52,494 nt of DNA, from NCBI GenBank assembly GCA_041690695.1, contig JBEPVZ010000004.1, positions 1-52,494 of the forward strand. The letters run 5' to 3'. A model generated the notes under the pieces. That model ran no database searches, had not been told where the DNA came from, and saw only the letters and a list, made by a program, of their open reading frames with translations. The stretch is from Candidatus Daviesbacteria bacterium (lineage in GTDB: Bacteria > Patescibacteriota > Microgenomatia > Daviesbacterales > UBA10151). Positions 1-52,494 of this stretch are shown piece after piece (within the stretch, counting starts at the first letter, position 1; every line of letters starts with the position of its first letter). Both the position numbers and the translations under genes were made by a program.

Positions 1-99
1 GGACAAAGATTATCAAACCGATAATGCTTTTTATACGCCAACGCTCAGTCTTGGAATCTTAAGTTTGTTAATTATTAGCAAACATATTATTATCAAACA

Positions 100-525
100 A
101 TGGTTTACCAAACTAATTCAGAAGCTGAAACAATTAAACTGGCCGGACAGTTGGCCAAAGAGTTAACTCCCAAAAATCATATCTTTACTTTAACAGGCCC
201 GCTTGGGGCGGGGAAAACCACCTTCGCTAAGGGATTTGCTGAAGGCTTAGGAATTACTGATTCAATAATCTCGCCAACATTTGTCTTAATTCGTCAACAT
301 TCGATCCCAAGCTCCGACAAAGTTATGTTTCACATTGATCTTTATCGCTTAGAAAAAAGTACCAATTGGCAAGAATTAGGACTCAGCGAATTATTTAATA
401 ATCCGGATGCCGTAGTCTTAATTGAGTGGCCCGAAAGGCTGGATAAATTGCCAGAAGAAGTCGTCAATATTAAGATTGATAAGCTTGATGAAAATAGCAG
501 GAAACTTACGGTAATAAGCCCCTAG
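100..525 (+). CDS. tsaE: t6A tRNA-modification ATPase TsaE (YjeE family)
   Basis: 141-aa ORF with P-loop GPLGAGKTTF followed by SPTF and a WPE motif; size and layout typical of TsaE. Confidence 0.85.
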   Translation: MVYQTNSEAETIKLAGQLAKELTPKNHIFTLTGPLGAGKTTFAKGFAEGLGITDSIISPTFVLIRQHSIPSSDKVMFHIDLYRLEKSTNWQELGLSELFNNPDAVVLIEWPERLDKLPEEVVNIKIDKLDENSRKLTVISP

Positions 526-557
526 CTACCACCCACCAGCTACTATATACTAATACC

Positions 558-926
558 ATGGCTCACAAACGTATTCTGTCTTTTAAACACGCCGGGCGCG
601 GGATCTGGACCGCTTTTAAAGAAGAGCCTCACTTAAAATTTCACTTTGGAGTCGCCATCCTAATTTTAGCCTTAGGCTGGTATTTTCACTTAACTCGCCA
701 AGAGTGGATGGGAGTAATTCTCGTTATCGGTTTAGTTATTGGAGTTGAATTAACTAATACTGCGATCGAGACCGTCGTTGATTCATTTACAAGCGATTAT
801 CACCCAGCCGCCAAAAGAGCGAAAGATGTTTCAGCTGGAGCAGTCTTAATTATGGCGATCATGGCCATCTCAATAGGGATAATTATCTTTTTACCTCACC
901 TACTAAACCTTCTCGGCGACTCGTAA
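558..926 (+). CDS. dgkA: prokaryotic diacylglycerol/undecaprenol kinase (DagK family)
   Basis: 122-aa, 3-TM protein with an ELTNTAIETVVD motif and KD.SAGAV motif typical of DgkA. Confidence 0.8.
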   Translation: MAHKRILSFKHAGRGIWTAFKEEPHLKFHFGVAILILALGWYFHLTRQEWMGVILVIGLVIGVELTNTAIETVVDSFTSDYHPAAKRAKDVSAGAVLIMAIMAISIGIIIFLPHLLNLLGDS

Positions 927-1790
927 CTTGGCACTCCGGCTCCGGGGATTAACCGAAATTTCAGATTGACCAGGACTAATCGGTTTTTTAGTTAAAATCG
1001 TTAAATTTTTATAATCCGATTCATCCTTCATAAAGTCTTTGACAATTCGATCTTCCAAGGAATGAAAACTAATGACCGCTAACCGGCCACCTTTCTCAAG
1101 CACTAATAAAGCTTTTGGAAGTGCAACTTTAATATTTTCAAGCTCATTATTAACCGCAATCCTAAGAGCCTGAAAAACTTGAGTGGCTGGATTAGTTTGA
1201 CCAACTGATGACTGACGTTTGACTGAACGAACAATCTCGGAGAGTTGATGAGTTGTTGTAATTGGACCATCTTTCCTGGCTTGAACGATCTTTCTGGCAA
1301 TTGGTTTTGCCCAAGCTTCTTCACCTAACTCTTCAAACATCTGGGCGAGCTCTTTTTCATATAAACCATTCACCAGATCTTCAGCACTAGCCCCAATTGT
1401 TTGATCCATCCTCATATCGAGCGGGCTATTACTGTTAAAACTAAAACCTCGCTCTGGAGTATCAAGCTGGTAAGACGAAACTCCCAGATCGAATAAAACT
1501 CCAGCCACCGGATGACCGACAAATTTTTTAACAGCATCGTCTAAATTAGCAAAGTTAGTTTGATATAAAACCAGACGATCATCATAACCAGTTAAACTCT
1601 GGCGTGTCGCTTTTATCGCATCAGGATCAAGATCTAAGGCCAAAACTTTACCACCAGCCGCTAATATCTCACGAGCATGCCCACCCCCGCCCAAATTACA
1701 ATCAACATACCACTTGCCCGGCTGGATTTTTAAACCATCGATCGCTTCTTTGACTAAAACAGGGGTATGGAACTCAGTCGTAGCTGTCAT
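903..1790 (-). CDS. rsmH: 16S rRNA (cytosine1402-N4)-methyltransferase RsmH
   Basis: 295 aa; HTPVL start motif, SAM-binding D.NLGGGGH, FDLGVSS.QLD and SFHSLEDR motifs. Confidence 0.9.
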   Translation of the reverse strand: MTATTEFHTPVLVKEAIDGLKIQPGKWYVDCNLGGGGHAREILAAGGKVLALDLDPDAIKATRQSLTGYDDRLVLYQTNFANLDDAVKKFVGHPVAGVLFDLGVSSYQLDTPERGFSFNSNSPLDMRMDQTIGASAEDLVNGLYEKELAQMFEELGEEAWAKPIARKIVQARKDGPITTTHQLSEIVRSVKRQSSVGQTNPATQVFQALRIAVNNELENIKVALPKALLVLEKGGRLAVISFHSLEDRIVKDFMKDESDYKNLTILTKKPISPGQSEISVNPRSRSAKLRVAEKV

Positions 1791-1841
1791 ATTTTCCCAT
1801 AATACATGATAGTTACCACATAATACAGTAGAATAGAGTTA

Positions 1842-3329
1842 ATGAAATATTTAACTAACTGGAAAGTTTTATTAGCCACCATCCTTTTAATTAGCCTCTT
1901 TTTCCGGACTTACCAAATTGTAGAGCGTTATCAATTTGATCATGACAATGATCTATCGGCTTGGATTGTTCGGGATATCGCCGTAAACCATCATTTTCGC
2001 TTAATTGGTCAACTAACTAGTGCACCCGGGATTTATATTGGACCTTTATTTTATTACCTGTTAGTGCCGTTTTTTATGCTAACTAACATGGATCCGATCG
2101 GAGCCTTAATCCCGATTACGATCTTAGGCGTCTTTACGACCTTTATGTACTACTTAGTTTTCAGCAAACTTTTTAATAGAACCGTCGGCTTAATGGCCGC
2201 CTTTTTACAAGCCACTTTAATCGATTCGGTCAATTTTGATCGGTGGGTGGTACCAAGTACCTTAACAAATCTTTGGACAATTAGTTATTTTTATACCATT
2301 TTGATGATTACTCGAGGCCGTTATCGTTACCTCTTTGCTTTAGGGATCTTAGTTGGATTAATTTGGGACGTTCATATTGCACTTTTACCAACTCTTTTAG
2401 CTATTCCTGTGGCGATGATTGTTACCAAAAAACTTCCACCCCTAAAACAAGTTTTAATTGGTCTCGCTAGTTTTTTAATCGTATCGATTCCTTTAATAGT
2501 CTTTGAGTTTAAGCATCATTTTATTCAAACGATTAGTTTTATTCAAAATTTTAGTCAAAATCATGGCGGTGGAACCGGTTTAGAAAAGCTCAATTTAATT
2601 ACTCTCAAGTTAGTTTCAACGCTCGCTTCTTACTTTCTAGCTCCTCAATCGCTTCCCGAAATAGTTAATAGAATTTTAATACTCATTCTGGGGTTATCAG
2701 GAATTTGGCTGGCTAAATCTAAATTAATAAAAAAATCAGAGGTCATTGTTTTATATACCTGGCTCTTTGGCGTAATCATGTTTTTCACCATTTCTTCAAC
2801 TTTAATTTCCGAATATTACTTTGCCAATATCGAGATTATCTTTTTAGTCTTTTTAGTCATACTTTTTTATCAAATCTATCACAAATCACGTTTAGGTAAA
2901 GTTTTAATTCTGGCAATTCTTAGTTTAGTTTTAATTAAAAATGTTTATTACTTTACGACCGTTCAACTTTATCTAAAAGGTTACAACGAACGAAGTAACG
3001 CTCTAAAATTTATCAAAGCAGATGCGACAACTCAAGGTTTCCCTTGTTTTGCTCTCTCTTATATTACAAGCCCCGGAGAAAACGTTGGTTTTCGCTACTT
3101 CTCTTGGCTAGATAACCTTAAACTTATTAATCCAAACGCTGGTGGACCAGTCTACACGATCGTTATTCCCAATGAATTAGTAACCGATAGAAGTGAAACT
3201 AGATTTGGGCATATCGGTGTAGTCTTACCTAACTTACCCGGTCAAGATTTAAGTCCAGAGCATTTGAGTCAAGTTTGTAGTGCCCCGAATTATAATGAAG
3301 TTCAGCCAGTTTTAGGATTTACGAATTGA
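1842..3329 (+). CDS. polytopic membrane glycosyltransferase, GT-C fold (ArnT/PMT-like)
   Basis: 495 aa with many TM helices; acidic first-loop motif FDHDNDLSAW after TM1; soluble C-terminal domain; lies in a glycan locus. Confidence 0.5.
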   Translation: MKYLTNWKVLLATILLISLFFRTYQIVERYQFDHDNDLSAWIVRDIAVNHHFRLIGQLTSAPGIYIGPLFYYLLVPFFMLTNMDPIGALIPITILGVFTTFMYYLVFSKLFNRTVGLMAAFLQATLIDSVNFDRWVVPSTLTNLWTISYFYTILMITRGRYRYLFALGILVGLIWDVHIALLPTLLAIPVAMIVTKKLPPLKQVLIGLASFLIVSIPLIVFEFKHHFIQTISFIQNFSQNHGGGTGLEKLNLITLKLVSTLASYFLAPQSLPEIVNRILILILGLSGIWLAKSKLIKKSEVIVLYTWLFGVIMFFTISSTLISEYYFANIEIIFLVFLVILFYQIYHKSRLGKVLILAILSLVLIKNVYYFTTVQLYLKGYNERSNALKFIKADATTQGFPCFALSYITSPGENVGFRYFSWLDNLKLINPNAGGPVYTIVIPNELVTDRSETRFGHIGVVLPNLPGQDLSPEHLSQVCSAPNYNEVQPVLGFTN

Positions 3330-3378
3330 TAGCCTAGACAACTTAGCCTATATCCTGTAAAATCTCGCTTTATAGGAT

Positions 3379-3594
3379 ATGTTAATTAATATTCCCCCCC
3401 AAATTTTAGGTCTCAACCACTTTGCCAGTCTTTTTAATTCGATCGTGTTAATTGGAATCTTGATTGGGATCGAACTTTTTAAAGCCGAAGCGCCTCACAA
3501 AAAACAACTTGATATCAAAGTTTTTTATCCGATCTCCTGGATCTTATTACTACTTTTAATCTATTTTCAGTTGAGTAAATTTATAAACCTATGA
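3379..3594 (+). CDS. small membrane protein (2 TM)
   Basis: 71-aa hydrophobic ORF whose stop overlaps the next start (ATGA). Confidence 0.35.
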   Translation: MLINIPPQILGLNHFASLFNSIVLIGILIGIELFKAEAPHKKQLDIKVFYPISWILLLLLIYFQLSKFINL

Positions 3595-4310
3595 GATATC
3601 GATCAACCTTAATTAACCTTTTTCAGATGCTTTTTTTGTCTAAATTAAGCTTTTTAATTAACCCTAAACTAGGCTTATTTGCGACCTCAAGCTTACTCAT
3701 AATCTCGCTTTTAAATAGTCTTTTTCAAAAAGCTACTAAAAACCTGGTCTGTTTGACTAGTATTGTCTTTTTAGCTCTTTATACTGAATATGCTTTACCA
3801 ATCCGGGATCCTTTTTCCCGAATGATCGTCATTTATTCAGTCATTTTGATTGGAATTATCAGTTACGCAAAAATCTGTCAATTAAATTTAAAAAAACTGG
3901 TATTTAGTAAAAATAAATCTCTAAGGCAACTCTTAATCTTATTTGGCTTTGGATTAATCTGGGGAGGATCACTTTATCTAATAGCTGGGCCAAACGCCAT
4001 TAATATTAAAACGGATTTAAATTGGTTATTAATTTTGAGCCCGCTCATAGCCTTGATTGAAGAGTTATTAATTCGAGGTTTAATTCAAGCTCAAGCCGAA
4101 AAGTTAACTAATCCTCTGATGGGGCTTATCTACGCTTCCCTAATTTGGTTTAGTTTTAATCTGTCGGGAAATATACTTTTATCCGTTATTTATGGCCTAA
4201 CTGGCTTTGGATTATCTTATATCTATAAGTTAACTCGTGATTTAAGATCAAGTTATGCCGTTAATTTAGGAATGAAGTTTGGCTTATTAATGCTTATCCG
4301 ATTCTTTTAA
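3591..4310 (+). CDS. CPBP (CAAX/Abi)-like intramembrane protein, His-less variant
   Basis: 239 aa, polytopic; CPBP motif 1 present (IEELLIRGL) but the protein contains no histidine at all. Confidence 0.55.
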   Translation: MRYRSTLINLFQMLFLSKLSFLINPKLGLFATSSLLIISLLNSLFQKATKNLVCLTSIVFLALYTEYALPIRDPFSRMIVIYSVILIGIISYAKICQLNLKKLVFSKNKSLRQLLILFGFGLIWGGSLYLIAGPNAINIKTDLNWLLILSPLIALIEELLIRGLIQAQAEKLTNPLMGLIYASLIWFSFNLSGNILLSVIYGLTGFGLSYIYKLTRDLRSSYAVNLGMKFGLLMLIRFF

Positions 4311-4508
4311 AAATCTCCAAACTAAACAAGCGATAAAAGACAGTCCAAAACAGATTATTCCGAAAGTATCTTCCCTAATCCAAGGAGTCAGATGAGTTAG
4401 CTGCCAGGATAGAGTCCAAGGGTGAACCTCGGCATTAACGGCAATATAAACCCAACCGGCAAAGCCAAATAAGAAGATTGTAAAAGAAAACGCCTTTAAA
4501 ATCTTCAT
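4287..4508 (-). CDS. small membrane protein (2 TM), uncertain
   Basis: 73-aa hydrophobic ORF; convergent 24-nt overlap with the CPBP-like gene. Confidence 0.3.
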   Translation of the reverse strand: MKILKAFSFTIFLFGFAGWVYIAVNAEVHPWTLSWQLTHLTPWIREDTFGIICFGLSFIACLVWRFLKESDKH

Positions 4509-4535
4509 TTAATAAGTATATCGCATTTTACCTGG

Positions 4536-4564
4536 TTGACAACCTTTGGAATAAATTATATAGT
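4536..4564 (+). promoter_or_regulatory. sigma70-type promoter TTGACA-N17-TATAGT
   Basis: TTGACA at 4536-4541, a 17-nt spacer, TATAGT at 4559-4564; a GTG at 4572 lies 7 nt downstream. Confidence 0.5.
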
Positions 4565-4571
4565 CATTGTT

Positions 4572-5039
4572 GTGAAAAGAACTATAACTATTTTATCTCT
4601 CGCTTTTGTCGCTACTTTATCCTTATTTTTAGTTTCAACCAAAACTGCTAGTGCTGCTGGATTAACCTTAGTCGGTGGAACAGTTCATCTTCCTAATAAT
4701 GTTTTAATAGCTGGCGCGACCGTGACAGTTAGCTGTCATCACGGTAGTCAAGTCAATTCAAAGACCACTCAAACTGGAGTTGGTGGAGGTTATTTAGTTG
4801 GTTATCCTCAATCGTTATGTGCAATTGGCGATAGTGTTGTTGTCTCGGCTGTTAAAGGTAACCAAAGTGGTCAAGCCGCTGGCACAGTTCACAATGTTAG
4901 CCAACAGCAAACATTTAATGTTGGATTAAGTGGTGTAACCGTTACTATTCCTGAATTTGGACCAATCACCGGTGGAGTTGCTGCTCTATTCTCAACTGGA
5001 TCTTTCCTATTTTTAAAGCGACGTAACTCTTCAAAATAA
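4572..5039 (+). CDS. secreted protein with PEF-CTERM-type C-terminal sorting signal
   Basis: From GTG 4572 the N-terminus reads as signal peptide KRTITILSLAFVATLSLFLVSTKTASA. The C-terminus is PEF-GPITGGVAALFSTGSFLFL-KRR. The ORF track starts at TTG 4536, but that codon is the -35 box. Confidence 0.65.
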   Translation: MKRTITILSLAFVATLSLFLVSTKTASAAGLTLVGGTVHLPNNVLIAGATVTVSCHHGSQVNSKTTQTGVGGGYLVGYPQSLCAIGDSVVVSAVKGNQSGQAAGTVHNVSQQQTFNVGLSGVTVTIPEFGPITGGVAALFSTGSFLFLKRRNSSK

Positions 5040-5048
5040 TTCTTCGAC

Positions 5049-5969
5049 ATGGTTGTCGAGTCGGGATTCAAACAGTTTCTTATTAAGTTAGTTCTATTTT
5101 TAGGTTTATTTATTGTTTTATCGGGTTTAATTGGCCCATGGGTAATCTCAACTCGGCTGCTTTATCATTTTGGCTTCTTTATCTATGGCGGTTTAGGCAA
5201 AGTGACCTTATTTGGGAGTATCGTCTTTGTCCTACTATCTCGCCAGAAGCTTAGGCTAGTCAAAAAATATAGCTATAACCGGCTTAATCTACTAGCCCTA
5301 ATGGGGGCATTTTTATTAATCCCCAGTTTTTTTGAGGTTGGCCGACGGCTTCTTCAATATTCCGATTGGTCAACCAATATTGGATTAACCTTAGTGGCAC
5401 ACTTATTAATCATTGTGATGATTATTTTGTTAATAATTGGCAGCTTAGGAGCTAACTTAATTACTGGCTTTTTATCAAAGCTTCAAAGGGAGCTTTTAAT
5501 ATCGACAGGCTTATCGCTAATCTTTTATTTTAGCTTTAATCTAATCTTTCAGCTTTGGCCACTTTTAAGTGGCATCGTTTTAACAATTGTTCAATTTATT
5601 TTAAATTTAAACTTCTCGCCGGTTGGCTTTATTCCCCCGCGAACCCTGGTTTTATCGCATTTTGCAGTTGAGGTCGGTCAAACTTGCTCGGGAATTGAGT
5701 CACTATTTTTATTTTCAGCCTTATATATTTTAATCGCTTGTTTAGACTGGCCAAAATTTAATCATAAAAAGATTATTTTAGTCTTTTTTCCAGTCTTAGT
5801 TGGATTATTTTTGGTTAATATCTTACGAGTTTATCTGATTATTATAATTGGCCAGCTAATCTCGCCTTACATTGCTGGTCAACTTTTCCATACTTATGCG
5901 GGGATGATACTATTCATTATCTATTTCATTGCTTTTTGGCAGCTTTTCTATAAAAGGCTCTTGAAATGA
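5049..5969 (+). CDS. exosortase/archaeosortase family transpeptidase
   Basis: 306 aa, polytopic; ordered Cys (VGQTCSGIES), Arg (NILRVYL) and His (LFHTYAG) motifs characteristic of the family; 9 nt downstream of the PEF-CTERM cargo. Confidence 0.75.
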   Translation: MVVESGFKQFLIKLVLFLGLFIVLSGLIGPWVISTRLLYHFGFFIYGGLGKVTLFGSIVFVLLSRQKLRLVKKYSYNRLNLLALMGAFLLIPSFFEVGRRLLQYSDWSTNIGLTLVAHLLIIVMIILLIIGSLGANLITGFLSKLQRELLISTGLSLIFYFSFNLIFQLWPLLSGIVLTIVQFILNLNFSPVGFIPPRTLVLSHFAVEVGQTCSGIESLFLFSALYILIACLDWPKFNHKKIILVFFPVLVGLFLVNILRVYLIIIIGQLISPYIAGQLFHTYAGMILFIIYFIAFWQLFYKRLLK

Positions 5970-5981
5970 CAGGGATAATAT

Positions 5982-7289
5982 ATGAAAAAACTATTTAAAC
6001 ATTTTTATCAAGATAGCCTCTATCGAAATTCAATTTATCTGATGCTCAGTACCGCCATCATGGCCGGTTTTGGCTTCTTTTTCTGGCTCTTAAACGCCCG
6101 ATTGTTTACTACTGAGCAGATTGGTCTGGCCACCACTTTAATTTCGGTTGTGACTTTAATTGCCAGTCTTAGCAATCTTGGTTTAAATACTGGTTTAATC
6201 CGTTATCTGCCTAAATCGGATAAAAAGAATAGCCAGATTAATACCGCTTTTACGATCGTAATCGTCGCCTCAATATTGGTCGGGATCGTTTATTTATTGG
6301 GTATCAACTGGTTTTCTCCCAAATTAAATTTTTTGAAGGACAATTTAACCTATCAATTAATCTTTATTATCTTAGTCGTCTTTATGTCTCTAAATGGCAT
6401 ATTAGACAGCATCTTCATCGCTTATCGCTCTAGTGTCTATGTTTTACTTAAGAATTCGATTTTAAGTGCTATTAAACTGGCGTTGCCTATAACCTTAATT
6501 GCCTTAGGATCTTTTGGAATATTTGTCAGCTTTGGGCTTGGGGTAGCGATCGCTTTTTTAATTGGCTTGAGTTTATTAACTTACAAATTTGACTATTCGA
6601 TCTTTTTTAGTTTTGATAAACCGATTATCCGTCAAATTGCTAGGTTCTCTTTTGGAAATTATCTGGCGGGATTTTTAAATTCTCTACCGACTCTGATTTT
6701 ACCGATTCTAATTACCAATAAACTCGGACCTCATATCTCGGCTTATTATTATATAGACATAATGATCGCCAACCTAATCTATATTATTCCCCAAGCCGCC
6801 ACCCAATCCCTCTTTGCGGAAGGCTCTTTCTCTGAAGACAAAATAGGGTCACTTTTAAAACAGGCCGCCAAAATTACTTATGGATTGATGATACCGGTCA
6901 TAATAGTAACCATTTTTGGAGGACATTTTATCCTCAGTGCTTTTGGAAAAGAGTATGCCAATCAAGGAAGTGTATTTTTGAGTTTACTAGCGATTTCGGG
7001 AATATTTTTAGCTATAAATAATATATTTTCAACAATCCTCAGAATTCAACACCGAGTTAGAACTCTAATTATTATAAATTTGCTAACATTTAGTCTCGTA
7101 ATGTCCCTGAGTTACTTTTTAATTAAAAACCTTCTTACAGGTCTAGGTTTTGCTTGGCTAATTAGCCAGTTCATCGCTAGTCTAGTTTATATATTGATGG
7201 TATCGAAAAAGAGAAAGCTACTCAAGAAAGAACCGAACGATAAACTTTTAAAAACTCTTTTGCGATTACAGGTGCGTCAAATTTTTTAG
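5982..7289 (+). CDS. MOP-superfamily polysaccharide/oligosaccharide flippase (Wzx-like)
   Basis: 435 aa with about 12-14 TM helices; typical Wzx size and topology; sits among glycosyltransferases. Confidence 0.65.
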   Translation: MKKLFKHFYQDSLYRNSIYLMLSTAIMAGFGFFFWLLNARLFTTEQIGLATTLISVVTLIASLSNLGLNTGLIRYLPKSDKKNSQINTAFTIVIVASILVGIVYLLGINWFSPKLNFLKDNLTYQLIFIILVVFMSLNGILDSIFIAYRSSVYVLLKNSILSAIKLALPITLIALGSFGIFVSFGLGVAIAFLIGLSLLTYKFDYSIFFSFDKPIIRQIARFSFGNYLAGFLNSLPTLILPILITNKLGPHISAYYYIDIMIANLIYIIPQAATQSLFAEGSFSEDKIGSLLKQAAKITYGLMIPVIIVTIFGGHFILSAFGKEYANQGSVFLSLLAISGIFLAINNIFSTILRIQHRVRTLIIINLLTFSLVMSLSYFLIKNLLTGLGFAWLISQFIASLVYILMVSKKRKLLKKEPNDKLLKTLLRLQVRQIF

Positions 7290-8286
7290 CCCAGGCAATG
7301 GAACTTTCTCTGTACTTTTCTTTATCTTTAGAAATTTTCAATATTTTTTTAGCTATATCTCTAGGATCAGTAGGGTCGGCAAATAAACCTGATACCCTTT
7401 CTTTTACAGCATCAGGCACTCCACCTGATCTAGAAGCTATTACGGGTATACCATAAGCATTAGCTTCTAAATAAACGATACCAAACCCTTCTATATCATT
7501 TGGTAAATCCAATGGAGCCATTGCAAAAATATCTAAGGAGGGATAAAACTCTTTTATCTTCTTCTTTTCTGATATATTACCCAAATATTTCCATTTGAAG
7601 GTGACATTTTTCAGTAAACTCAAAATAAAATCTTTTTCTGGACCATCCCCCGCTAACTGATAAACAAAGTCTAATTCGTACTCTTTTTCAAGGATACTGA
7701 GAGCTTTAATAATATTAGGAATATTTTTTCGTTTTACAAATCTGGATATAGTACCAATAGCTAATCTTTTTTGCGGGGGTTTTTTTATATTTGCAAATTT
7801 TGCAAAGTTAATCGCTGGAGTAATAACTTGAACTTTTTGTGGAGCAATATTAAAGCTTGACAGTATTAAATGCTTTACATAAATACTGTCAACAGTAATT
7901 AAAGAGGCTTTATTAAAAACTTCCTGATAAAGTTTTAGTCTATAGCCTTTTAAGGAGCTTCTAGTCACTTCTAACCCATGACATGTCACTACAAAATTAG
8001 TTCCTCGATAAAACATCGCTGGATCAGAATGCCAAAAATGGATAATATTATAATGAGACAGGATTCTAGTATTATAAAAGCTTTTTTTGCTAATCAATTC
8101 GAATAAATTAACTCCAACAAAATGGGGTAAATATCTTAGTAATAGCTTAATAAGCATATTTTTCTTATTTTGCCAGTCAACTTCTTCAACTTTATTATTA
8201 ATACGGAGTTGATCGGCAATAGTGGAAGCAAAGCTTTGGATACCTCCAATATTGTTTAAATATGGTACGACGTAAAGTATTTTCAT
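7222..8286 (-). CDS. glycosyltransferase family 4 (GT-B)
   Basis: 354 aa; C-terminal EGFGIVYLEANAYGIPVIASRSGG motif (the E-x7-E region of GT4). Confidence 0.8.
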   Translation of the reverse strand: MKILYVVPYLNNIGGIQSFASTIADQLRINNKVEEVDWQNKKNMLIKLLLRYLPHFVGVNLFELISKKSFYNTRILSHYNIIHFWHSDPAMFYRGTNFVVTCHGLEVTRSSLKGYRLKLYQEVFNKASLITVDSIYVKHLILSSFNIAPQKVQVITPAINFAKFANIKKPPQKRLAIGTISRFVKRKNIPNIIKALSILEKEYELDFVYQLAGDGPEKDFILSLLKNVTFKWKYLGNISEKKKIKEFYPSLDIFAMAPLDLPNDIEGFGIVYLEANAYGIPVIASRSGGVPDAVKERVSGLFADPTDPRDIAKKILKISKDKEKYRESSIAWAKKFDAPVIAKEFLKVYRSVLS

Positions 8287-10472
8287 TTGTATATTTCTGA
8301 TCTCGCATTATTATAAATGAGATCTTTTGTATCCTCTAGAAAATCAGTTGGGGTGTTATAACTAATAACTTTATTATTATAGGTGCCAAATGCTCTTTGA
8401 GAATAAATATTGGTAGATGATAGATATACATACGAGTTCTTGGGCATTAAGAATGGGATAAGAGTATATGATAAATTATTAAGAGCTGGGACTGTAGAGA
8501 ATTTTTGTTGAGAATATCTATCTAAGGATATTTTATCCTGGCCTTTATAGTGACTCTCTAACCAAAACATGCTTTCCAGTTCTGCAGCATGTAAGTAGTA
8601 CCTCTCATAGTAATCACCTTGATTATCTAATTGTATAGTGCGGTCTGGACCACCGACAATTTCATAAAAATAACCTATGTAAAATAGTAAAGAAAAAATA
8701 AGAAAACAGGTCAGAGGTAAGGACTGATATCGTTGGGGTAATCTTCTAAAAACGCGTATACCTCCTAAAACTCCACCTAACGACAGTATCACTAAAACCT
8801 GCTGATATAACCTATCCATACCATAGTCTAATGAGGCAAAGGGTAGTAAAACCACAAGTACTAACATTACGAGGCTTGATAGGCCCATTACAAACATTTC
8901 TGGGTAAAAATTACTATTCCTAATAAAATTATATAAATACAAACCTAATCCAATTAATATTGATATTCCAAGAAAAAGAATTGAAACAAGATGGAATTTA
9001 GATATAATCGTAAAAATTGAATTGTTAGTATTTGGAAAGATGTTCGCTCCAACATAATAAAGGCTATAGCTAGAAGTATTTTGAAGACCTTTCCCCGCAA
9101 ATTGGAGATATTTATTAATTAAGTTAGCTGTATCCTCTGATCCAAATAAAGGGATATTTTCAGCATGAACATCTGCATTGAAAAGATTATATTGTGTATG
9201 TATTGATTTGGTAACAAAATCACTAATACCACTCGAAATACCGGTAAATTGAGAGTACCATAAAAACATAAAAATGAATAATATCATAAGACTTAGAAGG
9301 CTTACCGGATATTTTGATCTGTATGATTTTGACTTAATCTTCCTAAATATCAAAGAAAAAATATAACTGAATAAAATTAAGGAAAGAGCAATGTAGCTTG
9401 TCGAATAATGAGATAAGATCATTACAATGCCGAAAAGCAAAAATAGAGTTTTTCTTCCAATATTATTTAAAGATTTATCCACAATAGACATAATTACTAA
9501 ACCAAAGAAGAATAAAGATATTTCCATTCTAGTATAGTTTGGGATTCCAACTAAAAAAGAGGAAAAGGAAACGAAAAAGATACTGGCTAAAAAACTAACA
9601 AGATTATTATAGAACCTGCTAGAAATATAAAAAACAATTACCGGTACAAATGAAAAGATCATTGGGTAGATCAGTTTAAAAATATAAGGATCGCTAATTG
9701 TGATAAATGAAGATAATATAGTTGGCAATATAGTCACGCTTAACATTGCGTTATATGTATGGTTAAAATTCAACAATGACCAGTGCATAGTACTTTTTGT
9801 TACTTGAAATATTTGATATTCGATAAACATATCAGAACCGGTAACAAACCATCCTCTTAAAGAAAACATGAGCAGCAAGGACAAACTAATTAAATATACG
9901 CACCAAACTAAAATATTGCTTGTTATTTTTTTCCAAGCAAAGTTAGCTACTATGCAAAAAATGCTAATTCCGGAGAGAGCAAACATCGTTAACGTATTGC
10001 TCTGATGATTATTTAGCCGTATAGCACCAAATATTGATAATAAGATAACTACCAAGCAATAAAAAATGGCGACTAAACTTTCTATATTAATCTGTGGCAA
10101 GTTGATATGTAAGCTGGATTTATGTCTATAAAATATAAGGAGACAGCAGGGAATCAGTAGGTTATATAAAGTCGCTATATTTAAAAAGACGAGGGGATGA
10201 GTAAAAAACTTTCCCATACCCCAATTCAATGCTAGTCCACTCAGCATTAATATCGCCAACCCTAAACCCAAGGCATATACAAAATTTATCACACTAGTGC
10301 TATCTTCTTTTTTAAAGGTGGGAAGTATTAAAAGTCCAGGAACAAAAAGGAACAAAACAATTGATAAAAATGAACGAATAAAAATAAGATTTATATTAAA
10401 TATAAATAGCAAATCTACTATTAACAAACTGCTAATTATAAGTCGGGTTAAAAAGTTTTTAGTTATTTGCAT
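8283..10472 (-). CDS. large polytopic membrane protein, candidate GT-C glycosyltransferase or glycan polymerase
   Basis: 729 aa; more than 14 hydrophobic segments by eye plus a roughly 130-aa soluble C-terminus; starts and stops overlap the flanking GT4 genes. Confidence 0.45.
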   Translation of the reverse strand: MQITKNFLTRLIISSLLIVDLLFIFNINLIFIRSFLSIVLFLFVPGLLILPTFKKEDSTSVINFVYALGLGLAILMLSGLALNWGMGKFFTHPLVFLNIATLYNLLIPCCLLIFYRHKSSLHINLPQINIESLVAIFYCLVVILLSIFGAIRLNNHQSNTLTMFALSGISIFCIVANFAWKKITSNILVWCVYLISLSLLLMFSLRGWFVTGSDMFIEYQIFQVTKSTMHWSLLNFNHTYNAMLSVTILPTILSSFITISDPYIFKLIYPMIFSFVPVIVFYISSRFYNNLVSFLASIFFVSFSSFLVGIPNYTRMEISLFFFGLVIMSIVDKSLNNIGRKTLFLLFGIVMILSHYSTSYIALSLILFSYIFSLIFRKIKSKSYRSKYPVSLLSLMILFIFMFLWYSQFTGISSGISDFVTKSIHTQYNLFNADVHAENIPLFGSEDTANLINKYLQFAGKGLQNTSSYSLYYVGANIFPNTNNSIFTIISKFHLVSILFLGISILIGLGLYLYNFIRNSNFYPEMFVMGLSSLVMLVLVVLLPFASLDYGMDRLYQQVLVILSLGGVLGGIRVFRRLPQRYQSLPLTCFLIFSLLFYIGYFYEIVGGPDRTIQLDNQGDYYERYYLHAAELESMFWLESHYKGQDKISLDRYSQQKFSTVPALNNLSYTLIPFLMPKNSYVYLSSTNIYSQRAFGTYNNKVISYNTPTDFLEDTKDLIYNNARSEIYK

Positions 10473-11634
10473 ATTCGCTAATGGAATCCTGATATAAAAG
10501 TAAGGTTTCTTTGGCGTTATTACTCCAGGAGAATTCTCTTGCCCTTTTTATAGAGAATCGTGCAAGTTGCTCCGTTAGTGAACTGTTCTCCAATAACTTT
10601 AAAATAGTTTTAGCCACACGAGGATTTTTGCTATTTAAAAGAATACCACTATCAAGAAGAATCTCCTTGGGACCACCTAAATCCATCGCTAGGATCGGTA
10701 GTCCCGCAGCCATTGCTTCGAGAACGTTATTACCAAAAGGTTCATACTCTGCCGGATGAATAAAAAGATCTGCTGATCTATAGTAGTTGATTAGTTCTTT
10801 GTGTGATACCCACGGTACAATGCGTACATAATTCTCTAGTTTAAGTGTTTTTAAGGTTTCTAATATTTTTTTCTGATACTCGGATCCTTCAGTGAATCCT
10901 CCTCCGACAAAAAGAAAAAGAATGTTCTTCTCTCTCTTTAAAATTTTGGGTATTGCTTCTATAATCAATAGAGCATTTTTCCTTTTTACAAATCTTCCTA
11001 CATAAAGAATAACTTTTAATTTAGAATCAATCTTTAATTTTTTTCGCATAACGATCTTACTAAAGCCTTGTTTGAAAAATATTTTATTCACACCGTTATA
11101 TATCACTTTGACCTTTTTCTTCTCTTTTTCATTTAATGACAAATTATTTAGTATTTCATCTTTCATAAAATTAGATGTTGTTATCACTAAATCACTTTTT
11201 TTAATTAGAATTTTATCAATTAGTGCGGCTAGAGGAAAGAAAATCAGATTATATAAAAGACTGCCCTTTTGAGATTTATAAACAGAATGCATTTTTACAA
11301 CTAAAGGTTTCCTTGTAAATAAAGCATTGAATAATCCAAAGGGCGAACAGATATGCACTAAATCTTTTTGTATTTTCGCACCCACATAAATAGCTTTTAA
11401 GTTAAACACAATATGATTAAATGGGAAGATCTTCGGTACTAATAACCTATGGATAGTTAAATCACCTTTTGTTTCCATAGCAGGAGTTGTTGAATCAAAT
11501 CTAGCGCAAAGCAACTCCACATTACACAACTTCTTTAGCTCATTCGTTAGCTCGAAATAATGAATACCTAGCCCTCCGGCCACAAACGGAGGATATTCCA
11601 TACAAATGATTAAAACTTTTATCTTTTTTTTCAT
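10459..11634 (-). CDS. glycosyltransferase family 4 (GT-B)
   Basis: 391 aa; N-terminal GGLGIH motif and C-terminal EPFGNNVLEAMAAGLPILA motif. Confidence 0.8.
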   Translation of the reverse strand: MKKKIKVLIICMEYPPFVAGGLGIHYFELTNELKKLCNVELLCARFDSTTPAMETKGDLTIHRLLVPKIFPFNHIVFNLKAIYVGAKIQKDLVHICSPFGLFNALFTRKPLVVKMHSVYKSQKGSLLYNLIFFPLAALIDKILIKKSDLVITTSNFMKDEILNNLSLNEKEKKKVKVIYNGVNKIFFKQGFSKIVMRKKLKIDSKLKVILYVGRFVKRKNALLIIEAIPKILKREKNILFLFVGGGFTEGSEYQKKILETLKTLKLENYVRIVPWVSHKELINYYRSADLFIHPAEYEPFGNNVLEAMAAGLPILAMDLGGPKEILLDSGILLNSKNPRVAKTILKLLENSSLTEQLARFSIKRAREFSWSNNAKETLLLYQDSISEYANN

Positions 11635-13499
11635 ATCTTATAAATCTCCAACAATCGTGAGGAAATATTTCCCCAATCGTAATCCTTGATAAACGGGTAA
11701 TAAGCTTTAATATTTTTTCGACTCTTTTCATCTAAAATCATTCCGATTCTTTGAGCAATTTCTTGAGCTTTTAAATTAACTCGATAACCATTGTGGCCTT
11801 CTATTATTAAGTCTCTGGCGGCATTATCTCTATGATTTATAGCAATAACCGGTATTCCAGAGGCATTAGCTTCTATAACCACAATACCAAAGCCCTCTCG
11901 AGTCGATGGTAAAACAAAGATTCTAGACGATTTTATTAATGCATAAAGTTTTCTCTCGTCTTCCAGAAAACCTTTAAAAATAACATTAGAAGTTAACTGC
12001 AGTTTTTTTGTTAAAGCTTCTAGCGTTTTTTTCTCAGGACCATCGCCAACTATTAAACATCTTATTTTGGGGTGAGTTTTACGAGCTAAAGCAATAGCCT
12101 TAATTAAGATATCGACATTCTTATGTGAGATAAGTCTTCCCGCAAAAATAACATCGCTCTTTTCATTTGAAGGTATTATTTTGCGGATTTTATTAATATC
12201 AATTCCAGCCGGAATAGTGTAAATCTCTTTTTTTGAGTGGAGTTCTTTGGTTAACTTCTTAGTAGTATGTTTAGAGATTGAAATAATCTCATCCGGCAAT
12301 AGAACGCTTAGTTTTTCAATTCCAGCTGCCACAATTCCCATCTTACCTAAATACTCCCCCCAGTACTTTCTACCCCAAACCTCATTCCAAGTCACAATCA
12401 TCTTCTTCTTTTTAATTAGGCAGACTATCTTAATTGGGAACAAAATCAGATGAGGCATGTGGTCAACATCTATGACATCAAAGTCCTTGGTAATTAATTT
12501 TAAACAAGCCGATCCAAACATAACCGCCTCTTTAATAGATCTTCTTCTTCCAGCGTAAAGTGGATAGTAGCGACTAATCCCATGCAAATGAACTCCATTC
12601 TCAATTCGATCCTTACTACCCTGCCACCATTTCATTGAGTAAATATGAACCTCATGACCTTTTTGAGCAAGTCTTTGAGAAATCTCATAAATCCGTTTCT
12701 CTTTGCCACCTTTGTTATATGGGTAAATTGAATCAGTTACTATAGCGATTTTTAGTTTTCGATCTTTGAAATGTCGTTTAATTGGTTTCCACATTAGATT
12801 TTTAAATAACATACTTAAAATTGAAACGCCATCTTTTAATGAATCTATCTTGGTTTCACCTTCCCTCATCTCATATGTGATTGGGACCGAGTAAATCTCA
12901 TACTTTAAAAGAGTCATCTTAGTTATCATCTCCATCTCAATTGAAAAGCCATTGGACTTTAAATGATGTTTTAACTCATCAATAACCTCTTTTTTCCAGG
13001 CAAAGTAGCCACTCAAAACATCAGTGACATTGGCTCGGTAAAACTGTCTAACTAAAAAAGTATAAATCCAATTAACCATTCGATTTTGAAGTTTAAAGGC
13101 GTCTTTTTTAATCTTGCCACCTAGCCTTGACCCAACCACCACATCACAAAAGTTATTTTCAAGTGGCTCGATTAATCGAAAGATCTCCTGAGGACGATAA
13201 GTATTGTCACCATCTAACATCACCACATAATTTGTGTCATCAGATAAAGCATTAAAACCCGCCAAAATAGCATTGCCCTTACCCCGTTTTGGTTCGTAAA
13301 TAACTCGGGCACCTTTTTCCTCCGCCACCTGAGCCGTTCGATCAGTAGAGTTGTTATCGATTACTAAAACTTCAGTTTGGTAACCACGTTTTTTTAAGAG
13401 TTTTAACGGGATATCCTCAATAACTTTTACAATCCCCTTCTCTTCATTATGACAAGGAATAACAATGGCAATCTTTTTCATCATTAGTTTGGTATCCAA
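11631..13499 (-). CDS. fused GT2 (polyprenyl-phosphate sugar synthase-like) and GT4 glycosyltransferase
   Basis: 622 aa. The N-terminal 240 aa carry IVIPCHNEE...VIDNNSTD...MLDGDNTY (Dpm1-like GT2). The C-terminal 370 aa carry EGFGIVVIEANASGIPVIA (GT4). Confidence 0.75.
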   Translation of the reverse strand: MDTKLMMKKIAIVIPCHNEEKGIVKVIEDIPLKLLKKRGYQTEVLVIDNNSTDRTAQVAEEKGARVIYEPKRGKGNAILAGFNALSDDTNYVVMLDGDNTYRPQEIFRLIEPLENNFCDVVVGSRLGGKIKKDAFKLQNRMVNWIYTFLVRQFYRANVTDVLSGYFAWKKEVIDELKHHLKSNGFSIEMEMITKMTLLKYEIYSVPITYEMREGETKIDSLKDGVSILSMLFKNLMWKPIKRHFKDRKLKIAIVTDSIYPYNKGGKEKRIYEISQRLAQKGHEVHIYSMKWWQGSKDRIENGVHLHGISRYYPLYAGRRRSIKEAVMFGSACLKLITKDFDVIDVDHMPHLILFPIKIVCLIKKKKMIVTWNEVWGRKYWGEYLGKMGIVAAGIEKLSVLLPDEIISISKHTTKKLTKELHSKKEIYTIPAGIDINKIRKIIPSNEKSDVIFAGRLISHKNVDILIKAIALARKTHPKIRCLIVGDGPEKKTLEALTKKLQLTSNVIFKGFLEDERKLYALIKSSRIFVLPSTREGFGIVVIEANASGIPVIAINHRDNAARDLIIEGHNGYRVNLKAQEIAQRIGMILDEKSRKNIKAYYPFIKDYDWGNISSRLLEIYKI

Positions 13500-13948
13500 A
13501 AGTGAATTGATTGCTCAAGATCTATTAAATTAACAACGACTTCAACCCTGGTAAATTTTTTCGGCAGTGTAAAATCCTGACTAATAGTTTGATATTGATC
13601 TTGATTTAAAGTTGCCGAACTGGTACTGATCGGGATTATATTCTCACCATCCTGGAGATAAACTTCATACGGGTAGGTCATAGTTTTATATTCAAGATTA
13701 TGAATTGTGAATCGAAAGCTTTGTGACTTATTTAAAGCTAATGATTTCGGTAAATTTAAGTGATCTTCAAAATAAAGCTCAGTAAAGGTCTCTGGTTCAT
13801 ACAAAAGATGCCAAGCATGGAGCTGATTAATAATCGGTTGCCAGTGGAAAAATAAATCACCACCCCAGACTAAACCGGCCAGTAGTAAACTAGCTACAAA
13901 AAAGCCCACATAGTTATGGGATGTTAGTTGCCTGCTCTTTAAAGCCAT
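13484..13948 (-). CDS. membrane-anchored hypothetical protein
   Basis: 154 aa with one N-terminal TM helix and a beta-rich-looking soluble part; 16-nt overlap with the downstream GT2-GT4 gene. Confidence 0.4.
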   Translation of the reverse strand: MALKSRQLTSHNYVGFFVASLLLAGLVWGGDLFFHWQPIINQLHAWHLLYEPETFTELYFEDHLNLPKSLALNKSQSFRFTIHNLEYKTMTYPYEVYLQDGENIIPISTSSATLNQDQYQTISQDFTLPKKFTRVEVVVNLIDLEQSIHFWIPN

Positions 13949-14038
13949 TATATCCGCCTATAGGTTAATGATTGCGGTTTTCATTATAGCTAACAGCATG
14001 CCTATGATCAAGCAGTAGCCTTTAGTATAATTAAGCTT

Positions 14039-15481
14039 ATGAAAGGTTTAAATTTTAGCCCCTTAATCCTTTTCCTTGGTATCATTGGATTATTATCTTT
14101 AGCCGCTATCTATTACTTCTCCACCCAACTACTTAACCCCACCCAGACCGTTGTTTCATCAACGAATTCCGGAGCCGCAAACTCCTCCACGGTCTTTTAC
14201 GGCGCCAATACGGATATTTCTAATCTGCTTCCCAATTCACCCTTCTATGTCAAAAACTCCAAAGGTCAGGATTTAATCGATATTGCTCATAACTTGGGTA
14301 TCAACTTATTTCGAGTCACGATCATTAATAATCGCTATCCGGATAAAGCTCCGAGTCGGTCGGATTGGGATTATTTATTTAATAAGTTGAATAAAAATCA
14401 TATTCAAGTAATTTTATTACCCGAGTTTTTAAATAGCGCCGAATATACAAAACCCGGCTCCGATGAGTTGTCTGATAACTATTTAAGTTTAATAAAAAGC
14501 TTTATTAATACCAGCGCTATTAATTACAATAATCCGGCCATCTTTGGTTTTGATATCCGTAATGAACCTTCACTAACTTCAAATAATCTCGACAAACTTG
14601 AAGAGGCCGCTCAAATTGTCAAAGATAAATATCCCAATTTAAAAATTACCGTTGGCAGCTGGAAAGTTGAAACTGGCAAGATAGATCCTAAATCTGGTAA
14701 AAAACTTTATAAAGCTAATCCAGCTGACGGCGCAAAATTAGTTAATATTGTTGACTACTACTCACTCCATATTTACGGCTTTGATCGACCATTAAAAGGC
14801 CCCTATCCCGATCCTTATAAATTAACAACCGATTACTTAACTACAGTCAAAAGTTATGCTCAAAATAAGCCAATATTAATAGAAGAGTTCGGAGCTGGTA
14901 ATGGGACCGATATTAATGATCAGGAAACGATTGGTAATCCTAATCTACAAGCGAGAACTTACGAAGGAGTTTATAAAGCGGTTGAGGATATGCATTCCCA
15001 AGGAGTACTCGGGGCACTAGCTTGGCTGCTCTATCCTAGAACTCATGATCCGGATGGCTGGACAATTATTGATGATAACGGAAACCACCTTTATCCAGCT
15101 GCTTACGTTTTACAAAAACATGCCACAGGTAATTCAGATCAATCAGTTGATTTATCTCCGAGTGATTCGGCAAATTATATTTATAGAAATTCTGATAATA
15201 ATAAAACCGTTAATTTAAAGGTTGGCGATACTATTGGCTTAGCTTTAAATTTAGATAAGACTGCGTCCTATATGCTTTTAACCAATAATACTAACGTTTC
15301 AGCGATTGAAGAGCCGATTATGTATTACTCAACCAAACAGTATTATAAAGCCGTTATTAAAATTGTCGGTAAAGGTACGGATAATTTAATTGTCACCACT
15401 CTCCCAAATTGTCAGAATAATTCCGATTGCTCAACAGCCATTATTCCAAAATTTAAGTTAAATATTAGTGTTAAGGATTGA
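14039..15481 (+). CDS. secreted/anchored glycoside hydrolase family 5-like enzyme
   Basis: 480 aa; N-terminal anchor; FDIRNEPS (acid/base NEP), LHIYG (His-x-Tyr) and ILIEEFG (nucleophile) motifs in GH5 order; extra C-terminal domain. Confidence 0.65.
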   Translation: MKGLNFSPLILFLGIIGLLSLAAIYYFSTQLLNPTQTVVSSTNSGAANSSTVFYGANTDISNLLPNSPFYVKNSKGQDLIDIAHNLGINLFRVTIINNRYPDKAPSRSDWDYLFNKLNKNHIQVILLPEFLNSAEYTKPGSDELSDNYLSLIKSFINTSAINYNNPAIFGFDIRNEPSLTSNNLDKLEEAAQIVKDKYPNLKITVGSWKVETGKIDPKSGKKLYKANPADGAKLVNIVDYYSLHIYGFDRPLKGPYPDPYKLTTDYLTTVKSYAQNKPILIEEFGAGNGTDINDQETIGNPNLQARTYEGVYKAVEDMHSQGVLGALAWLLYPRTHDPDGWTIIDDNGNHLYPAAYVLQKHATGNSDQSVDLSPSDSANYIYRNSDNNKTVNLKVGDTIGLALNLDKTASYMLLTNNTNVSAIEEPIMYYSTKQYYKAVIKIVGKGTDNLIVTTLPNCQNNSDCSTAIIPKFKLNISVKD

Positions 15482-15992
15482 CCACTTCTCCGCCACCCAA
15501 AACAGCCGATCCACGAATAATTAGCCGTCCTTGTTCATCCTTACTAGTCGGGCTGTTAGTATGATTTGCAAAACCGCCTAATACCCCAACCACCGAGCTA
15601 CTGACCAACCAAGTCTCAGGCACGATAATCTTAACCCCTCCAAAAACGGCCTCAACATCTAAATAAGCGGTTTTATCTTTACCAATTTTGCAATCAGTTA
15701 AATCAATCTCTATTCCCCCAAAAATTGCTGAAATCTTGCCTTGACTAAAGTTATTAACTTTAACTTTCGGATTAAGACCATTAAAAACTGCTGAGTAAGT
15801 AAAATTATCTTGACTATTATCTTGATTGGCTTGGCTGAAGTTAGGATGACGATTATGACCGGATAAGATCTTAACTCCAACTAAAATAATTATGACCGGC
15901 CAAAAAAAGTGAAAGATATCAAAACCAAAAAAGGCGCTTAAGCCAATGACAACTAAAACTATTCCAATAATTGTTCGTCCAGAGTAATCCAT
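15471..15992 (-). CDS. LiaF-like cell-envelope stress protein
   Basis: 173 aa with two N-terminal TM helices and a C-terminal repetitive beta domain (FGGIEIDL...FGGVKIIVP) resembling the LiaF C-terminal domain. Confidence 0.5.
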   Translation of the reverse strand: MDYSGRTIIGIVLVVIGLSAFFGFDIFHFFWPVIIILVGVKILSGHNRHPNFSQANQDNSQDNFTYSAVFNGLNPKVKVNNFSQGKISAIFGGIEIDLTDCKIGKDKTAYLDVEAVFGGVKIIVPETWLVSSSVVGVLGGFANHTNSPTSKDEQGRLIIRGSAVLGGGEVVNP

Positions 15993-15993
15993 A

Positions 15994-16395
15994 TTAGTAA
16001 TTCTTAAACTTCGGTGTGTAATTAACTAACCAATTATACCAGGGTAAATGATTAAGTGACCACTGTTCAACAATTGGTGAATTAACGACAGTTAAACCTT
16101 TCGTCCAAATAGAAACCAAAACAAAAAGCGCCAGCACCGTAACAATCAAACTTGACCCCGGCCCACGACCTAAGATTATTTGAACACCAGCTAATACCAA
16201 AAGTAGTGGCCAATAGCTAATAATAACCGGCCAGATATTCCAAGATACGATTCCGATGCTGTTAAAAAATAAGGTCATCCCGACAAAAATAAATAGCAAA
16301 CCCCAGACCACATCCAGAGAATCATGTTTCGGCTGGCGGCGAAAATTATGATGCCAATATTTTAAGTCAGGCTCGACGGTTTCAGTATCTTCCAC
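15994..16395 (-). CDS. membrane protein (LiaI/LiaF-type TM region)
   Basis: 133 aa with 4 hydrophobic helices; 1 nt upstream of the LiaF-like gene. Confidence 0.45.
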   Translation of the reverse strand: MEDTETVEPDLKYWHHNFRRQPKHDSLDVVWGLLFIFVGMTLFFNSIGIVSWNIWPVIISYWPLLLVLAGVQIILGRGPGSSLIVTVLALFVLVSIWTKGLTVVNSPIVEQWSLNHLPWYNWLVNYTPKFKNY

Positions 16396-16412
16396 ATTTA
16401 TATTTTACCACG

Positions 16413-18461
16413 TCAGGTAAACCCGAGTCTTTTTAAGCAGAACAAAACAGCTTGATTTAAACTTTGGAAATCTTTTTCAGACAAAGTCTCAGCATCGGTT
16501 TGAAGGTTTGACAATGTTCTAAGACTCTGCAGAAAATAGTTCTCCCTAATAACTAAACCTTCCGGACCTTCTAAGTATTGGTTGACCCGTCTCCTTACAG
16601 CTTCATCAACATAGCCTTGATCTTTGACAGCAGCTTCAATTTCGGGAGCTCTTAGAACTCTCATTCTAGTGCTATGTTTAATGATATCTTCATCCTTAAT
16701 TCGAACGATTGCTTGAGACTTTGGACCGATATACTCTAACGCTTTAGCAGCTTTTGGGGTAGAAACCGTTGTTTTAAAACCAATCTTTTTTGATGTTTCT
16801 CCTAACTCAGTCAAATGACTTTTTTCAAAGTCGATCAGTTCTTGTTGGCATGCTATTAATGTATCTAGAAAGCTCTGATTATTTGCAAAGTCAAAGAAAC
16901 CCTCAAGTAAGTTAGGACTGGTTATAAACGGAACCATCATTGGTCGTGTTAAAACCAGTCTTCTCAGAACTGAAGCTAGTGGCCTTTTTAGATCTAAGGT
17001 CATAGCTTGATTAATCAGTTCTGTCATAGTTAAAGCCTCTCCTTTTGAGCCACTAGCGATCCGGCCATCAAAACCGATCGAGGCTCCGGAAGTTTGGATG
17101 GCGTCCTCAAGACCGGGTAAAGTGTTGACGATGCTAATCGCATCAGTTGTATCACCCGAGCCATCGACAAAAATTAATTTTGGCTGTTGACCTTCTAAAC
17201 TAGTCTGGCTTCGGGAAATTGTGACCAAAGCCACCACGGCCTTAGCAGTCGCGGTTAATGAGCCATTTTTTTCTAAAACCTTAACCCCTCGAGCGTCTAG
17301 AAAGTTAAAACCGGATCCAGCCCACGCAGGATTTAAGCTATCAATCAATGGCCGAGCATTTGGCAAAGTTTCCGATTCAGAAGTAATTTCGACATCAAAT
17401 CCAATCTGACTTAAATCTTGCCTGGTTTGAACAGCCATCGCTGCAAAGATGTTGTAAGGACCTTGGTCTAAAAGTTCCATAGCCGACTTAGTCAACACGC
17501 TCTCTTCTTGTCTCGATCGATAACTGGCAATAATCTGGTCAATCGGAATTTGAGCTTGATCAAGTTGAGCAGCAGTTTCATCTAAGCTTAAACCTAATCG
17601 ATCCGAGAGGCTGACTAGCGCTCCGGCGGCCCTAGGGCCAGTATTGTTATTAATTAAAGTCAGAGGCTCAGATCTATTCAGATTAACTCTTAAAAGATCA
17701 GCCGAAGCTAAAAGCAGGAGGTGACCTAAATGCAGCTCCTTACCCATAGTGACAGCCGCTATAATCGCCGGCGGGACAGAGTGTTCTTGATCGGGATAGA
17801 CTATCGCTCCCATAATTTTTGAAACATCTTTATTAACACCACTGCCATATAACCTAATCGAGGTGGAAGGCCTTAAACGCTTAGTTTTTAAGATCTGTTC
17901 TTCACTCATAGTCTGAACTGAAAAACCGCCCGCAATAACCTCTCCAACAGTTTCCTGGTAAAGTTGACTATTGGCTGATTGATTCTTTTCGGCTAAATTG
18001 ACTCGGTATCGATCCCAAACCAGCTCTTCGACCATATGTAAGTAAGAGATTAAGATCGCCTCAACCGTAGTGGGTTTATCATTTAATAAAATTGTTCCTA
18101 AACTTCCCTCAGGAAAATCAGGAATTAATTCGGCCGGATCGAGTCTAGCTTGAGTGTTAACGGGAATATATAATTTACTCTTTTTGTCATTAACATCCGC
18201 TAGTTGGCAACTTAAACCGGACTGAGCCCGGATACTAATCACTAACCGACCAAATCGTCTAGCCCAACTCTCGGCTTGCTCAGACTGCATGGCTTCTAAC
18301 ATCAGGTGAGTTAAAGCTGTAAAATTCGGCCGCGGCGAATCTAAGCTCACATAAAGAGCTTGTGATCCAGCATCATCAATCAATCGATCCTTGGTATTAT
18401 TCCAAGTCGCTTCGATAATCTGGTCCCGATCATTATCAAAAATTTTAGTAAGTGTTTCCAT
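16413..18461 (-). CDS. divergent class-I aminoacyl-tRNA-synthetase-like protein (ArgRS-like)
   Basis: 682 aa. It has HLGH at residues 244-247, then INNNTGPRAAG where ArgRS has N.GD.G.Q. It has FVDGSGD, and GSKGEALTMTELINQA where ArgRS has the KMSK-equivalent region, and it ends LKRLGFT. Confidence 0.4.
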   Translation of the reverse strand: METLTKIFDNDRDQIIEATWNNTKDRLIDDAGSQALYVSLDSPRPNFTALTHLMLEAMQSEQAESWARRFGRLVISIRAQSGLSCQLADVNDKKSKLYIPVNTQARLDPAELIPDFPEGSLGTILLNDKPTTVEAILISYLHMVEELVWDRYRVNLAEKNQSANSQLYQETVGEVIAGGFSVQTMSEEQILKTKRLRPSTSIRLYGSGVNKDVSKIMGAIVYPDQEHSVPPAIIAAVTMGKELHLGHLLLLASADLLRVNLNRSEPLTLINNNTGPRAAGALVSLSDRLGLSLDETAAQLDQAQIPIDQIIASYRSRQEESVLTKSAMELLDQGPYNIFAAMAVQTRQDLSQIGFDVEITSESETLPNARPLIDSLNPAWAGSGFNFLDARGVKVLEKNGSLTATAKAVVALVTISRSQTSLEGQQPKLIFVDGSGDTTDAISIVNTLPGLEDAIQTSGASIGFDGRIASGSKGEALTMTELINQAMTLDLKRPLASVLRRLVLTRPMMVPFITSPNLLEGFFDFANNQSFLDTLIACQQELIDFEKSHLTELGETSKKIGFKTTVSTPKAAKALEYIGPKSQAIVRIKDEDIIKHSTRMRVLRAPEIEAAVKDQGYVDEAVRRRVNQYLEGPEGLVIRENYFLQSLRTLSNLQTDAETLSEKDFQSLNQAVLFCLKRLGFT

Positions 18462-18472
18462 ATTTTTTCCAC

Positions 18473-18495
18473 AAAAAAACCCCCCTTTCGGGAGG
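18473..18495 (-). terminator. intrinsic terminator 12 nt upstream of the ArgRS-like start codon
   Basis: Minus-strand RNA is CCUCCC-GAAA-GGGGGG followed by UUUUUUU. Confidence 0.6.
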
Positions 18496-18638
18496 CGTCG
18501 AACAAGTGGAACTTGTTTTTTTAGACTGTACTACAGTTTAAATTGCACTACAGCTACGACCTCCCTTTGGAGAGGTTACGTTTATACCAGTAGCTGTTGT
18601 TAAAATTAAAACTATCCATACCAAAGACTATTATACCA
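18473..18638 (-). promoter_or_regulatory. candidate attenuator leader or small RNA (extended -10 promoter to terminator, about 150 nt)
   Basis: TGTGGTATAAT (-10 at 18630-18635), a 21-codon ORF at 18554-18619, nested hairpins, then the terminator. Confidence 0.4.
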
Positions 18639-18651
18639 CATCAATTCATGA

Positions 18652-19254
18652 TCAGCGACTAACTAATAAAAAGCTAGTTAAATTGTCAGGATTATCTTGT
18701 AAATTTTGATCAATAATTTCCAAGTTATATAAACCTGCTAAAGTTTTTGGACCTAAAATAGCAGTTACTTTTGAGAGCTGATTTTTGGATAAAGCCTGAG
18801 CGGCTCTGGCCGTATCAATTAAATCACCCTTTCCACTAATTAATTTAAGACTCGGATACTTCTTAACTAAAGTCGCTTGGCACTGTTTAAAAACTTGGGG
18901 ATGAGCCATAATCGTCGTGATCTTTGACCGATCAACTTCAGGCCGTTTCATTAAATAATGTTGGATCGGTAATTTAAGTTCGCTAACAATTTTAAACTTA
19001 TAATTGGCCATGGCATGAATTGATTCATCAACAATTCCGCCGACAGAATTATGAATCGCAAATAGACCATAATCAATATTTCCCAAGTTTAAATTACTTA
19101 AGACCCTTTCAGAGGTATAGAGATAACTAATTTTATATTTTGAAATCTTGGCAGAGTCTAAATAACGAATGATCATCTGCTCATTAAAACTCCCAACTCC
19201 ACCTTGAATTCCAAAAGTTAAAAAGCGCTTATTAGCTAGCATGCCCCAGATCAT
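18652..19254 (-). CDS. pheA: prephenate dehydratase catalytic (PDT) domain protein without ACT domain
   Basis: 200 aa; FGIQGGVGSFNEQ near the N-terminus and N.TSFLLVS (the TRF-motif position) at the C-terminus. Confidence 0.55.
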   Translation of the reverse strand: MIWGMLANKRFLTFGIQGGVGSFNEQMIIRYLDSAKISKYKISYLYTSERVLSNLNLGNIDYGLFAIHNSVGGIVDESIHAMANYKFKIVSELKLPIQHYLMKRPEVDRSKITTIMAHPQVFKQCQATLVKKYPSLKLISGKGDLIDTARAAQALSKNQLSKVTAILGPKTLAGLYNLEIIDQNLQDNPDNLTSFLLVSR

Positions 19255-19303
19255 CCCAAAAAGGGCTTTAAACTGTCAACAACAGCCTTGATTTAAATAT
19301 TAA

Positions 19304-19633
19304 TTAATTCTTTTTATCGGCATAGATCGAAGATCTAGCTAAACCTTTCATTAAACTATCAACAAATTCTTTAGAATATTTTCCTGTCTTTTCAAAATCG
19401 GCTCGAACTTCATCGAGTGGTCGAAAAATAAAGTCTTCAAACTCAAAATCGACTTCTTTCATAATTTTACTTGGATGTGTCGATATCGCAAGCGAATTAA
19501 TTGTATCTATTTTCTTAGAAAGTCTCTCAACTGCTATCATTAAACGGTCTAATTTTGAATCTAAACTAGCGAATTTATTAGTAATTTCGAGTTTAATAAC
19601 TTTACTAATTTTTGACAAATCTTTGTCAGTCAT
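19304..19633 (-). CDS. hypothetical protein
   Basis: 109-aa ORF with coiled-coil-like N-terminal half and a leaderless-type promoter. Confidence 0.5.
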   Translation of the reverse strand: MTDKDLSKISKVIKLEITNKFASLDSKLDRLMIAVERLSKKIDTINSLAISTHPSKIMKEVDFEFEDFIFRPLDEVRADFEKTGKYSKEFVDSLMKGLARSSIYADKKN

Positions 19634-19677
19634 TTTTTGATAATAAGTTATTAAAATAAATAATACAAGATATTATT

Positions 19678-22407
19678 TCAGGCTGTCTTATGTTGAGGGG
19701 CGCCGATTAGACCACACTTTTTATATTTTAATCCCGAGCCACATGGACAGAGATCATTCCGGCCAACTTTTGTTTTTTGAATCGAGCCATCTTTCCCAAT
19801 ATTTGATTCCGAGACAACTTTACCATCTCGTTCAATAGTTACTTTAGTTTGACCTGATTTTACAGACGGACTTTCTTCCAATTTGGGAATTAATTGACCG
19901 ACTTCTTCCATTAAAGCCGTTTCATCTAAGGCTTCATCATGTTTTTCAACGACCTGGCTTGAGACCATCACCGGAGCTTGATTATTGGCTAACTGAACCT
20001 TAAAAATTCGTCTGACAATTTCTGCATCAATCGTCACCATTAACTTTTCAAAAAGATCAAAGGCTTCACGTTTATATTCAATTAAAGGATCCCTCTGGGC
20101 ATAACCCCGTAAACCAATACCCGCCCGCAGATCATCAATCGTATCAAGATGCTCAATCCAAAGCGTATCGATGGTATTTAAATAGACAAAACTTTCCATC
20201 TGGCGCATAGCCTCATCACCAATCTGTTTCTCACGACCCTCGTAGGCATCTTTAACAATTTTATTTAAAAATTCATCAAGTTGATCAACTTGACTTAACT
20301 TCGACAGCTCCTGAAGTAGCCCCTTTTGAGAAGCTGGATCAAAAGGAATAATAGTCGAGAGTTCTTGAACAATTTTTTGATGATCAACCACATCATCACC
20401 ATAAACACTGGTAATATTTGATAACTCCGTACTAATTTTATTTAAAATATCTTCTTTCAAACCAACTGACTTTTTGTCTAAGTTGTCAATCGTTTCTAAA
20501 ATATTTTTGCGGATCCCATAAATAATCTGACGTTGTTGATTCATAACATCGTCATATTCAACAGTGTGTTTTCGAGTGTCGAAGTTATGGCCCTCAACCT
20601 TTTTCTGAGCACCTTCGATGGCTTTTGAAACCATCCCATGCTCTATTGGAACCCCCTCTGGCATCTTTAAAAAGTTCATGACTTTGGCAACTTGTTCCCC
20701 ACCAAAAATTCGCATTAAATCATCCTCAAGTGACACAAAAAATTTAGTTTTACCGGGATCACCTTGTCGACCAGATCGACCTCTGAGCTGATTATCAATG
20801 CGGCGCGACTCATGACGTTCAGTTCCTAAAACATATAAACCGCCTAACTCCGAGACCCCTTTACCTAACTTAATATCAACTCCTCGACCAGCTAAGTTTG
20901 TAGCAACAGTCACCGCCCCTTTCTCGCCAGCTTCGGAAATAATTTCAGCTTCACGTTCATGATTTTTAGCGTTTAATAAAGCGTGCGAGATTCGATTTTT
21001 CTTGAGCAGCTCCGACAAGTACTCATTTTTTTCAATTGAAGTTGTACCGACCAAGATCGGTTGACCAGTCGCATGAACTTGTTTAATCTCATCTGCGACC
21101 GCCTGATATTTAGCTGGCTGCGTTTTATAAATTGAATCCGGCGAATCAACTCTGGCAACGTTTTTATTGGTCGGAATCATAACTACATCAAGTTTATAAA
21201 TTTTATGAAACTCCTCAGCTTCTGTGGCGGCTGTTCCGGTCATTCCAGCTAATTTTTCATACATTCTGAAGTAGTTTTGAAAAGAGATAGTGGCGTGAGT
21301 CTCTGATTCTTGTTGAATAGTCACCCCTTCACGAGCTTCAATAGCTTGATGTAAACCTTCGGAATAGCGCCGACCAGGCATTAATCGGCCAGTAAATTCA
21401 TCGACGATAATAACCTCACCATCTTTGACGACATAATCACGGTCTTTTTGAAAAAGAGTTCGAGCTTTTAAAGCCTCCTCGAGATGATGAAGAGTCGAGA
21501 AATCTTTCTCATATAAGTTATCAACCCCGAGCGTTTTCTCAATTTTTAAAACTCCATCTTCAGTTAAATGAGCCGTCCGCATCTTCTCATCAATGGCATA
21601 ATCCTTTTCCTCTAAAGTATCAATTAGTTTAGAAAATCTCAGATATTTTTCGGTTGGCTCTTGGGCTGGGGCTGAGATAATTAAAGGTGTGCGAGCTTCG
21701 TCAATTAAGATTGAGTCAACCTCATCGACAATTGCAAAATAATGACCTCGTTGGCGTTGTTGACTGAGTGATAAAGCCATATTATCTCGCAGATAATCGA
21801 AACCAAATTCATTATTGGTGCCATAGGTAATATCGGCTGCATAAGCTTCCTTCCGTTCAATTGGCCGAAGGTGTTTTAACCTTGGATCATGAACTTCTTT
21901 ATTCGAAAACTTTGGATCATAAATAAATGACTGTTCATGAATAATCGCCGAGCAACTAACTCCTAAAAGATGGTAAACCGGGCCCATCCAACCGGCATCT
22001 CGACGAGCTAAATAATCGTTGACCGTCACAACATGGACTCCTTTACCCGTTAGGGAGTTCAAAAAAGCCGCTGGTGCGGCGGACAGAGTTTTACCTTCTC
22101 CAGTCTTTTGTTCGGCAACTTTACCTTGATTTAAAGCGGCTGAAGCCATCAATTGAACATCAAAAGGTCTTTCTTTATTAACTCTGAATGAAGCTTCCCG
22201 AGCTAAAGCAAAGGCTTCGGGTAAAAGGAGCTCTAAATCTGGTTTTTTCTGATACTTTTTCTTTAAATCGGAGGCTTTATCTTTTAAGGCTTTATCGCTT
22301 AACTTTTGGACTGATTTCTCCAAATCATTAATATCTTTAACAATACCTGACAAGGCATTGATCTGTTTACGATTAGCATCAATAAGTTGATTAAAAATGT
22401 TTAACAT
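19678..22407 (-). CDS. secA: preprotein translocase ATPase SecA
   Basis: Canonical SecA motifs throughout and the C-terminal zinc motif CPCGSGLKYKKCG. Start set at MLNIFNQL (22407), because the 31-codon upstream extension in the ORF track is not SecA-like. Confidence 0.95.
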   Translation of the reverse strand: MLNIFNQLIDANRKQINALSGIVKDINDLEKSVQKLSDKALKDKASDLKKKYQKKPDLELLLPEAFALAREASFRVNKERPFDVQLMASAALNQGKVAEQKTGEGKTLSAAPAAFLNSLTGKGVHVVTVNDYLARRDAGWMGPVYHLLGVSCSAIIHEQSFIYDPKFSNKEVHDPRLKHLRPIERKEAYAADITYGTNNEFGFDYLRDNMALSLSQQRQRGHYFAIVDEVDSILIDEARTPLIISAPAQEPTEKYLRFSKLIDTLEEKDYAIDEKMRTAHLTEDGVLKIEKTLGVDNLYEKDFSTLHHLEEALKARTLFQKDRDYVVKDGEVIIVDEFTGRLMPGRRYSEGLHQAIEAREGVTIQQESETHATISFQNYFRMYEKLAGMTGTAATEAEEFHKIYKLDVVMIPTNKNVARVDSPDSIYKTQPAKYQAVADEIKQVHATGQPILVGTTSIEKNEYLSELLKKNRISHALLNAKNHEREAEIISEAGEKGAVTVATNLAGRGVDIKLGKGVSELGGLYVLGTERHESRRIDNQLRGRSGRQGDPGKTKFFVSLEDDLMRIFGGEQVAKVMNFLKMPEGVPIEHGMVSKAIEGAQKKVEGHNFDTRKHTVEYDDVMNQQRQIIYGIRKNILETIDNLDKKSVGLKEDILNKISTELSNITSVYGDDVVDHQKIVQELSTIIPFDPASQKGLLQELSKLSQVDQLDEFLNKIVKDAYEGREKQIGDEAMRQMESFVYLNTIDTLWIEHLDTIDDLRAGIGLRGYAQRDPLIEYKREAFDLFEKLMVTIDAEIVRRIFKVQLANNQAPVMVSSQVVEKHDEALDETALMEEVGQLIPKLEESPSVKSGQTKVTIERDGKVVSESNIGKDGSIQKTKVGRNDLCPCGSGLKYKKCGLIGAPQHKTA

Positions 22408-22560
22408 AACTTTAGTCTGCTCTCTAGCATTGGATGTATTATAGCATCCTCCTGAAATTGAGTTGAGCATGAAAAAGCGGCTGGTTGACACACTCTTCAA
22501 GGTCTAATACACTAAAAGGTGATCCTTCGCAATTTAGTTAGATAATTGCCAGATCTGCCT

Positions 22561-23676
22561 ATGGATGATTCAAATAAACCAGCTCGTCCAACTCCGGTTG
22601 GCGGAATTCCCACTGATTCAAACTTAAGTACTCAAAGTCCTTGGGCTCCTCCAGCTTCAATTCCTGACAGCCCTTTTGGAAACCAGACTGAACCAATCAG
22701 TGTTCCACCAATCCCCGGAGCTCCAGATTCCTCGATGTCAATTACAACCGCCAGTCAGCCGACTTTACCGTCTACCCCACCAACAACGACCACCTCGATT
22801 AGCCCGTTGCCAGGAACACCACCACCATCAGATTTAGGTAACGGACAGCCCAGTCCCTTTAGTAGCACCCCATGGCCATCTGCTCCCCAAACACCCGCTA
22901 CCCCAACTGCCGCCCCCGCTGAACCTGCTTTAACAGAGAGTGTGCCGGTGGCGCCGCCTACACCTCCTCCCCCTCCAATGCCGATGGAGCTACCAGCTAG
23001 CTTATCGACAGCTCAAGTCCCTACTCCACCTCCGCCCCCTGAACCTGTCTCGGCTCCAGTATCAACACCAACCCCACCTCCCACCTTTGATATAAATAGC
23101 ATGGGTCTTGGTTCACCCACTCAACCAGCTGGAGGCATGCCGGACAGTGCAATGGCTGGCTCAAATAGTGCCACCCCCCCAACTGATTTATCCCATTTAG
23201 CCGATCCAGCAGTAGCCGCTCCTGAAGCAATTAATCCTTACACCCCACCGGTCGCGTCGCCTGCGAGCTTAGTTGTCCCCCCTGAAAATAATGCCGGTAT
23301 ACCTCCAGCAGCCGGTGGTAAACCACCCAAAAAAGGCATTAAGCCTCCTAAAATAGTCCTAATTATTCTTGGGGTAGTGATTTTACTAGCAGTTGCCGGA
23401 GCATCAGCCTATTTCATCTTAGGAATTGGTAAAGCTCAAGCCACCCCCACTCCCAGTTCAGCTCCGGCCGATCAGCAACCGCTAACGAACCCTCCTCAAG
23501 CATCGGTTCTTCCTAGCCCAACTGCGTTACCGGAGATTACCCCGCTTCCAACCGCCACCGGTTCAGCTACAACTGGTTTTGGATCTGTCGCAAGCCCAAG
23601 TCCATCAACAACTTCAGCTTTGGATCTACTTAAAGCCCGCCAATCTAGCACTCCAAGCGCTAGCACAGCTCCTTAA
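22561..23676 (+). CDS. Pro/Thr/Ser/Ala-rich low-complexity membrane protein
   Basis: About 371 aa from ATG 22561; a single TM helix (IVLIILGVVILLAVAGASAYFILGI) flanked by proline-rich tracts; locally high G+C. Confidence 0.5.
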   Translation: MDDSNKPARPTPVGGIPTDSNLSTQSPWAPPASIPDSPFGNQTEPISVPPIPGAPDSSMSITTASQPTLPSTPPTTTTSISPLPGTPPPSDLGNGQPSPFSSTPWPSAPQTPATPTAAPAEPALTESVPVAPPTPPPPPMPMELPASLSTAQVPTPPPPPEPVSAPVSTPTPPPTFDINSMGLGSPTQPAGGMPDSAMAGSNSATPPTDLSHLADPAVAAPEAINPYTPPVASPASLVVPPENNAGIPPAAGGKPPKKGIKPPKIVLIILGVVILLAVAGASAYFILGIGKAQATPTPSSAPADQQPLTNPPQASVLPSPTALPEITPLPTATGSATTGFGSVASPSPSTTSALDLLKARQSSTPSASTAP

Positions 23677-23957
23677 AGCTTCTTTATTGCAAAGTTCTGG
23701 AATAAGGTACTATACATTAATAAATCCTCAGCGGTCCGATCTTCAGATTGTTGTAAAATATGTTTAGTTTTGGACCAAATTTTAGATAAGTACTCATCAG
23801 AATTGATACTTTCCAGTTCTTCCCCCCGTTTAAAAGCTTCCTTAGTAAATATATTGGCGGTAGAAAAAGATTTTCTATGCAAACTTATAGCTGTCCTTTT
23901 TAAGTCCATTGCTAAGGAAGAGACAATCGTTCTTTTATCCATTTTGGTAATTATCAT
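23673..23957 (-). CDS. hypothetical protein
   Basis: 94-aa, probably helical ORF downstream of serS. Confidence 0.4.
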   Translation of the reverse strand: MIITKMDKRTIVSSLAMDLKRTAISLHRKSFSTANIFTKEAFKRGEELESINSDEYLSKIWSKTKHILQQSEDRTAEDLLMYSTLFQNFAIKKL

Positions 23958-23990
23958 ATTTGTATTTTAACACCCTGAGAGTTCGATAGA

Positions 23991-25280
23991 TTAACCTTTA
24001 GGTTTTATCTCTGAAAAATGAGTATATGGAATTAAGACTTCCGGGATTTTTATTGAACCATCCGATTGTTGGAAGTTCTCTAAAATGGCAATAAAGATTC
24101 GCGGACTTGGTAAAGCCGTGTTATTTAACATATAAACATACTCTTTTTTACCATCTTTAGTTTGATATTTAACATTTAAGCGCCTTGATTGCCAATCTAA
24201 AAAGATACTGGCAGAGCCCGTTTCACCATATCGATCTAGACCTGGCATCCAAGCTTCTAAATCATATTGGCGATATTTGCCAGCGCTTAAATCACCCGTT
24301 GAAATCTGAAGCTGACGATAAGGCAAACCCATCTCCTCATGCATCTTTTTAGATAAATCTAACATCTCGATCTGATACTTTTCAGCCTCGGCCACATTAG
24401 CTCGAGTTAAAACAACTTGCTCGACCTTCATAAACTCATGAACTCTATACATCCCCTTGGTGTCTTTGCCATAACTGCCGATCTCACTACGATAACATTG
24501 ACTATAACCACATAATTTAATTGGGAGCTTCGACTCATCTAGTATTTCATTAGCATAATAAGCTAAGAGAGAGGGTTCTGCAGTCCCAACTAAGAATTTC
24601 CGGTCCTGACTGTTTTCACCAGTAGCCTCTTTATCTGAAGTTGCTACCTGATAGATCTCGTCCACCTCACCATCATATTCTTGACCCTTAAAATAACCGC
24701 TTCCAAAAAGGGCAAATTCTTTAACTAAAGTTGGCGGAATCATTGGTGCATAACCATGGGCAACCATCTTATTTAAGGCATACATCATAATCCCCATAAT
24801 CAGCATTACCCCTTCATTTTTAACGTAATACCCTCTATAACCACCAACTTTAGCACCTCGCTCTAAATCTAAAATATCTAACTTTTTACCGATCTCAATA
24901 TGGTCTAGCGGTTTAAAATCAAACTGAGGTTTTTCGCCCCACTTAAAAACCTCGACATTATCAGCTTCACTTTCGCCAATTGGGGTATCAGCTGAAGCAA
25001 TATTTGGAACCTTGACCATTAACTTATCATACTTAGTTAAAATTTCATGCTGCTTTTTTTCAAGAACATCTAACTCTTCTTTAATCTGTTTACCACGTTC
25101 AATATCTCGTTTTTCGGCCGTTTCATTTCTTTGGCGACGTAAATCTTCAATTTGAGAAAGGAGTTGTCGACGATCTTCATCAATTGCTAGTAGATCATCT
25201 AAATTTAGATCAACCTTTTTGAGCTCAATCGCTTTTTTTATCTGATCTTTATATTCTCTAATAAAATTAATGTCTAACAT
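23991..25280 (-). CDS. serS: seryl-tRNA synthetase
   Basis: 429 aa; N-terminal coiled-coil arm and class II core motifs; starts directly after the lysS stop. Confidence 0.95.
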   Translation of the reverse strand: MLDINFIREYKDQIKKAIELKKVDLNLDDLLAIDEDRRQLLSQIEDLRRQRNETAEKRDIERGKQIKEELDVLEKKQHEILTKYDKLMVKVPNIASADTPIGESEADNVEVFKWGEKPQFDFKPLDHIEIGKKLDILDLERGAKVGGYRGYYVKNEGVMLIMGIMMYALNKMVAHGYAPMIPPTLVKEFALFGSGYFKGQEYDGEVDEIYQVATSDKEATGENSQDRKFLVGTAEPSLLAYYANEILDESKLPIKLCGYSQCYRSEIGSYGKDTKGMYRVHEFMKVEQVVLTRANVAEAEKYQIEMLDLSKKMHEEMGLPYRQLQISTGDLSAGKYRQYDLEAWMPGLDRYGETGSASIFLDWQSRRLNVKYQTKDGKKEYVYMLNNTALPSPRIFIAILENFQQSDGSIKIPEVLIPYTHFSEIKPKG

Positions 25281-27350
25281 TTATAGTCCTAACTCCTTGG
25301 CTACCCCTTGCATCGAGGTTAAGGCAATTTCGACAAAATCTCGGAGCGGAATTCCGAGTTCTTCTTCACAGGCTAAGATCTGCTCACGCAAGGCTCCGGC
25401 TGCAAAACTTTTTTGAGGAATCTTTTTCATCACTGAATCGGTTGTGACAGCCGCCAAACTTTTTTCAGGTCGAACTAGCGCCACAGCAGTTATTAAACCT
25501 GCCAATTCATCAACACAATAGATGGCATGTTCCAGATAATTTTCGCGGTTAGGTTTAATCTTCTCATAATGGCCTTGAATACCATTAATAATTCGAGTGT
25601 CGGCTCCTAGTTCTCTAATCTTTTCGGATATCACTAAGGTATGTTGACTTAAATCTTGACCAGTTATCTCATAATCAGCATCATGTAGTAATCCAACCAA
25701 CCCCCACTCTTCAACATCAAATTCTTCCGATGGAAGTTCTGGATGTTTAGCTTTTAAATTCTCACAGACTCCCTGCATGACAGACTCAACCGCTAAACAA
25801 TGTTTAACTAAATTAGGATTTTTTAACATCGTTTTAACCAAATCGAGTGCTTGGTCACGAGTTAAAGATCCTGCTTGAGAATTTTTTGGTGATGCAGCCA
25901 TCTTTGGATTGGATGGAGCAGATTTTTTCTCCGGACGCAGAGTCGGGAAAAGAATAACATCAGAGATTGATGGTGAATCAGTCATAACCATTATCCAACG
26001 ATCAATTCCGGGCCCAATACCAGAAGTTGGTGGCATCCCATACTCCAAAGCCTCTAAAAAGTCTTCATCTAGCCGCTGAGCTTCAGGGTTACCATCAGCT
26101 TCTTTAGTTTGTTCTTTTAACCAAGCCTCTTTTAGCGCTTGTGGGTCGTTTTGCTCAGTATAATTAGTCCCCATCTCCATTCCAGCAACGTATATGTCAA
26201 AACTCTCAACAAATTTAGAATTAGTTGCTTTTCTTTTAGCTAAAGGATAAAAATCAGCTGGATAATCATAAATAAATGTCGGCTGAATTAATTGATCAGT
26301 ACACTTCTTTTCAAAAATCTCGAGCAATATTTCACCATCGGTCATAAAATCTTGAATCTTAACTCCTAATTTTTCAGCTAAGGCCGTCGCTTTTTCTAAA
26401 GTATCGATCTCCCCGAATTTAACCCCAGTATGCTTTTCAAAAAGATCTACTAAACTTAAGCGCTGCCATGGTCTTTTAAACTCTAACGCTTGGCCTTGAT
26501 AACTTAATTTAGTCTTACCAAAAACTGTATTGGCGACATACTCAAACATCTCCTCAATTAGATCCATATTATCGTTATAGTCAGCATAAGCTTCCATCGT
26601 TTCGAGCATCGTAAACTCAGGATTATGATTACGATCCATACCTTCATTCCGAAAAGTATGGCCAATTTCAAATACTTTCTCAAAACCACCGACAATTAAT
26701 CTTTTTAAGTAAAGTTCATTCGAAATTCGCAAATATAAATCAGTATCTAAAGTATTGTGATGAGTTTTAAATGGCCTGGCCCGAGTTCCACCATATAAAG
26801 GCTGAAGGACTGGATCTTCGACTTCAAAATAACCTTTTTCATCAGTTAAAAATTTACGAATTGAATGAATAATTTTGGAGCGATCTTCAAAAGTCTTCCG
26901 AACCCCAGGGTTCATTAATAAGTCTAAATAGCGATGCCGATTACGCTCTTCAACATCTTTTAGTCCATACCAAGCCGAAGGTAAAGGCCTAAGAGTTTTG
27001 GTTAGGAGTTGGAAATCTGCTACCTTAATCGTGATCTCACCAGCTTGAGTCTTAAAAACCTCACCACTGACCGATAAAAAATCTCCTAAGTCTAAGTTAG
27101 ATAATAATTCATTTTTTTCAAATAAGAGTTGTATTTTCCCGGTCGCATCTTCTAAATCACCAAAGATAATCTGACCATGTGGACGAACTGACCTTAGTCG
27201 ACCAGCGACCACAACACTGTTATCCAACATCTCCCGAGCCTCAACAATAGTTTGGTCACGTCGAGCTTTGGCTGGATAAGGATCAACTCCTAAATCTTTT
27301 ATTTTATTTAATTTGTCGAGTCGTGCTTTTTGGAGGTCGTCTAAAGCCAT
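25281..27350 (-). CDS. lysS: lysyl-tRNA synthetase (class II) fused to a C-terminal HD-domain hydrolase
   Basis: 689 aa. Residues 1-478 are canonical LysRS (OB fold plus class II core, ending ILFPTLRPE). After a linker comes about 190 aa with H...GLLHDADYE and DELAG motifs of HD phosphohydrolases. Confidence 0.9.
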   Translation of the reverse strand: MALDDLQKARLDKLNKIKDLGVDPYPAKARRDQTIVEAREMLDNSVVVAGRLRSVRPHGQIIFGDLEDATGKIQLLFEKNELLSNLDLGDFLSVSGEVFKTQAGEITIKVADFQLLTKTLRPLPSAWYGLKDVEERNRHRYLDLLMNPGVRKTFEDRSKIIHSIRKFLTDEKGYFEVEDPVLQPLYGGTRARPFKTHHNTLDTDLYLRISNELYLKRLIVGGFEKVFEIGHTFRNEGMDRNHNPEFTMLETMEAYADYNDNMDLIEEMFEYVANTVFGKTKLSYQGQALEFKRPWQRLSLVDLFEKHTGVKFGEIDTLEKATALAEKLGVKIQDFMTDGEILLEIFEKKCTDQLIQPTFIYDYPADFYPLAKRKATNSKFVESFDIYVAGMEMGTNYTEQNDPQALKEAWLKEQTKEADGNPEAQRLDEDFLEALEYGMPPTSGIGPGIDRWIMVMTDSPSISDVILFPTLRPEKKSAPSNPKMAASPKNSQAGSLTRDQALDLVKTMLKNPNLVKHCLAVESVMQGVCENLKAKHPELPSEEFDVEEWGLVGLLHDADYEITGQDLSQHTLVISEKIRELGADTRIINGIQGHYEKIKPNRENYLEHAIYCVDELAGLITAVALVRPEKSLAAVTTDSVMKKIPQKSFAAGALREQILACEEELGIPLRDFVEIALTSMQGVAKELGL

Positions 27351-27356
27351 GTCTCG

Positions 27357-27385
27357 AGTATAACCTGATTAGGCTCAATTGACAA
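27357..27385 (-). promoter_or_regulatory. promoter TTGTCA-N17-TATACT ending 6 nt before the lysS ATG
   Basis: Reverse complement of 27380-27385 is TTGTCA and of 27357-27362 is TATACT. Confidence 0.45.
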
Positions 27386-27392
27386 TGGAAAG

Positions 27393-28625
27393 CTAGGCTG
27401 CCTTATAAATTGGACTTAGGATATCATTAGGTAATAATAATTTTTCATACTGAGACTTAACTAAAGCTAGCCGCTTGTCAGAAGGAGTTCGCCCTGCATA
27501 ATCATGATACCTAGTTCCCGCGGCGTGATAAGCTTGATCATAAGATCGCTGACGTGGATCATCTACTCCGTTGTTAACAATCCTTCTAATTCGATTACGA
27601 TCAGTTTCTTGGGGTAATCCATCAACAATCAGATCAAAAGCTCGATCACGAGCATTTAATTCTAACCCATTGGCTAGAAGTTGGGCATTGTTTAAAACCC
27701 CTTCACTTGAAATTCGTAAATAATACATAGCTAATTCCTCCATTGTTAAAAGTCGATAGGCTTCAGTCATTTGAACTGGGTAGGAAATGGCTAGGGCCTC
27801 ACAAAATGGCTGCTCACCACCAGGAATAGTTGTTAATCCATAATATGGATTAACACGTCCAGCTTTAATACCTTTTTCAAGTTGTTTAGCTTGCAACCAG
27901 TGACCGGCAATCTCATGTAGCCAAAGCAAACCAACACCGCCTAGATTCCAGCGAGTAGCATTTGATTCATTAGTATTAACCTTTAAAACTAAGTCATGAG
28001 TTGTCTCATCGGTTGTCATGCTATTAATCCAGTTAGCTTCTTCATCAACAAACTTAACAAGGTAATTGGGATCGAACTCAACACCTAAAGCATTCGCGAT
28101 TGGCTTTCGAAAGCGAGAAGCAGCCTTTCTAAAAGCAGGCTCAATATCTTGTCGAGGAGACAACTTATTAACCTTGTAATAGTTATCCCAACCCTCACGA
28201 TTTAATCGGTAACCAGGCTTCAAATTAGAGAAAATCTGATCAGCAATTGTAAAATACTCAGCAATTTTAGATTCATCAATCCAGTCCGGAGTAATTCCCT
28301 GAGTTCTCTCAACATAATCTTTAAAAAAGAATTTTTCACCTGATAAAGCTCGAACATAAGTTTCAGCAGTTAAGGCTCGTCCACCAATCGACTGTTTTAG
28401 GTCTTGATCACAGCAACCATCAGCTTGTTGAGCAAGATGATCAATCGCATCATGAATTGTCCTGAACGGGACTTCTCCGGGACTGTATTGTAAATCTGGT
28501 CGGTTAACATTTATGTCAACAAAGGTTCGTCCGAAAGAGTCTCGAATCTGTCTATCAATATAAAGAGTTGTCCTAACAGTCTCTTCTCCTATAGCCCAGT
28601 CCTTTGTTTGTTCAATAATTGACAT
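27393..28625 (-). CDS. HExxH metallopeptidase-like protein (DUF885-like motif HEIAGHWLQ)
   Basis: 410 aa; HEIAGH followed about 37 aa later by CEALA (candidate third zinc ligand). Confidence 0.45.
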   Translation of the reverse strand: MSIIEQTKDWAIGEETVRTTLYIDRQIRDSFGRTFVDINVNRPDLQYSPGEVPFRTIHDAIDHLAQQADGCCDQDLKQSIGGRALTAETYVRALSGEKFFFKDYVERTQGITPDWIDESKIAEYFTIADQIFSNLKPGYRLNREGWDNYYKVNKLSPRQDIEPAFRKAASRFRKPIANALGVEFDPNYLVKFVDEEANWINSMTTDETTHDLVLKVNTNESNATRWNLGGVGLLWLHEIAGHWLQAKQLEKGIKAGRVNPYYGLTTIPGGEQPFCEALAISYPVQMTEAYRLLTMEELAMYYLRISSEGVLNNAQLLANGLELNARDRAFDLIVDGLPQETDRNRIRRIVNNGVDDPRQRSYDQAYHAAGTRYHDYAGRTPSDKRLALVKSQYEKLLLPNDILSPIYKAA

Positions 28626-28642
28626 ATAAAAATCCTATATAA

Positions 28643-29974
28643 TTAATGAACCACTTTAGGAAAGACCGATAAACTACCGTAACGAGTAATTAGGTGTTCC
28701 GCATCAGACCGAGTCCCTTGGGAAAGAATTCTTTCTAAGATTGTAGCTAGCTCATCTACGGAAACATACATTTTCATAAAGTTTGGCCATGATACTCCAC
28801 CAGTCTCTTTGAGCGCGCCATTCTCTCTCAAATAGTTAATAAAGATAGCTCCACCAACCGTATAATGAAGTCGGCTAGGATTATCTCGCTCATTCAAAAT
28901 ATTATTAAAGCTTCTAATCATATAAGCCAGCATAATTGATTCAAGCTGTTTTTGGGTAACAATGTCTTTAACTAGTAGCGCTCCACAAACTTTAACTCCC
29001 ATAACGGTAGCAGCTAATTCATCAATTACCGGAAAAAGATCTTGCAACCTTTTTTCAGAATCTCGATATCTTAAATAAGTATGTGCCAGCTCATGAAGTG
29101 CGGTGGAATATAGACTACCTTCCCGAAGATCTTCTTCGCTAAATTCGGCTTTAAATTGCTCCGAAAAGAGTTGATTAAAGACAATTCGATTTTTAGCTGT
29201 CCGTAAGTCGTTGGACTGTTTAAATAAGGTGATCTCTGACCCTAATTTTTCCATTAAGCTGAAGTTGTTTGGTAAATTAGTTCCCACCGGTAAGTTTCTG
29301 GCCTTTAAACCCGTTGAAATCACTAAATCATCGACACGTGTCTGAACTTTATCAAAATAGTCAACCTTTTCGCTTGAGAAAAGAACTTTTCTTCTCGCTG
29401 TCAAAATCATATCTTTATACTCGGTCATCCGAGCGCTTTCAACTTTATCCATTACTCCCACCCAAGCCTGGTAAGAAGTTTTAATAAACATTAACTTGTC
29501 ATCATATCTTTCGGATGGTCCAATATTAACATCTAATAGATAAGGCTTCATTTCCATCCAAGTTTGAGTTGCTTTTGGATAATCGCCATTTAACAAAACT
29601 TCAGCTTGAACCTTCAAGGACTGACTAAACTCTTTATCATCAGTTAACTCAGCCGCTTGTTGGAGTTTCTCAGCAACAGGTTTTAATAACTCGGCGTATT
29701 TTTGATGATATGGAACGGCCACCAGCTTGCCATTGTCCCTCTCGACAATCGTATACGGAGAAAGCAATTCCGGATCTTCTTTAGCAGCTTCCAAAATCTG
29801 ATCTTTAGTTACATCCGCTGGATAAAAGTTTGATCCAGGCAAGTTATGGTTTTCTTGCTCTAGATAAATTGGCGCAATCAGCTCAGCCGCCTCAACTAAC
29901 AGTTTTAGAACTGATTTTTGGTTAGCAGTTAACTTCGAAAGATCAATATCAAATTTTACAATAGGTTCGTTCAT
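28643..29974 (-). CDS. gluzincin metallopeptidase-like protein (bacterial DPP-III/M49-like)
   Basis: 443 aa; HELAH followed about 24 aa later by DELAA; the N-terminal region resembles short bacterial DPP3-family proteins. Confidence 0.45.
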   Translation of the reverse strand: MNEPIVKFDIDLSKLTANQKSVLKLLVEAAELIAPIYLEQENHNLPGSNFYPADVTKDQILEAAKEDPELLSPYTIVERDNGKLVAVPYHQKYAELLKPVAEKLQQAAELTDDKEFSQSLKVQAEVLLNGDYPKATQTWMEMKPYLLDVNIGPSERYDDKLMFIKTSYQAWVGVMDKVESARMTEYKDMILTARRKVLFSSEKVDYFDKVQTRVDDLVISTGLKARNLPVGTNLPNNFSLMEKLGSEITLFKQSNDLRTAKNRIVFNQLFSEQFKAEFSEEDLREGSLYSTALHELAHTYLRYRDSEKRLQDLFPVIDELAATVMGVKVCGALLVKDIVTQKQLESIMLAYMIRSFNNILNERDNPSRLHYTVGGAIFINYLRENGALKETGGVSWPNFMKMYVSVDELATILERILSQGTRSDAEHLITRYGSLSVFPKVVH

Positions 29975-30459
29975 TTTATTTCTAAAACTTTACATCTTAA
30001 TCTCACAATCGGGGTCGCGACCTCAACCGTCTCGCCAATTCGAGCTCCTAATAAAGCTGAGCCAACCGGTGACTCGTTTGAAATCAACTTCTTAGCCGGA
30101 TTGGCCTCAACTCGACCAACGATTGTAAATTGATCGACCTCGCCATCCATTTCTACCATAATGGTTGAACCGATCGTCACAATCTCGTGCTGAACAACCT
30201 CGTTTTTAATAACTTTAGCCTGTCTCAAAGCTTGTTCTAGATCAGAGATTCGATTTTCAACTAAAGCTTGCTCATCCAAGGCTGCATCATACTCAGCATT
30301 TTCTGCAACATCACCTAACTCACGAGCCCGGCTAATTCGATCTGAGATATCATGACGCTTAATCGTTTTTAACTCATCAAGCTCTATTTGCAACTTTTCT
30401 AAACCAATAGCAGTCAAATAGGTTTTTGGAGAATGGTTAATTTGTTTTAGTTTAGCCAT
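29971..30459 (-). CDS. greA: transcription elongation factor GreA
   Basis: 162 aa; coiled-coil N-terminal domain with ELGDVAENAEYDAA and a C-terminal FKBP-like domain. Confidence 0.9.
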   Translation of the reverse strand: MAKLKQINHSPKTYLTAIGLEKLQIELDELKTIKRHDISDRISRARELGDVAENAEYDAALDEQALVENRISDLEQALRQAKVIKNEVVQHEIVTIGSTIMVEMDGEVDQFTIVGRVEANPAKKLISNESPVGSALLGARIGETVEVATPIVRLRCKVLEIK

Positions 30460-30499
30460 GTGTTAAGGCGACAGGGAGATCAATCCAATTGCTAGGCAA

Positions 30500-30528
30500 A
30501 TTCTAGCCTAAACAGCTTGCTGTGTCAA
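30500..30528 (-). promoter_or_regulatory. promoter TTGACA-N17-TAGAAT for the greA operon
   Basis: Reverse complement of 30523-30528 is TTGACA and of 30500-30505 is TAGAAT; about 35-nt leader. Confidence 0.5.
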
Positions 30529-30542
30529 TTCGAACAGATTAG

Positions 30543-31103
30543 CTAGAGATTAAAGAGACTATGGTAATCCCGGACGAATAAATAAACAAACACCAAAAGC
30601 AAAAAAACGACAGACCAACTTGCCAATAACGTCACACCACGCTTAGCAATTTGATGTCTGAACTTAATAAATACCCAAAAGAATAAAGCGATATAGCTTA
30701 ATTGAAAAAAGACTGAGATCATATGCCAATAACTTACAAAATCCCACTGAAAGGCTTGAGGCATCGACCAGTTAGTTAAATTTAATTTAGCCTGAGCGGT
30801 ATGCATTAAAAAATCACAAACTAAACCAATCCCCCCAATAACTAGCCATTCCCAAAGTTTGAGCTTAAATGAAATGGCGATTAAAACAAACATAATTAAA
30901 ACACTGACGATTGGCAAGAGTACTCCGTCCCCAATTACGCCTGAGCCATAATCAAACAGAGTTTTAACCCCTACAAAGGCCTGAGGGTTCCGAGACAAAG
31001 TATAAAAGTAATAACCCATCTGAATTAACCAATCAGCCGTTAAAGTCACTAAATAAGCCCCAATTAACCATCCCCAGAAATGTTTTCGAGATAAATTAGC
31101 CAT
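30543..31103 (-). CDS. polytopic membrane protein, unknown function
   Basis: 186 aa with 5-6 hydrophobic helices. Confidence 0.5.
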   Translation of the reverse strand: MANLSRKHFWGWLIGAYLVTLTADWLIQMGYYFYTLSRNPQAFVGVKTLFDYGSGVIGDGVLLPIVSVLIMFVLIAISFKLKLWEWLVIGGIGLVCDFLMHTAQAKLNLTNWSMPQAFQWDFVSYWHMISVFFQLSYIALFFWVFIKFRHQIAKRGVTLLASWSVVFLLLVFVYLFVRDYHSLFNL

Positions 31104-31143
31104 ATCTATTTAGATTGGCATAAAAGGCCAGAGGGTGTCAACT

Positions 31144-32163
31144 CTATTGCCTAAAAAGCCGGGTTAACTGATCACCAATTACTGTAGCCTGCCTAGTCGT
31201 GGGATGACCATAAATAGCCCCTGGTCGACCGGATGAATCAGTCGGACCCACTACTTTTATGATGACAGAACCTTCTTCTTCTCCCGTCTCGGTTTGAAGG
31301 CTTGGCAAATTAAGCTTAGAGCCTTGACCTAACCAATTATCTTCAACTCCAATTAGAACTCTCGGAGCAGCCTCTTTATTCCGAAGTTTTTTGTGAGTAG
31401 GAGCATCTTTAAAAATCTGCTTAAACCGCCACTCAGCACCTAATGACACCTCGAGATTTAAACTTCCCAAGGTACTTATCACTAAACTCGTCCTAAAATC
31501 TGAATGTCGCATAAAATCAGGCCGAAGCCAAACCTCATCATCGGGTAAAGCTAAAAAGTAATTAACCGCCTCCTCCGGAGTAAATTCAAGTTGAGGTAAA
31601 CCCCGAACCTGACTAAGCGATTCTAAAATCTGTTCAAAATCAACGGTCAATCGGCCAGCTTGACCTTGGAGCTTTAATTCAACCCCTTGGGCAATAAAAC
31701 CCCGCTCTTTATTAAAAGCTATCGCAGTTTCTTTCTCGGCCGAATCATTATCATTTCCGCTATCAATTCTAATAATGTAACCCCCGGCTGATTGTTCGTT
31801 TTTCCGAACATCAACTCGACGCTGATCAAAGATAGTTGGAGGGGAGTTATCGTCAAAATAAAAAACGTCTTCTTCGGAATCGGTATTTCCGGGCTGGGCT
31901 ATCAAATTTGACCAATCTAAAACACCCTCACCAGTCCGGCTAAGACTTCGACGAAGAGTCGAGAGAGCGACACCTCTTTGGTGATTAACCTTAGCTAAAA
32001 TCCGCTCAAATTGAAAATTAGTTATTGCTTGAACTTCCTGAAGGCTGGAGGCTAAAATACCTGAGCGATGTTCGAAAGCTCGAGCACTGTTTATAACCAT
32101 AGAAGAGCTTTCAATATCTAAACCTTTAGGATAAATAAAATTAATTTTAGTATCTGGTGACAT
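31144..32163 (-). CDS. hypothetical protein (ORFan, soluble)
   Basis: 339-aa ORF with no motif I can recognise. Confidence 0.55.
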   Translation of the reverse strand: MSPDTKINFIYPKGLDIESSSMVINSARAFEHRSGILASSLQEVQAITNFQFERILAKVNHQRGVALSTLRRSLSRTGEGVLDWSNLIAQPGNTDSEEDVFYFDDNSPPTIFDQRRVDVRKNEQSAGGYIIRIDSGNDNDSAEKETAIAFNKERGFIAQGVELKLQGQAGRLTVDFEQILESLSQVRGLPQLEFTPEEAVNYFLALPDDEVWLRPDFMRHSDFRTSLVISTLGSLNLEVSLGAEWRFKQIFKDAPTHKKLRNKEAAPRVLIGVEDNWLGQGSKLNLPSLQTETGEEEGSVIIKVVGPTDSSGRPGAIYGHPTTRQATVIGDQLTRLFRQ

Positions 32164-32189
32164 TCTAGGTTCAGATTATAACAGGAAGA

Positions 32190-32897
32190 TTGATTCTCTG
32201 GCATTTTTTAGGCCTTCCATATATAATTCGTTCCCAAATGACTGTAGAAACTTCAACCCACAATTGGGGTTACAAAGCTCCCGAACCTATTTACTTAGAC
32301 CCAGCTATTGAAAATATTGATGGGGTCAACGGACTAGGGTTACTTAGAATGATCAGGGCTCAATTATGTTCACATGAGGGTGACAAAACAGCGATGATTG
32401 AAGGCTATCAAATAACGAAGTTACCAAGTGATCCAAATCCCTCACTCCGACAAATATTATTAGGGAGCGTTCATCAGGGAATAAAATTTTTAAATATCTT
32501 TGATGGTCAGCCTGAACCGATCAGAACTTCAGCTCTAATTTTAAGATTTGCCAGTCAGGTCAGTACCGATCCCTGGACTAGATTACCGATCTTGATGTCT
32601 AAGGGGATCGGCTTAGCCTTAAATCCAGATTGGAAAGAAGTTGATATCTATACCACCACCCAATATAGTTGGCAAAACTTAAGCGATCTTGCCCGAAAAA
32701 ATCCAAACTCGAACCTCACCGGACTTAGTTTGTATGAACAATTGGTTATAGCTCGACAACAAAGCCAACTAATAGTCGACAATCGCTTTAATTACCGCTA
32801 TCCCAAACAAGTTGTTTATCGACCAATTTTAGAATCGGAAAAGGATTGGATTTTTATGAGGGAGGGCGAGGGCGTCGCCCAAATAATCGATCGGTAA
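32190..32897 (+). CDS. hypothetical protein (ORFan, soluble)
   Basis: 235-aa ORF from TTG 32190, with TATAAC ending 7 nt upstream; the alternative start is ATG 32238. Confidence 0.5.
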   Translation: MILWHFLGLPYIIRSQMTVETSTHNWGYKAPEPIYLDPAIENIDGVNGLGLLRMIRAQLCSHEGDKTAMIEGYQITKLPSDPNPSLRQILLGSVHQGIKFLNIFDGQPEPIRTSALILRFASQVSTDPWTRLPILMSKGIGLALNPDWKEVDIYTTTQYSWQNLSDLARKNPNSNLTGLSLYEQLVIARQQSQLIVDNRFNYRYPKQVVYRPILESEKDWIFMREGEGVAQIIDR

Positions 32898-32909
32898 AGT
32901 TTTAAAAAC

Positions 32910-33323
32910 TTAAATTTGATCAATAATACTTAAGAAAAAGGCCTGATCATTTTTATGGGTAAGTAATCCCGCAACATCTTGCTTATTTATCCACTTTGCT
33001 TCTGGATTTTCTGGATCAACCGGTTTTAAGTTAGTCTGATCCGTTTTAAACAAAAACATATAAATTGTTTTTAACTCCGATTTATCATCCCCGCCATCTA
33101 GCGCGATCTTATACCGCTGATATGATCCTAACTCTTTAATTAAGGTCACATCCTTTAAACCAGTCTCTTCGTAAATCTCTCGTTTAGCCGCCGCCAGTTT
33201 ATCTTTGCCCTTATCTTCAATATGCCCTTTAGGTAAAGACCAAGATGTGCCATGTTGGCTAACAACTAAGACTTGTCCTTGATCATTTAAAACTACCCCA
33301 CCAGAGCTTTGGGTATTTAACAT
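32910..33323 (-). CDS. NUDIX hydrolase
   Basis: 137 aa; Nudix box GHIEDKGKDKLAAAKREIYEETGL. Confidence 0.85.
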   Translation of the reverse strand: MLNTQSSGGVVLNDQGQVLVVSQHGTSWSLPKGHIEDKGKDKLAAAKREIYEETGLKDVTLIKELGSYQRYKIALDGGDDKSELKTIYMFLFKTDQTNLKPVDPENPEAKWINKQDVAGLLTHKNDQAFFLSIIDQI

Positions 33324-33370
33324 GTTGAGATTATATCAAATATAATTTATTGACCTGATATAATCCGATC

Positions 33371-33949
33371 ATGATTGAAGTGATTCGCCGCCGGGTTTGG
33401 CCCGCTCCTTTGACTCAAGAACAAACAGACTTTCAGCAACTCTTAGATGATCAAGGGATTACCCATTTAGCCCGTTATCCTGATGGTAATGTCGCGATGA
33501 ACTATCGCACCAGAGGAGAGCGTCAAAGTCTGAAATTGCAATTTGCCAGATCTCCTCTTATCACTGACCAACCAATTGTGAGAGTTTACCATGCCTATCA
33601 TCCAGGTCTTTGGAGCCAAGAAATTAGCCGAGAAACCCATTTTGAATTACAAAATAATCCTGCTGGGCTAGTCGATATTAATTATGTGTTTAGTGGCGAA
33701 AACAAACTCTATGAAAGTATGGGTTCGGCTCGATTAAGCTTATATGCAATCAGACAGTTTCTAAGATTAGACGTCACATGTCGTCAAACTTTTAAAAAGC
33801 GGGTTGAAGTTAGTGCCTTGTCTATTAAAAAACCTGATCCGGCCAGCCTAAGTCAATTTAATGGTATATCACCTCAAGATATTTATGATTATATCCGCTC
33901 AGTTGTCCAAACTAAAATTCCGAGTATCGACGATCTGGAAAGTTCTTAA
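33371..33949 (+). CDS. hypothetical protein (ORFan, soluble)
   Basis: 192-aa ORF; TATAAT ends 6 nt before the ATG. Confidence 0.55.
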   Translation: MIEVIRRRVWPAPLTQEQTDFQQLLDDQGITHLARYPDGNVAMNYRTRGERQSLKLQFARSPLITDQPIVRVYHAYHPGLWSQEISRETHFELQNNPAGLVDINYVFSGENKLYESMGSARLSLYAIRQFLRLDVTCRQTFKKRVEVSALSIKKPDPASLSQFNGISPQDIYDYIRSVVQTKIPSIDDLESS

Positions 33950-33960
33950 TCCTTTTTTCG

Positions 33961-34584
33961 TTAACTCAGTTTAGCAATCGCTTCTTTGAATTTACCTTCA
34001 GCAAATAGTTGGCGATGATTTGGAGTTAAGACTTCAGCTAATTGTTTTAAACCTGGAATAGAACTACGTTTATTAGATCGATTCTCATATTGATAAATAA
34101 GCTCTGCCCACTCCGGTGAAGGATAAACTCTTTGGACAACTTTAAACTCATAAATTTTGACCGGTTCTGGGAGATCGGTTTCTAAATAATCTATTCCTAA
34201 TAGGTTATAAAGTTGGCTTGTTCCACCAACTAATCTGGTCGAGACATGTCGATGCTCTTGATAAGCACTCACTCGATATCTAAGTTGGCCAAGCGTTAAA
34301 TTGCCCTGATCTTCCGCAAATTCACGAACATCGACTCTACAATTAGCTGGTCTAGTCGAATCTAAAAAATCATTTAAGTCATCGAGCTCTTGAATCTCTT
34401 GAATTGGTGCCATAATAATATCTAACGATCCCAGTAATATTGAGTCCGGCTCAGATGGTTGAGAATTTAGACGAACTAACCCTCCAGCAAAATAAGTATC
34501 TTCATAACGACTGAGTTGTTGGTGAAGGGGCGGTAGTAATGCTAAATTTTGATCAGTATTAAGTTTTGATACTAAAGTTTCCAT
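33961..34584 (-). CDS. hypothetical protein (ORFan), third gene of a 3-gene operon
   Basis: 207-aa ORF starting immediately after the stop of the upstream gene. Confidence 0.55.
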   Translation of the reverse strand: METLVSKLNTDQNLALLPPLHQQLSRYEDTYFAGGLVRLNSQPSEPDSILLGSLDIIMAPIQEIQELDDLNDFLDSTRPANCRVDVREFAEDQGNLTLGQLRYRVSAYQEHRHVSTRLVGGTSQLYNLLGIDYLETDLPEPVKIYEFKVVQRVYPSPEWAELIYQYENRSNKRSSIPGLKQLAEVLTPNHRQLFAEGKFKEAIAKLS

Positions 34585-35610
34585 TTAAAAAGCTCCTTTG
34601 CAAAACTGATAGGCTAAATCATAAGGAATTGGTCCTGAGCCTAAAGCATCAGTAATCTGATTAGAAGCCGTCCAAGCATACATATTGTTCTCGGTAAAGG
34701 CGAGTGGCAACATTATTCGTCTAATGCTCGACGTCGGAATAACAAGTTCATCAACATACCGAAAATCAGCCTCATTATAACTAATCGCTTCATTTGTGAC
34801 TGTATAAGTAACTCGTCTTAAATCAATCCCGTCTCTAATCCGCTCAGCAGTACTATTTCGACCAAATAGTAAACGTGTTTGATCAGGATTAGTATCAATT
34901 AAAAGTTTAAATGTCATTAAAAGTCGTTTCTCGTCATCCGAGCCAAAAGAAACACCAATTGGAATAGGTGTTTTGAGAACTTTCTCCCATAAACCACTCA
35001 ATTCTGATCCTTCAAGACACAACCAGACGCCGCCCAGTTGGTCATGAATTGGACCAATCGAACTACTAATTGCGTAATTAACTTTTCGGTTAAAAGTAAA
35101 GGCCCCCATCGAATCACCATCAACACCTAACTTCCCAAAAGAAACAGCTGAATCGGTTTGAGTCATGACCTTTAAAAAATCGAGAGGTCGAAAACCTTTT
35201 TCAGAAATAACTTCTTGGACGATATCTAAAGCTGGGGCTAGGTTTTGAACCTCAGGCAGGGTTAAATAGCTATTCACTAGTTTAAGTCCAAGGGTCGGAT
35301 ATTGTGTTCCTAATCTGTAACTATATTCAAACATTAGACCAAGCAAATATCTTGATAAGCTATGATGTTTGGCAACGAGATCCAACGCATTATCAGATCG
35401 ATAAGTACCTGGTGGAATTCCACTTTTTAGACCTAAACCATAAAGCGTATCTCGAGTTCGAATGACCAGTCCGTATATGCCACGAGGTAAAAGATGATCT
35501 AACTTTAAAACTTTTTCAAGATTAGCTTCTAAATCAGAATATAAGATTTGGCCTTCGGCCCAAGGAAGAGATGTGTCCGATTTAAAAGGGGCTTCTTTAA
35601 TACTTTTCAT
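34585..35610 (-). CDS. hypothetical protein (ORFan), second gene of a 3-gene operon
   Basis: 341-aa ORF with no recognisable motif. Confidence 0.6.
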   Translation of the reverse strand: MKSIKEAPFKSDTSLPWAEGQILYSDLEANLEKVLKLDHLLPRGIYGLVIRTRDTLYGLGLKSGIPPGTYRSDNALDLVAKHHSLSRYLLGLMFEYSYRLGTQYPTLGLKLVNSYLTLPEVQNLAPALDIVQEVISEKGFRPLDFLKVMTQTDSAVSFGKLGVDGDSMGAFTFNRKVNYAISSSIGPIHDQLGGVWLCLEGSELSGLWEKVLKTPIPIGVSFGSDDEKRLLMTFKLLIDTNPDQTRLLFGRNSTAERIRDGIDLRRVTYTVTNEAISYNEADFRYVDELVIPTSSIRRIMLPLAFTENNMYAWTASNQITDALGSGPIPYDLAYQFCKGAF

Positions 35611-35631
35611 AAATAATTCCAGATAGTCTAC

Positions 35632-35931
35632 TCAAGCCATTTTAGGCAAATTCTGACGATGAAAAACATCAAAGAACGGTTGAAAATCCTGATATTCTGG
35701 AGGCAAGTTAAAATCAGCGGGTGGTGGTTTAAGACCAGCGTTAAGAAAGGCGGATTTATTTTCAGCGGTGGCTTTTCTCAGATTATCAAAAACAGGATTA
35801 TCCGGATGTGATTGAGCAATGTGATAGGCAGCTAAAGTAGTGAAGAAGAGCTTATACTCAGCAAGAGGGTGAACCTCCCCTATTTCAGGAGAAGCTAGAT
35901 CGAGCGCTGGACGAGCTTCTAATTCGAGCAT
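35632..35931 (-). CDS. hypothetical protein (ORFan), first gene of a 3-gene operon
   Basis: 99-aa ORF, 21 nt upstream of the next gene. Confidence 0.45.
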   Translation of the reverse strand: MLELEARPALDLASPEIGEVHPLAEYKLFFTTLAAYHIAQSHPDNPVFDNLRKATAENKSAFLNAGLKPPPADFNLPPEYQDFQPFFDVFHRQNLPKMA

Positions 35932-35990
35932 ATAATGCGGTGTATTTTATCATAGAAACATCCCCATATCAACTATTATAGGTTATTAAA

Positions 35991-36206
35991 TTAAAACTTT
36001 AGCAATTTTATTAAGAACCTCGTCAAATTAAATACCACTAGGAAAAGGAGATAAGCTACCACTAAAACAATCGAGATTATTTCGAGCCATTCCCCTAGAC
36101 TTGGGGCTGAAGCACCTGGCATCATTGATTGAGGATCGCCTGCCCAAACTTTTGTTGGAAAAAAAACTAACCAAGCAAATATTGAGATAATGATTTTTCT
36201 AAACAT
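35991..36206 (-). CDS. small secreted/membrane protein
   Basis: 71 aa from ATG 36206 (MFRKIIISIFAWLVFFPTKVWA... plus a C-terminal TM helix). The longer ORF-track version (to 36257) runs into the tRNA gene. Confidence 0.4.
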   Translation of the reverse strand: MFRKIIISIFAWLVFFPTKVWAGDPQSMMPGASAPSLGEWLEIISIVLVVAYLLFLVVFNLTRFLIKLLKF

Positions 36207-36208
36207 TT

Positions 36209-36285
36209 TGGTACCGCGTACGGGAGTTGAACCCGTGATTTCATGGATGAGAACCATGTGTCCTGGACCACTAGACGAACGCGGC
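36209..36285 (-). tRNA. tRNA-Glu (anticodon CUC), CCA encoded
   Basis: Hand-folded cloverleaf. Acceptor stem is GCCGCGU/ACGCGGU, D stem GUCU/GGAC and anticodon stem CAUGG/CCAUG. The anticodon loop is UUCUCAU and the T arm is ACGGG-UUCAACU-CCCGU, followed by A-CCA. Confidence 0.85.
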
Positions 36286-36298
36286 TTATTAAGCGGTA

Positions 36299-36347
36299 AT
36301 CCCGATGGTATTCTCCGTCGGGATCCCGATGAGAACTATCATCGGGA
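36299..36347. repeat. two tandem near-identical hairpins sharing the arm ATCCCGATG
   Basis: 36299-36324 forms a 10-bp stem (ATCCCGATGG/CCGTCGGGAT). 36324-36347 forms a 9-bp stem (TCCCGATGA/TCATCGGGA). Both lie between the tRNA -10 (TGGTATAAT, 36349-36357 reverse complement) and the tRNA 5' end. Confidence 0.6.
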
Positions 36348-36378
36348 AATTATACCAAATTAGTGTAAAATAAACGTA

Positions 36379-37851
36379 ATGCCCCATAGCCTCCGCTTAA
36401 AGCTATCAATTATTGTTGGATTAATCTGTTTAATCCCCCTCGTGACTGGTCTAATTCTGACGAGAACTTTTAATCCAATTTTTATTAGTGTCGGGATCAT
36501 CACAACCGGACTAGCCAGTTTCGTAGTCTGGTGGTTTTTACGACCGCTCGAGAGCCTTTTTCAAAGTGTTCAAATTCTTAAAAAGGGTCAATTTCAACAT
36601 CGAGTTAATTTAAAAGGCAGTGATGAGCTATCAGCCATTGGCCAAGAGTTAAATCAATTAGCTGATTACCTAATTGCCCAAAACCAAACTATTAATAATG
36701 AGAATAGTGTTATTATCAGCCAGAAAAATCGCTGGGAAACTATCTTTTCAACCATTATTGATGGTGTCGTCATCGTCGACATTCACCGCAATATCTTACT
36801 TATTAATAAAGCCGCTGAACATTTAACTGGTTACAGCCAGGCGGAAGCGATTGGCAAACCGGTTGACCAAATTATTAAGCTGGCCGAAAAAGATGGACGT
36901 GAACTAACCGCCGAAACTTATTGTCCAATCCACCTAGTTGGCCAAGTGCCGCCTCAATCCTATCGCTCTGCCCAATCGTTAGCCATTACCAATAAAACTG
37001 GCCAACGCGAGACAATTAGACTCGCCAGCTCACCAATTATGACCAATCCTCAGGCTGATTTAGGTTGCGTGGTTTTACTTCAGGATGCCGCGACAGAGCG
37101 CGAATTTGAGTCAATTCAACTTGATTTTGTGTCAATGGCCTCACATGAGTTACGAACCCCATTAACCAGTATTATTGGCTATTTATCGATCTATATTACT
37201 GAAAACCAGCCGAACCTAGACGCTCATCAACGCCAATTTCTAGACCGAGTTCTAATCTCAGCCAAACAATTAGCAGCGCTTATTGAAACGTTACTGAGCG
37301 TCTCTAAAGTTGAGCGTGGAGCACTCCGAATGGCCGTTAAGACGATTGACTGGACCAAGAACTTAACCCAAGTTGTTCATGATAACCAGATTCAAGCCTC
37401 TCAGAAAAATATTAGTGTGACCTTAAATATCACCGATCCAGGTTTACCAGCCGTCAAAGCCGACAATATGCGAATTAATGAGGTCTTAAATAACTTAATT
37501 GCTAATGCGATTAACTATACTGATCAAGGTGGATCAATTACAGTCTCGGCCAGGCACGAAAAAGATGAAGTCATAACTTCAGTTAAAGATACTGGGCGAG
37601 GTATTCCCAAAGAAGCTTTGCCTCACTTATTTACCAAATTCTTTAGAGTTTCCACCGCACTAGCTGACTCGAGTAATAGTAAAGGCACAGGGCTCGGGTT
37701 ATTCTTATCTAAATCAATTATTGATCTTCATCACGGTCGAATCTGGGTCGAAAGTGAGATTGGCAAGGGATCAACCTTCTCATTTAGCTTACCGATCGAT
37801 CAAGCTGCCTCAAAATCAGTCCCATTAGTTGACATTCTGACTAAAACTTAA
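36379..37851 (+). CDS. sensor histidine kinase (TM-HAMP-PAS-HisKA-HATPase)
   Basis: 490 aa; two N-terminal TM helices, H-box SHELRTPLTSIIGY, N box NLIANAINYT, and G boxes DTGRGI and GTGLGL. Confidence 0.9.
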   Translation: MPHSLRLKLSIIVGLICLIPLVTGLILTRTFNPIFISVGIITTGLASFVVWWFLRPLESLFQSVQILKKGQFQHRVNLKGSDELSAIGQELNQLADYLIAQNQTINNENSVIISQKNRWETIFSTIIDGVVIVDIHRNILLINKAAEHLTGYSQAEAIGKPVDQIIKLAEKDGRELTAETYCPIHLVGQVPPQSYRSAQSLAITNKTGQRETIRLASSPIMTNPQADLGCVVLLQDAATEREFESIQLDFVSMASHELRTPLTSIIGYLSIYITENQPNLDAHQRQFLDRVLISAKQLAALIETLLSVSKVERGALRMAVKTIDWTKNLTQVVHDNQIQASQKNISVTLNITDPGLPAVKADNMRINEVLNNLIANAINYTDQGGSITVSARHEKDEVITSVKDTGRGIPKEALPHLFTKFFRVSTALADSSNSKGTGLGLFLSKSIIDLHHGRIWVESEIGKGSTFSFSLPIDQAASKSVPLVDILTKT

Positions 37852-37868
37852 TATTGTTAAGTAAAGTT

Positions 37869-38309
37869 ATGAATCCACCAACCACCATCGCTCCTTCTAA
37901 TCAAAAAAAGATCTTAATCGTTGAGGACGAGGCTTTTATTTCAGATTTATATAAATATCAGCTAACCAAATCTGGCTTTTCGGTAGCGGTTGCTAATGAT
38001 GGCTTATCCGGCTTAAAGATGCTCGAAGCCGACCAAGTTGATGTGTTGTTACTCGATATTATGTTACCAGGCATGAACGGGTTAGAATTATTACGTGATT
38101 GGCGAACTAAAAATCCTAATTCGAAAACGATCGTCCTGTTACTTACCAATCTTGGGCAAGATGCAGTTATTAAAGAAGGTTTTTCATTAGGCGCCCAAGG
38201 ATATTTAATTAAAGCTTCATATACTCCAGAACAAGTGGTGGTTGAGATTAATAATGCCTTAGCTGGTAAACCAGCTGGTGCTAGTGCAGATAGTCTAAAA
38301 AGCGCTTAA
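37869..38309 (+). CDS. response regulator, receiver domain only
   Basis: ILIVEDE...LLDIMLPGMNG...K receiver motifs with no output domain; ATG 37869 preferred over TTG 37854. Confidence 0.85.
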   Translation: MNPPTTIAPSNQKKILIVEDEAFISDLYKYQLTKSGFSVAVANDGLSGLKMLEADQVDVLLLDIMLPGMNGLELLRDWRTKNPNSKTIVLLLTNLGQDAVIKEGFSLGAQGYLIKASYTPEQVVVEINNALAGKPAGASADSLKSA

Positions 38310-38310
38310 T

Positions 38311-38817
38311 TTATTCTTGGGATTTTTTGAGAACTTCAAGGGCTTCGTTTTTATCGCCCCAACTCGTAATCTCAACTTTTTTATTCTCTAAATCTTTATA
38401 ATGCTCAAAATAATGCTGGACTTCTTTTTGAAAGTTTGGCCCTAAATCTTCAACACTTTGGATATGCTTATGATGAATATCCGAAACAGCCACAGCCACA
38501 ATCTTTTCATCTTTTTCGCCGCTATCTACCATATTAATAACGCCAATTGGCCGAGCGGTTACTAAACAACCTGGAAAAAGCGATTGATCAATGACAATTA
38601 AAGCGTCAAGATGGTCACCATCTTCAGACCTTGTTTGAGGAATAAAGCCATAATCAAAGCTTGGAACCATTGACGAGCTAAAATAAACTCGATCAAGTTT
38701 AATCGTATCGAGCTCTTCGTCATATTCGTATTTATTATGTGAGCCTTTTTGGATCTCAATGACAACGTTAAATTCCTCAGGAAATTTGTCACCGCGGGGA
38801 AGGTCTTTAATATTCAT
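38311..38817 (-). CDS. ppa: inorganic pyrophosphatase (family I)
   Basis: 168 aa; KYEYD, DGDHLDALI and EKD.KI motifs. Confidence 0.9.
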   Translation of the reverse strand: MNIKDLPRGDKFPEEFNVVIEIQKGSHNKYEYDEELDTIKLDRVYFSSSMVPSFDYGFIPQTRSEDGDHLDALIVIDQSLFPGCLVTARPIGVINMVDSGEKDEKIVAVAVSDIHHKHIQSVEDLGPNFQKEVQHYFEHYKDLENKKVEITSWGDKNEALEVLKKSQE

Positions 38818-38826
38818 AGCAAGACA

Positions 38827-38855
38827 AATCTACTAAAAGTGAGCGTTTGAGTCAA
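38827..38855 (-). promoter_or_regulatory. promoter TTGACT-N17-TAGATT, 9 nt before the ppa ATG
   Basis: Reverse complement of 38850-38855 is TTGACT and of 38827-38832 is TAGATT. Confidence 0.4.
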
Positions 38856-38869
38856 GCATTAGATTGGTA

Positions 38870-41269
38870 TTAAGCCATGGCGGCCGGGGGGCCAGCTTGA
38901 ATTCGTTTAGCTGAAGATGGAGTTGGTGGATGAACTAAAGCCACCTTTAAAACCTCATCCATATGCTTTACAAAATGGAACTGGAGATCTTTTAAGACGT
39001 TTTGAGGAATATCTTCTAAATCACGTTCATTAGCCTCAGGCACAATCAGAGTTTTAACCCCAGCTCGGTGAGCCGCGATAACTTTTTCCTTTAAGCCCCC
39101 AATTTCCAGAACTCGGCCGCGCAAAGTAACTTCACCCGTCATAGCCACATCTCGCTTAACCGGAATTTTAGTGAAAGCTGACACCACCGCCGTTGTCAAA
39201 GCAATACCGGCTGACGGACCATCCTTTGGAATCGCACCCTCAGGCACATGGATATGGACATCAAACTTGTGGAAAAAGCGCTCTGGCAAACCTAAACTAG
39301 CCCAATTAGCTCGAACGTAGGACATCGCAGCTTGAGCTGACTCTTTCATGACGTCCCCCAACTGGCCAGTTAATTGAACCTGACCCTTACCTGGCATAAG
39401 AGTGACTTCTATAAATAAGATATCTCCCCCTGACTCACTCCAAGATAAACCAGTCGTCGCTCCAATGTTATCTTCAATTTCAGCTAGTTGAGGTAAGAAT
39501 TTAACTGGACCAAGTAATTTAGTAATATCAGCTTTAGCTAATTCAATTTTAGATTTAGTTTCACCTTCGGCAATTTTACGCGCTAATTTTCGAACCACAG
39601 CCGAGATCTCACGTTCCAAATTTCTGACTCCCGCTTCACGGGTATAGCCTGAGATAATAAAATCTAGCGCTTCAGCTTCAAAAACAACGCTCCCGGGTTT
39701 TAAGCCATGACTCTCCGTCACCTTCGGAATGAGGTATTGCTCAGCAATATGAAACTTCTCTTCCTGAGTGTAACCAGGATAACGAATGATTTCTAAACGA
39801 TCGCGAAGAGCTGGTGGAATTGTATCTAAAACGTTGGCGGTGGTGATAAACATGACGTTTGAGAGATCGTAAGGCACTTCCAGATAGTGATCTGAAAAAG
39901 CACTGTTTTGCTCTGGATCTAAGGCTTCTAGCAAGGCTGCCGATGGGTCACCACGATAATCAGCCCCAACTTTATCGATCTCGTCTAGCATGAAGACCGG
40001 ATTGGTCGTTTTAGCCTGCTTAATCGATTGAATAATTCGGCCAGGCATTGAGCCAACATAAGTTCGACGATGCCCACGGATTTCGGCTTCATCTCGAATA
40101 CCACCTAATGAAACTTTGACGAATTCTCGACCTAAAGCCCTGGCAATTGATTTACCAATTGAAGTTTTACCGGTTCCTGGAGGTCCCGCAAAACAGAGGA
40201 TTGGTCCACGCATCTTGCCAGCCAATTTATACACCGCTAGATACTCCAAAATTCGCTCTTTAACCTTTTTCAAACCGTAATGATCTTCGTCGAGAATCTT
40301 TTCAGCTTTTTTCATATTGACTGAAGCCTTGGTTGAAGCTTTCCATGGCAAATCGATCAACCAATCTAAATAATTTCGAATATAGCCTGATTCCGGATTA
40401 AATGTCGACATCTTGGCCAATCGAATCAGTTCTTTATTGGCTTTGTCACGAACCTCTTTCGGCATATGAGCTTTTTTAATCTTTAATTCAAGATCATGAA
40501 TCTCAGAATTCTCGTTTGATTCACCTAACTCTTCTTCAATACTTCGCATCTGTTCTTTCAAAATGGCTTCTTTAGTCATTCTGGAAACCCGCTCTTGAGT
40601 ATGTGAAGAGATCTTTTGTGATATCTCTAAAATTCGGATCTCTTTGGATAGGAGTTCAAACACTCTGCGGAGCCGCTCTAGAGTTGAAACCATCTCTAAA
40701 ATCTGTTGTTTATCAATCGTTTTAAAATCAATGGCCTGGCAGATTGCTGAAACGATCTGATTAGGGTCATCATTTTGAGCAACATAAGTTAAGTTTGAAA
40801 CACTATTTGGATCAAATAAGGGGCTACCACCGAGTTCTAGATAGCGGCGAAGTTGATCTTTGACTGAACGAATGGTTGCTTCAATCTCTTCGCTACGTTC
40901 GGATAATTCAGGGATCTCTTCAATTTCAGCTTCGTAAAAACCTTCAGTCTGGATAAAACCTTTAATATAAACCCTAACTAAACCTTCAACGGAGACTTGA
41001 TACTCATTATCAATTCGAACCATTCGCCGGATTAAACAAACCGTTCCAACTTGATAAAGATCTTTCTCTTTCGGATCTTCTAGTCTTTCATTCTTCTGAG
41101 CCACAAACACCACTAAACGATCAGTCATATAGGCATGATCAAGGGCGGCTTTGGATTTAGCACGGTTAGTAATTACTGGAATATTGTTGCTAGGAAAGAT
41201 AACGGTGCCACGAAGCGGGCAGAGCGGTAAACTAGGGCGAAGTTTTAAGGGATTTAATGTTGGATCCAT
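38870..41269 (-). CDS. lon: ATP-dependent Lon protease (LonA)
   Basis: 799 aa; LON N-domain, Walker [10 protein letters not shown] and protease motif PKDGPSAG. Confidence 0.95.
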
Positions 41270-41293
41270 AAAAAATATCGATTTAAGGTTTCG

Positions 41294-41320
41294 TTAGCAG
41301 TATCCTAACATGAGTGCTAA
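41294..41320. promoter_or_regulatory. CIRCE-like inverted repeat (HrcA operator) on the lon promoter
   Basis: TTAGCAGTA-N9-GAGTGCTAA versus consensus TTAGCACTC-N9-GAGTGCTAA (16 of 18 arm positions). Confidence 0.6.
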
Positions 41321-41330
41321 ACCTTGTCAA
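41302..41330 (-). promoter_or_regulatory. lon promoter TTGACA-N17-TAGGAT
   Basis: Reverse complement of 41325-41330 is TTGACA and of 41302-41307 is TAGGAT; about 30-nt leader. Confidence 0.5.
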
Positions 41331-41413
41331 CCCGGTAATTAACTACTTACTAATGACAACAACCATATAAGAAATACACTACTTGATACAATACGGTTAA
41401 AGGAGGTGATGAA

Positions 41414-41635
41414 ATGAAAAAGAATAATAGCTCGGTAGATACGGCGGAATTCAGAAAATTCCTTCAGACAACTAATCCTCACGATCCGCAGCTTTCTGGC
41501 CATATACCAGTACCAGTTACATGTCCATATTGTGACAACTATAGAGAGAATACTAAAATTATGGATGATACACAACGATCAGGACAAGGCATGCTCAATT
41601 ATAGATGTAGTAAGTGCAAAAAACAGTTTAAATAG
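41414..41635 (+). CDS. small zinc-ribbon protein (CxxC...CxxC)
   Basis: 73 aa; CPYC-N23-CSKC; a perfect Shine-Dalgarno AAAGGAGGTGAT ends 5 nt before the ATG. Confidence 0.5.
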   Translation: MKKNNSSVDTAEFRKFLQTTNPHDPQLSGHIPVPVTCPYCDNYRENTKIMDDTQRSGQGMLNYRCSKCKKQFK

Positions 41636-41684
41636 GTATAAAGACCCATAAAGTAAAGAGGTTGCCGTTCCTTGTCGTAATGAG

Positions 41685-42263
41685 TTAATAATCTATGCTT
41701 GGTTTAGCTAGTATCCCTTTTTGAAAAGGATGTTTGACTTGAACCATCTCAGTTACCAAATCGGCCAGTTTAAACAAATTAGCTTTACCATGATGACCGG
41801 TCAAAACCAGATCCAGACGCTTAGGCTTATCAATAATTAAGGCTTTGACCTGTTTAAAAGTTAAGACTTTACCTGCTAGCGCGCCTACAATCTCGTCAGC
41901 AATGACAACATCCCACTTATCAGACAAAACTTCCTTATATAATAGATCATACGCTTTCTGAGCGGCTTTTTTATGGTCAGAAAATTTGGAAGTATCATCA
42001 AATAATTTCACAAAGCCTAAGCCACCCTGGATGATTTTAACGTAAGGCGCCAACATCTTAACTCCTTCGAGCTCGCCCGTAAACCAGATCTTGCCAAATT
42101 GGACAATCAAAACTTTTTTCTTGTAACCCGCCGCCCGGAGTGCCAGACCCAGGGAAGCCGTAGTCTTGCCTTTACCTTCACCAGTATAAACTATCACCAG
42201 TCCTCGATCAGCTTCTTTAAATTGAGGCTTTTTAAATGGTTTCGGCGCTGGGCTGTCAGTCAT
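41685..42263 (-). CDS. cobO: cob(I)alamin adenosyltransferase (CobA/CobO/BtuR family)
   Basis: P-loop-like GEGKGKTTASLGLALRAAG and family-typical length; ATG 42263 preferred because TATACT ends 6 nt upstream. Confidence 0.85.
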   Translation of the reverse strand: MTDSPAPKPFKKPQFKEADRGLVIVYTGEGKGKTTASLGLALRAAGYKKKVLIVQFGKIWFTGELEGVKMLAPYVKIIQGGLGFVKLFDDTSKFSDHKKAAQKAYDLLYKEVLSDKWDVVIADEIVGALAGKVLTFKQVKALIIDKPKRLDLVLTGHHGKANLFKLADLVTEMVQVKHPFQKGILAKPSIDY

Positions 42264-42346
42264 TGCCCAAGTATACCCCAAATGTTTGGGAATTCCAGCC
42301 TACTCTATATTGTGTCCCACCTCCGAGGGGGGAAATAAATTTTAGC

Positions 42347-42375
42347 TTGACACCCCCTAGGTGAGAGGCTAATAA
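42347..42375 (+). promoter_or_regulatory. promoter TTGACA-N17-TAATAA, 7 nt before ATG 42383
   Basis: Read directly from the sequence; divergent from cobO. Confidence 0.4.
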
Positions 42376-42382
42376 TCAGTCT

Positions 42383-42568
42383 ATGTCAGAAAATGTCGAA
42401 GGAGGATACCGACCCGAACAACCTCCTTTAATCTCAATCAGGCTCAGGCGGGATCCCATTAAAGACGCTCTCGCGGATGTCGCTCATGTAGTCAATAATG
42501 ATAGCCCTCCTCCTAAACAAATAAGAATTGGACCACTCACAATCCGTCGTTTTTGGAGGGATGTCTAA
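42383..42568 (+). CDS. small Pro/Arg-rich hypothetical protein (uncertain)
   Basis: 61-aa ORF with the same promoter-to-ATG spacing as other leaderless-type genes in this window. Confidence 0.3.
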   Translation: MSENVEGGYRPEQPPLISIRLRRDPIKDALADVAHVVNNDSPPPKQIRIGPLTIRRFWRDV

Positions 42569-42625
42569 ATTCCAGCTGGTCACTCTTCGGCTTCACTCAG
42601 AGTCTACGACAATGTCAAGAATTTA

Positions 42626-45133
42626 CTAGCACTTAGAATAACCACAAGAATAGCATTTTAGACAGCCTTCTTCTCGAACCAAAGTCGCATCACCACAATT
42701 TGTACAGAGATCAGCACTAACTTTTGATGACGATTGAGGAGCGCTGAATAATGACACCTGAGCTTCAGTGACATTATCAGTCACGGCTTGACCCTCAGTC
42801 AGATTCAAAGGGACGGACTCAGCGCTGCCAGACTCTTTCACAGTTTGAGCCAGATCTTCGGCTAAAGCCTTGGCGATAGCGTCAGCCATACTGGTAATTC
42901 GATCTTTACCAAAACCAATATGGGACGAGCCACCAATGCCGCGCAATTGACCAATAATCTTTTCAGCAACTTCTTGGGGATTACCACCAGTATTGCGAGA
43001 TAAACGGAGCGAGAGCGAAACTAATCGTCCAATCGCCTCAGCATCAGCCAAGATATGAGTTCCACCCTTACCTAAATTAATAAAGACCTCAAACGGTAAA
43101 TCTTGCTCATCACGGTTGATAGTTACAAAACCCTCTCCAATTGGAGTTTGGATCCGGTAAGTTCGGCCACGTAAGATTAGTGGGCGGTGGACAAAGGCCG
43201 GTACAACCTCAGCCGCCTTTGGTTCCTCTTTTTTAGTCTCAATATGACTTAAAACCCCAGTTCTTGAACCATCTCGGAAGTAAGTTACCCCTTTGCAGCC
43301 TAATTTATAAGCATCCATGTAAAGCTTTTTAACATCTTCAACCGTATGCTCGTTTGGAGCATTAACCGTCTTTGAGATTGATGAATCGGTGTATCTTTGA
43401 ATGGTTGCTTGAACCATGACGTGATCATCCGGCGTTAAATCGTTGGCGCTCACAAAATAAGATGGTTTTTGTTCAATTCCCGGATTAGCATCTCGCCAAG
43501 CTTTATAAAGCGGGTGGTAAATTGTTGACTCACCTGTTCGATCTTTTCTGATAAAAGCAAAGTCATAAACTGGCTCAATCCCAGATGAAACGCCAGCTAA
43601 AAGCGAAGTCGTACCGGTCGGAGCTTGGGTTAAGATAACCGCATTTCGAATACCTTGTTTTTTAATCTTAGCTTGCAAACCTTCAGGCAGAGATTGAATG
43701 AAATGACCTTGACTGTATTTTTCAGCATCAAATTTCGGGAAAGGACCTTTTTCTTTAGACAGATCGGCTGAAGTATCATAAGCGACATCTCGAATAGTTT
43801 TATAAATCTTCTCCATGACCGGCAAGCTCTCAGCTGAGCCATAGCGCATCTTCATCTTAATTAACGCGTCGCCCAAGCCCATCGTCCCAATACCAGTTCG
43901 GCGAATATCTTTTGAAGCGACCTCGTTTTGTTCATAAAAGTAATAATTAGCATCGATAACGTTATCCATAAATCGCATTGCGATCTTAGTCGTCTCTTCA
44001 AGTAAATCATAATCAAATTCACCACTATCATTAACAAAAGCCGCCAGGTTCATGGCTCCAAGGTTACAAACTGCCCAAGGACCAAGCGGTTGCTCACCAC
44101 AGGGATTAGTTGATAAAAGATTTTCAAAATACCAGGTATTGCCCCACTTATTTGATCGCTCCAAAAAGTGCAAACCAGGCTCAGCACTAGTCCAAGCAGC
44201 GGTACAGATCTGATCCCAAATATCTCGGGCTTTATAAGTTTGATAGATTTTGACCTCTTTACCCAAAGCTTCCCATTTAGCAATATCACCATCCCAAACC
44301 TCATCGTATTCAGGATCAGATAAATCTGGAAATTTAGTTGTCCAATCGCCATCATTTTCAACCGCTTCCATAAACTTATCCGAGATACAAACAGACAAGT
44401 TAGCACCGGGGATCTTAGTTAAATCTTCTTTAACATGGATAAATTCGATGACGTCTGGATGCCAATCATGAAGCATTAACATTAAGGCTCCCCGGCGAGA
44501 TCCACCTTGTTGAATAACATCGTGATTAGCGGCTGAGTAAAGAGCTGCCCAATTAACTGGTCCGGACGATGTCCCATTAACTTTCTTAACTCTTGCTCCA
44601 TTGGGGCGAAGCGAGGACAGATTAATTCCAACACCACCAGCTCGAGCTTGAATCTCGACGGTATGAGTAATATTTTCCATGATCCCGCCACGTGAATCTT
44701 TAGGGGATGGAATGACGTAACAATTAAAGAAGGTGACCTCGTATCCAGTTCCAGCCCCAGATAAGATTCGACCGGCTGGCACAAATTTAAAGCCCTCCAT
44801 AGCTTGATAAAACTTACCTGCCCAATAACGCTGCAAATCTCGACCCTTCTCTTGTTGAGCAATTCCTCGAGCCACCCGTGACCACATCTGTTCTGGATTC
44901 TCCTCCTGAGCCTTACCATCAGCATCTTTTAGTGAATAACGATCAATGAAAACTTTTTGACGAACGCCATCAAGCTCAGTTTTAGTTTTAACTGGCACAC
45001 TTGATTCAAGAGCTACATCAGCTAAATTATGAGTGCCAATCTCTTTGCTAGCCTTGCGAGGTTGAACAGGTGCTGAAACTTGAAAAGCGACAGATTTATC
45101 AGTTGTTTTTGATTTAGTTTTTTTGTTTGCCAT
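42626..45133 (-). CDS. nrdJ: ribonucleotide reductase, class II (adenosylcobalamin-dependent)
   Basis: 835 aa; active-site STNPCGEQPL; C-terminal Cys cluster CTNCG...CLKCYSCGYSKC; no NrdB partner nearby; lies between nrdR and cobO. Confidence 0.9.
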   Translation of the reverse strand: MANKKTKSKTTDKSVAFQVSAPVQPRKASKEIGTHNLADVALESSVPVKTKTELDGVRQKVFIDRYSLKDADGKAQEENPEQMWSRVARGIAQQEKGRDLQRYWAGKFYQAMEGFKFVPAGRILSGAGTGYEVTFFNCYVIPSPKDSRGGIMENITHTVEIQARAGGVGINLSSLRPNGARVKKVNGTSSGPVNWAALYSAANHDVIQQGGSRRGALMLMLHDWHPDVIEFIHVKEDLTKIPGANLSVCISDKFMEAVENDGDWTTKFPDLSDPEYDEVWDGDIAKWEALGKEVKIYQTYKARDIWDQICTAAWTSAEPGLHFLERSNKWGNTWYFENLLSTNPCGEQPLGPWAVCNLGAMNLAAFVNDSGEFDYDLLEETTKIAMRFMDNVIDANYYFYEQNEVASKDIRRTGIGTMGLGDALIKMKMRYGSAESLPVMEKIYKTIRDVAYDTSADLSKEKGPFPKFDAEKYSQGHFIQSLPEGLQAKIKKQGIRNAVILTQAPTGTTSLLAGVSSGIEPVYDFAFIRKDRTGESTIYHPLYKAWRDANPGIEQKPSYFVSANDLTPDDHVMVQATIQRYTDSSISKTVNAPNEHTVEDVKKLYMDAYKLGCKGVTYFRDGSRTGVLSHIETKKEEPKAAEVVPAFVHRPLILRGRTYRIQTPIGEGFVTINRDEQDLPFEVFINLGKGGTHILADAEAIGRLVSLSLRLSRNTGGNPQEVAEKIIGQLRGIGGSSHIGFGKDRITSMADAIAKALAEDLAQTVKESGSAESVPLNLTEGQAVTDNVTEAQVSLFSAPQSSSKVSADLCTNCGDATLVREEGCLKCYSCGYSKC

Positions 45134-45134
45134 T

Positions 45135-45578
45135 TTAATTTAAGCCTTTTAACTCCCTTGTAAAGTCACCCAATTCACTGAAACCTCTATAAACTGAGGC
45201 AAAGCGCAAATATGCGACTTTATCGATCTTTTTTAGTTCTGTTAGAACTAACCGACCCACAATCTTGCTGCTAACTTCTGTCTGACCTTTAGAACGTAAT
45301 TTGTTCTCTATTCTATCGACAAGTTGGGAAACTTTGTCAAGATCCGGTCTTTTTTCTAACGCTTTTGTTAAACCCAATTTGACCTTATCTCGATCAAATA
45401 GCTCTTTCCGACCGTCTCTTTTAAGAACATAGAACAAAACATTACTAACCCGCTCATAAGTGGTAAAACGACGGTGGCATTTTAAACATTCCCGGCGTCG
45501 ACGGATCTCACCAACACTCTGAACATCTCGCTTATCCACAACTTTACTGGCTGGTGATCCACAAAAAAAGCATTTCAT
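45135..45578 (-). CDS. nrdR: transcriptional repressor NrdR (zinc ribbon plus ATP-cone)
   Basis: From MKCFFCGS...EIRRRRECLKCHRRFTTYE followed by an ATP-cone. The 16-codon upstream extension in the ORF track covers the operator and is unlikely to be translated. Confidence 0.9.
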   Translation of the reverse strand: MKCFFCGSPASKVVDKRDVQSVGEIRRRRECLKCHRRFTTYERVSNVLFYVLKRDGRKELFDRDKVKLGLTKALEKRPDLDKVSQLVDRIENKLRSKGQTEVSSKIVGRLVLTELKKIDKVAYLRFASVYRGFSELGDFTRELKGLN

Positions 45579-45592
45579 ACAAGATATTGTAT
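45577..45592. promoter_or_regulatory. NrdR-box-like palindrome overlapping the nrdR start codon
   Basis: ATACAAGATATTGTAT; arms ATACAA/TTGTAT; resembles the published 16-bp NrdR-box palindrome. Confidence 0.55.
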
Positions 45593-45653
45593 AGGACGCG
45601 TATTCTCGTGCAACATAAGTAAACATATCATGCCCTATGTAAAGGGTGTCAAC

Positions 45654-45669
45654 ATACTAGATATAGTAG
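45654..45669. promoter_or_regulatory. second NrdR-box-like palindrome, abutting a TTGACA on the nrdR strand
   Basis: ATACTAGATATAGTAG; 13 of 16 positions identical to the box at 45577. Confidence 0.5.
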
Positions 45670-45786
45670 TAGGTGGTGGGTTTCGGGTTTAGTTTGGCTT
45701 GACATGACAATCTACTCATGCTATTCTTACTTCTACCTGCGGTAGACTTTACAGACATCTTACAAAAGATTTATAAAGGAAAACTA

Positions 45787-45936
45787 ATGGTAAATATGAG
45801 GTTAAGAGCATTATTGCTGCTAAGCGCTTTCTTCTCAATCGTAGGTTTATCCGTCGTCGCGTCAGTCTCCGCCCATCAAGGTACTGGTTTGGCACATTTT
45901 CACACCAACAAACATCCGTTAATCGTTAAGAAATAA
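45787..45936 (+). CDS. small secreted His-rich peptide (uncertain)
   Basis: 49 aa from ATG 45787 (AAGGA located 7 nt upstream). It has a signal-like MVNMRLRALLLLSAFFSIVGLSVVASVSA followed by HQGTGLAHFHTNKHPLIVKK. Promoter TTGACA-N17-TATTCT lies at 45699-45727. Confidence 0.35.
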   Translation: MVNMRLRALLLLSAFFSIVGLSVVASVSAHQGTGLAHFHTNKHPLIVKK

Positions 45937-45951
45937 TTCTTCGAAGTTTAA

Positions 45952-46467
45952 TTAACCCTTAATTTGATCAATTAAATTTTGGTAACGGAGACCGTCAAAT
46001 ATAGTGGCAGGACCAACCTCGCGAGCAATAACTTCTTCACCGTTATTCCTATAATCCCTCATTAATGTTTCTTGTGCTCTATTTCCATACAGTGAATCAC
46101 CGGGCAGACAGTAAATATCAGCCGAATCTTGATAGAGTCTCAAATAACGAAGTTGACTCGTTTGGTGAATATTAACCCAACGGGCCTGTGGCAAATCCGC
46201 TCCTCGTGATAACACAACCAATTCATCACCCAAGGCTAACTGATTAACTAGCACCCGGTCATCAAACATCTCTGACATTCGCTTAGGTAAAGTCTTCAAT
46301 GGCAACAAAGGAACGTATCCATAAACCAAATGAGTTGTGTAAGAAATAGGTGCCAGTATTCTGTAAAAGGGATCTATTATTCGATATCCATCCTTAAGTA
46401 GATCATTACAGTCAGCTCTTAGTTTTCTAAAGGATGCTGCTGTTCGATCATGAGTTTCCAGACTCAT
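45952..46467 (-). CDS. hypothetical protein
   Basis: 171-aa ORF; its start overlaps the PPIase stop by 1 nt. Confidence 0.5.
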   Translation of the reverse strand: MSLETHDRTAASFRKLRADCNDLLKDGYRIIDPFYRILAPISYTTHLVYGYVPLLPLKTLPKRMSEMFDDRVLVNQLALGDELVVLSRGADLPQARWVNIHQTSQLRYLRLYQDSADIYCLPGDSLYGNRAQETLMRDYRNNGEEVIAREVGPATIFDGLRYQNLIDQIKG

Positions 46468-47153
46468 TACTTAGAATCTTCAATCGTCGCTTGAGTAATC
46501 ACATCACCAACTGCAATTTTATCAACCACGTCTAAGCCCAAAGTAACTTGACCAAAGATCGAATAGAGCGGTGACATAGGTGGATTATCTTTTAAAACAA
46601 TAAAAAATTGGGAACCATTAGTATTTGGCCCAGAATTAGCCATCGCCACAGTTCCATGAAGATAGTGCTTAGTGACTGGGTCATCGTTAAACTGATAGCC
46701 AGGACCACCAGTCCCATCTCCTTTGGGATCACCACCCTGAATGACAAAATCAGGTACAACTCGGTGGAAAGTTAAGCCATCATAAAAGTGATTATTAACT
46801 AAATAGATAAAATTTGAAGCCGCTTGAGTCGCTTCTGGATCAATTTGAAACTCGATCGTGCCTTTGGTTGTAACTAAAGTCGCTTTTTTATTAGCTAACT
46901 GATCAGGCGTTAAAACCGGAAAACGGCTTAAAGTTCGATTTGGGGTGGCAGAAGGCTGAGCAGCCGGATTACCAGGTGCTGGCGGTGGAGTACCTTCGAG
47001 GGTTGCGGTCGCAGCATTAGGGGTTGGTAGACTGGCCGAAGGATTAGTATTAGGGGCTAACGAAGTATTCTGAGTGGCTTTACTGGCCAGTAAAGCTAAA
47101 ATTACAAAAACGGTCACAACTACAAAGCCAATTCCAAAAACTCGTTGATCCAT
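46467..47153 (-). CDS. membrane-anchored cyclophilin-type peptidyl-prolyl isomerase
   Basis: 228 aa; N-terminal TM helix, a Pro/Ala/Thr linker, then FHRVVPDFVIQGGDP...GTVAMANSGPNTNGSQFFI. Confidence 0.9.
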   Translation of the reverse strand: MDQRVFGIGFVVVTVFVILALLASKATQNTSLAPNTNPSASLPTPNAATATLEGTPPPAPGNPAAQPSATPNRTLSRFPVLTPDQLANKKATLVTTKGTIEFQIDPEATQAASNFIYLVNNHFYDGLTFHRVVPDFVIQGGDPKGDGTGGPGYQFNDDPVTKHYLHGTVAMANSGPNTNGSQFFIVLKDNPPMSPLYSIFGQVTLGLDVVDKIAVGDVITQATIEDSK

Positions 47154-47194
47154 AGATTTTGAAGTTATATCACAATCTTGAAAACTTTTCTAGC

Positions 47195-47218
47195 GGGAAA
47201 AGGCCCCATAGTCTGGGG
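47195..47218 (-). terminator. weak intrinsic terminator after the beta-helix gene
   Basis: Minus-strand RNA is CCCCA-GACUA-UGGGG followed by CCUUUUCCC. Confidence 0.3.
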
Positions 47219-47224
47219 AAACGC

Positions 47225-48319
47225 TCAATTTCTTCGACCGATATGAGGTGGCAAACTTTTTAAGAGAGTAGGTACTTGCACCACTAAATTCTGATCGGTC
47301 TTAACAACCCGCTCCGATAAAACTGTCGCTGAGTTACTTGTCCCCCAATAGTTTGGTCCAACCATTAAAGTCTCGCCACAACCACCAACTTGAAAGGTTA
47401 ACAACGCGCCTTGAAGATCGTTCTCAACCAGATTAACTTTGCTATCACAAGGAATTTTAATTTTGGTTCCACCTTCAAAACGGTTAAACGAGATTACCCC
47501 ACCATGGTCTTCATCACCCGTTAAAAATTCAACCGCAGTTTGAGTTGGCATCTCAAAATCGTTATTAGAAATAATCGGACTGCCAAATCTGTTCGGATCT
47601 ACCCGAACGCCAACCGTTGTATCATTTAAAAACAAGTTATCCGTAATTTTAGGACTTGAGTCGACCGCCAAAATGGCTTGCCTTAGACTCGACTTAAAAA
47701 CATTATTAATAATTGAGGGTTGACCTTCATTAGCACAAATCGCACATTCGACAACTTTTTCAAACTGACTATCCCGAACAGTTACCGAGTCGCCAATCTC
47801 AAGTCGTCTGTAGTCTGAAGCTAAGATGTGACCGAGAACCCCCTTCTCAACACCAATAATATTAAAATCATATGGGCTATCCTGGTTGGTTGGAGCATTC
47901 GAGGTAATAATAATCGGCTGAGTATCTGTTCCAATCGCGTTGAGTCGGCTAAACCGAAGGTCAATCTTTTGGCTCTCATCCCAAAACAGTTCTCCATTTC
48001 GAATTCCATGCCAGAGTGGACCAGTATTTAAACCCGCCTTAAGATCCCACGGCAGATAATTAAAATTTGATTTATCACCATCTTTATTAACTACAATCTT
48101 TGTGCCCGGGGCAACCGTAACCGTAACCCCAGGCGTAGTGATAAGATCACCGACAACCGTAATCGTCCCTGACCAATTTTGATTTCGCCAAATTAAACCG
48201 TTAACCGATTTATTAGCGACGTTCTCGACCCCAAGAACTTTGGGAAGAATATAATTGAAACTCATCCAAAAGAAGATTAAAACCAGTAATCCTAAACTAA
48301 ATTTGAAAAACCAATGCAT
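47225..48319 (-). CDS. membrane-anchored right-handed parallel beta-helix repeat protein
   Basis: 364 aa; N-terminal TM helix; repeated I(I/S/T)(N/D)N.F segments (IINNVF, ITDNLF, ISNNDF, ISFNRF) typical of PbH1/NosD-like repeats. Confidence 0.6.
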   Translation of the reverse strand: MHWFFKFSLGLLVLIFFWMSFNYILPKVLGVENVANKSVNGLIWRNQNWSGTITVVGDLITTPGVTVTVAPGTKIVVNKDGDKSNFNYLPWDLKAGLNTGPLWHGIRNGELFWDESQKIDLRFSRLNAIGTDTQPIIITSNAPTNQDSPYDFNIIGVEKGVLGHILASDYRRLEIGDSVTVRDSQFEKVVECAICANEGQPSIINNVFKSSLRQAILAVDSSPKITDNLFLNDTTVGVRVDPNRFGSPIISNNDFEMPTQTAVEFLTGDEDHGGVISFNRFEGGTKIKIPCDSKVNLVENDLQGALLTFQVGGCGETLMVGPNYWGTSNSATVLSERVVKTDQNLVVQVPTLLKSLPPHIGRRN

Positions 48320-48327
48320 GAGTAATG

Positions 48328-49203
48328 CTAAACAACTTTATTAGCGGATCCAAATATATCAATTTTATGCTCAACTAGCAACCTGACACTGTCTAAAACT
48401 GGTCCTTCGGCTTTATACATTGCATACTCTTCAGGATTATCTTTCAAAGCTTTTTCTAGGGAATCCTTATAAGCTTGGCGAATCTCGGTATTTAAATTAA
48501 CTTTGACAATACCCTTTTGAATAGCAGCCGCTACTTGATCTTCAGGAATACCGGATGAGCCGTGGAGGGATAAAAAGACTCCAGTTGCTTCAGCAATTTT
48601 AGCGACTAGCTCAACATCTAAGTTCTTGTCTCCACCCTCATATATGCCATGAATATTGCCAACAAAAGCCGCAAAGATATCAATTCCTGTGGCTTTGACA
48701 AACTCGGCTGCTTTAGCTGGATCAGTTTTGGTAATCTTAGCCGCTTCAAGGGCCGCTGCATCGTGATGAACTTCGGACGAGCCACCGATATGATCAAGCT
48801 CACCTTCAGCCACTAGATTTTTCTGATGAGCTAAGCCAGCAATTTTTTGAGTTAATTCGACATTTTGATCATAAGGCAATTTCGAGGCATCACAATGAAT
48901 CAGATCAAAACCAGCTTCGATCCCTTTTAAACAATCTTCATAAGTTGTCGAATGATCAAGATTAACGATAATCGGGACTCCTAAATCGGCTGAATAATTC
49001 CGAGCTAGATCAACAACGTTATCAGCTCCCAGCCACTCCGTTTCACCTGGTGAGGATTCAATAATAACCGGAGATTTTTTATTGGCAGCCGCTTGAGCGA
49101 CGGCTTTAAAAGTTTCTAAATTACCAACGTTAAATGCTCCAATTGCAAAACGTTCAGCTTTGGCCTTTTCTAACCATTCCCGGGCTGTCATAGAATTAAT
49201 CAT
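48328..49203 (-). CDS. fba: class II fructose-bisphosphate aldolase
   Basis: 291 aa; NLDHS, HCDAS, ELDHIGG and LHGSSG motifs. Confidence 0.9.
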   Translation of the reverse strand: MINSMTAREWLEKAKAERFAIGAFNVGNLETFKAVAQAAANKKSPVIIESSPGETEWLGADNVVDLARNYSADLGVPIIVNLDHSTTYEDCLKGIEAGFDLIHCDASKLPYDQNVELTQKIAGLAHQKNLVAEGELDHIGGSSEVHHDAAALEAAKITKTDPAKAAEFVKATGIDIFAAFVGNIHGIYEGGDKNLDVELVAKIAEATGVFLSLHGSSGIPEDQVAAAIQKGIVKVNLNTEIRQAYKDSLEKALKDNPEEYAMYKAEGPVLDSVRLLVEHKIDIFGSANKVV

Positions 49204-49210
49204 ACCATAA

Positions 49211-50233
49211 CTATCTTCCTCTACCTTGGTGGTATTCTCCTAAAATACCTTTGAAAAAACGTTGGCCTTCCGGACCAACCATTCGATCATAATCAGCCGG
49301 ATAAAACTCTGGCAGGATCAATGGAGGATAAGCCAAAGCTCCCCGAGCCTGAGCTTGGCCAAGTTTACCAACAGCCGCTTTTAAATCGATGGGGCCAGTT
49401 ATGAGATCACTATGAGTATGCTCTAAACCTGGCAGATACTGATTAAGTGAAGTTAAAATAACTAATTTACTTAGACGAGGATCCTGTAAAACTGATTCAT
49501 AAGCCGCCAGAGCACCGTTCATCACAACTTCCGGGTGTCTGGCTTTTGACTCATCGAGGTGACCAAGATCAACATCTGCCCCAACCCAAATATCAAATCT
49601 TTTTAAATAGGCCTTTAATTGTTGAACAAACATCCAATACTCAGCATGGGTTTGGAAGTGGGCATCAATTTCAACCGCCATATCAACATTTGAAAATTTA
49701 GCTTTATCCACTAAGGCCTGACCTTCTCTAGATCCTAGCCAAGCTCCAGCCTGAACTCGAATAAATGGACGGGATCTGGGTTGAGCTAATCTAACTTCTG
49801 ATAAAGCCTGCTCCATCCGCTCAGACTGTTGCTTAAACGAACTAACGTTTTGTAAAAACCAACCGGCATTTCGAGTGAATCCTCCAAGTTGTCCTGATAC
49901 ACCAGCTTTCAAACCATCCCTAACCAGGTGACCAAACCGATAAGTGTCTGGAGTATCAATACTTGTGATCGGAATACCCCGCGATTCACAATCAACAATT
50001 AGGTTGGTCGTGTCAACAGCTCTAGCCGGATGAAAAGATAAGCTGATGCCTTTTTTGTTAAAGCCGACCTCGTGCATAACTTCGGCAAATTCCGCAGCTC
50101 GATTGACTATTGCCCGAGATACATATTGAGAAAGTAAGATCTCTGGCAAATGGCGAGGATCAGCCGTCGCACAGCTGATTGAATCAACAGTAATTCTCAG
50201 ATCAGAATCTTCCGGAGCAACCTCATTTAACAT
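49211..50233 (-). CDS. hypothetical protein (His-rich; possibly a metal-dependent enzyme)
   Basis: 340-aa ORF, first gene of an operon with fba; no motif assigned with confidence. Confidence 0.55.
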   Translation of the reverse strand: MLNEVAPEDSDLRITVDSISCATADPRHLPEILLSQYVSRAIVNRAAEFAEVMHEVGFNKKGISLSFHPARAVDTTNLIVDCESRGIPITSIDTPDTYRFGHLVRDGLKAGVSGQLGGFTRNAGWFLQNVSSFKQQSERMEQALSEVRLAQPRSRPFIRVQAGAWLGSREGQALVDKAKFSNVDMAVEIDAHFQTHAEYWMFVQQLKAYLKRFDIWVGADVDLGHLDESKARHPEVVMNGALAAYESVLQDPRLSKLVILTSLNQYLPGLEHTHSDLITGPIDLKAAVGKLGQAQARGALAYPPLILPEFYPADYDRMVGPEGQRFFKGILGEYHQGRGR

Positions 50234-50243
50234 ATTTTGGATT

Positions 50244-50259
50244 ATACAATATTCAGTAT
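50244..50259. promoter_or_regulatory. NrdR-box-like palindrome overlapping the -10 of the leftward operon
   Basis: ATACAATATTCAGTAT followed by G-TTGACC, the same arrangement as at 45654-45669. Confidence 0.5.
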
Positions 50260-50325
50260 GTTGACCAACTAAACGTCCCTCATGGTAAGGTTATTGGGCA
50301 TATTGTATTGGCCATTAACAGACCT

Positions 50326-50341
50326 ATACAACATATTGTAT
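50326..50341. promoter_or_regulatory. NrdR-box-like palindrome overlapping the start codon of the mini-NrdR ORF
   Basis: ATACAACATATTGTAT; its last two bases are the AT of the ATG, exactly as at nrdR. Confidence 0.55.
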
Positions 50342-50492
50342 GGAATGCCCCTTTTGTAAAAATAAACTTAGTTTTGCGACTAATACTCGAATTGTCAAAA
50401 GCAGTAGTGAGATCCGGCGACGTCGGGAGTGTTTAAGTTGTCATCGTCGCTTTACGACTTATGAAAAATCGGAAGGAGAGCTTAAAAAATGA
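50340..50492 (+). CDS. zinc-ribbon-only NrdR paralog (50 aa; not in the ORF track)
   Basis: My translation is MECPFCKNKLSFATNTRIVKSSSEIRRRRECLSCHRRFTTYEKSEGELKK. It matches the NrdR N-terminus and lacks the ATP-cone. Its TGA overlaps the next ATG (ATGA). Confidence 0.55.
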   Translation: MECPFCKNKLSFATNTRIVKSSSEIRRRRECLSCHRRFTTYEKSEGELKK

Positions 50493-51043
50493 TTCTTTTA
50501 TTAATTATTGAAGGTATACTTTTACGAGTCCTACCTCATCCTGCTAACTTTACTCCAATTACAGCCGTAGCTATTTTGAGCGGAGTTTATCTGCCTAAAA
50601 AATGGGCTATTTTTATCCCGATTATTACTTTAGCCAGCTCAGATTATCTCTTGCTCTACCTCCATCCCTTCAGTCAGCAGTTTTTAACTCTCAATAGTTT
50701 TCACTCACCGACTGAACTCTTTTATTCGACGACCCCGTTTGTTTGGGGCAGCTTTATGATTTCCAGTCTAATCGGCTTAACCCTCCGAAAACACAATCGT
50801 TTTATGAATATCTTAAGGGGATCAATTATTGCCTCAGTCCAATTTTTTATTATTACCAACTTCGGGGTTTGGGCAGTCGGTTATTACCCTCAAAATTGGT
50901 CAGGCTTAATCGAAAGCTACACCATGGGCCTGCCATTTTATAGAAACACTTTGATTGGGGATATTTTTTATACTAGTCTCTTATTTGGGAGTTTCCGACT
51001 TGGATTACAATTTAAATCTCTTTGGCGACAATCTTTGAATTAG
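50489..51043 (+). CDS. small 6-TM membrane protein, possible transporter substrate-capture component
   Basis: 184 aa with 6 hydrophobic segments and N-terminal LPHPANFTPITAVAIL; translationally coupled to the mini-NrdR ORF. Confidence 0.6.
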   Translation: MILLLIIEGILLRVLPHPANFTPITAVAILSGVYLPKKWAIFIPIITLASSDYLLLYLHPFSQQFLTLNSFHSPTELFYSTTPFVWGSFMISSLIGLTLRKHNRFMNILRGSIIASVQFFIITNFGVWAVGYYPQNWSGLIESYTMGLPFYRNTLIGDIFYTSLLFGSFRLGLQFKSLWRQSLN

Positions 51044-51989
51044 CTTTTAAGCGCTCCTGCATCTGATTGTAAGTCAATAATCCAGCTTGAGGGCCAATTT
51101 GCTCTACCACCGCTGCCCCATTAGCCGCTCCCCAGCGAATAGCTTTTTCAAGCGGCTCACCATGAAAAAGTCCAGCCAGAGTGCCAGTTGCATAGGCATC
51201 CCCACATCCCGTCATCTCAACTAATTTGGCTGGAAAAACTCCGATCTGAAAATACTTTTCACCATCAAAAGCCGATGAACCGTTTCCACCATCCGTCACC
51301 ACTGCCATTTTGGAACCCAGTTCGACTAAACCTTTCAATAATCTTTTCACAGGCACACTTTGACCTTCATCAAATCCTAAAATTAGTTTGGCTTCTTCTT
51401 TGTTCACAATAAAAACTTCGGTTAAAGATAGTAACCGAGCATTTTTCTTAACACCTAGTTTAATTTGAAAAGTACCTGGATTATATAAAAGTTTGGCACC
51501 AGTTCGCTCCAAATAATTAACCAGTTGAGAGATCAAACTGCTATCAATAAATGATGGCGACAATGAAGTTAGATAAACCCAACGAGCCCGATCTAAATCA
51601 GGCAAATTGTATTCCCAAGGTTGATGATAAATTAAAATTGTCCGGTCACCTTTAAAATCCAGAACCGTGTGATGATTGGAAGGCAACTTGTGGTTAACTA
51701 CTACATAGCGAGTATCAACCCCTTCTTCTTTGAGATGATTTTTAATCTTTTGACCATCCGGATCATTACCCACATTGACGTAATAGGCGACCTTCATTTT
51801 TAGCCGACTAGATCCGACCGAGTTATTAGCGGCATTGCCCGCAACCATCGAAACCGACGGTCCGACCGGGACTTTATCACCAAACCGCAAACATAATTTG
51901 CGCATGCCATGATCGATGACCACTTCGGCATCAGTTAGGGGAACAAAGGTATCGATTACCGCATCTCCAATTGAGATTAGGTCAAACAT
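51012..51989 (-). CDS. PfkB-family carbohydrate/nucleoside kinase
   Basis: 325 aa; C-terminal TGCGDAYATG (PfkB signature 2 region) and an N-terminal GG/NN-type sugar-binding region. Confidence 0.85.
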   Translation of the reverse strand: MFDLISIGDAVIDTFVPLTDAEVVIDHGMRKLCLRFGDKVPVGPSVSMVAGNAANNSVGSSRLKMKVAYYVNVGNDPDGQKIKNHLKEEGVDTRYVVVNHKLPSNHHTVLDFKGDRTILIYHQPWEYNLPDLDRARWVYLTSLSPSFIDSSLISQLVNYLERTGAKLLYNPGTFQIKLGVKKNARLLSLTEVFIVNKEEAKLILGFDEGQSVPVKRLLKGLVELGSKMAVVTDGGNGSSAFDGEKYFQIGVFPAKLVEMTGCGDAYATGTLAGLFHGEPLEKAIRWGAANGAAVVEQIGPQAGLLTYNQMQERLKANSKIVAKEI

Positions 51990-51996
51990 GGTTTAT

Positions 51997-52494
51997 TTAT
52001 GAATTGAGTAACGTATCAATCTTAGCTTGAAAAACTGCTAAAGGTAAAGCACCGGAAATCTTATAACCAATAATCTTATTATCTGATGAGTAAATCTCAA
52101 AGACATTTTGAGGATAGTCTGTGGTTGGAACAACTTTCATCCCTTCAAGATTATTATCTGACGCCAATTTACCAACAAAGAAGGTTGGAGTTGCATCTGC
52201 CCCAGCTTTGGTGGCATCAGCAATATCGCTATCAACTAGTGAAACGTATTTGCCAGAATCTAAGCATTTTTGAAGTAAATCACCGTCTCCACCAACAGTG
52301 GCTGCTAAAGTTGGTAACTGGGTTAAAGCTAAACCAAGACCGTTTGAAGTGGTTTTGGTAAACATGGCATCATGATATTTAAAATAGAGATCATCTCCAC
52401 CTTGATCACGAATACAATAAGCTGCTTCAGCCTCTTTGTGAGCATTTTGATGGAAAGGTAGTGGCAAATTGCGATAAACCTCTCGCATCTTACC
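51997..52494 (-). CDS. DsbA-like thioredoxin-fold protein, N-terminus outside the window
   Basis: NLPLPFHQNAHKEAEAAYC and ATPTFFVG motifs typical of DsbA-family proteins; the ORF is still open at the window edge. Confidence 0.65.
   Translation of the reverse strand, partial: GKMREVYRNLPLPFHQNAHKEAEAAYCIRDQGGDDLYFKYHDAMFTKTTSNGLGLALTQLPTLAATVGGDGDLLQKCLDSGKYVSLVDSDIADATKAGADATPTFFVGKLASDNNLEGMKVVPTTDYPQNVFEIYSSDNKIIGYKISGALPLAVFQAKIDTLLNS

Follow-up and report, generated by a model that had tools for sequence, protein, structure and literature searches.

Introduction

Bacterial exosortases are widespread, and we know of none with a defined acceptor or product; the archaeal enzyme ArtA is, to our knowledge, the only relative that has been studied. 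The XrtE/VPEID-CTERM system of Rhodobacterales (TIGR04162/TIGR04161) is known to us from in-silico curation only. In ArtA of Haloferax volcanii, the sole family member studied experimentally, the active-site residue is Cys-173 and the outcome is lipid anchoring (PMC7157517). ArtA also supplies the proposed mechanism, in which a thioester is formed and then passed to an acceptor; its signal is PGF-CTERM, its acceptor is thought to be archaetidylethanolamine via PssA/PssD, and its substrates include the large S-layer glycoprotein. For the family as a whole, a Cys, an Arg and a His are the suspected catalytic triad (Haft preprint, 10.1101/2023.06.07.544157). Further described pairs are archaeosortase C with PEF-CTERM (TIGR03762/TIGR03024), ArtF with PEFG-CTERM (TIGR04293/TIGR04296) and, in the EPS loci of Gram-negative bacteria, XrtA/EpsH with PEP-CTERM, where there are usually many substrates per genome.

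Here we describe a gene cassette from a Candidatus Daviesbacteria bacterium, found in a stretch of 52,494 nt (38.8% G+C) that is called the window throughout. An earlier note, made from the letters of the window, had proposed an archaeosortase-like enzyme encoded directly after a PEF-CTERM cargo. The kind of system is already known; what is new is an exosortase subfamily that has not been curated and that comes with a sorting signal of its own. We estimate a probability of about 0.72 that we are dealing with a cassette dedicated to protein sorting, of the exosortase/archaeosortase kind, with a subfamily that falls outside every curated model. In full-text literature searches, 'exosortase' never appeared together with 'Patescibacteria' or with 'Saccharibacteria', and 'archaeosortase' and 'DPANN' did co-occur, in seven papers; among the papers listed, 'VPEID-CTERM' and 'PEFG-CTERM' were absent, and those matching 'XrtE' were unrelated germ-cell and engineering papers.

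Results

The enzyme gene (5049..5969, + strand, ATG start) encodes a polytopic protein of 306 aa. It passes the family models TIGR04178 (46.3 bits, cut-off 23, residues 207-298) and PF09721 (37.4 bits, cut-off 25.7, residues 58-299), which establishes, at the level of sequence, a true member of the exosortase/archaeosortase family, as the earlier note had it. The putative catalytic residues are Cys213 (TGC, 5685-5687, in VGQTCSGIES), Arg260 (CGA, 5826-5828, in NILRVYL) and His281 (CAT, 5889-5891, in LFHTYAG), all read on the + strand. All three are invariant among 38 homologues, as are S214, G215, S218 and N257, and they align with CSGIE, NILR and FH of the PGAP-curated Limimaricola XrtE, so that their proposed assignment to the conserved positions of the family holds. 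An AF2 model of the enzyme (pLDDT 90.9) consisted of helices throughout, apart from a single beta-hairpin loop that immediately precedes Cys213. By hand count there were about nine long helices and the topology was ambiguous; we assume, by analogy with the family, that Cys213 would lie at the outer membrane face. A PDB sequence search and Foldseek with the enzyme model matched nothing, a solved exosortase fold for comparison being absent.

The best curated match of the enzyme was bacterial XrtE (TIGR04162), which scored 49.9 bits where 150 are required, and only the exosortase half of the model was matched (profile positions 169-293 of 516). XrtE was also the top-scoring curated model for all 38 homologues, the best of which reached E 2e-24. 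The models TIGR02602 and TIGR03109, which describe the XrtA/EpsH kind, gave weak matches in 37-38 of the 38 homologues, with scores well below their cut-offs. Because the scores with all subfamily-level HMMs were far below the cut-offs, function can be transferred at the family level only. The enzyme subfamily comprises at least 218 clusters at 50% identity (E<=1e-30).

The cassette resembles the XrtE system in several respects. Besides the alignable CSGIE, NILR and FH motifs, both have a small cargo gene directly upstream whose product carries V-P-E-x-x abutting the helix (...RVPEIDALQGG...RRRRAA in Limimaricola), and in both the enzyme goes together with a CPBP module. However, in XrtE the CPBP module is a fused C-terminal domain, whereas the window enzyme ends at residue 306 with no such domain and the CPBP-like protein, which lacks His, is encoded by a separate gene two positions upstream. 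In addition to the low XrtE score, the signal is VPEFG-x-I-T-G rather than VPEID-CTERM, and Patescibacteria and DPANN archaea take the place of Rhodobacterales as hosts. The idea of a 'split XrtE' was not borne out: the CPBP-like protein of the window aligned with the C-terminal half of XrtE at the EExxxRG motif only, which does not establish a shared ancestry.

The cargo gene (4572..5039, + strand; the ORF may be read from 4536 or 4572 to 5039) ends 9 nt before the enzyme gene (gap 5040-5048), and both ORFs were found where they had been reported. Its 155-aa product has a predicted Sec signal peptide, a beta-sandwich and a C-terminal sorting signal. Read from GTG 4572, the protein begins with the classic Sec signal peptide MKRTITILSLAFVATLSLFLVSTKTASA|AG (codons 1-28, 4572-4655), and this start lines up with the MKK... 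N-termini of its homologues. The alternative start, TTG 4536, would more plausibly be the -35 box of a promoter-like site. A consensus scan of the 63-nt intergenic gap found such sites in divergent orientation on both strands (4515..4564): TTGACA-17-TATAGT on the + strand (4536-4564, 11/12 matches), 7 nt before GTG 4572, and TTGTCA-16-TATACT on the - strand (4542-4515, 10/12), before the gene for a 73-aa protein. Both are pattern matches only.

The cargo domain is a beta-sandwich of the transthyretin-like/CarboxypepD_reg-like type, and two of its Cys, C55 and C83, are conserved. An AF2 model from an 8-sequence alignment (A3) had an overall pLDDT of 70, with 81-92 in core residues 31-105, so the core alone was usable; Foldseek with this model returned beta-sandwich domains of surface proteins and pilins (E 2e-4 to 2e-2). 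As modelled, the mature cargo would be one small beta-sandwich of about 100 aa, which is not the size of an S-layer glycoprotein. Word-indexed protein searches were nearly empty, with 3 proteins for the cargo alone and 8 for its alignment, and cargos were therefore collected from around the genes of the enzyme homologues. In the resulting alignment (A2) the mean column identity was 21%. P127, the Pro of PEF, was the sole invariant column, and C55, C83, E128 and G130 were at least 90% conserved.

The ORF ends in ...GVTVTIPEFGPITGGVAALFSTGSFLFLKRRNSSK, that is TIPEFG followed by a hydrophobic helix and KRR, as previously described. This tripartite sorting signal (4947..5036, + strand; I-P-E-F-G-P-I-T-G, hydrophobic helix, KRRNSSK) is hereafter called the VPEFG-type tail. 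The motif [VI]PE[FYLM]G-x-[IL]-[TG]-G, followed by a transmembrane segment and R/K, was present in 67/69 non-redundant tails of neighbouring cargos. When an HMM was built from 65 tails of other loci, the window tail scored 46.4-50.1 bits (E 1e-13), compared to 7.5 bits for the best of 500 shuffles and 2.9 bits for the next-best of 656 ORFs in the window. Among 50 related loci, 45 contained between 1 and 4 cargo genes, which in nearly every case flank the enzyme gene. The pairing of cargo and enzyme is beyond chance, since the tail motif and the adjacency are shared over these 50 loci, and the role of the upstream protein as a dedicated cargo, put forward earlier, is supported by them. Across Patescibacteria and DPANN archaea, the VPEFG-type signal co-occurs with the subfamily of the window enzyme. 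The description of the locus as one cargo with one sortase applies within the 52-kb contig, and it does not extend to all relatives, which have 1-6 cargo genes.

The VPEFG-type motif abuts the helix directly, with no spacer; spacer-free signals have been noted for those that are cut by membrane-embedded enzymes (Haft, 10.1101/2023.06.07.544157). In about 20 of 67 tails, PE is immediately preceded by an N-x-S sequon, a candidate N-glycosylation site. The window tail had none at this position and no STT3/PglB-type gene was seen, which speaks against such a modification here.

When the window tail was scanned against NCBIfam, it failed the PEF-CTERM, PEFG-CTERM, VPEID-CTERM and PEP-CTERM models, and no curated sorting-signal model fitted the full cargo, the tail alone or 66 related cargos. 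TIGR04161 (VPEID-CTERM) did not match the tail and matched 1/66 related cargos weakly, with 30.6 bits for the Limimaricola cargo as a positive control. TIGR04296 (PEFG-CTERM) shares the literal PEFG core, yet it failed to match the tail and matched 2/66 related cargos (best E 0.016), and the corresponding ArtF model (TIGR04293) was matched weakly by 3/38 enzymes (E>=7e-4). The assignment to PEF-CTERM was not upheld either: TIGR03024 (cut-off 23) gave no match to the tail at E<=10, and the same model recognized archaeal tails, if weakly, at 10.5-11.8 bits. Both signals place a PEF tripeptide at the start of the C-terminal helix, but what sets the window-type tails apart is a conserved Gly behind PEF and then I-T-G.

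The sole NCBIfam match of the window tail was to an LPXTG anchor model (15.4 bits, below the cut-off), through its generic transmembrane and basic part, and throughout the cargos scanned the LPXTG/LAVTG matches spanned the generic helix and basic part only. Such a match is what one would see if the tail were a generic C-terminal membrane anchor that lies next to an exosortase gene by coincidence. We regard this as scarcely credible, given an invariant Pro with E and G conserved to at least 90% at the helix boundary of proteins that are otherwise 22-38% identical, a cargo gene that nearly always adjoins the enzyme where one was found, and a tail HMM that separates the window tail from its shuffles.

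The literal PEF with a helix and a basic tail could also belong to an archaeal-style ArtA/ArtC system, in which the PEF-CTERM helix is removed from an S-layer-like glycoprotein and a membrane lipid is put on the new C-terminus, as in the lipid anchoring by the one family member that has been studied (PMC7157517). ArtA and the window enzyme do share a superfamily, the conserved Cys and the tripartite logic of the signal. Among the 38 homologues, 15 matched ArtC weakly and below its cut-off (best E 2e-12) and five matched ArtA weakly; DPANN archaea formed the sister clade in a rough tree; and the tails of the DPANN-archaeal and Methanosarcinales relatives read PEFG, PEFS or PEFP (a Methanosarcinales relative, L053, reached 43.8 bits with ArtC and has the tail GVPEFPG). 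Nevertheless, we find this reading quite unlikely for the window. No archaeosortase model, including ArtA (TIGR04125) and ArtC (TIGR03762, which needs at least 100 bits), matched the window enzyme at E<=1, the tail fails both TIGR03024 and TIGR04296, and not only the nearest curated model but all nine matches of a plasmid tblastn search were bacterial XrtE, the sole annotated match there. Furthermore, the cargo is no S-layer protein, the Pfam-scanned neighbours included no pssA/pssD-like genes, and the conserved partners are a flippase and glycosyltransferase genes, that is glycan rather than lipid genes. The label 'archaeal' has some truth in view of the rough tree and the weak ArtC matches of the relatives. 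The length of the enzyme, about 300 aa, which had been taken as an archaeal mark, does not discriminate, as the models for XrtA and EpsH span 241-261 positions.

Three genes for membrane proteins lie upstream of the cargo gene. The first two form a conserved pair in which the stop codon of one overlaps the start of the next: a 71-aa two-helix protein (3379..3594, + strand), with no match in Pfam or NCBIfam, and a CPBP/Rce1-like protein of 239 aa (3591..4310, + strand; PF02517, 37.0 bits, cut-off 22.4). The CPBP gene was found within 4 kb in 21 of the 43 loci with enough upstream sequence, and homologues of the 71-aa protein directly preceded it in 19 of the 43 loci with at least 3.5 kb upstream, and also in L002, L003 and L057. 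The third gene encodes the 73-aa two-helix protein (4287..4508, - strand) and stands between the CPBP and cargo genes; phmmer/jackhmmer found its homologues placed and oriented alike in 15 loci, and it had no Pfam or NCBIfam family match.

In Rce1/CPBP proteins, the FxxxH and HxxxN motifs provide the His residues beside the catalytic Glu. The CPBP-like protein of the window keeps EExxxR (EELLIR) and contains no His at all, so that it is unlikely to act as a glutamic intramembrane protease of the canonical kind; in the alignment of the cassette CPBP proteins, the FxxxH and HxxxN histidines are lost in most CPR copies. These losses bear on the suggestion that the CPBP-like protein is the real sorting protease, similar to a myxosortase, and that the exosortase serves another purpose, for example polysaccharide export. 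CPBP-family enzymes do sort MYXO-, JDVT- and Synerg-CTERM signals (10.1101/2023.06.07.544157), the CPBP gene often directly precedes cargo arrays, and the window protein gave faint matches to MrtS/MrtP (E 0.03-0.06). We still judge it very unlikely in general, and for the window the candidate was ruled out because the protein has no His. Myxosortase-type signals carry an invariant Cys (10.1101/2023.06.07.544157), which is absent from the VPEFG tails, and about half of the loci lack a CPBP gene within 4 kb, in contrast to the near-universal adjacency of cargo and exosortase.

Downstream, a Wzx-like (Polysacc_synt/MatE) flippase (5982..7289, + strand; PF01943 43.5 bits, PF01554 38.3 bits) follows the enzyme gene after 12 nt. 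The gaps of 9 and 12 nt and the promoter-like site before the cargo gene speak for an operon of cargo, enzyme and flippase. Next come a GT4 glycosyltransferase (7222-8286, - strand) and a polytopic DUF2206 protein of 729 aa (8283-10472, - strand), both assigned by Pfam, and the order flippase-GT4-DUF2206 is repeated in six related loci (L001, L012, L018, L026, L044 and L057). With a PMT_2-like GT-C protein (just under the Pfam cut-off), the flippase, GT4s, DUF2206 and a GT2-GT4 fusion, the surroundings are those of a glycan-biosynthesis locus, in agreement with the earlier note. XrtA/EpsH likewise sits inside a polysaccharide-biosynthesis locus, but with a PEP signal and usually many substrates per genome, in place of the 1-6 cargos that cluster around the enzyme here. 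The cells that carry the cassette are presumably monoderm and ultra-small.

A flippase was present in 19 of the 40 loci with at least 3 kb downstream, adjoining the enzyme or fused to it in nine. Exosortase-flippase fusions occurred in four cases (L045, L050, P0142 and P0143) and in both domain orders; other relatives of the enzyme included a fusion to PS_pyruv_trans and one protein with a weak, below-cut-off DUF1616 match at its N-terminus. The fusions could in principle be frameshift artefacts of metagenomic contigs, although four independent cases in two orders speak against this. The tie of the cassette to glycan synthesis is real, and the fusions with flippase and pyruvyltransferase make it stronger than first thought. 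The flippase is likely the functional partner of the enzyme. Since the flippase and the CPBP pair were each seen in about half of the loci (19/40 and 21/43), neither is obligatory, or else they lie further off.

Discussion

What happens to the cargo is inferred throughout: that it is cleaved, at which site, onto which acceptor it passes and where it ends up. The cargo would be exported by Sec and its signal peptide removed after ASA. The C-terminal helix would then tether it with the basic cluster inside and PEFG at the outer face, beside Cys213. Together with Arg260 and His281, Cys213 may attack within or next to PEFG, which would free the helix and leave an acyl-enzyme intermediate, as proposed for ArtA. 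The intermediate would be resolved onto an acceptor, most likely a lipid-linked or surface glycan that is built by the products of the neighbouring GT4, DUF2206 and GT2 genes and delivered by the Wzx-like flippase, and the small beta-sandwich protein would be displayed at the cell surface. The 71-aa protein, the CPBP-like protein that lacks His and the 73-aa protein would be accessory and may handle the substrate or the leftover peptide; for the CPBP-like protein, this idea comes from the precedent of the CPBP domain fused in XrtE.

The same genes would also suit an exosortase that acts as a plain endopeptidase, clipping the tail and releasing the beta-sandwich to the medium or wall space with no covalent re-attachment. 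Nothing in the sequence demands an acceptor, and even for ArtA the status as a one-step transpeptidase is unsettled (10.1101/2023.06.07.544157). We consider such a release unlikely, because the detour through a membrane helix would be needless for a secreted protein, the recurrent fusion or adjacency with flippase and pyruvyltransferase suggests coupling to a glycan substrate, and the substrates of ArtA and rhombosortase gain a new C-terminal moiety (10.1101/2023.06.07.544157, PMC7157517).

Returning to transfer onto a glycan, a more specific and decidedly speculative version is that the subfamily is a protein-to-glycan or protein-to-glycolipid ligase of CPR and DPANN episymbionts. It would put the PEFG C-terminus on a lipid-linked oligosaccharide handed over by the flippase, giving a glycan-anchored beta-sandwich for surface display or host attachment, and the system would have moved between domains. 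We hold this version with low confidence.

The cassette is unusually compact: a single promoter-like site is followed by genes for a small cargo, an enzyme and a flippase, one of each. The natural fusions of exosortase with flippase and with pyruvyltransferase suggest one particular acceptor that can be tested, namely a lipid-linked glycan that has been flipped, and if the reading as a protein-to-glycan ligase is true, this would be the first defined acceptor of any bacterial exosortase. A curated pair of HMMs, one for the enzyme and one for the VPEFG-type tail, would give better annotation to many entries now called 'exosortase/archaeosortase family protein' or 'hypothetical'. The subfamily marks a conserved feature of the cell surface in Patescibacteria and DPANN archaea, organisms whose envelopes and attachment are poorly known.

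Results

Both open reading frames described in the earlier note, a secreted cargo and the enzyme encoded directly after it, were borne out in the window, which has a G+C content of 38.8%. The enzyme, a helical membrane protein of 306 aa (ATG 5049-5969, +), begins 9 nt after the cargo gene and carries the motifs VGQTC(213)SGIES, NILR(260)VYL and LFH(281)TYAG. It passed the exosortase/archaeosortase signature TIGR04178 (46.3 bits, cut-off 23) and PF09721 (37.4 bits, cut-off 25.7). All subfamily models scored far under their cut-offs (XrtE 49.9 of 150, XrtA 32 of 208 and EpsH 30 of 105.6 bits), and the archaeosortase models did not match the window enzyme at E<=1. Among 38 aligned homologues, the XrtE model matched all 38 (best E 2e-24), the ArtC model 15 and the ArtA model five, none at the curated cut-off. 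A tblastn search of 72,556 plasmids with the enzyme gave nine matches, every one annotated xrtE.

The residues C213, S214, G215, S218, N257, R260 and H281 were invariant across the 38-sequence alignment, and in a pairwise alignment with Limimaricola XrtE the CSGIE, NILR and FH segments coincided. [quoted passage not shown] Thus, the alignment of Cys, Arg and His with the family positions, a test set in advance by the earlier note, was upheld. The AlphaFold model of the enzyme was confident and all-helical (pLDDT 90.9), with a short beta-hairpin loop immediately ahead of Cys213; no PDB relatives were found by sequence search or fold search.

A protein search with the enzyme returned 95 clusters, which, where named, were from Patescibacteria and Saccharimonadales. 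An exhaustive profile search returned 2,941 representatives at E<=1e-3, of which 218 passed E<=1e-30. Public annotation of these relatives was generic ('archaeosortase/exosortase family protein'). For comparison, 51 loci were taken from species-representative genomes, supplemented by several metagenomic contigs, and genes were mapped with jackhmmer over all ORFs. Cargo homologues, one to four per locus, were present in 45 of the 50 non-redundant loci, nearly all flanking the enzyme gene. In a rough neighbor-joining tree with XrtE imposed as outgroup, the window enzyme clustered with Microgenomates and Levybacteria-type MAG sequences, while Saccharimonadia formed a second clade and DPANN (Nanoarchaeota, Woesearchaeota) a sister clade, with a Methanosarcinales sequence basal to all three. 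Hosts were assigned solely from the consistent Patescibacteria and DPANN labels, as many titles were clearly unreliable. Among loci L004-L044, many MAGs with the Patescibacteria-type cassette were titled 'uncultured Gammaproteobacteria', 'Acidiferrales', 'Weeksellaceae' or similar; such titles probably reflect mislabelled bins or contaminating contigs.

The most 5′ start of the cargo ORF is TTG 4536, but GTG 4572 is preferred: it yields a standard Sec signal peptide (MKRTITILSLAFVATLSLFLVSTKTASA followed by AG...) and agrees with the MKK/MRK starts seen in homologues. TTG 4536 falls on the -35 element of a promoter-like site close to consensus, TTGACA-17-TATAGT (4536-4564, +), a pattern match with 11 of 12 positions. 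Only 7 nt separate the end of its -10 box from GTG 4572, a spacing that points to a cargo mRNA with little or no leader. A second promoter-like site, also a pattern match only, is divergent and faces a 73-aa minus-strand gene, so that 4509-4571 holds two overlapping, divergent sigma-70-like pattern matches, both near consensus.

The mature cargo is a small beta-sandwich with a weak CarboxypepD_reg match and an AF2 core pLDDT of 81-92. At modest E-values, Foldseek matched it to transthyretin-like and Cna-B-like domains found in surface proteins and pilins. Aligned over their full length, the cargos share a mean column identity of 21%, with two conserved cysteines, C55 and C83, and the Pro of PEF as the sole invariant column. 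The window cargo ends in ...VTIPEFGPITGGVAALFSTGSFLFLKRRNSSK, and one tail motif ends 67 of 69 non-redundant cargo proteins: [VI]-P-E-[FYLM]-G-x-[IL]-[TG]-G, followed by a hydrophobic stretch of about 15 residues and an R/K cluster. Within these 67 tails, P and E were present in all and G in 62. When the window tail was scored with an HMM trained on 65 other tails, it reached 46-50 bits (E 1e-13), compared to 7.5 bits for the best of 500 shuffles and 2.9 bits for the runner-up among all 656 stop-to-stop ORFs of the window. These scores mark the cargo tail as a specific signal, and the 52-kb contig holds exactly one substrate, as the proposed pairing of one cargo with one enzyme had it. In about 20 of the 67 tails, from Saccharimonadia loci (e.g. 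L034, L036, L046 and L044), an N-V-S sequon lies 2-4 residues ahead of the PE; this may serve for N-glycosylation or be merely a beta-strand pattern, and the window tail does not have it at that position.

The proposal that the tail is an archaeal PEF-CTERM signal did not hold for the curated family, since the window tail gave no match to TIGR03024, nor to TIGR04296, TIGR04161 or TIGR02595, even at E<=10. Across 66 cargos, PEFG-CTERM gave two matches (best E 0.016), VPEID-CTERM one and PEP-CTERM three. The same search detected two positive controls, the Limimaricola XrtE cargo (30.6 bits on VPEID-CTERM) and archaeal PEFS and PEFP tails (10-12 bits on TIGR03024), which shows that models this short are within its reach. 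No model in NCBIfam release 20 covers the window signal. It shares a V-P-E core with the VPEID and PEF signals and is a sibling of both; no curated subfamily model or signal model fits the window pair.

The recurrent gene order was small 2-TM protein (~72 aa) > CPBP-like > (73-aa 2-TM protein, opposite strand) > cargo(s) > exosortase > Wzx-like flippase > GT4 < DUF2206 <. In the flanking DNA retrieved, the small protein and CPBP pair was found in 21 of 43 loci and the flippase in 19 of 40, nine of these directly adjacent or fused. DPANN loci had arrays of 3-6 cargos after the CPBP gene, with VPEFG or [IV]PEFS tails. Two DPANN-type loci, L056 (2277-7267) and L057 (4005-6584), encode six and three different secreted proteins after the CPBP gene, all with C-terminal [IV]PEF[SG], helix and RRKK, and an exosortase-flippase pair a few kb downstream.

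The window CPBP/Rce1-like protein (3591-4310, +) passes PF02517. It has zero histidines, and most CPR cassette copies have lost the His of FxxxH and HxxxN while retaining EExxxR, so a role as the sorting protease here is unlikely; judged from its sequence, the window copy may be non-catalytic. Both motif His are retained in DPANN locus L056 and in the C-terminal domain of XrtE. The 73-aa two-helix membrane protein (4287-4508, -) overlaps the 3′ end of the CPBP gene by 24 nt, keeps its position and orientation across 15 related loci, and gave no family match.

Exosortase-flippase fusions occur in two DPANN archaeal MAGs (L045:3980-6157 and L050:4001-6211) and in the exosortase relative P0142, the reverse domain order in P0143, and a fusion with polysaccharide pyruvyl transferase in P0108. 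These fusions connect the enzyme with glycan handling and strengthen the glycan-locus link drawn previously. A further relative, P0189, has a weak N-terminal DUF1616 match under cut-off. In the window, the glycan locus is extended by a 622-aa GT2-GT4 fusion glycosyltransferase (11631-13499, -), a small protein with a weak DUF1616 match under cut-off (13484-13948, -) and a GH5 cellulase-family protein (14039-15481, +). A LiaF-like membrane protein pair (LiaF-TM/LiaF-like_C domains; 15471-16395, -) adjoins a 682-aa protein without a Pfam match (16413-18461).

Discussion

The data directly support membership of the family, conservation of the residues and of the cognate signal, the adjacency, and the fusion of the enzyme to glycan genes. 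By analogy with ArtA (PMC7157517) and the framework of 10.1101/2023.06.07.544157, Sec would export the cargo and the C-terminal helix would retain it. Cys213 would then attack at PEFG to give an acyl-enzyme intermediate that would be resolved onto an acceptor. The cargo may simply be released after cleavage, or may be anchored to lipid. Given that relatives carry the enzyme fused to a flippase or a pyruvyltransferase, a flipped lipid-linked glycan is the favoured acceptor, and this is the least secure point of the mechanism.

In a literature search, no listed paper mentioned 'VPEID-CTERM' or 'PEFG-CTERM', and none was found joining 'exosortase' with 'Patescibacteria' or 'Saccharibacteria'; texts with 'archaeosortase' and 'DPANN' exist and fall outside this result. 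The cassette is clean and compact, which suits it as a test case for identifying the acceptor of an exosortase; CPR and DPANN organisms share the surface feature that it marks.

Follow-up and report, generated by a model that had tools for sequence, protein, structure and literature searches.

The 682-aa gene on the minus strand of the window (the whole stretch of 52,494 nucleotides of contig JBEPVZ010000004.1, from Candidatus Daviesbacteria, that was analyzed) is preceded by a leader that, judging from its sequence conservation, is a genuine, conserved transcription switch of the classical leader-peptide type in CPR/Microgenomates. We consider it probable, with moderate confidence, that this leader works as a ribosome-mediated (leader-peptide) attenuator on a leaderless transcript and that the signal most likely sensed is Trp-tRNA, a reading that combines sequence comparison with modeled folding.

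Organization and conservation of the leader

The leader (all of its features lie on the minus strand) starts with an extended -10 promoter element, TGTGGTATAAT, at 18640-18630, whose -10 hexamer occupies 18635-18630 and which lacks a good -35 box. The leader ORF, MDSFNFNNSYWYKRNLSKGRS, spans 18619-18554 and consists of 21 codons plus a UAG stop (18556-18554). Its ATG (18619-18617) is located only 10 nt past the -10 box, and therefore the transcript is probably leaderless or nearly so. Within the ORF, the 5' strand of a basal (outer) helix, ACAGCUAC (18597-18590), falls in the footprint of a UGG-decoding ribosome, and its 3' strand in the MFE fold, GUAGCUGU (18557-18550), includes the leader stop UAG. 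The UGG at 18587-18589 is the sole Trp codon of the leader ORF, and comparison with relatives together with masked folding points to it as the proposed sensing codon. The outer stem clamps an apical hairpin, CCUCUCC-AAA-GGGAGG (18575-18560), which is evident in the sequence and whose 5' strand is segment 1 (CCUCUCC, 18575-18569), seen also in the MFE fold. Segment 2 (GGGAGG, 18565-18560) together with a CGU toehold forms the 5' strand of a predicted antiterminator (18556-18565; duplex z = -3.4 versus shuffles). After an A-rich spacer that folds into a hairpin of its own, AACAAGU-UCC-ACUUGUU (18501-18517), the sequence ACG plus segment 3 (CCUCCC, 18495-18490) at 18490-18498 folds either as the 3' strand of the antiterminator or as the 5' strand of the terminator. 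Segment 4 (GGGGGG, 18485-18480) and the U7 tract (18479-18473) provide the terminator 3' strand and its U-tract (18473-18485), as identified by sequence and by a terminator scan, so that the complete terminator reads CCUCCC-GAAA-GGGGGG-U7 at 18495-18473, with a GAAA loop. The regulated gene (16413..18461, ATG at 18461) encodes an orphan paralog of the class I synthetases whose fold is ArgRS-like. An earlier, sequence-only reading of this DNA had described the promoter, ORF, outer stem, segments 1-4 and U7, and each of them is present at the coordinates that it gave, the only correction being that 11 nt, rather than 12 nt, separate the U-tract from the ATG of the 682-aa gene.

The MFE fold of the unmasked leader (18462-18625, 164 nt; -48.7 kcal/mol) consists of the 1:2 hairpin, the clamping outer stem and the 3:4 terminator, as that reading had predicted, and its z score is -3.35, none of 200 dinucleotide shuffles folding as well. 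The terminator was also called by a consensus scan, at 18496-18479. A consensus promoter scan for the 682-aa gene found none between the terminator and the gene, the only upstream sites being ones that start inside the coding region. The previous suggestion that the gene depends on read-through is thus borne out as far as the layout goes, since no promoter lies between the U-tract and the ATG and the arrangement is kept in 17 relatives. A search of sequencing runs for this stretch turned up a single DNA run, probably that of the source sample, and no RNA run.

Although a single-protein query for related loci gave no matches in genome contigs, an alignment-based query did find them, and 41 loci encoding relatives of the 682-aa gene were retrieved. 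From these, 22 leaders (17 of them non-redundant) were analyzed, which come from Collierbacteria, Woesebacteria and other Microgenomates-type metagenome contigs and MAGs. The same architecture was observed 5' of every relative whose upstream region was recovered (17 non-redundant leaders): after a sigma-70 promoter come the ATG and its ORF of 15-30 codons, then a long hairpin, an A-rich spacer and an intrinsic terminator, and finally the gene itself. The promoters of the relatives, often with TTGACA, a 17-18-nt spacer and a TATAAT-like box, occupy the same place as the -10 element of the window, and the leader ATG follows the -10 box by 7-11 nt in all leaders. All leaders contain an intrinsic terminator (hairpin energies of -8 to -25 kcal/mol, then a U6-U8 tract), which ends 8-22 nt before the gene ATG. 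The upstream neighbors vary from locus to locus (MgtE/RHH, citrate-lyase genes, argS, a tRNA), which indicates that the leader element goes with the gene 3' of it. When 15 leaders were combined into an nhmmer profile, it detected exactly one copy per locus, always 5' of this gene family, including a single copy in the 52-kb window, and it also picked up Collierbacteria leaders that were outside the profile.

This distribution bears on the simplest alternative, namely that there is no switch, the hairpin only terminating the prephenate-dehydratase gene upstream, or the element being a stand-alone sRNA of ~150 nt as the sequence-only reading had allowed, with the 682-aa gene expressed otherwise. 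The terminated product would indeed be a stable RNA of about 147 nt, and attenuator RNAs can act in trans in other bacteria (PMC6614838), which is a precedent for an sRNA. Nevertheless, the element is invariably adjacent to this gene family although the upstream genes differ per lineage, a conserved promoter of its own precedes it, no promoter is found between the U-tract and the ATG, and the conserved antiterminator complementarity described below would have no role in a plain terminator. An sRNA is unlikely for an element found once per locus and always 8-22 nt from the gene start, and we regard the absence of a switch as highly improbable.

Antiterminator pairing and conserved codons

Every lineage shows complementarity between the strand 3' of the apical loop and the 5' strand of the terminator with the bases immediately preceding it; the former strand consists of segment 2, to which most leaders add the 3' strand of the basal helix. 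The pairs are GGGAGG:CCUCCC in the window and in L001, UUGGCUA:UAGCCAA in L009, GGUGGUUUUUAUGUGCU:AGCAUAAGGAACCGCC in L013 and GGCGGGUUUUGUC:GACAAAACUCGCU in L022 and, as the sequences are lineage-specific, the pairing has been kept by compensatory change. Covariation was judged by per-sequence duplex energies against dinucleotide shuffles (1000 shuffles of the upstream strand per leader) in place of an alignment. Duplex energies reached z < -1.65 in 16 of the 17 non-redundant leaders, with a mean z of -3.8. The combined Stouffer Z over these 17 related leaders was -15.6, compared with -2.2 for the target-reversed control, a value that overstates independence because the leaders are phylogenetically related; the lineage-specific antiterminator sequences nevertheless appear to carry the point. 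RNAalifold on a MAFFT alignment of 15 leaders returned a weak terminator consensus and no compensatory pairs, and was uninformative because MAFFT places the helices 1 nt out of register between lineages. Therefore, the four-segment logic of alternative 1:2, 2:3 and 3:4 pairing first proposed from the window alone is maintained, with covariation, in the 17 non-redundant relatives, and two refinements can be made: the outer stem and its 3' strand, and not segment 1 alone, act as the anti-antiterminator in most relatives, and the antiterminator is longer than the 2:3 pairing alone.

The leader ORF remains in frame, at 15-30 codons, in all 22 leaders. The distance from ATG to UGG is 24, 27, 30, 33 or 45 nt, always a multiple of three and stop-free; at six loci the start was assigned by hand, choosing the ATG 7-10 nt after the -10 box over in-frame ATGs that overlap the box. 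Close relatives differ at synonymous third positions (UAU/UAC, CGU/CGC, UUU/UUC and UUA/UUG). Leaderless starts appear to be common in this genome, with a -10 box 6-8 nt ahead of the start codon in 14 of the 51 genes of the window and a Shine-Dalgarno sequence in few. The sequence-only reading had taken the leader ORF to be translated, and it probably is, its frame being conserved despite indels in the 17 non-redundant relatives.

The conserved frame also bears on the possibility of an RNA-only switch (a riboswitch or a protein- or tRNA-binding leader), in which a ligand would bind at the UGG and the helices, and the ORF would be fortuitous. The leader fold is significantly better than that of shuffled sequences, and the UGG is in or beside a conserved helix, as such a switch would have it. 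The ATG, however, is fixed at the 5' end of the transcript, the ATG-UGG frame is held through multiple-of-three indels without in-frame stops, the stop codon always lies at or past segment 1, and the UGG aside there is no conserved unpaired sequence core. Moreover, an Infernal/Rfam scan, one of the checks proposed with the original reading, matched no family to the leader at the gathering threshold or at E <= 10; the Trp_leader covariance model (RF00513) gave no match at either cutoff, and the T-box leader model (RF00230) gave none at E <= 10. We consider an RNA-only switch quite unlikely.

The only invariant codon of the ORF is the single UGG, present in 16 of the 17 non-redundant leaders. 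The Trp-less exception, L022 (MNILLVNSRKQYRHLA), has Gln for Trp but retains Y-R-H at the equivalent positions, and its operon ends with argS. The residue at W+1 is His, Tyr or Phe in 17/17 leaders, and Arg or Lys, which interchange, is found at W+2 or W+3 in 16/17, L002 having Lys at W+5. The leader stop codon is at or beyond segment 1 in every leader.

In the sequence-only reading, arginine was the candidate for the sensed amino acid, the ribosome pausing at Arg codons beside segment 1 in keeping with the ArgRS-like product. At least one Arg codon is present between W-2 and W+3 in 15/17 leaders, L022 has CGC at the W+2 equivalent and a canonical argS at the end of its operon, and the product does have an ArgRS-like fold. 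However, the CGU of the window (18580-18578), three codons downstream of the UGG, is not conserved, and the Arg codons, which are not universal in relatives, vary in position and in type (CGU, CGC, CGA, AGG), with L008 and L020 lacking any Arg codon and carrying only Lys at those positions; UGG alone is invariant. In addition, the protein is a paralog that stands beside canonical argS in L009 and L022. These observations make Arg sensing very unlikely, and it is the UGG that replaces the CGU as the candidate regulatory codon.

Modeled ribosome stalling and the probable signal

The effect of a stalled ribosome was modeled by masked folding, in which the RNA was hidden from the 5' end to 9 nt past the A-site codon, cut at the end of the terminator stem and evaluated by an equilibrium partition function with an assumed ribosome footprint. 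In the window, P(terminator) was 0.92 with no ribosome, fell to 0.13 with UGG in the A site and 0.12 at W+1, and was 0.95 from codon 16 on. The median P(terminator) over the 22 leaders was 0.96 when ribosome-free, <=0.1 from W-3 to W+3, 0.57 at W+4, 0.87 at W+5, >=0.94 past W+5 and 0.96 at the stop codon. The read-through window closes 2-6 codons after W in 15/16 leaders, and the distance from W to the stop spans 6-20 codons. The putative regulatory codon is one UGG only, upstream of segment 1 and inside the modeled read-through window, and the switch is thermodynamically plausible.

A ribosome at the UGG opens 8-19 bp of the basal helix in 16/17 leaders (10 bp in the window), and the partners of the opened pairs are the strand that becomes the antiterminator. 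Because 11-15 nt separate the UGG from segment 1 downstream of it, the apical 1:2 hairpin would not be masked by a ribosome holding this codon in its A site. The original idea that a paused ribosome frees segment 2 for pairing with segment 3 is thus supported by the modeled UGG stall, but the proposed masking of segment 1 is not, and the stalled ribosome would instead hold the clamp open and thereby free the toehold for the antiterminator. Read-through at the UGG would require strand displacement from the opened basal helix, a step modeled at equilibrium only. At equilibrium, five leaders (L001, L002, L003, L013 and L014) are predicted to be antiterminated even without a ribosome, and the Collierbacteria-type terminators (about -25 kcal/mol) always win.

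In the mechanism that we propose, transcription would start a few nucleotides before the leader ATG, and the nascent leader would fold into the basal helix plus the apical 1:2 hairpin, hiding the strand that is able to pair with the 5' half of the terminator. When the ORF is untranslated, or translated to its stop, the terminator (3:4 plus U7) would form and RNA polymerase would halt 11 nt before the ArgRS-like gene. A ribosome stalled at the invariant UGG, most likely because charged tRNA-Trp is scarce, would keep the basal helix open, and the freed 3' strand together with segment 2 would pair with segment 3, so that the antiterminator would form and transcription would continue into the gene.

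Trp-tRNA would be the most economical signal because the invariant codon is the only codon for Trp, because the operons of eight relatives contain trpS and those of others tyrS or argS, because attenuators are known upstream of trpS, leuS and pheST (PMC1262725), and because the rarity of Trp sharpens the response of a regulatory codon (PMC1183508). The presence of trpS, tyrS or argS in the operons of relatives fits control by a tRNA-charging signal. Against Trp-tRNA sensing stands the single regulatory codon, since classical leaders have two or more (PMC1183508), and further points against it are the Gln that replaces Trp in L022 and the absence of trpS and of a HIT gene from the operon of the window.

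Furthermore, the conserved aromatic and basic residues after W exceed what simple Trp-codon sensing needs, and the peptide itself may matter. With the RNA switch unchanged, a nascent peptide of the form W-[H/Y/F]-x(0-1)-[R/K] could act via the exit tunnel or the peptidyl-transferase center to arrest the ribosome 1-4 codons past W, either intrinsically or on encountering a small molecule such as free Trp, a drug or something made by the ArgRS-like or HIT enzymes, and a ribosome at this site would mask segment 1 while segment 2 stays free. Both the His/Tyr/Phe at W+1 in all 17 leaders and the Arg/Lys at W+2 or W+3 in 16 of them speak for such an arrest, as do the Y-R-H kept by the W-less L022 and the geometry of A-site positions W+1 to W+4, which cover segment 1 and leave segment 2 uncovered. 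However, the codons that follow the UGG covary with the 3' strand of the basal helix (GGCAU:AUGCU/GUGCC versus GGUAC:GUACC), and therefore RNA constraints could account for much of the apparent peptide conservation. Since these codons both pair in the basal helix and covary, RNA and peptide constraints are inseparable here. To our knowledge, no known arrest motif resembles W-[H/Y/F]-x(0-1)-[R/K], tRNA charging is suggested by how often trpS occurs in the operon, and a single Trp codon is the simplest sensor. We see nascent-peptide arrest as an unlikely competitor of Trp-tRNA sensing.

The regulated operon and comparison with known attenuators

No Pfam and no NCBIfam family (tRNA-synt_1d and the argS family TIGR00456 included) matched the 682-aa protein, and only 15 relatives were found among 5.8 billion protein clusters, nearly all of them from one metagenome-run set. 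Their alignment revealed a HIGH-type motif, T-x-G-K-E-x-H-x-G-H, with an invariant HxGH (HLGH in the window protein), as well as NNN(T/S)GPR and an ASG(S/T)xGEA block. An AlphaFold (AF2) model of the protein (pLDDT 84.6) matched yeast ArgRS best in Foldseek (1f7u, E 1.4e-8), with 3fnr, 1bs2 and 4oby also retrieved (E 1e-8 to 2e-7) and CysRS and MetRS following the ArgRS structures. The earlier designation of the product as ArgRS-like thus stands at the level of the fold, but not at that of Pfam or NCBIfam family membership, and the protein models as a highly diverged ArgRS-like class I synthetase with a class Ia Rossmann core. A canonical argS (TIGR00456, 416 bits) adjoins the orphan gene in L009 and L022; the 682-aa gene is a paralog of canonical argS and, given this coexistence, arginine is not necessarily what its product acts on. 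In many relatives a separate gene encodes the first ~230 residues, and this N-terminal domain models confidently (pLDDT 90), its fold search giving no significant PDB match.

In the relatives, a HIT gene is always located 3' of the ArgRS-like gene, trpS is part of the operon at 8 loci, and tyrS or argS is found at others. A candidate correlation of the W+1 residue with the synthetase of the operon (Tyr with tyrS, His or Phe with trpS) was not clean and was dropped. A bolder view would be that the W-[H/Y/F]-[R/K] peptide is a new arrest module, in which the Trp codon, free Trp or an enzyme metabolite switches the terminator, and that the orphan ArgRS-like protein, including its unmatched N-terminal domain, constitutes with its obligatory HIT partner a hitherto unknown, Microgenomates-specific response to aminoacylation or Trp stress. 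We give this combined proposal a low, although not negligible, probability.

The attenuation mechanism itself is textbook, and the leader represents a new sequence family within an already known type of switch. CPR/Patescibacteria are uncultured and gene regulation in them is almost unstudied; our literature search found no paper joining leader-peptide control or attenuation with CPR or Patescibacteria. Classical attenuators have been predicted or reviewed for Streptomyces trpS/trpS2 and leuS and for gamma-proteobacterial pheST (PMC1262725). The leader described here resembles these in that synthetase genes would be under ribosome-mediated control, with trpS in the leader-controlled operon of 8 relatives, and differs from them in that the first and only constant targets are an orphan ArgRS-like paralog and a HIT protein, in that the host phylum is CPR/Microgenomates, and in that there is a single Trp codon.

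In mycobacteria, leaderless polycysteine short ORFs are Cys-responsive attenuators (bioRxiv 10.1101/834739). As in those, the ORF of the present leader opens at the transcript's 5' end or immediately beside it, without a Shine-Dalgarno sequence. However, the mycobacterial ORFs have runs of Cys codons, in contrast to the one Trp codon and the hairpin plus U-tract terminator found here; we know of no obvious intrinsic terminator in the mycobacterial attenuators. The UGG-specifier T-boxes of the Firmicutes trpS type would share with our leader the same logic, in which low charged tRNA-Trp leads to antitermination before synthetase-related genes, but the leader has no T-box sequence, Stem I, specifier loop or Rfam match, and sensing would take place via the ribosome. 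TnaC, which stalls at its own stop codon on free Trp and acts on Rho-dependent termination, is likewise a short leader peptide in which one Trp is critical and the residues around it are conserved. In contrast to TnaC, the present leader combines an intrinsic terminator with an antiterminator, shows no sequence similarity to it, and would involve an arrest that is only putative.

A further parallel is provided by enterobacterial trpL (RF00513). In both leaders a short ORF contains one or more Trp codons, the anti-antiterminator, antiterminator and terminator hairpins exclude one another, the leader stop is near segment 2, and an intrinsic terminator immediately precedes the first structural gene. 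There is no sequence or covariance-model similarity between the two, and they differ in several respects: trpL has two tandem Trp codons located inside segment 1, whereas the single codon here precedes segment 1 by 11-15 nt and is part of the basal helix or adjacent to it, and the transcript here appears to be leaderless, with no Shine-Dalgarno sequence and with a target that is not a Trp biosynthesis gene. A conserved attenuator that can be read from sequence points directly to the stimulus of an orphan operon, and this leader would link an ArgRS paralog that is unannotated and extremely diverged, along with its HIT partner, to tRNA-Trp charging or, more generally, to translation stress. These findings suggest that leader-peptide attenuation of the classical type can operate on a leaderless transcript with one regulatory codon.

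An N-terminal domain also encoded as a separate gene

The ArgRS-like protein begins with a conserved domain (residues 1 to about 230; window 17772-18461, minus strand) that carries the invariant residues W66, H142, W149 and R203-x-Y-G-S and is fused to the rest of the protein. In many of the fetched loci encoding relatives (L001-L041), the same domain is encoded as a gene of its own, as in L007 (272-973), L008 (1123-1803), L009 (3325-3996), L011 (821-1489) and L022 (2974-3651). The domain was modeled with a pLDDT of 90; a Foldseek search of the PDB returned nothing significant (best E about 1), and there were zero matches in Pfam. In a Woesebacteria MAG (L020, identical to L023; 2971-4698), the gene for this domain is split into ORFs of 93 and 91 aa and the ArgRS-like core is only 386 aa long; the leader is intact. 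This locus is either a decaying copy or the product of assembly errors.

Neighboring genes and start sites

An HIT-family gene lies directly 3' of the ArgRS-like gene in all relatives with enough sequence except L007, where tblastn gave no HIT match, and it is often followed by trpS, tyrS, argS, a PepT-like M20 peptidase gene or a YbaK-like deacylase gene. In its place, the window has two genes for LiaF-like membrane proteins (15471-16395), and no HIT gene, trpS, tyrS or argS was found within its 52 kb. The gene 5' of the leader (18652-19254, minus strand) encodes a 200-aa prephenate dehydratase catalytic domain without the ACT regulatory domain; its stop codon is located 12 nt 5' of the extended -10 box of the leader, with no terminator in between.

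Throughout the window, a TATAAT-like box ends 6-8 nt 5' of the start codon in 14 of the 51 ORFs (for example, those starting at 14039, 16395, 19633, 23957, 27350, 33323, 33371 and 50233), and SD-like motifs precede only 8 of the 51. It thus appears that first genes in this genome are normally transcribed as leaderless mRNAs.

Hairpins and proposed sensing codon of the leader

The apical hairpin of the leader (18560-18575; CCUCUCC/GGGAGG) and its terminator hairpin (18480-18495; CCUCCC/GGGGGG) are near-copies of each other, and therefore the "antiterminated" fold at equilibrium is a long-range double helix of 1:4 and 2:3 pairings. The same situation was found in several relatives. Two loci (L015 and L018), from MAGs labeled "uncultured Gammaproteobacteria" and "uncultured Pseudomonadales," carry leaders almost identical to those of CPR and a locus found elsewhere only in Microgenomates; these labels are likely binning or labeling errors.

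The sole leader lacking Trp (L022, 2814-2964; MNILLVNSRKQYRHLA) has Gln at that position and heads the only operon in which a canonical argS follows the HIT gene. This single replacement may reflect a switch of the sensed codon or simply its loss.
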